Below are positions 1 through 36,786 of a DNA stretch of 36,786 nucleotides, piece after piece; within the stretch, counting starts at the first letter, position 1, and every line of letters starts with the position of its first letter. The stretch spans positions 1-36,786 of the forward strand of contig NIVC01002715.1 in the NCBI GenBank assembly GCA_002269645.1, written 5' to 3'. Below the pieces are notes generated by a model that was not told the origin of the DNA, made no database searches, and was given only the letters and a program-made list of their open reading frames with translations. The translations under genes were made by a program, and so were the position numbers. This stretch comes from Macrostomum lignano (taxonomy: Eukaryota).

Positions 1-2227
1 TCTGTTGGTGTCACGGTGTGTTAGCTGGACCCCAGGTCGGGCACCATCTTAAACTGACTGCGTCTGTCTGTTGGTGTCACGGTGTGTTAGCTGGACCCAG
101 ATCTGGGCACCATCTTAAACTGACTGCGTCTGTCTGTTGGTGTCACGGTGTGTTAGCTGGACCCCAGATCTGGGCACCATCTTAAACTGACTGCGTCTGT
201 CTGTTGGTGTCACGGTGTGTTAGCTGGACCCAGATCTGGGCACCATCTTAAACTGACTGCGTCTGTCTGTTGGTGTCACGGTGTGTTAGCTGGACCCCAG
301 ATCTGGGCACCATCTTAAACTGACTGCGTCTGTCTGTTGGTGTCACGGTGTGTTAGCTGGACCCCAGATGGGGCACCATCTTAAACTGACTGCGTCTGTC
401 TGTTGGTGTCACGTGTGTTTAGCTGGACCCGATGGGCACCATCTTAAACTGACTGCGTCTGTCTGTTGGTGTCACGGTGTGTTAGCTGGACCCCAGATCT
501 GGGCACCATCTTAAACTGACTGCGTCTGTCTGTTGGTGTCACGGTGTGTTAGCTGGACCCCAGATCGGGCACCATCTTAAACTGACTGCGTCTGTCTGTT
601 GGTGTCACGGTGTGTTAGCTGGACCCCAGATCGGGGCACCATCTTAAACTGACTGCGTCTGTCTGTTGGTGTCACGGTGTGTTAGCTGGACCCCAGATCT
701 GGGCACCATCTTAAACTGACTGCGTCTGTCTGTTGGTGTCACGGTGTGTTAGCTGGACCCCAGATCTGGGCACCATCTTAAACTGACTGCGTCTGTCTGT
801 TGGTGTCACGGTGTGTTAGCTGGACCCCAGATCTGGGCACCATCTTAAACTGACTGCGTCTGTCTGTTGGTGTCACGGTGTGTTAGCTGGACCCCAGATC
901 TGGGCACCATCTTAAACTGACTGCGTCTGTCTGTTGGTGTCACGGTGTGTTGGCTGGACCCCAGGTCGGGCACCATCTTAAACTGACTGCGTCTGTCTGT
1001 TGGTGTCACGGTGTGTTAGCTGGACCCCAGGTCGGGGCACCATCTTAAACTGACTGCGTCTGTCTGTTGGTGTCACGGTGTGTTAGCTGGACCCCAGATC
1101 TGGGCACCATCTTAAACTGACTGCGTCTGTCTGTTGGTGTCACGGTGTGTTAGCTGGACCCCAGATCGGGCACCATCTTAAACTGACTGCATCTGTCTGT
1201 TGGTGTCACGGTGTGTTAGCTGGACCCCAGATCTGGGCACCATCTTAAACTGACTGCGTCTGTCTGTTGGTGTCACGGTGTGTTAGCTGGACCCCAGGTC
1301 GGGGCACCATCTTAAACTGACTGCGTCTGTCTGTTGGTGTCACGGTGTGTTAGCTGGACCCCAGGTCGGGGCACCATCTTAAACTGACTGCGTCTGTCTG
1401 TTGGTGTCACGGTGTGTTAGCTGGACCCCAGGTCGGGGCACCATCTTAAACTGACTGCGTCTGTCTGTTGGTGTCACGGTGTGTTAGCTGGACCCCAGAT
1501 CGGGCACCATCTTAAACTGACTGCATCTGTCTGTTGGTGTCACGGTGTGTTAGCTGGACCCCAGATCTGGGCACCATCTTAAACTGACTGCGTCTGTCTG
1601 TTGGTGTCACGGTGTGTTGGCTGGACCCCAGGTCGGGCACCATCTTAAACTGACTGCGTCTGTCTGTTGGTGTCACGGTGTGTTAGCTGGACCCCAGGTC
1701 GGGGCACCATCTTAAACTGACTGCGTCTGTCTGTTGGTGTCACGGTGTGTTGGCTGGACCCCAGGTCGGGGCACCATCTTAAACTGACTGCGTCTGTCTG
1801 TTGGTGTCACGGTGTGTTAGCTGGACCCCAGGTCGGGGCACCATCTTAAACTGACTGCGTCTGTCTGTTGGTGTCACGGTGTGTTAGCTGGACCCCAGAT
1901 CTGGGCACCATCTTAAACTGACTGCGTCTGTCTGTTGGTGTCACGGTGTGTTAGCTGGACCCCAGATCGGGGCACCATCTTAAACTGACTGCGTCTGTCT
2001 GTTGGTGTCACGGTGTGTTAGCTGGACCCCAGTCGGGCACCATCTTAAACTGACTGCGTCTGTCTGTTGGTGTCACGGTGTGTTAGCTGGACCCCAGATC
2101 TGGGCACCATCTTAAACTGACTGCGTCTGTCTGTTGGTGTCACGGTGTGTTAGCTGGACCCAGATCGGGCACCATCTTAACTGTGTCTGTCTGTTGTTTA
2201 CAAGGTGTGTTAGCTCAGCTGGACCCT
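1..2227. repeat. Tandem satellite, 66-67 bp unit, ~33 copies (runs off the window start)
   Basis: Unit TCTGTTGGTGTCACGGTGTGTTAGCTGGACCCCAGATCTGGGCACCATCTTAAACTGACTGCGTCTG repeats head-to-tail without spacers. The last copy (~2170-2227) is degenerate. Confidence 0.97.
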
Positions 2228-4135
2228 AATCAAATACTGTTTGTTTACTTTGAAGTACGAGTATGAAGCGTAGAAGAAATGGTTGTAGTAGTTCAGCTGT
2301 TTAGGTCATGTAAAGCTAATTATTTTGTAGCTGTATAGGAATTTCGAATCAAAGAAAAACATAAAGGAGAATTGTGTCCACAATATTTGTTCATAGTTTA
2401 AGTAAAGCGCAAAATCAAAAATTTTAATAACACGTTACAACAAAACTTACTGACTTGTCCTTAGCTTTTGTTCTAGTGAAGCACTTGCCTGAAATGTATA
2501 AAATAATGTAATACTGTATAAGTTGTTGATGCAAATGTCCTATTGTATGCTATTGATATTGACTGTAGAGTATAGCTTACCGCACTCAGAGTGCAGAGCG
2601 TTTAGGATGTTCTCGGGGATATTTTTTCGGCTCCCATGTGTTTTTACTCCTACAAAGCATGTTAAAAATGAAAAGCAGTAAAGCCTTAAATTTTTTACAA
2701 GTTAAGTAAAATATTATTTAGAATTAGAAGTTATTCTTTTTTGAAAATTTTCTTACCTGGGATAGCCAGTCCACTTTATAAAAAACTTCTTTTTGCAGCA
2801 CTTCTCAATCCTTTCGACGTAAAATATTTTGGCCGTTTTCTACAGGATATTCTTCCTATACTTGCAGTTGCAATTGCAACGGGGCCTAAACAAACTCTGG
2901 TCTTAGTAAGTCTGGGTTTAAATGGACCTGATTGCGAGGCTTCTATAAGCAAGCAACCCCACGCCAATTTCATTAGACCTTTTCCTATTGGTTAGCGAGA
3001 TTCTGTGGCTGGCAAATGTACAGTGCCCATTGAGATACCCCACTGGTTGGCCAGTGTCCATTCGCACTGTACAGTCTTGAAACAGAAAATTCTAGAATTC
3101 TTATCTCCCGACATCAGCTGTTTTAATAAAAAGCAAACAACTAGTGTACATTGCTGTGTACAATGAGACAAGCAGTCATGCTAAAATAAGGGGGTAGAGA
3201 TTAGTCTGTGCTACAGGACATCGTTTTAGGGGAACCACTGGAGGCCGCTATCTTTCAAGGAGTGTGAGGCTCCTTTAAGTATAAGAGCGGCTTACAGTCC
3301 AATCACACGATGTACTCCGGATTTTCCGTCCAATGAATTTGGTTAAAGGCACTTTAATGTTAGGATAAGCTACGACTTTCAAAGATAGCGATACAAATAT
3401 GGCTTTCGTTTTGGCTTTGACATAATAAGATACAGGTCGTACATAGCTCGTACGAAACAGCCTGTTATCAATCATTACTTCATAGTGTGTGATTGTGTAA
3501 ATACATCATTCCCTGCAGCACGGGTGGCCAGTTGCATCACTTACAATTGCGATCTTAGAGGAATTTTTAGTAGCTCAAGGTGGAGAGGAGACTCAATGCT
3601 GTGATGCAATATCGTGATTTTTTATAAAAATTGTCTCGAAATTAATAGCATATAATAGTTCCGTCTTTGTCGTCCAAGCCCCAAATCCATTATACATATT
3701 GTTGCTTACAAATTTGTTATTTTATCGCAAAAAACAACGTTTTCACGATTACAACAAATCGACAAATTTAGCTACCAATTTACCTAACAGACACAAAACA
3801 GACACCAAACAGACACCAAACAGACAGTTTTTGAAAATGGGTCATGTGAAATTTCGATTTACGTGGACCTCGAAAATCGGTTTAGGTGGACCGAGTAAAA
3901 GGTCCAGGTAAACTGAAACCGTTGTAACTTGGAACCAAAAGAACTTCGAGTGAGCAACTTTAGGGACCACGATCGTTTTCTGCTAGACTCCATCATAGGT
4001 CTATGTAAAACATCTTTAACCTTTCATGTAGAAATATATATGGTGGTCCACGTAAGGGGTCCAGTTAAAACGGGTGGTCCATGTAAGGAGGGAAAAATAC
4101 TGACGAAAGGTCCAAGTAAACACACAGACATTAAC

Positions 4136-4190
<55 letters not shown>

Positions 4191-4306
4191 CGCAGACAGA
4201 CAGACAGACAGACACTAAGACAGACAGACACTAAGACAGACAGACAGACAGACACTAAGACAGACAGACAGGCAGACACTAAGACAGACACTAAGACAGA
4301 CAGACG
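4136..4306. repeat. (GACA)n microsatellite with interspersed CACTAA variants
   Basis: Direct reading: cagacagacagaca... with cactaagacagaca variants. Confidence 0.95.
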
Positions 4307-4699
4307 ACATAGGCAGGTATACGGACTAACGCTTTGAAATAGTGAGCGGATTTCAGTTAGTAATTAAACGTACAGAACAAATGACCCATGAGATCGTGAG
4401 AATACGGCGAGTAAAATGTCTAAGTTTTCCAGGAAATGCTAGCTTATTATTTTTCAACAACAATTTACGTAAAATCGAAATTAGTTTCTCATAAAATCTG
4501 TCATCCGTGTCAGTCCGTACTAGCAAGTGTTTTTCATGGGCAAGAGGGCAATGATGAAGCGCAAACATGGCAAAACAAAGTTTTTAATTGTCTGACTACG
4601 ACACTACGTGGACATCCTTAGTAAAAGCTTGTGGCACTGGAGGCGTACACTGGCCACGTAACACGCCCCAGTGCGAAATGTCTAAAAATAGAATACGCA

Positions 4700-4815
4700 G
4701 GGAACTCCCGTAGACCGTATTTGGCAGTGTTCGTCAGATTATTAGTTTGGAGTGCCCGAGCGCGCCCGCGGAATTCCCGGGCAAAGCAGGGCAGTCTAGA
4801 AGAACTCTATATAAG
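4700..4815 (+). promoter_or_regulatory. Putative promoter of the ankyrin gene: two kB-like sites and a TATA box
   Basis: GGGAACTCCC at 4700-4709 matches GGGRNYYYCC. CGGAATTCCC at 4769-4778 is one mismatch from consensus. TATATAAG at 4808-4815 lies ~90 bp before the ATG. Confidence 0.45.
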
Positions 4816-4901
4816 CATTAGCGGCTCAGTCATGACTGGAATGCAACTAGCAACCCTCAGGAAGGCCTCACAGACGCATATATCAAAGAAACGATTTGAG
4901 C

Positions 4902-5570
4902 ATGGCACCAAGAAGCTGCAAATCAGCTGACGACAGAAATAAACTGCGAGACGTCGCCGCAAGAGTCATGAAACTGCGCCAGGTGTGCTCCGAGTCCCAG
5001 TGGCTGCAGTTCGTCAGCGAGCACCGCCGCGCCATTCGCACCCTGATGTCGCAGCGCAGACTCTGTTATCCGATTGCTGACGCCATCGGGCGCGGCAGCG
5101 AGGACGAGGCCATCGAAGCGCTTCGACAAAGCGACCATCTGGGCGTCTGGACTTTGACGGAACGCTGGCGAGGTCCTGGACTCGAGTCGCTGCTGATGCT
5201 GGCCGTGTGGGCGGGAATGTCGAGGTTGGTCGCCGAGCTGGTCAGCCGAAACCCCAGCCAGGTGTTTCGGCTGTACGACAGCAGGGGCCGAAACGCTCTG
5301 CACTACTGCTTTGCGGCTCAAAGCGAGTCCTGCCTGGTAGCCGTGCTCAGAGAGTTCCGCGCGGCCCTCATGAAGAATACGACAGCTGGTGCGGTGCCGC
5401 TGCTCCGGGGCCTTCTGGCGGCGATCAGGATGCCGGACTGCGACGGGGCAACGCCGGCCGCAGTGAATCCTCTGGAGCGAATGTCCAGAACTCTGGACGC
5501 AGCTGCTGCTGCTGCAGAATCCGCTTTGTCGGCTTCGATGACCGCCCTGTCCGCTGCTGCAGCGGCATAA
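4902..5570 (+). CDS. Small ankyrin-repeat protein (~222 aa, about 2-3 divergent ANK repeats, Ala-rich C-terminal tail), apparently single exon
   Basis: ANK-like segments ESLLMLAVWAGMSRLVAELV and DSRGRNALHYCFAAQSESCLVAVL, plus PDCDGATPA. First ATG is at 4902 (the track start at 4896 is TTG). TATA lies upstream and AATAAA at ~5813. Confidence 0.75.
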   Translation: MAPRSCKSADDRNKLRDVAARVMKLRQVCSESQWLQFVSEHRRAIRTLMSQRRLCYPIADAIGRGSEDEAIEALRQSDHLGVWTLTERWRGPGLESLLMLAVWAGMSRLVAELVSRNPSQVFRLYDSRGRNALHYCFAAQSESCLVAVLREFRAALMKNTTAGAVPLLRGLLAAIRMPDCDGATPAAVNPLERMSRTLDAAAAAAESALSASMTALSAAAAA

Positions 5571-6046
5571 GGGGGTGAGCTCGGCCACCACCAGATTCTG
5601 GACTGCCATGGCTGGCTGCAACTTACCTGTAGCTTTTACAATAATGGCGTATATCCGCATACTGATTCTGAACGCAGTGAAACTCTTCCAAACCCGCATT
5701 AGCCTTTCAACTGCCCACTAGGCCTTTCTGATTACGCGTGTTAGTAAATTTATGCACCACACTTCACTTTTACTGTTTTGTTTGCTGAAAAAAACTTTTA
5801 TTCGAGTGTTTAATAAATAACGTACAGTGTGCACTGCTAAACACTACAGCACCGTCAAGCAATTTACTGCGAAAAAATATAAATGACAGGTGGCGTAAAT
5901 TGCTGATTTTTATTTGCTTCTTGCCTCTTGTGATTAGATAAAATCGTTGCGTATCTGCGATTTTATGGTTGTTAAGCGCAGCTGTTTGACACTGATCTGG
6001 ATGGATGTACCTTGTGTAGGTCAATCGGTGCGTTTTTAGAGGTGCG

Positions 6047-7563
6047 TCAGTGAATGTGTCAGTGTGTGTTATGGGTGTGTCAGTGTGTGTTATGGGGGCG
6101 TGTCAGTGTGTGTTATGAGGCGTGTCAGTGTGTGTTATGAGGCGTGTCAGTGTGTGTTATGGGGCGTGTCAGTGTGTGTTATGGGGCGTGTCAGTGTGTG
6201 TTATGGGGCGTGTCAGTGTGTGTTATGGGGCGTGTCAGTGTGTGTTATGGGCGTGTCAGTGTGTGTTATGGGGCGTGTCAGTGTGTGTTATGGGCGTGTC
6301 AGTGTGTGTTATGGGCGTGTCAGTGTGTGTTATGGGCGTGTCAGTGTGTGTTATGGGGCGTGTCAGTGTGTGTTATGGGGCGTGTCAGTGTGTGTTATGG
6401 GCGTGTCAGTGTGTGTTATGGGCGTGTCAGTGTGTGTTATGGGGCGTGTCAGTGTGTGTTATGGGCGTGTCAGTGTGTGTTATGGGGCGTGTCAGTGTGT
6501 GTTATGGGCGTGTCAGTGTGTGTTATGGGCGTGTCAGTGTGTGTTATGGGGCGTGTCAGTGTGTGTTATGGGCGTGTCAGTGTGTGTTATGGGGCGTGTC
6601 AGTGTGTGTTATGGGCGTGTCAGTGTGTGTTATGGGCGTGTCAGTGTGTGTTATGGGGCGTGTCAGTGTGTGTTATATGCGTGTCAGTGTGTGTTATGGG
6701 CGTGTCAGTGTGTGTTATGCGTGTCAGTGTGTGTTATGGGCGTGTCAGTGTGTGTTATGAGGCGTGTCAGTGTGTGTTATGGGCATGTCGTGTCAGTGTG
6801 TGTTATGGGCGTGTCAGAGTGTGTTGTGTGTCAGTGGCCTGTCAGTGTGTGTTATGGGCGTGTCAGTGTGTGTTATGGGGCGTGTCAGTGTGTGTTATGG
6901 GGCATGTCAGTGTGTGTTATGGGGCATGTCAGTGAATGTGTCAGTGTGTGTTATGGGGTGTGTCAGTGAATGTGTCAGTGAATGTGTCAGTGTGTGTTAT
7001 GGGGTGTGTCAGTGAATGTGTCAGTGAATGTGTCAGTGTGTGTTATGGGGCATGTCAGTGAATGTGTCAGTGTGTGTTATGGGGCGTGTCAGAGTGTATT
7101 AAGGTGCGTGTCAGTGAATGTGTCAGTGTGTGTTATGCGGCGTGTCGGTGAATGTTTCAGTGTGTATTTTGGGGCGTGTCAGTGAATGTGCTTGTGTGTG
7201 TTATGGGGTGTGTCAGTGGATGTGCTTGTGTGTGTTATGGGGTGTGTCAGTGAATGTGTCAGTGAATGTGTCAGTGTGTGTTATGGGGTGTGTCAGTGAA
7301 TGTGTCAGTGAATGTGTCAGTGTGTGTTATGGGGTGTGTCAGTGAATGTGTCAGTGAATGTGTCAGTGTGTGTTATGGGGTGTGTCAGTGAATGTGTCAG
7401 TGAATGTGTCAGTGAATGTGTCAGTGTGTGTTAACGGGTGTGTCAGTGAATGTGTCTGTGTGTGTTATGGGGTGTGTCAGTGAATGTGTCAGTGTGTGTT
7501 AACGGGTGTGTCAGTGAATGTGTCAGCGTATGTTATGGGTGTGTCAGTGACTTTTCAGTGAAT
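6047..7563. repeat. Minisatellite, 21-22 bp unit GTGTCAGTGTGTGTTATGGG(G)C, grading into 12-bp GTGTCAGTGAAT units at the 3' end
   Basis: Direct reading. All ORFs called here are repeat translations. Confidence 0.96.
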
Positions 7564-7981
7564 GTGCCTGTGTTTTGCTGGTTGATATGCTTGGTTAGTC
7601 AAAGAGGAAACAATAAAAGATATGCAAAAAAACTCAAGAGAGTCCAAATGTTTGTTATAACTCATTTTTAATTGTACTAAAACTTACTTAGCCACCAACG
7701 AGCACTTGAGCCCTTCCTGCTGAGCCTTTCCTGGTACAAAATTTGCCCTTTTTAGACTTTATTCGGTCTTCCAATCGACTCTCCCTTTTTGCCAGTTAGA
7801 AATCCTCACGGGGTTGGAATCCACACTAATTGAAAGTGAAATTAAAATTATTTTCTGTTGGATTTCGAATGTACGAGCTACATGTACTTTACGCGTGCAT
7901 TTTACGCGTACATATTTTCTGCGAAACGTAGTTGTCCACTCTTTCCCTTTCCCATCCCATCCGGGCCTTGGGTTGAGGAGG

Positions 7982-9033
7982 TCATGGAGACGTCAGTCCC
8001 TCGTCACGCCGCTGCTCCACCTCCGTCTCCAGGTAGACGCAGCCGTTCCTCGCAAACAACGTCACGAGCCGGTCGGTCCCCACGAATTGCAGCAAAACTC
8101 CGTCCCGCTTTCGCCAATTGACGGCTGCTGAGCGATGAAACTTGCCCTGACAACCAAGTCCTCCGTGTGGCGCTGCCGATGCAGCAGGTGGAAGGTGACT
8201 CTGGCGACAAACGGCCAATCCCACATGTCGTCGAGTTCGGTCTGGACGAGCTCTAGCTGAGTAGTCACGTGACTACGGTCGGCGTCCGCCTGTCCGTTGA
8301 GAAACAACCTGACACGGAACTTGCGGCCGTATCGCTGGGTCATGAAAGGCGGAGACAGCAGACAGGCTGACGGGTTGCTCGCCGCCTCCCGCAGTCTGTC
8401 GGCGATGCCAGTGACTTTCCACAGCAGGCAACCGTCATAAGAGATCTGCTCCAGGGTCTCAACGCGTCGCGTGATTCTGCGCAGCTCCTGCTGTTCACTC
8501 GCTTTTAGTTTGGCTTGCACGCAATGCAACAGGGTCCTGAGACCGCTGGCTCCGCCAAACTCCTTCATCAAGCCCTCGATGGCAATGGTTGTCAGAGCCC
8601 AATCAGCTAAACTAGGCTGAATTCTCTTCAACGCAGCAAACAATCGCAATACGTTTTGCTCCCCAGACCGAATTTCTCATGCTGTAGGCTGCAGGGGATC
8701 CAGGGCTGAGGCCTTGAACTCATCGCAGATGAGCTCCAGATACTTTTCCGCCCCAACAGCGTAGTGGCCATTCAAATTCTCTTGAGTACTCTGGAAATCG
8801 CACCCGAGACGGCAGAATCTGCAACTAACCAGCTTCTTGGGGCACTCGGCCTTGTGACGCTGAAGATCATACGGATTGAATGAACCTTCGTGACAGAGCG
8901 CGCACTCAATGACTTCATCGCAAGCGATCCCCGATGATTGGCGCAGTTGACTGGCGACTTCCCTGGGAAGCTCCATGGATTCAGGAAGGTCAGCAGCTGC
9001 TATTTTTGCGGTCTGGTACTTTGACGGTTGCAT
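7982..9033 (-). pseudogene. TRAF-family gene (TRAF zinc fingers, coiled coil, MATH/TRAF-C domain; no RING seen), interrupted by one in-frame TGA and one frameshift
   Basis: Zn fingers CALC-x12-H-x3-C and CRFCRLGC. MATH motifs SYDGCLLWKV, SPPFMTQRYGRKFRVRLFLNG and DWPFVARVTFHLL. ORFs 8677-9033 and 8062-8649 share a frame, separated only by TGA at 8677-8679 (PTA*EIRSGEQNVLRLF). The TRAF C-terminal strand LQFVGTDRLVTLFARNGCVYLETEVEQ continues in another frame from ~8100 to the stop at 7982. The lesions could be sequence errors. Confidence 0.8.
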
Positions 9034-9060
9034 GCCAGTCTGCTTGTAAATGATTACCGA

Positions 9061-9251
9061 AAGAATTCCGGGGCAATTCGTTGGTTTTCCTGCAGAATTT
9101 CCGCAGAGTTTCTACTCTGCTCAAAAACTGTACATTAATCTCTACACTGTGTACGTGGGTCCCAGAGTGTACAAGCGTACAGCGTGGCAGAAGGCTTTTC
9201 CACGGGTTTGCCGGGGAATTGCCTGCGTAGAACTTGCGCCCCGGAATTACC
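9061..9251. promoter_or_regulatory. Cluster of Rel/kB-like motifs upstream of the TRAF gene
   Basis: GGGCAATTCG (9071-9080), TGGTTTTCC (9082-9090), AGAATTTCCG (~9094-9103), GGCTTTTCCA (~9193-9202), GGGAATTGCC (9214-9223), CGGAATTACC (9242-9251). All are near-consensus rather than perfect. Confidence 0.3.
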
Positions 9252-9916
9252 GCACGTTTTTTGGAAGGAATCAGGCTGCCAAATTGTCAAATCTAAATCA
9301 GATTGCTGCTCATTTTTCGGCGTACGAGCGTAATTTGAAGATATGAGCGAGCATTCTGAATATTATGTTTTCAAGCAGGAAATCTGGCAGTAAAAAAACT
9401 GAATTCGTTATTACGACTATTATGTGAAAGAATGAATGTTACACAGAAAACAAAATCATGTCTTTAACAGTTCGGACAGTATAATAGAAGCGGGCAAAAA
9501 TGTTAACTTTATTGAATATTAAAGGATGCGCTAGGCCTTTAAGACGTCCCGATGATCGGTGAACATTTTGATTGCCAATACGTATTTCAACTCCGAATGC
9601 AGTTGGACGCTTTCCATCCAGGCGCCCCGCAGCTGACTGCCTTTTCTTAAGGAGGCATCTTTTGTTGTTGTTATTGCTGTGATTTTTTTGTTTGTTTTGT
9701 TGCTATTGTTGTTGAATGCAGAATGCGCCCCTCACAGGGCGCGTGGACAGTCGAAAGTTTAGCCATCGGCTAAAACATTCCAAGAGGTTCACATTCGATC
9801 TCCAGGCAAGGATACTTTAGCGTTAACCGACTACATGCCATGCAATACTGAACTACGCTAGTAACTACACAGCTAAATATCGTTTATTAGTTTGTTAGCA
9901 AGTTACCGCCTGGCCT

Positions 9917-12900
9917 TCAAAGCTTCAGCTCAGAACCGATCATTTGTTGCCACATTGCTCCTGCTAGCTGCCACTTTCGCTGCAGTTCCTCCGTCAGCCA
10001 TCGGGGAAGCGCCACATTCAAACTGAGCAGCTTCTCAAAAATGAGCAGATCCGTTTTGGGCTGGACAGAAAACAGGGCAGCAACCAGCAGCTCCTGAATA
10101 TCCGCGTCCTCCCGCTCAGCCACAGATTGGATCCAGGCCTTGGCATGGCGGACTTCGCTGTCGGGTAGCAGCTCAAGTCTCAAGGCCCACAGCAGTGCAT
10201 CGAAGTTTAAGTAGAAATAATCTGCGCCACTATGAAATTTGAGCGGGAAACACTTGATCAGAACTCCAGTTAAAAAAATTAATTTTGGGCGCCTTTCGAA
10301 CTCGAAGCAGAACTTCCACGCGGAGTCCCGGCTCCTCAGATGCCACCACACAAACTCCGTGGTCGCCTCGGTCGCCGACCTCTCAGCGGACCAAGCGATG
10401 CCTCTGCTCACCGAGAGGCCTCTGCACTGGCTCACGATTCTCTCTGCAGTTCCTCGGTAGCCGAACTTCAGGCAGGCCAGCGCTCTGAGAGCCTCCCGAG
10501 CTGAGCCGGTGCAGTCTGGCAGTCTGGCAATCAGCTCTGTGAGCGACTCCTGAGACAGCGGGCTGCAGTCACCATGGGAGAGACGCACCAGACACTCCCT
10601 CACCACGTCGTAGATCTCGTGGTACTCGACAGTGTTTGAGTTTGGCAAAGACCTCAAAACTAAAACTGGCAGGGTTTGGAACGGGTGGAAGTAGAATATC
10701 CCAGACTCATCCACAGGTCTCAGACTGCTCATGAACTGCTGCAGCAGCTGAGGCAGCCGATCAATCACTGTTCTCAGTGTGCTCGCGATGCTGCCCAGAG
10801 TCTGGTCCATGCTTCCGTCTTTCCCCACTGCACCCTTGAGGTACACAGCGACGTCGCTCAGGAAGAAGTGCTCCATGATCCGGCCGTGAGCATTGTCGGG
10901 CGAGCGACTGCTCTCCACACAGTCAAGCAGCATCTGCAGAGACCTCCTCACGAGACTCACGAGGTTCTCCGGCTTCCACTGTTCGACCGGCGTCTCCTCC
11001 ACCATTCGGAACGTGATGGACTTCACATGGTACGGCTTGAGGCCTTGCTGGTTGAAGCCGTCCTTGCTGCAGATGACCTTCTTGACCAGGTACTTAAGAG
11101 TGACGAACAGCTGGCCTTGGAGAGTAGTGAGACTTCTGAGCATCCGCTTCTCCAGGAAGCTGGTGCTCACACGGAGCTCCTGGCCTCCTCGACTAGGAGA
11201 GGCTGCGTGCACCACGTGACAGGGCGTTGAGTCAGAGTCGACAACCCTCTGGAGGGCCTGCAGCACCGGCTTTGGGATGTTCGATCGGGAGATTCGATGG
11301 GGCTGGAGAGGCGCGATGGGCGGGTAGCGGCAGCAGCGGCCAGCAGAAACCCTGTCCATGGCTGGCCTCAGTGCCGAACCGTCTGACGGCAGAGCAGGAT
11401 TCGATGCTGCAATGGCAGTATGAGATGCATCGTAATTGACGCATTGCATGAAAATGAATCTAATATAATTACTTCAATAATTTGTTATAATTACTAAGAA
11501 AAACCTGGCAGTCGTCGATTTTGTTAAGCTGCCAAACCAAAGCAAGGATTAATTCATCATCTTTTATTCAAATAGAATTGAAACTCACAGTATCCTTTAC
11601 ACTGAAGATGCCCATTGCTCAACTCATGCTGGACTGGATGTCCGCTGCACTTGCATATGCCTGTCGGGTGGTACAGCTTTCCAGGAATCAGCTCCATCAC
11701 ATCAATGTCTGAAGCGACGTCAGTTCTGCCGTCCAGTGTTTTCAGATTGTTTCCCCAGCCTTCAGAGTAGCTGCCAACCACAAAGCGCTTGTCGTAATCC
11801 TGCCTCCTTCTCAGGATCTCCTGCAAGACGTCGGCAACTGCGCTCTGCAAAGCGGCTCTGGAGTCCACAAATCCTGCATGAATAAGCATCGAGTGCAGCT
11901 GCAGGCCAAGTGGATTGCTTGGATTGTCTCTGAAATCGCGTATGGTTAATTTTTTATGTGATTTTAGATACATTTCGATCCTATGCTTCAAGTTTGACTC
12001 GTTTTTTTTAAATCCAACTTTACCTGATCTCAGAAATCGATAAATCTGCTTCGTGCAAATTTTCATCCAGTGAGCAAACAGATTTACTCATGTCTGCCTG
12101 TGCCAGCATGAGCAATCTAACGACATGTCGGTGACCCTTCAGTGATGCAATCTGTAGAGGCGAGCAGCCGTCGTTTCGCTGAAGATTTACGTCAGCCTGG
12201 GCTTTTATGAGTAAATCTACGATTTCTTGATGGCCTCTGCGTGCCGCAATGAACAGAGGCGTTTCGCCTGCGTTACTTTGAACATTGACGTTGGCTTGTG
12301 CTCTGATGAGCAAAACCACTACTTGCTGGTGGCCATTGTGGGATGCAATGTGGAGTGGCGAAGTTCCGTTTTGAAGTTGGAAATCAACGTTGGCACTCGT
12401 TCTGAGGAGTGACGTCACAACTTGCTGATGTCCATTTTGTGATGCCACAAAGAGAGACGACTCACCGGTTTTTCTTGAAAGATTAACATCGGCTTTGGCT
12501 TCTATGAGCAAATGGACAACTTGGAGATGACTCAGATGAAGGCAATGTATAGAGGCGACTCGCCCGAGTTTCGTTGGAGATTAACATCTGCTTGGGCTTT
12601 GATGAGCACTTCTACCACTAGCTGATGACCATTCTGTGAAGCAATGTAAAGAGGGGACTCTCCAGTGTTGAGTTGAAGATTGACGTTGGCTTGTGATTTT
12701 ACGAGCAATGTCACCACACGATGATGACCATTCTGTGAAGCAATATAGATAGGTGACTCGCCAGTGTCTCTTTGAAAATTAACATCTGCTTTTGCAGTGA
12801 TGAGTGACTCGGCAATTTCGCTATGACCCTCATGCGACGCTATATAAAGCGGCGACTCGCCAGTGTCTCTTCGAGTATTGACGTCTGCTTGCGCTTTGAT

Positions 12901-14493
12901 GAGCAAGTCTACGACTCTTTTGTTATTATTTTGCGACGCAATGTATATGGGTGAGCATCTGTCGGTCTGTTGAAGATTGATATCAGCCTGGGCTTTGATG
13001 ACGGAGTTAACTATTTGGTGATGTCCATTTTGCGAAGCAAGAAAGAGAGGCGAGCAGCCATAAATATCTTCTTGGAGATTGACATCTGCTTGAGCCTTTA
13101 TCAGCGAGTCAACGATTTGATGGTGGCCTTTGTGAGACGCAATTATCAGAGCTGTTTCACCCGTGTTTCGCTGATGATTAACGTCGGCTTGCGCTTTTAT
13201 TAGTGAGTCCACGACTTTGCGATGACCGTTCTGCGATGCGATGTAGAGTGGTGACGAGCCATTAACGATCTCTTGACGATCGATGTGTGCCTGCGCCTTA
13301 ATGAGGGATCCAGCAATTCGTTGATGACCGTTCTGCGATGCAATATGAAGTGGGGAAATTCCGTCCCTATTTTGAAGATCGATATCGACTAAAGCAGTTA
13401 TGAGTAAATCCAGCACTTCCTGATGACCTTGTTGGGACGCAATGTAGAGAGCTGATGAGCCATTTACTCGCTCCTGAAGATTGACGTCGGCTTGCGCTTT
13501 AATGAGCGAGGTCACTACCTGCCAATGCCCCTGTTGTGCTGCGATGTACATAGGCGAGCAGCCATGAATGTTTTTCAGATTGACGTCCGCTTTTCCTTTA
13601 ACAAGCGATTCAACTATTTTCCGATGACCTTTGTGCGATGCGATGAAGACTGCCGATTCACCGGTACTGATTTGAAGGTCGACTTCCACTTGCGCTTTAA
13701 TAAGCGAGTCGACAATTTGGTCATAGCCTCGAATCGATGCAATATGGAGAGTTGATGGACTATTTGAATTCTTTCGAAGATTGGGATCGGCTTGCGCTTT
13801 GATAAGCAGATCGACTACTCGCTGATGACCGCTCTGGCACGCGATGAAGAGCGGTGACACCCCGCTGTCTCTTTGGAGATTGACGTCAGCTTGTGCCTTG
13901 ATGAGCGAGTCCACAACTTTTGCGTGGCCACTCTGTGCAGCGATATACAGCGGTGTGGTGCCATCGAAAAGTTGAAGGTTGACATCGGCGCGTGCTTTGA
14001 TGAGCGATTCAACGACCTTCTGGTGACCACAATGAGATGCTATTGTGAGAGGTGTGTCGCCAGTGTTTTGTTGAATATCTACATCAGCTCCCCCTTTAAT
14101 GAGTCGATCCACAATTTGCTGATGACCATTCTGGGATGCAATAATAAGAGGTGAAAAGCCGTTGACTTGATCTTGAAGATTGACACCAGCTTTAGCTCTG
14201 ACAAACATATCCACCACACGAACCTTGCCAAGAGCGCAGGCCAGATGCAGTGGGTAGAACCTTTGCCCACTCAAGGAAAGTTTTCTTGTTCTGTTAGCTG
14301 GATTTTTCAGGTAAAGCGCGATGCGCTCGAGGTCTTCAGTGTTGACCGCCTCGAGAACTTCTTCGTCGGTCATTTCTGATGCTCCATCCTGAGAGGCAGC
14401 CCTACCAAGGACTGCATCAGCAGCACAGCAACAGTTCTGAGGGTCGTCCAGAGTGACTTCATGAAGTGAGCTTTTCGAATTGGAGTCGCACAA
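9917..14493 (-). CDS. Ankyrin-repeat / cGAS-like (Mab-21 family) nucleotidyltransferase fusion, ANK-cGLR. Exons ~14493(or ATG 14373)-12024, 11929-11589, 11406-9917; one frameshift at ~12537
   Basis: 22 ANK repeats (PLxIASxxGH). Intron 12023-11930 (AG|GTAAAG...TTTCAG) joins EIR to DNPSNP in frame. Intron 11588-11407 (GTGAGT...TTGCAG) joins KGY to SSNPALP in frame. NTase motif VGSYSEGWG...SDIDVM and third acidic residue in MDRVSA. Mab-21 motifs RVSTSFLEKRML, LKPYHVKSITF and MEHFFL. AATAAA lies ~30 nt after the stop. Confidence 0.85.
11589..11929 (-). other. Exon encoding the NTase catalytic core of ANK-cGLR
   Basis: GSYSEG...SDID motif, flanked by consensus splice sites in compatible phases (2 and 1). 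Confidence 0.82.
12024..14493 (-). other. Ankyrin-array exon of ANK-cGLR (22 repeats; 1-nt frameshift inside repeat 18)
   Basis: ORF 12532-14493 ends PLYIAFI*. The shifted frame continues SHLQVVHLLIEAKADVN into ORF 12020-12511, and one added base restores the 33-aa periodicity. The track start at 14493 is TTG just after a possible acceptor AG; the first ATG is 14373. Confidence 0.88.
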
Positions 14494-15679
14494 CTTGTTT
14501 TTCGAGTGGAAAAAAAGAAAGGCGTGCCTTTTCTGTCACACTATTATCTAAATAGTTAGAACTTCCAGTCTAGGAATGCTCGCTATACACACTCTCTACC
14601 CTCATGATTGCACAATGCAGTGGAGGGACGAGCGGACATGTAAAATGTGGATGTGCAGTCATTTTCTTCACCTTACTACTTTTTACACCCGTTTCCATAG
14701 CCGTCCGTCCTGTTCTTTTATGTAGCTATATGGAAAGGGAATCTACAAATTTAGTTACTCATCGATCGGTTACGGTTTTCTTGGACTGTACTGCTTCTTC
14801 GTGCGTTGCAGCGTTTTTTTATAGTAAGTACATTCCTAGTTATTTTTACTCTACTCTGAGCGAGAATGTTTTCCCCAGCTTGTACGCTTGTACAGTAGGT
14901 AAAGTCTACCAAAGCACAATAAGCAGTTCTTGTACAATTAAATTTCTAACCAATTTTCTCCCTCTGTCGGCCTTATTGGCTGACTGACTTCTCTCTGCAT
15001 AGGTCAGTCTATAAGAACGCCTACTTTCATGTAGAAGACGATTTATTAATGTCTATGGCCTCCCACAGCCAAGGAAAGTTGATACTTTGGTTTCAGACAA
15101 GCGATTTGCATTATCCCTTCATCCATGCCGCACTCAGACCAGACAAACGTTGTTTAGAGCCAGCTACACCGCGGACAGATCAACAGACGCAATTGAAATC
15201 CGAAATGCAAGCAAGTTCGGAGCTCAAGGAATTGCAAATATTGTACTATCTCATGGTGTTCAGTGCGCAGGCCTTCTTCATCATGGTGGTCAGTGTGCTA
15301 TTCTTCAGTGTTTCAGTAGTAGTACTCAGTCCGAACATTGAGTCCGATTAGAAACTGTGCAATCTACAGAGCCCCTGGCATAAGCAGTCACAGGTTATAT
15401 GAAGCTTTTAAGCAAATTCGTTCTCATTAGTCATTTGTTCTTGTTTTTTAATGTCTCCAGTCTATTACGGATTATTCAGTAAAAAACTAACGTACATTTG
15501 AAATAAATGCATGTATTTATTATTCATTAAAACGTAAAACAGGTTTCTCTTCGTTGTTTTAACTAATCAATTATAAGTTCGTTCTTTGGTCCTTACTTCA
15601 AGACTAGCAGATGTAGAATTCACTCATACATGCCAGGCTTTGGACACATCTGATGTATTGTGTAATTTGTGTATACTAG

Positions 15680-16712
15680 CTACACCTTTTACTTTCTATT
15701 TTGAAAAATCTGCACTTAATATTGACATATTTGCATTCAATTTTGACAGTCTGTGGTATCCCTTGTTGACATTTTCAACCTATTTTGACAAACCCAAATG
15801 CAATAATGACGAATTTCAACCAAAAATGACAAACTCCAACCTTTATTAACAATTTGCATTCAATTTTGACACTGGGTTACAAAATAGTGCCTTTTTCTCG
15901 CTGTCTATGGAACAAAACTTGCATATGTGCATCCATTTTTGACAAAGTGCATCCAAAAGTGACAGATTACATTACATTGTATTCAAGGGACTACTCAGGT
16001 GTTTGAGTAGTCCTTAATGGATTGCATTGCACACATTGAATTTTTTTCAGTTAAACCGCGCGTAATACAGTGATAATCAGTTTGGCAAGTCGTATTATGT
16101 TCTGTATGGCATGTCCGCGTGTCAACGCCATAGTTAGCGACGACGACCGGTTAACCCAGTAATTAACCGGTTAGAAAAAGTCGTGCCCGTGAGAATGGTG
16201 ACGACTTTTTTACCTGACTCGTACCTTGGGGATCAAAACAACCACAGCGTATGCCATTGTTAGAAGTGGACGAGTAGAAAAGCTGCTAAATGGAGATCAG
16301 CCGTTCAGATCACTCATGAGCGCATTGAAACTGTTGAATTGGTTGGGATCTGAGTGGGCTAGGGTTGATCTGAGCCATAATAGTCACTTTTGGATGCACT
16401 CTGTCAAAAATATGGATGCACGTATGCAAGTTTTGTTCCATAGACGGCGACGGCGAGACAAAGGCACTGTTTTGTAACCCAGTGTCAAAATTGAATGCAC
16501 ACTGTCAAAATTGCTTGCAAATTGTTAATAAAGGTTGCATGGAGTTTGTCATTTTCAGTTGAAATTCGTCACTATTGCATTTGGATTTGTCAAAAAAAAG
16601 GTTAAACATTTCAACAAACGATGTTAAGGATTGTCAAAATTGAATGCAAATATGTCGATATTGAGTGCAGATTTTTCAAAATTAAAGTAAAAAAGAAAGT
16701 AAAAAAGCGTAG
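15680..16712. mobile_element. Foldback/MITE-like element with long imperfect inverted arms (~15680-15893 and ~16461-16712) around a ~570 bp spacer
   Basis: TTTTGAAAAATCTGCAC...TTTGCATTCAATTTTGACACTGGGTTACAAAATAGTGCC on the left is mirrored by GGCACTGTTTTGTAACCCAGTGTCAAAATTGAATGCA...GTGCAGATTTTTCAAAA on the right. No transposase or clear TSD seen. Confidence 0.6.
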
Positions 16713-17480
16713 TCATAGTCGACTTAAATGTTCGGAGACCTATTAACCCATTTTTCGAGTAAACAGACGGTGACTTATTATAGGGAGACAATTAGCCGAC
16801 TTTGCGCTAGAGTTCAGGTGGGAAAATTAGCCCTTTATTATCAGAGTCTTTGTTTGAATTTGTCTTTCCAAGAAATGCCTTTCATAAAAAAGAAAGGCAC
16901 CAAAAATGTTAACTCTGAGGTGGGGGTAGAGAAAGTTTTCTTGGAAGGTTGGCGGGTTTGCTGACACCAATGAGGTGGGGCGGATTCCACGTTTGAATTC
17001 CCGCCAGCGTTGCGTTCGCACGAATAAATACGGAAATCGCGCAGACGAATCACAACGGAATTCTTTCTCCTGTTTTACTCCGACTGCTGGGGTCCTCAAG
17101 TTCCGGGGGGAGGATAGTCGTAATCGTAGCGGAGCGGTCGTGCAGCGGCGCGGTCGTTCAAATGGTAGACACCGAGATTTTGACACCGTAGATTAATGTG
17201 TCGATTTGCTGAGCTGGTTACTTTCCGTAGGGTAGAGCTGCCACCACCGTAATTTACGTATTACGGAACGAATAAGTCTCAGAAACTTTCTTTGAGCTGA
17301 GAACTTTTTTACGCCCCTCGGGCAAATGACTCAAGATAGGCTATGGCTTAACGTCAACGAATAATTAATGAGCGTAGCGATTACGGATCGGTTATTTTTG
17401 TGGCTATTAATTTATTTGAGATGTTATTGTAGCAGGCTAGTAGACGGCATGAGGGGGCTTCTGGGACAAAATTTTTCACC

Positions 17481-19330
17481 TCCTCCATAATCCACCTAAA
17501 TCCATCCATATTATCCCTGACAGAATCAGAAAAAAAGGGGGGTCGCACTCGCTAACAAAACGTCCTCCATAATCCACCTAAATCCATCCATATTATCCCT
17601 GACAGAATCAGAAAAAAAGGGGGGTCGCACTCGCTAACAAAACCTCCTCCATAATCCACCTAAATCCATCCATATTATCCCTGACAGAATCAGAAAAAAA
17701 GGGGGGTCGCACTCGCTAACAAAACGTCCTCCATAATCCACCTAAATCCATCCATATTATCCCTGACAGAATCAGAAAAAAAGGGGGGTCGCACTCGCTA
17801 ACAAAACGTCCTCCATAATCCACCTAAATCCATCCATATTATCCCTGACAGAATCAGAAAAAAAGGGGGGTCGCACTCGCTAACAAAACGTCCTCCATAA
17901 TCCACCTAAATCCATCCATATTATCCCTGACAGAATCAGAAAAAAAGGGGGGTCGCACTCGCTAACAAAACGTCCTCCATAATCCACCTAAATCCATCCA
18001 TATTATCCCTGACAGAATCAGAAAAAAAGGGGGGTCGCACTCGCTAACAAAACGTCCTCCATAATCCACCTAAATCCATCCATATTATCCCTGACAGAAT
18101 CAGAAAAAAAGGGGGGTCGCACTCGCTAACAAAACGTCCTCCATAATCCACCTAAATCCATCCATATTATCCCTGACAGAATCATAAAAAAAGGGGGTTC
18201 GCACTCGCTAACAAAACGTCCTCCATAATCCACCTAAATCCATCCATATTATCCCTGACAGAATCAGAAAAAAAGGGGGGTCGCACTCGCTAACAAAACG
18301 TCCTCCATAATCCACCTAAATCCATCCATATTATCCCTGACAGAATCAGAAAAAAAGGGGGGTCGCACTCGCTAACAAAACGTCCTCCATAATCCACCTA
18401 AATCCATCCATATTATCCCTGACAGAATCAGAAAAAAAGGGGGGTCGCACTCGCTAACAAAACGTCCTCCATAATCCACCTAAATCCATCCATATTATCC
18501 CTGACAGAATCAGAAAAAAAGGGGGGTCGCACTCGCTAACAAAACGTCCTCCATAATCCACCTAAATCCATCCATATTATCCCTGACAGAATCAGAAAAA
18601 AAGGGGGTCGCACTCGCTAACAAAACGTCCTCCATAATCCACCTAAATCCATCCATATTATCCCTGACAGAATCAGAAAAAAAGGGGGGTCGCACTCGCT
18701 AACAAAACGTCCTCCATAATCCACCTAAATCCATCCATATTATCCCTGACAGAATCAGAAAAAAAGGGGGGTCGCACTCGCTAACAAAACGTCCTCCATA
18801 ATCCACCTAAATCCATCCATATTATCCCTGACAGAATCAGGGGGGTCGCACTCGCTAACAAAACGTCCTCCATAATCCACCTAAATCCATCCATATTATC
18901 CCTCAGGTCGGGGTCGACACTCGCTAACACGCTAACACCTCCATCCATATTATCCCTGACAGAATCAGAAAAAAAGGGGGGTCGCACTCGCTAACAAAAC
19001 GTCCTCCATAATCCCATTAAATCCATCCATATTATCCCTGACAGAATCAGAAAAAAGGGGGGTCGCACCTGCTCACAAAACATCGTCCATAATCCCATTA
19101 AATCCATCCATATTATCCCCGACAGAATAAAAAAAAAGGGGGTCGCACTCGCTCACAAAACATCCTCCATAATCCCATTAAATCCATCCATATTATCCCC
19201 GACAGAATAAGAAAAAAAGGGGGGTCGCACCCGCTCACAAAACGTCCTCCATAATCCCATTAAATCTATCTATATTATCCCCGACAGAATCTTGAAAAAG
19301 GGGAGGGGTTGCACTTGATCCGAAAACTTT
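17481..19330. repeat. 82-bp tandem array inside the left TIR, ~22 copies
   Basis: Unit TCCTCCATAATCCACCTAAATCCATCCATATTATCCCTGACAGAATCAGAAAAAAAGGGGGGTCGCACTCGCTAACAAAACG, with starts at 17481, 17563, 17645 and onward. Confidence 0.95.
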
Positions 19331-19576
19331 AATCCCATTAAATCCATCCATATTATGACTGACAGAATATGGGAATATGGGTCCACTGACACCTGTTATG
19401 CTCACTGACACTGACATAATCCACTGACATCCACCCATAGCATCTTCGAAACAATCAGAAAATAATCTGCATTCTTCTCCCCACATTCAATCCGCAACGT
19501 GCGACCAGATCCCTAAGACTTTAAATCATCAGCGCAGGGTCCTCACCCTTTAAAAAAAATTAAATTTTCTCTAAAA

Positions 19577-19816
19577 ATGTTTCCAGTTGTCTCTCCAGGT
19601 TCTTATTACAAAGCGCACGAGCCTAATTACAAGAGTAAGTACCGATGCAAACTAGAATGCAGCGAGTACATGAGAAAATATTGGCCCGACGTTGATATCA
19701 ATGTCCCTAATATTAATCTAGCTCTCCAAAGACACTGGTTTCATAAGTATGGAGTAACCTACGTAAAAGATTACGACAGCTACTATAACTTTGTAGAAAT
19801 CATTAGACAATTGTGA
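19577..19816 (+). CDS. ORF79, Tyr-rich 79-aa hypothetical protein encoded in the TIR (copy 1)
   Basis: Intact in both TIRs. The copies differ by 4 synonymous changes and 3 conservative amino-acid changes (V/A, V/A, R/K). Confidence 0.65.
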   Translation: MFPVVSPGSYYKAHEPNYKSKYRCKLECSEYMRKYWPDVDINVPNINLALQRHWFHKYGVTYVKDYDSYYNFVEIIRQL

Positions 19817-19820
19817 TTTC

Positions 19821-20683
19821 TTACATTCTTTCAATGATCAACGTCAATACAAACTCTTCCCATTAAAATCAACGCCCATCCCATCTTCAGTCTCAAACTG
19901 TAGCACAATCTCGTGAATCTCCTTATTACTCAATACAACTCTTTTCACTGGATTTGGTTTCTCTACCACCATCTGTCCTCCAGCTACAGAGTTGGAGATG
20001 TTGTACAAAATATTAGTTCGCTTTCCCTTAAATACCCAATCAAGACTGAGATTAGTTCTGATTAGAATATTCAAACCCTTTACAATGTCTGCTATATTGG
20101 GTGCTAAGAACAAACCGCGTACACTTTCCCGGGCCATGCTAACGGCCCCCGATGCTTGAGTGACAGTCCGCGCTGTGGATTCTGCCTTATAAACTTTCTT
20201 CACGAATCCCAATTCCCTATACCAAGTGTCATCTTTAAACTCAACCTCCGCATCTTTGTGAACTTGCATGACCACTCTCATTACAGTGAGATCATAGGTT
20301 AGTTTAACAGGGAACAGTTTCTTCTCTGGCTTACTCATATCAGGTGTCTCAAAATGGCCTCTTTTAGTAAAGACGTTTTCTAGAAAGTAATTGTAGGTAT
20401 CCACACTTTGCGTGCTCACAGGGAATACCACAGGTTCTGCTGCTGCACCTTTCCATTTGTAATAAAACTTATTATTTGCTGCCGTCACATTGGGAACGTT
20501 TGACCAACCAGTGAAGTCGTTAAGATAGACATGGTAATTAGCACCTGGATCCAGGCGAATCGCCTGCTCTAATTTTTCAACAAACATCCCGTTTGAGTCA
20601 TTAATTCGCCCAGTTATTGTAATAGGAATGCTCTCCTTGGAGTGTGAAACAATGTTGTTTAGTCTTTCGGCTATAGCTTCCAT
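19821..20683 (-). CDS. Minor capsid protein (penton, Polinton PX); 1-nt frameshift near the C-terminus
   Basis: Penton-like motifs IRLDP..YHVYL, WSNVPNVTAANNKFYY, TNILYNI, EKP..V, IHEIVLQF.TEDG..VDFNG. The duplicate in the right TIR shows the intact end GEEFVLTLIIERM*, placing the stop at 19821-19823. Confidence 0.82.
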
Positions 20684-20708
20684 TTTTTTTCACCCACAAA
20701 AAAAATAT

Positions 20709-32576: not shown

Positions 32577-33228
32577 AAGAGCTGGGGGTAGAGAGAGCGC
32601 TTGAGTCGGGAAGGGCATGAGCAAGTGTGGATTTGAGTAAGTACAGTTTTTTATTCCCTAAAGAGTTGCGCACAAGAGAGATTCTCATTCTTCAGAGAGC
32701 TAAGAGCAGAAAATGAAAAAAAAGTCAACCGCTTCACCGCCATTAGCATGCATGGACTGCTTGGGATTCCTTGATTGATATTGATTATTGGCCAAATTGC
32801 GAGGCCAGTTGGCCCGCCGAGTTGGCCTCGGCCCGCCGATTTGGCCTCGGAATGTGGCCCGCCTTTGTTGGTCTATACGGTATGAAGATATGGGGGGGGT
32901 AGAGAGGGGCGCTTGAGTCGGGAAGGGTTTAACTATTATTCTCAACCCTGGCCAAACGCGACAGCTGCATTTGAAATGTTGAGAAGCAGAAGGGGGGTGG
33001 GGTAACTGCTATTGCTGAGGGGGGGGGGCGTAGCCCTCTAATCGATTTTGCGAATGTACAAGTTCCACGTGTGCATTCCTTTCCGCTTTGACAACCGGAG
33101 GGAAGGAAGCGGGTGGAGGGAATTGATCGCTCGGAAGCTAGTTAAAGCAAGCAAGAAAATTCAGCTCATTTTGCTCGCACACGTTCTTCGTCGCGCAATA
33201 CTGCACCGTTGTGGCTGCTGATTTCATT

Positions 33229-33616
33229 ATGTTGTAAGTTTATTCATTTTTTACTTACTGAAATTCTATACTGTGTTAAGAATTGAAAAATCTCTTATTT
33301 TGATTAAATCTTTGTTTTTAGTTCACAAAAAATTACGTTCTACTCGACCGACCTAGAAAATCTCCATGGTCGCCTTGTTGAAGGATTAGATGCCAACGAA
33401 CCGGCATCAGAGAGAATTCAAGAAGTTCTCCATCATTTCTTCAATGAAAAAGTTGAGAACCAGCGAATTTGTTCAAGAGCGGCCATGGAGACCCAGGATA
33501 ACAACTACGCCATGAGAACCGAAATGGTGTTTGACGAACTTCGCCGATCATTTGTTGCTGATGAAGATTCACTTCTTAGTTATCAACAAATTTTTTCCAG
33601 GATTTTATCAATGTAA
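33229..33616 (+). CDS. Putative spliced 99-aa hypothetical viral gene (exons 33229-33233 and 33322-33616)
   Basis: ATGTT|GTAAGT ... TTTTTAG|T gives an 88-nt intron and exactly 300 nt of CDS: MFSQKITFYSTDLENLHGRLVEG...QQIFSRILSM*. Confidence 0.5.
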
Positions 33617-34157
33617 GCTACTGATAGTAGTCTTCTAAACACTTTCCTGGATCTCCAAGATTTTTTTCCAGGATTTTTTTTAAACTCGTGCCAATTCCTG
33701 ACAATACAGGAATTCCTGACAATACAGGAAAGTCTTTTACTGGATTTTTTCCAGGATTTTATCAATGTAAGCTACTCATAGTAGTCTTCTAAACGCTTTC
33801 CTGTATCTCCAAGATTTTTTTTAAACTCGTGCCAATTCCTGACAATACAGGAATTCCTGACAATACAGGAAAGTCTTTTACTGGATTTTTTTCCAGGATT
33901 TTATCAATGTAAGCTACTCATAGTAGTCTTCTAAACACTTTCCTGTATCTCCAGGAATTTTTTAAAACTCGTGTCAATTCCTGACAATACAGGAATTCCT
34001 GACAATACAGGAAAGTCTTTTACTGGATTTTTTTCCAGGATTTTATCAATGTAAGCTACTCATAGTAGTCTTCTAAACACTTTCCTGTATCTCCAGGATT
34101 TTTTTTAAACTCGTGCCAATTCCTGACAATACAGGAATTCCTGACAATACAGGAAAG
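33591..34157. repeat. ~142-154 bp tandem repeat x4, each with a nested 18-bp duplication and the palindrome CAGGAATTCCTG
   Basis: CCAGGATTTTATCAATGTAAGC recurs at 33597, 33751, 33893 and 34035. Confidence 0.92.
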
Positions 34158-34489
34158 TGCTGTTCACAAAATGACTGGGAGGAAAATCAATATTATTCTG
34201 GATCCGAAGAATATCGATTTTGGATTGTGTGAGGATCTACAATATCTTGTTCTTTCTCTACCTTATTCATTTCCAGCCTTGCAACTAAGCTTGCGCGTCG
34301 CGGACCAGCATTAGCTGGGGTAATTGGGGGTGTGTGGCGACTCCCCCAGTCCTTGGACTGAACAGCCGTACGCAGCCTTCAGATCTGCTCTTTCCTCCTT
34401 TCCTTTCCTTTGTTTTATGTAAATATACTTGTGAATAAATGAACTCAGTATGTTTTTTAGTAAGCTTTTGTGTTTGCTTTTCGATTTCT

Positions 34490-34660
34490 TCTGTTGCTGG
34501 AGGACAGATGGTGGTAGAGAAACCAAATCCAGTGAAAAGAGTTGTATTGAGTAATAAGGAGATTCACGAGATTGTGCTACAGTTTGAGACTGAAGATGGG
34601 ATGGGTGTTGATTTCAACGGTGAAGAGTTTGTATTGACGTTGATCATTGAGAGAATGTAA
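34490..34660 (+). pseudogene. Duplicated 3' fragment of the penton gene
   Basis: SVAGGQMVVEKPNPV...GEEFVLTLIIERM* has the same peptide as the penton C-terminus, but no upstream penton sequence. Confidence 0.85.
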
Positions 34661-34664
34661 GAAA

Positions 34665-34904
34665 TCACAATTGCTTAATGATTTCTGCAAAGTTATAGTA
34701 GCTGTCATAATCTTTTACATAGGTTACTCCATACTTATGAAACCAATGTCTTTGGAGAGCTAGATTAATATTAGGGGCATTGATATCAACATCGGGCCAA
34801 TATTTTCTCATGTACTCGCTGCATTCTAGTTTGCATCGGTACTTACTCTTGTAATTAGGCTCGTGCGCTTTGTAATAAGAACCTGGAGAGACAACTGGAA
34901 ACAT
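34665..34904 (-). CDS. ORF79 copy 2 (right TIR)
   Basis: 76 of 79 residues identical to the 19577-19816 product. Confidence 0.65.
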   Translation of the reverse strand: MFPVVSPGSYYKAHEPNYKSKYRCKLECSEYMRKYWPDVDINAPNINLALQRHWFHKYGVTYVKDYDSYYNFAEIIKQL

Positions 34905-35505
34905 TTTTATTGAGAATTTAATTTTTTCAAAGGGTGAGGACTCTGCGCTGATGATTTAAAGTCTTAGGGATGTGGTAGCACGTTGCGGATTGAATGTGTG
35001 GAGAAGAATGCAGATTATTTTCTGATTGTTTTAGAAATGTTATGGGTGGATGTCAGTGGATTATGTCAGAGTCAGTGAACATAACAGGTATCAGTGGACA
35101 CCTGCTCTGATTCTGTCAGGGATAATATGGATGGATTTAATACGATTATGTTCGAAGTTTTCGGAGCAAGTGCGACCCCTCCACTTTTTCATGATTCTGT
35201 CGGGATAATATGGATGGATTTAATGGGATTATGGAGGACGTTTTGTGAGCGAGTGCGACCCCCCTTTTTTTCTGATTCTGTCAGGGATAATATAGATGGA
35301 TTTAATGGGATTATGGAGGAAGTGAAAAATTTTGTCCCAGAAGCCCCCTCATGCCTTCTACTCTAGAACTATATAACTTTTGATATTTCCCGGGCTAAAA
35401 CTACTAATAGTAACGTAAATTCATGTCTGAATTTTCGTCCTATCTTACGGGTTCCCATGTCGCAGAAATCCATCTCGACAACCTTGATCTCTTGAGTTCT
35501 CGACA

Positions 35506-36178
35506 ATGCCTGTCGTATGTACTGTAGTGTCAGACAGTCTTACGCCCGAGCACTGTAACCTGATTGCAGCTTCACTACCAGTTTGCTCCGTGCGAAACGC
35601 CAACGGCTTTGCGCTGAAAGAGGGCCACGGCTACATGGTAGACTGGGTCAACGTCCCGCCGCACGAGAGCTCGACTGACTTTTTCAAACGCCGACCGGAT
35701 CTCAGCAAGCACCTTGACCTAGTTAATGAGGAGAGAGAGTTGGCTACCGGTGAAGGTAGGCAGGCCCTGTACAATGGTGAGGGCGCGGTCCAGCTTATCA
35801 TTGTGTCCAAGGACGCCTGGTACAACAAAGGCATAAGCTCAACGCTGAGAAAAGTGGACACCGTCCATGATCTTATAAAAAACAACTGGAATTTGACGGA
35901 TGTAAGAACTCATTATTCTTATAGTCTCTATTTTATCCAATGCCTGGCATGATCCTGAACAAACTTTTACTCCAGTTCCTCTTGCTCAACTGGGGCAACC
36001 TGCAATACTGGCTTGGCGACTGGGCTACCTGGCCAAGGGCGAGAAAGTGTTCATACAGAGCGGCCACCCCGACGTGCTGATTGGCGTCTACCGGCATTTG
36101 CAAACTGGCAAGTTCTACGTGTGGAACGAGATGAAGACGGCCGAGCCAGAGAGTCTGCAGTCTGTGCAGTCTCGCTGG
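35506..36178 (+). CDS. Probable host gene of unknown function, at least two exons (35506-35901 and 35976-36178)
   Basis: 148-aa ORF with coding-like composition, donor GTAAGA at 35902, acceptor ACTCCAG at 35975 and a second donor GTAAGC at 36179. The longest frame of exon 2 needs a 1-nt correction. Confidence 0.4.
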
Positions 36179-36261
36179 GTAAGCGCATGGCCAAGGGTCG
36201 GCAAACTTTTTACCTCGATGTCCAGATAGAGAAACCAGCGCATGACTACGGGCCAGAGGGG

Positions 36262-36415
36262 GAAGAGGAGAGAGAAGAGAGATAGAAGAAGAGAGAATAA
36301 ATAAGAGGAGGTGAAGAAATCGAAGAGATGAGAGGAGTGAAGGGAGAGCAGAAGAGAGGACAGAAGAGAAGGAAAGCAGAGAGGAGATGGATGATTAGAG
36401 AGTAGGGAGCTGAGA
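36262..36415. repeat. GA-rich low-complexity tract
   Basis: Purine-only runs such as gaagaggagagagaagagagatagaagaag. Confidence 0.8.
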
Positions 36416-36786
36416 AGAGGCCACAAACCCTAAGCGGGCCGGATTTCTATTCTGAAGTTTCAAAGGACCTCTCTTGGATAGAGAGGCTTTGTGGGCCGCA
36501 TGTTGCCAATCGCCAATGCTGACTAATCCATGACAGAGAGAGAGCGTGGATCTTTCTCTATTAACTACAGATACCTGGGACAGCAACAGAGATCAAACTT
36601 ACCTATATTGGAAGCAAAATGTAGGCATCCACAGAGAGAAAGAGAGAGACTCAGAGAGCGGACAGGCAACAGTTCAGGCGGTTTTCAGACTAATAAATCT
36701 ATAATTTTTGCCTCATGGGAAGAGGAAGGTTGATGACAAACGTCTGTTAAAAATGATGAGTAATAGGAAGGTTACAGAATTTTCTA

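What the first reader, a model, noticed from the sequence alone, without database searches (positions are those of the whole stretch)
9917..14493. cGAS-like receptor fused to a 22-repeat ankyrin array (ANK-cGLR)
Seen: three track ORF groups join through two consensus introns and one 1-nt shift into a single ~1,400-aa protein: ANK x22, NTase core, Mab-21 helical domain and an extra C-terminal helical region. The acidic triad (SDID plus MDRV) is retained. Known: animal cGLRs make cyclic-dinucleotide second messengers after sensing nucleic acid. RNase L uses ankyrin repeats to bind 2-5A made by OAS, a member of the same NTase superfamily. Inference: the long ANK solenoid is a sensor or autoinhibitory module, so this cGLR could be gated by a protein (for example viral) or a nucleotide rather than by DNA/RNA. 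I know of no biochemical characterisation of this architecture, although such domain annotations may already exist in databases.
Basis: partly seen in the sequence, partly recalled or inferred. Interest (0 to 1): 0.85.

Follow-up and report, generated by a model that had tools for sequence, protein, structure and literature searches.

The report
Flatworm ankyrin-fused cGAS-like enzyme gene
This is one copy, probably broken or mis-assembled, of a large flatworm (Macrostomum) gene family that fuses a long ankyrin-repeat array to a cGAS-like signalling enzyme; the architecture is real and its function untested, but it is already catalogued in the literature.

Summary
On the minus strand, 14493-9917, four ORFs join through one 1-nt frame break and two GT-AG introns into a 1,433-aa product. 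It has 22 ankyrin repeats, a cGAS/Mab-21 nucleotidyltransferase with GS, SDID and MDRV motifs, the Mab-21 helical lobe and a ~280-aa family-specific C-terminal domain. Both introns are conserved in position and phase in Macrostomum lignano paralogues. A family profile aligns to bivalve Mab-21/cGLR proteins (hhalign 99.9%, E 3e-35) with all three catalytic motifs matched. An AF2 model of the closest paralogue (pLDDT 89.9) hits oyster Cv-cGLR1 and cGAS.

It is not new. Li et al. 2023 list ANK-cGLR as an architecture class, list M. lignano ANK-fused members, and cloned five ANK-less cores for their screen; no flatworm enzyme is among their reported actives.

This copy also has a probable second frame disruption near the start codon, so it may be a young pseudogene or an indel-prone assembly.

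The idea that the ANK array replaces nucleic-acid sensing is untested. The basic core (pI 9.1) argues mildly against it.

Verdict: new member of a known kind, moderate-to-low interest.

The parts
9917..14493 (-). Whole gene model: 3 coding exons, 1,433 codons including one X at the frame break, stop at 9919-9917
   Evidence: The model is in frame across both junctions. Paralogue proteins read straight through both junctions.
14370..14462 (-). Alternative-frame 30-codon ORF (MKSLWTTLRTVAVLLMQSLVG...). It is either the ancestral N-terminus now out of frame, or an upstream ORF. Its TGA overlaps the first main-frame ATG (14373-14371).
   Evidence: It resembles the N-termini of P0026, P0041 and P0042 (shuffle p 0.002 for P0041, 0.086 for P0042).
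14392..14399 (-). Probable second frame disruption: 8 nt lie between the part of P0026's N-terminus matched in the alternative frame and the part matched in the main frame
   Evidence: alignments. This is an inference.
12080..14271 (-). 22 ankyrin repeats (residues 75-805), 33-34 aa each, mean pairwise identity 50%
   Evidence: Pfam; repeat alignment.
12539..12540 (-). Frame break in ANK repeat 18: 2 nt where a codon is expected. The old frame ends at TGA 12534-12532.
   Evidence: three-frame translation.
12026..12079 (-). Non-repeat linker (VCSLDENLHEADLSISEI) at the end of exon 1
   Evidence: The linker is variable among paralogues.
11930..12023 (-). Intron 1, 94 nt, GT..AG, phase 2
   Evidence: There is an intron at the same position and phase in P0004 at L002 (105 nt).
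11589..11929 (-). Exon 2: N-terminal spine helix and first part of the NTase lobe. Contains GSYSEGWG (11775-11752), SDIDVM (11712-11695) and the His/Cys motif YHPTGICKC (11673-11647).
11407..11588 (-). Intron 2, 182 nt, GT..AG, phase 1 after 'KGY'
   Evidence: Same position and phase in L001 (370 nt) and L002 (80 nt).
11342..11365 (-). Third acidic residue block PAMDRVSA (aligns to D.V.A of Mab-21 proteins)
   Evidence: hhalign. D is present in 31 of 34 flatworm rows with a residue at this position and 24 of 24 bivalve rows.
10859..11101 (-). Mab-21_C helical lobe (Pfam PF20266, sub-threshold on this copy)
9920..10756 (-). Family-specific C-terminal domain (~280 aa), mostly helical, with no Pfam or PDB sequence match
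   Evidence: It is confidently folded in the paralogue model.

Best explanation
The locus is a paralogue of the Macrostomum (free-living flatworm) ANK-cGLR expansion. It encodes a single polypeptide with four parts: an N-terminal solenoid of 22 ankyrin repeats, a short linker, a cGAS/Mab-21-type nucleotidyltransferase with a complete catalytic signature, and a family-specific C-terminal helical domain.

By homology, intact members are signalling nucleotidyltransferases that make a nucleotide second messenger when activated. The catalytic core of this copy is basic, so it could still be nucleic-acid-activated like cGAS and other cGLRs. The ANK array is most likely a protein-binding regulatory module (partner or ligand recruitment, autoinhibition or assembly), not the catalytic switch itself.

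This copy carries one certain and one probable frame disruption. It is therefore either a very young pseudogene or a functional gene seen through an indel-prone assembly.

Shown: architecture, splice model, homology, fold (on a 70%-identical paralogue) and motif conservation. Inferred: enzymatic activity, the role of the ANK array and the activating ligand.
For: Gene model: it is in frame, and both introns are conserved in position and phase in M. lignano loci.

Fusion: many M. lignano proteins carry ANK plus Mab-21_C in one chain. A full-library profile search gives 84 cluster representatives at E<1e-30, many of 1,100-1,400 aa with the Mab-21 half at the C-terminus. P0041 (1,378 aa) is 50% identical to the model over 1,310 aa.

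Homology: the family profile against the PDB hits only cGLR1 (8gjy, E 5.9e-5) and cGAS. hhalign against bivalve Mab-21/cGLR proteins gives 99.9% probability and E 3e-35 over 302 columns, with GS, SDxDxM and D.V.A aligned. Those bivalve proteins carry Pfam PF03281 and PF20266.

Fold: the AF2 model of P0001 has pLDDT 89.9 and pTM 0.91. Foldseek's top hits are Cv-cGLR1 (8gjw, E 3.3e-7), cGAS, MAB21L1, MB21D2, Sp-cGLR1, MiD51 and CdnE.

Active site: GS+D+D+D is kept in 26 of the 30 flatworm rows that have a residue at the GS position.

Literature: Li et al. 2023 treat this flatworm family as cGLRs and ANK-cGLR as a class.

Charge: the core pI is 9.09.
Against: - No transcript data exist for this locus.
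- The frame break at 12540/12539 truncates the product inside the ANK array. A second frame problem is likely at the N-terminus.
- The neighbouring TRAF-like gene has an in-frame stop, which suggests a decaying region.
- Pfam does not detect the N-lobe. The lobe lacks about 60 residues found in bivalve relatives and has a ~10-residue insert between GS and DxD, so activity is not guaranteed.
- None of the five flatworm cores cloned by Li et al. is among the actives they describe.
- Triad geometry could not be measured because no coordinates are exposed.
Confidence: 0.7

Rival explanations
1. Dead copy: the locus is a recently inactivated pseudogene of the family and does nothing. The intact-looking motifs only reflect the youth of the lesion.
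For: There is one certain frameshift with a stop 6 nt later and a probable second frame disruption near the start. The exact ORFs are absent from a 15-billion-protein collection, and no protein in it is more than 68% identical. The adjacent TRAF-like gene has an in-frame TGA with no intron to remove it. A decayed mobile element lies nearby.
Against: The remaining 4.3 kb is open with every conserved motif retained. A comparable frame break occurs in the ANK array upstream of annotated P0004 in the public PacBio M. lignano assembly, so indel artefacts or tolerated polymorphisms are plausible. Only frame-type lesions are seen in this gene, with no nonsense or missense hits at key sites.
Confidence: 0.45
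2. One reading: the ANK solenoid is itself the sensor. It is gated by a pathogen protein or a nucleotide ligand instead of DNA/RNA, and it relieves autoinhibition of the NTase.
For: The most variable repeat positions (1, 2, 3, 5, 14) include the canonical ANK binding face. ANK length varies widely between paralogues. The ANK half diverges faster than the core (45% versus 58% identity to L002). The ANK-less cores screened with nucleic-acid ligands are not among the reported actives.
Against: The same positions are variable in ankyrin repeats generally (my own knowledge), so this does not discriminate. Positions 17, 18 and 21 on the outer helix vary as much. The core is basic (pI 9.09), as in nucleic-acid-sensing cGLRs. 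The repeats are not homogenised (50% aa identity; TRF finds only 3.4 copies at 74%). There is no direct evidence of any ligand.
Confidence: 0.2
3. Non-enzymatic scaffold: like MAB21L1 or MiD49/51, the Mab-21 fold is used as an adaptor or nucleotide-binding module, and the ANK array mediates assembly.
For: MAB21L1 and MiD51 are among the structural matches. The N-lobe is shortened and not recognised by Pfam. No flatworm core is reported as active. Planarians lack STING.
Against: GS and all three acidic residues are conserved across paralogues that are 50% or less identical. That is not expected for a non-catalytic scaffold. Li et al. classify the Mab21L1/2/3 genes as lacking a predicted functional active site, unlike this family.
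Confidence: 0.12
4. Two separate genes: an ANK protein and a Mab-21 protein that merely abut.
For: An ATG-initiated ORF (12066-11557) overlaps intron 1 and could in principle start a Mab-21-only product. Some paralogues are annotated without ANK, and no ANK lies within 10 kb upstream of P0001 in L001.
Against: The in-frame GT-AG junction has a conserved position and phase. Dozens of fused proteins come from two M. lignano annotation sets. The intron-encoded residues of that ORF have no counterpart in paralogues.
Confidence: 0.03

Closest known systems
ANK-fused cGLRs catalogued by Li et al. 2023 (PMC9980059): Fig. 1C/S2A class 'ANK-cGLR', Macrostomum lignano entries PAA86972.1, PAA45980.1, PAA68676.1 and others, and Stylophora pistillata ANK/death-domain cGLRs
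   Same: Ankyrin repeats lie N-terminal to a cGAS-like NTase with a complete predicted active site. The flatworm motif set is the same: GSxxEGWGNSL, SDIDx, RPxxDxxxA, LRVSTSFLE, GLKTYHxKT.
   Different: The window's core is only 31-37% identical to the five screened M. lignano constructs. Its array is long (22 repeats), and this copy is frame-disrupted. None of these proteins has a reported ligand or product.
Bivalve Mab-21/cGLR family, including Crassostrea virginica Cv-cGLR1 (PDB 8gjw)
   Same: Nearest non-flatworm relatives by profile (E 3e-35) and best structural match (E 3.3e-7). Shared motifs are GS..EG, SDxDxM, D.V.A..C..[WY]P, CHVV, [W/L]R[I/V]S.S..E and SYH.KT. Several are also fused to repeat modules (TPR).
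   Different: The flatworm N-lobe lacks about 60 residues between DxD and the third Asp and has a ~10-residue insert after GS. It also has its own His/Cys cluster and a different C-terminal domain, and it uses ANK rather than TPR repeats.
Vertebrate cGAS
   Same: Bilobal NTase plus helical fold, the catalytic GS/acidic triad and a basic core.
   Different: About 14-16% identity in structural alignment, and TM about 0.5 normalised to cGAS. The zinc-thumb position is not conserved, and there is no disordered basic N-terminus. ANK and C-terminal domains are added.
RNase L (ANK domain binds 2-5A made by OAS)
   Same: An ankyrin array occurs in a pathway that uses an NTase-superfamily second messenger.
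   Different: In RNase L the ANK domain sits on the receptor/effector (with kinase-like and KEN domains), not on the synthase. No such domains are found here. This is an analogy only.

Membership tests
cGAS-like receptor (cGLR) / Mab-21 NTase family | Bilobal cGAS/Mab-21 fold (Pol-beta-type NTase lobe plus helical lobe) | tested here: met
   The AF2 model of paralogue P0001 (70% identical to the window's core) has pLDDT 89.9. All 49 Foldseek PDB hits with E<=0.001 are cGLR, cGAS, MAB21L1, MB21D2, MiD51 or CD-NTase. The test was on the paralogue because the window's spliced model was not admissible. The window's exon 3 (the last coding exon) was a row of the alignment.
cGAS-like receptor (cGLR) / Mab-21 NTase family | Significant sequence/profile homology to Mab-21 NTase plus Mab-21_C | tested here: met
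   hhalign of the family profile against bivalve PF03281+PF20266 proteins gives 99.9% probability, E 3e-35, 302 columns. The profile against the PDB hits 8gjy at E 5.9e-5 and cGAS at about 1e-4. As a single sequence the window is only sub-threshold for PF20266 and gets no PF03281 hit.
cGAS-like receptor (cGLR) / Mab-21 NTase family | h[G]S motif preceding the first catalytic strand pair | tested here: met
   VVGSYSEGWG at 11775-11752. It aligns to GS..EG of the bivalve cGLRs.
cGAS-like receptor (cGLR) / Mab-21 NTase family | [DE]h[DE]h metal-binding pair | tested here: met
   SDIDVM at 11712-11695. It aligns to SDxDxM, and D/D are invariant in all flatworm rows covering the site.
cGAS-like receptor (cGLR) / Mab-21 NTase family | Third catalytic acidic residue on a later strand | tested here: met
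   AMDRV at 11365-11342 aligns to D.V.A. It lies in strand 126-135 of the paralogue model.
cGAS-like receptor (cGLR) / Mab-21 NTase family | Ligand-dependent synthesis of a nucleotide second messenger | not testable with these tools
   This needs biochemistry. Five ANK-less M. lignano cores were in Li et al.'s screen, and no flatworm enzyme is among the actives they describe.
cGAS-like receptor (cGLR) / Mab-21 NTase family | Cognate receptor (STING or other) in the same genome | not tested
Planarian S. mediterranea is reported to lack both cGAS and STING.
ANK-cGLR architecture class (Li et al. 2023) | Ankyrin repeats and the cGLR domain in one polypeptide | tested here: met
   The exon junction is in frame and conserved. 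Fused paralogue proteins come from two annotation sets. No transcript of this locus itself is available.
ANK-cGLR architecture class (Li et al. 2023) | Uninterrupted reading frame (functional gene) | tested here: not met
   There is a frame break at 12540/12539 with a stop at 12534-12532 and a probable second break near 14399-14392. Whether this is biological or an assembly artefact cannot be told.
Ankyrin repeat proteins | Tandem 33-residue ANK repeats recognised by Pfam | tested here: met
   PF00023 E 1.4e-113 and PF12796 E 1.2e-115. 22 repeats were aligned.
RNase L-like 2-5A receptor | ANK domain followed by pseudokinase and KEN ribonuclease domains | tested here: not met
   No kinase or KEN/ribonuclease Pfam hit in any part.

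The most novel reading that the evidence does not exclude
The ANK solenoid of this flatworm family is a direct receptor for a non-nucleic-acid ligand (for example a pathogen protein). Binding releases the cGAS-like core to make a nucleotide signal that is read by something other than STING. This would be a repeat-domain-gated cGLR pathway that expanded massively in one flatworm lineage, while planarians lost cGAS and STING altogether.
Probability: 0.12. Interest if true: 0.8.

Novelty: new member of a known kind. Interest (0 to 1): 0.35.

Why it matters
Repeat-domain-fused cGLRs (ANK, TPR) are catalogued, but none has a known ligand or product. They are the obvious place to look for cGLRs that sense something other than long double-stranded nucleic acid.

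Macrostomum is a tractable laboratory flatworm (RNAi and transgenesis are available; my own knowledge). It has dozens to hundreds of these genes, whereas planarians reportedly have neither cGAS nor STING. The family is therefore a reasonable entry point for two questions: what the ANK array does, and what reads the signal.

This locus adds little on its own. It is one more paralogue, probably disabled, and the architecture is already published.

Tried and rejected
I did not try to pass it any other way. I used the closest intact paralogue, with the window's unedited exon translation as an alignment row.
2. The first AF2 run with 12 sequences gave pLDDT 57.9, with the NTase core below 50. Its Foldseek hits were the right family but weak (E>=0.02). 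It was superseded by the 64-sequence run.
3. The single-sequence Pfam and PDB searches detect only the helical lobe, weakly.
4. The Foldseek viral library gave nothing at E<=0.001.
5. An exact look-up of ten window ORFs found none in the collection, so the source organism could not be fixed. The closest DNA is M. lignano paralogue loci at 69-76% identity.
6. I first suspected that VVDSDS rather than MDRV was the third acidic site. hhalign and the family alignment rejected this.
7. I considered a 17-nt 'intron' (GT..AG) to repair the N-terminal frame and rejected it as far too short.
8. TRAF linkage is not conserved at the paralogue loci L001 and L002.
9. The idea of recently homogenised ANK repeats (as in fungal NLR repeats) is not supported: 50% mean aa identity, and TRF sees only 3.4 copies at 74%.
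10. A literature search for functional or expression data on the Macrostomum family found none.
Full report
**Observation.** The minus strand between 14493 and 9917 holds four long ORFs.
- The first two are ankyrin arrays (Pfam Ank E 1.4e-113 and Ank_2 E 1.2e-115). They are separated by a frame break: after '...SPLYIA' two bases (12540-12539) stand where a codon is expected. The old frame stops at 12534-12532, and the repeat continues as 'HLSHLQVVHLLIEAKADVN' in another frame.
- Exon 1 ends at 12024 before GTAAAG. Exon 2 is 11929-11589. Exon 3 starts at 11406 after TTGCAG.
- Joined this way, the reading frame is continuous for 1,433 codons.
- I count exactly 22 repeats, residues 75-805.

**Is the gene model right?**
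- Paralogous proteins read straight through both junctions ('NGHIQCSGF|ASNPA', linker|'...LSxQLHSAL').
- At two Macrostomum lignano loci fetched from GCA_002269645.1, intron 2 lies at the same codon and phase (phase 1 after G[YF]; 370 nt in L001, 80 nt in L002).
- Intron 1 lies at the same place and phase in L002 (phase 2 after the linker; 105 nt).
- The fusion does not depend on one annotation. One search returned many M. lignano proteins with ANK plus Mab-21_C.
- The full-library profile search found 1,041 hits at E<=0.001 and 84 cluster representatives at E<1e-30. Many are 1,100-1,400 aa with the Mab-21 half at the C-terminus. P0041 (1,378 aa) is 50% identical to the model over 1,310 residues.

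**Is it a cGAS-like enzyme?**
- As a single sequence the evidence is thin. Mab-21_C scores 21.6-22.2 bits against a cut-off of 24.1, and there is no PF03281 hit. cGAS chains match at E 0.014.
- Profiles settle it. The family profile hits only Sp-cGLR1 (8gjy, E 5.9e-5) and cGAS in the PDB.
- hhalign against 41 distant relatives that carry PF03281+PF20266 gives 99.9% probability and E 3e-35 over 302 columns. GS aligns with GS, SDIDVM with SDxDxM, and RPAxDxVxA..YP with xDxVxA..WP. My alternative (VVDSDS) was wrong.
- These relatives are bivalve Mab-21/cGLR proteins, several of them TPR-fused.

**Structure.**
- Twelve sequences gave a poor model. Sixty-four gave pLDDT 89.9 and pTM 0.91.
- Foldseek then returned 49 PDB hits at E<=0.001, all of them cGLR, cGAS, MAB21L1, MB21D2, MiD51 or CD-NTase. 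The best was oyster Cv-cGLR1 (8gjw, E 3.3e-7).
- In the model the motifs sit canonically: strand 45-48, G49-S50 at a helix start, D71/D73 on strand 71-85, and D128 on strand 126-135.
- The GS+D+D+D signature is intact in 26 of the 30 flatworm rows with a residue at the GS position.
- Family peculiarities:
  - a ~10-residue insert between GS and DxD;
  - about 60 residues missing between DxD and the third Asp;
  - a near-invariant His/Cys set, YH-x4-C-x-C...NGH...C, retained in the window, which is a possible metal site (inference only);
  - a ~280-residue C-terminal domain without a Pfam or PDB sequence match.

**Is this copy alive?**
- Besides the ANK-18 frame break, the main frame has no ATG before residue 41.
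- An ATG at 14462-14460 in another frame opens 'MKSLWTTLRTVAVLLMQSLVG...'.
  - It matches the first part of P0026's N-terminus (MESLCSSVLRAAVAVLMQAVGG).
  - The main frame matches P0026's continuation (TDGQSSDVTDMEI versus QDGASEMTDEEV).
  - Eight bases (14399-14392) lie between the two matched parts.
  - That is probably a second frame disruption, or else an overlapping upstream ORF.
- The adjacent TRAF-like gene has an in-frame TGA with no intron to remove it.
- On the other side, the remaining 4.3 kb is open and keeps every conserved residue. The public PacBio assembly also shows a similar frame break in the ANK array upstream of annotated P0004.
- I cannot separate a young pseudogene from assembly indels. 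I put the pseudogene at about 0.45.

**What is already known.**
- Li et al. 2023 (PMC9980059) identified more than 3,000 cGLRs and report that 87% are stand-alone. They list ANK- and TPR-fused classes (Fig. 1C, S2A) and coral ANK/death-domain cGLRs.
- Their Table S2 lists M. lignano accessions with N-terminal Ank_2.
- Table S3 entries 89-93 are five M. lignano cores with the same motif set as the window, 31-37% identical to it.
- The 15 actives they describe come from insects, anemones, molluscs, hydras and corals.
[quoted passage not shown] A 2026 planarian study found neither cGAS nor STING in Schmidtea.
- I found no functional or expression paper on the Macrostomum family.

**Mechanism.**
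- Conservation of the catalytic signature across deep paralogues argues for an enzyme, not a MAB21L1/MiD51-type scaffold.
- The NTase+Mab-21_C core of this copy has pI 9.09, the ANK array 6.41 and the C-terminal domain 6.36. Li et al. associate pI above 8.5 with nucleic-acid-sensing cGLRs. Across paralogues the core pI ranges from 6.0 to 9.7, so ligands may differ between them.
- Variable ANK positions (1, 2, 3, 5, 14) include the usual binding face, but positions 17, 18 and 21 vary as much, and this pattern is generic to ANK repeats.
- The repeats are not homogenised.
- My best reading is a signalling NTase whose ANK array is a protein-binding regulatory module.

**Verdict.** This is a new member of a known kind, probably disabled. 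Interest is moderate-to-low for this locus. The family as a whole remains a worthwhile, uncharacterised target.

Noticed in passing
window 8062-9033 (-): A TRAF-like gene lies ~880 bp downstream of the cGLR stop on the same strand. It has a zf-TRAF part (8680-9033) and a TRAF/MATH part (8065-8649) in the same frame, separated by an in-frame TGA (8679-8677) with no GT..AG around it. It looks nonsense-disrupted. No TRAF lies next to the paralogues in L001 or L002.
   Followed up: partly
window ~19800-30600: Remnant of a Maverick/Polinton-type element. It has a Pox_A32-like packaging ATPase (23606-24601, +) and a protein-primed family-B DNA polymerase split over at least four overlapping ORFs (26863-30541, -). 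ORFs 19844-21353 (-) have no Pfam hit. I looked only at separate pieces and did not assemble anything.
   Followed up: partly
window 6055-7573: A ~1.5-kb minisatellite with unit ~21 bp (GTGTCAGTGTGTGTTATGGGC; higher-order periods 43, 64 and 150). It explains the GC skew of +0.63 and the spurious 200-300-aa ORFs there.
   Followed up: yes
window 14370-14462 (-): The stop of the alternative-frame N-terminal ORF overlaps the first main-frame ATG (aaATGAcc). Paralogue N-termini are short, hydrophobic and Cys-rich (for example MGFLQRLFSAVAACCLRVFG in P0007), which could be a lipidation or membrane-anchor signal.
   Followed up: partly
window 11647-11673, 11602-11619, 11318-11335 (-): A flatworm-specific near-invariant His/Cys set (YH-x4-C-x-C, NGH, C-[RC]-YP) sits in the shortened N-lobe. 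It is absent from bivalve relatives and may be a metal-binding site at a different position from the cGAS zinc thumb.
   Followed up: partly
L002 4640-6885: In the public M. lignano assembly, about eight more ANK repeats lie upstream of the annotated start of P0004 (PAA59246.1) in another frame (ORF 4640-5506 versus 5482-6885). The 890-aa annotation is therefore probably truncated by a frame break.
   Followed up: partly
P0031 and P0199 (database proteins): Two family relatives are labelled as bacterial MAG proteins (Kangiellaceae; Candidatus Thiodiazotropha) on contigs of 1-3 kb. They look like animal (flatworm or bivalve host) DNA binned into MAGs.
   Followed up: no
P0039 (1,346 aa), P0053 (3,379 aa), P0202 (3,199 aa): Some family members have two Mab-21 stretches or are very long. 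They may be tandem-cGLR fusions or merged gene models.
   Followed up: no
window 4896-5570 (+): A 224-aa ORF with a weak Ank_2 match (E 0.008) in a GC-rich stretch. Its significance is unclear.
   Followed up: no

Follow-up and report, generated by a model that had tools for sequence, protein, structure and literature searches.

Polinton/Maverick elements range from 13 to 25 kb in length (10.1101/2023.08.22.554363), and animal genomes commonly contain capsid-coding members (PMC8502044, PMC11131425, 10.1101/2023.08.22.554363). Among the adintoviruses, GasderminX marks the Beta-class virion module and PLA2X the Alpha-class one (Starrett et al., PMC8502044, section 3.2); Fig. S2 of the same source shows Corynactis in its Alpha panel. 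Here, we analysed a 36,786-nucleotide stretch of the Macrostomum lignano contig NIVC01002715.1 (the window), which contains an integrated Polinton/adintovirus of the Alpha-PolB type whose capsid set is divergent—one divergent family added to the large known Polinton group. The element spans 17,924 bp (17439..35362), within the Polinton/Maverick length range, and displays terminal inverted repeats, a protein-primed family B polymerase and a retrovirus-like DDE integrase (Table 1). In common with the Alpha adintoviruses, or Group 2 Polintons (PMC8502044), it has a PF03175-class PolB with OTU-like motifs, an rve integrase, an FtsK ATPase, adenain, hexon, penton, PLA2, terminal repeats and a size of 18 kb. 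It differs from them in the divergence of PolB and of the major capsid protein, and in an inverted repeat that includes both an ORF and the 3' end of the penton gene. The core architecture is likewise shared with the Beta (Terrapene-class) adintoviruses, characterized by GasderminX and Cupiennin, whereas the element encodes a PF03175-class PolB and a PLA2, with no gasdermin-like match found in the pieces scanned.

Three Polintons from IMG/VR (L001, L002 and L005) have PolB, integrase, ATPase, penton, capsid, adenain and PLA2 in common with the element, at 18-49% identity per aligned stretch, and L001 and L005 also share its two-helix membrane protein. However, the gene order of the element is unlike that of these relatives, their PLA2 carries an N-terminal DUF5679 that was not seen in the element, and their extra fibre-like ORFs were not detected here. 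Searches for related loci returned none in viral contigs by ATPase, none in metagenomes by penton or capsid, and none in phages by PolB; a PDB sequence search gave nothing useful. Literature searches on Polinton/Maverick elements in Macrostomum, flatworms and Schmidtea, with repeat databases and subscription journals outside their scope, turned up no account of the family.

Table 1. Features of the element, with positions in the window.
Feature	Position	Strand	Remarks
Left terminal inverted repeat	17439..19990		begins AGTAG; contains 82-bp tandem array, ~24 units
79-aa ORF in left inverted repeat	19577..19816	+	unbroken; no Pfam match
Penton (minor capsid), 279 aa	19844..20683	-	frame change near 3' end, which falls within inverted repeat
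Major capsid protein (double jelly roll), broken	20709..21997	-	frame changes near start, near 21640 and near 21355
Conserved Polinton accessory gene, tentative	22028..23224	+	~five pieces; C-terminal piece alone resembles IMG/VR Polinton family
Short gene, amphipathic GSG-containing stretch	23241..23660	+	in pieces; likeness to IMG/VR Polinton ORFs by eye only; end approximate; no profile match
A32/FtsK-type packaging ATPase	23804..24604	+	no break seen; has Walker A, Walker B and the RGRH motif
Coiled-coil-like ORF	24694..25226	+	in pieces; 83-bp internal duplication
Two-helix hydrophobic membrane-type protein	25528..26276	+	two pieces; homologous to IMG/VR L001 and L005 ORFs (profile E 6e-6)
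Adenain (adenovirus-type cysteine protease)	26243..26641	-	three pieces; His/Asp/Gln/Cys motifs present
Protein-primed PolB, Alpha (PF03175) type	26675..30502	-	six pieces; vOTU-like Cys/His, Exo I-III, EndoVII-like insert, Pol A-C
pX-like gene	30697..31076	-	at least three pieces; end approximate
Retrovirus-like DDE integrase	31093..32078	-	at least five pieces; D, D, E motifs present
Parvovirus-type phospholipase A2 (PLA2X-like)	32107..32576	+	at least two pieces; calcium loop, HD motif; no group I intron
Accessory ORF, ~100 aa	33229..33616	+	predicted 88-nt GT-AG intron (33234-33321)
142-bp tandem array	33667..34158		3.5 copies
Right terminal inverted repeat	34490..35362		CTACT end; 82-bp array, ~3 units; penton 3' part and 79-aa ORF duplicated
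Right-arm copy of 79-aa ORF	34665-34904	-	within right inverted repeat

Virion, replication and accessory genes

An earlier note, made from the sequence alone, had proposed a complete Polinton with a full virion and replication gene set, and most of its gene assignments were borne out. The polymerase matches Pfam DNA_pol_B_2 (E 1.5e-7) and Endonuclease_7 (E 2.8e-5), contains all six Exo/Pol motifs and features a predicted OTU-like N-terminal domain, recognized purely as a pattern (Cys motif at 29716, His at 29378). A homolog search yielded 3,870 homologs among 7,991 scored candidates; identity to any homolog row was at most 51%, with 43% in the polymerase core relative to the PolB of the Corynactis coral adintovirus (P0079). 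In a tree of 41 rows built by a quick method (one piece from the window and 40 of the 120 homologs), the element occupies a long, unplaced branch. Three pieces of the integrase match the Polinton integrase profile (best E 1e-6) and the D, D, E motifs support the assignment, while Pfam rve gave only E 0.064.

The four virion components expected of an adintovirus—double-jelly-roll capsid, single-jelly-roll penton, FtsK/A32 ATPase and adenain—were all matched, the capsid fold by way of a natural homolog, P0136. This protein, 66% identical and aligning along the locus, has the double-jelly-roll fold (PF21738, E 1.7e-7), and its model, as distinct from the broken gene of the window, had a pLDDT of 83.9 and resembled the PBCV-1 capsid with Z 25.0 and a root-mean-square deviation of 3.4 over 341 aligned residues; the remaining full-length matches to the major capsid protein show identities of at most 36%. 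The penton model (pLDDT 60.5) resembles minor capsid/penton folds (best viral matches E 2.6e-9; profile E 1e-20), with Z 7.0 and a deviation of 3.9 over 108 aligned residues against the mavirus penton. The ATPase matches Pfam Pox_A32 (E 5.7e-6). Three adenain pieces match a profile built for Polinton adenains, with E values between 1.5e-19 and 3e-6; Pfam Peptidase_C5 reached E 7e-4, below the cut-off, on one 57-aa piece.

It is possible, though less likely than not, that the family is an intracellular-only, self-synthesizing transposon that has kept its virion genes while particles are absent or rare, which is compatible with the explanation preferred below. Direct particle evidence for animal Polintons is thin in the literature consulted, consisting of one unpublished co-purification (PMC8502044, Discussion), together with expression evidence only (PMC11131425). 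Against this reading, capsid, penton, ATPase and protease retain folds or catalytic motifs, and, of 13 penton homologs sharing 54-65% identity, 10 come close to full length; together, these features suggest selection on the virion module.

The remaining assignments fared less evenly. In the Alpha (Mayetiola-class) virion module, PLA2X combines a PLA2 domain with a C-terminal pX-like domain. Of the proposed PLA2X, the PLA2 domain was recognized (Phospholip_A2_4, E 1.6e-6) and a pX-like tail on the broken gene was not; the pX-like motifs sit in a separate gene. Three pieces of that gene can be aligned, in matching order, with ORFs from IMG/VR, of which two out of three weakly match Adeno_PX, and the call relies on motif order because the profile search missed the gene. 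The gasderminX-like label found no support; no gasdermin Pfam match occurred in 60 pieces. The membrane-type protein at 25528..26276, possibly SLATT-like, had no homologs apart from the two IMG/VR ORFs, and the ESM Atlas gave no usable match for it. For the tentative accessory gene, the comparison of its C-terminal piece with the IMG/VR family gave an hhalign E of 0.003 and a probability of 9.5%, further checks being negative; ESM Atlas matches to 22364-22711 were too weak for an identity to be adopted. Profiles of the IMG/VR families (pX-like, accessory and amphipathic) matched none of the window's 481 pieces. Similarly, no Pfam match to TBP was obtained in the 60 + 11 window pieces scanned, among which short or broken ones could hide one.

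Terminal repeats and junctions

The proposed termini are both in place, with AGTAG beginning at 17439 and CTACT reaching its last base at 35362, and the inverted repeats at the two ends are long. The 161 outermost nucleotides of the left and right ends differ at 10 positions, and the inner arms (19160-19990 and 34490-35323) are 92.7% identical over 838 alignment columns, with 26 substitutions in 612 columns (~4% divergence). A target-site duplication of 5-8 bp is the mark of a clean insertion, not of Polinton gene content. None of 4-8 bp was found at either junction (flanks CAGGCT and CTAGAA), and the sole match in an offset scan was a 4-mer overlapping the terminus. The lack of a target-site duplication, together with inverted repeats 4% different, indicates that the window copy may join two insertions.

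Such a join could be genuine: in the living genome, a crossover between two slightly different insertions would have brought together the left flank of the first and the right flank of the second. The mismatched flanks, the unequal arrays (24 units versus 3) and the occurrence of both repeat variants in short-read contigs fit this scenario, but an error-rich assembly that mis-joins a multi-copy repeat of 18 kb would produce an identical picture, and we regard a true recombinant as quite improbable. At three substitution positions of the inner repeat, run X14 carries both forms, each at about half depth; this half-and-half depth is also expected if the left and right repeats were unequal in every copy.

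Frame breaks and the state of the family

The claim that the element is complete stands for gene content and fails for coding integrity, since frame changes interrupt almost all of the genes, with only the ATPase and the 79-aa inverted-repeat ORF free of breaks. The account that we favour as fairly probable is that of an integrated Alpha-type Polinton from a young multi-copy family, its frame breaks likely errors of an unpolished assembly and its ends likely derived from two insertions. Along full-length homologs, PolB consists of six overlapping stop-free pieces, with five frame changes and zero nonsense codons over ~3.6 kb. In a substitution-only decay null (300 runs), 4% divergence produced 5.5 stops and no stop-free run (0/300), 2% produced 2.9 stops with 6% of runs stop-free, and at 1% the stop-free fraction was 28%; the lack of stops in PolB therefore excludes only older decay.

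Independent sequencing runs provided a further comparison. Among the 24 runs listed, 20 contained 0.69-0.74 of the sampled words, and they derive from seven studies; one may be the source. Among the runs that cover the element are some of putative RNA origin. Short-read contigs of four runs (four studies) covered 30 of 30 bins of 19350-32000, the junctions lying outside the comparison. In runs X1, X6 and X14 (eight pieces shown for each), contigs departed from the window by 0.33-0.38% in substitutions and by 0.40, 0.44 and 0.09%, respectively, in gaps. The 12 length differences shown of 159 rows fall on nine sites, six of which coincide with frame changes placed by homologs or start codons, and at four sites two or more runs depart from the window in all of their depth. 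On the opposing side, the pieces of run X14 have few gaps, and at most listed sites of run X2 the depth that disagrees with the window is a minority; the flanking host ankyrin gene is broken as well. The substitution rows (n = 226, 40 shown) point to a family of variants. The contig pieces compared were the longest 32 of 14,075, a choice biased toward conserved stretches. Nine low-depth joints were also seen in contig coverage, for which a splicing reading was not adopted. With gaps about as many as substitutions and length differences located at the breaks, most of the frame breaks probably reflect assembly errors within a young, multi-copy family.

Alternatively, the breaks could be real, the window holding one decayed or dead-on-arrival copy while other copies of the family are intact, with target-site duplication and repeat identity eroded in place. 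The missing duplication and the 4% repeat divergence agree with such erosion, the breaks show no preference for long homopolymers (2 of 16 intervals), and contigs drop rare variants, so that a single copy with genuine breaks amid many intact copies would give the same result. We nevertheless consider this unlikely: PolB lacks nonsense codons, long stretches are identical to the contigs (e.g., 879/879 letters in PolB), and neither arm's copy of the repeat ORF contains a stop, the two copies differing by four synonymous and three non-synonymous codons. Moreover, in two of the three runs with low noise, gaps are about as numerous as substitutions, and neutral decay rarely yields such a ratio. The suggestion of a young element in fragments rather than in decay is upheld in part—the fragments are probably not old decay and the family fits a young one, whereas the insertion itself has no target-site duplication and repeats 4% apart.

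Proposed life cycle and implications

By analogy with the known family, a life cycle can be proposed in which the DDE integrase would excise the linear genome at its AG...CT ends and integrate it again. Replication would start at the inverted repeats, primed by PolB by means of its N-terminal protein domain, which the vOTU protease would release. An icosahedral shell would be assembled from capsid and penton, to be filled by the ATPase and matured by adenain, and the PLA2 and the pX-like peptide would act in membrane entry. A more far-reaching reading, which we hold to be very improbable, is that of a particle-forming lineage, a host-restricted capsid clade still spreading, and an unprotected target of a GGNCC-cutting nuclease predicted for a co-resident Polinton family; if true, this would amount to a restriction-type conflict between two endogenous viruses within one animal nucleus. 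The features behind it are the 30 GGNCC sites retained (against 26 expected, i.e., no avoidance) and an intron-free PLA2 gene, with zero Rfam matches to group I introns. The main value of the element is as an intron-free, GGNCC-rich comparator for other Polintons of the genome. Existing reads of this often-sequenced flatworm host could test the expression and particle formation of animal Polintons, for which the literature consulted offers indirect support only. Finally, a TAAGAA box occurs 19 times in the element, one copy immediately preceding a gene start.

Gene complement and relatives of the element

We used a Pfam scan of 60 stop-to-stop window pieces, and profiles of 37 ORF families from 23 IMG/VR loci searched against 481 window pieces. 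The pPolB, integrase and ATPase genes claimed in the earlier note were all recovered by profile search and motif patterns. PolB matched DNA_pol_B_2 (E 1.5e-7) and Endonuclease_7 (E 2.8e-5) in Pfam, with six window pieces matched by the IMG/VR-derived profile; the packaging ATPase matched Pox_A32 (E 5.7e-6) and its IMG/VR-derived profile (E 2e-44); the integrase gave a weak rve match (E 0.064), with three pieces matching the IMG/VR-derived profile. Pattern search located the vOTU-like Cys and His, Exo I-III and Pol A-C in PolB, Walker A and B in the ATPase and D, D, E in the integrase—using patterns that we take to be the family motifs, read off the window translation.

The adenain, major capsid, penton and PLA2 genes, likewise proposed before, were found through profiles, motifs or homolog fold. 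The capsid matched its IMG/VR-derived profile at E 8e-19. For the fold, a naturally occurring homolog, P0136, which shares 66% identity with the last piece of the window's capsid gene, served as a stand-in; the P0136 model (pLDDT 83.9) best matched the PBCV-1 capsid (Z 25.0, rmsd 3.4, 341 aligned). The penton (profile E 1e-20) gave a model of pLDDT 60.5 that matches minor capsid and penton proteins, with a middling score against the mavirus penton (Z 7.0, rmsd 3.9, 108 aligned). Three adenain pieces matched their profile, with His, Asp, Gln and Cys found by pattern, as were the loop and HD of PLA2 (Phospholip_A2_4, E 1.6e-6; IMG/VR-derived profile, E 2e-13). The identity of the putative pX-like gene rests on three window pieces aligning, in order, to IMG/VR ORFs, two of which match Adeno_PX below the cut-off, but profiles of the pX-like, long accessory and amphipathic IMG/VR families matched none of the 481 pieces. 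The proposed gasderminX-like gene found no support in the Pfam, profile, protein and ESM Atlas searches: its likely candidate is a two-helix membrane protein that matches an IMG/VR-derived profile (E 6e-6), aligns with ORFs of the IMG/VR Polinton contigs L001 and L005, and had no homolog in a large protein search (51 candidates) or in the ESM Atlas. According to Starrett et al. (PMC8502044, 3.1, 3.2 and Discussion), PLA2X typifies Alpha-class virion modules, and GasderminX those of the Beta class.

The PolB core had 3,870 homologs among 7,991 scored candidates; identity to the 120 listed was 36-49%, and these include the Corynactis coral adintovirus PolB, a virus placed in the Alpha panel in the supplement of Starrett et al. 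(PMC8502044). In a quick tree the PolB branch is unplaced, and none of the 40 homologs there exceeds 51% identity to it; for the penton, close homologs number just 13, each on a short contig. We therefore regard the element as a divergent family of a known kind of element. Polinton-type insertions in flatworms have already been published (10.1101/2025.04.19.649669). L001 (63-13445) and L005 (3-14511) hold apparently unbroken Polintons with a matching set of core and accessory genes, in one order common to both contigs.

Features of the element and its flanks
Feature	Position	Strand	Remark
Element	17439-35362		AGTAG at start, CTACT at end; 17,924 bp
Inner repeat arms	19160-19990; 34490-35323		92.7% over 838 columns
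82-bp array, left	17481-19368		~24 units
82-bp array, right	35106-35323		3 units
79-aa ORF, one per inverted repeat	19577-19816	+	unbroken
79-aa ORF, one per inverted repeat	34665-34904	-	unbroken
Penton	19844-20683	-
Capsid	20709-21997	-
ATPase	23804-24604	+
Membrane protein	25528-26276		gasderminX candidate
Adenain	26243-26641	-
PolB	26675-30502	-
pX-like	30697-31076	-
Integrase	31093-32078	-
PLA2	32107-32576	+
Predicted spliced accessory gene	33229-33616	+	ATG + 2 nt, 88-nt intron GTAAGT...TTTTAG, in-frame 100-aa ORF beyond
TRAF-like gene	8062-9111	-	zinc finger + MATH domain, in-frame stop between both parts
Host gene	9917-14535	-	>20 ankyrin repeats, then Mab-21-like domain (E 1.6e-4); frame-broken
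Inverted repeat	15687-15963; 16383-16692		81% identity; resembles decayed miniature transposon
Satellite array	1-2215		67-bp units (33 copies)
Satellite array	6056-7573		21-22 bp units

Frame breaks and the common form of the family

Apart from the ATPase and the repeat ORF, which are unbroken, the genes are fragmented: PolB is split into six pieces, the capsid gene into four, the adenain gene into three and the integrase gene into at least five, with at least one break apiece in the penton, PLA2 and membrane genes. No nonsense codon occurs along the six PolB pieces, whereas a substitution-only null predicts 5.5 stops for 4% divergence and 1.35 for 1%; old decay is therefore unlikely, while recent decay is still compatible with the sequence.

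Of 24 listed runs, 20, from 7 studies, contain 69-74% of sampled window words—close to the share expected from one difference per hundred letters—and contigs of four runs (X1, X2, X6 and X14) cover 30/30 bins of the gene body (19350-32000). Over the eight contig pieces given for each run, X1, X6 and X14 had 0.33-0.38% substitutions against the window and gaps of 0.40%, 0.44% and 0.09%, respectively, and X2 was noisier (1.7% and 1.9%). One X1 piece was identical to the window (879/879 letters); another had no substitution over 762 letters but 7 gaps. In its gene body the element stays near the common form of its family.

The 12 length-difference rows shown, of 159, represent 9 sites: 6 coincide with a frame change placed by homologs or a start codon, 2 lie in integrase/pX-like pieces and 1 is unassigned. 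These contig comparisons point to errors in the window sequence as the source of the breaks. True breaks in the window copy would instead fit the lack of homopolymer enrichment (2/16 intervals) and the minority support for length differences in X2; rare copies stay hidden in contigs, and the counts cover 12 of 159 length rows and eight pieces per run. Fragmentation by many frameshifts, as noted earlier, holds for most genes, but the contigs suggest errors rather than confirm the breaks. A length variant of the element's family lies at 31374-31376, in the integrase 3' region, where a short GT-rich insert or a loose end is present in contigs from three or four runs.

Ends, inverted repeats and age

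The termini are as claimed and the claimed TIRs are present, with 10 mismatched positions in the outermost 161 nt of both ends and 26 substitutions over 612 columns of the inner arms. The 82-bp arrays differ in size through either real expansion or an assembly artefact. The 79-aa ORFs differ at 7 codons, 4 of them synonymously, and have neither a Pfam match nor a counterpart in the 23 IMG/VR loci; the inverted repeats also include the 3' portion of the penton gene. No target-site duplication of 4-8 bp was detected between the flanks (CAGGCT vs CTAGAA) when offsets of up to 3 were allowed, the sole junction match being a 4-mer overlapping the terminus; duplications of 5-8 bp are described as normal for Polintons (10.1101/2023.08.22.554363). 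X14 contigs contain both repeat-arm forms at three of the 26 substitution sites. Because the arms differ, both forms occur in X14 and the junctions lack a duplication, we infer, as the simplest reading, that the two ends probably derive from two insertions, joined either because the assembler bridged the 18-kb repeat or through genuine recombination. The element had been called young, which suits the family but is less secure for this insertion, given its diverged arms and missing duplication.

Proposed life cycle and sequence surroundings

By analogy with the family, the DDE integrase would integrate the element; replication would be protein-primed, with vOTU freeing the terminal-protein domain (a hypothesis of 10.1101/2024.03.18.585575); the ATPase would package the genome into a jelly-roll capsid, which adenain would mature; and PLA2 and pX-like peptides may assist entry (PMC8502044). 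For particles of animal Polintons, PMC8502044, PMC11296320 and PMC11131425 offer indirect evidence, consisting of a co-purification from insect cells that is unpublished (Discussion of PMC8502044; cited in PMC11296320) and hallmark-gene expression in corals (PMC11131425).

The element has 0 Rfam matches and 30 GGNCC sites (26 expected), one within the PLA2 calcium-loop codons; nothing resembling it turned up among the other sequence stretches compared, and it seems to form a family of its own. Gene starts across 19573-34908 are preceded by an A/T tract ending in AAAAATG, and 10 of the 18 AAAAATG words in the element lie at gene starts, two of which were chosen by this word. The flanks point to an animal host, as they hold TRAF, ankyrin and Mab-21-like genes by Pfam.
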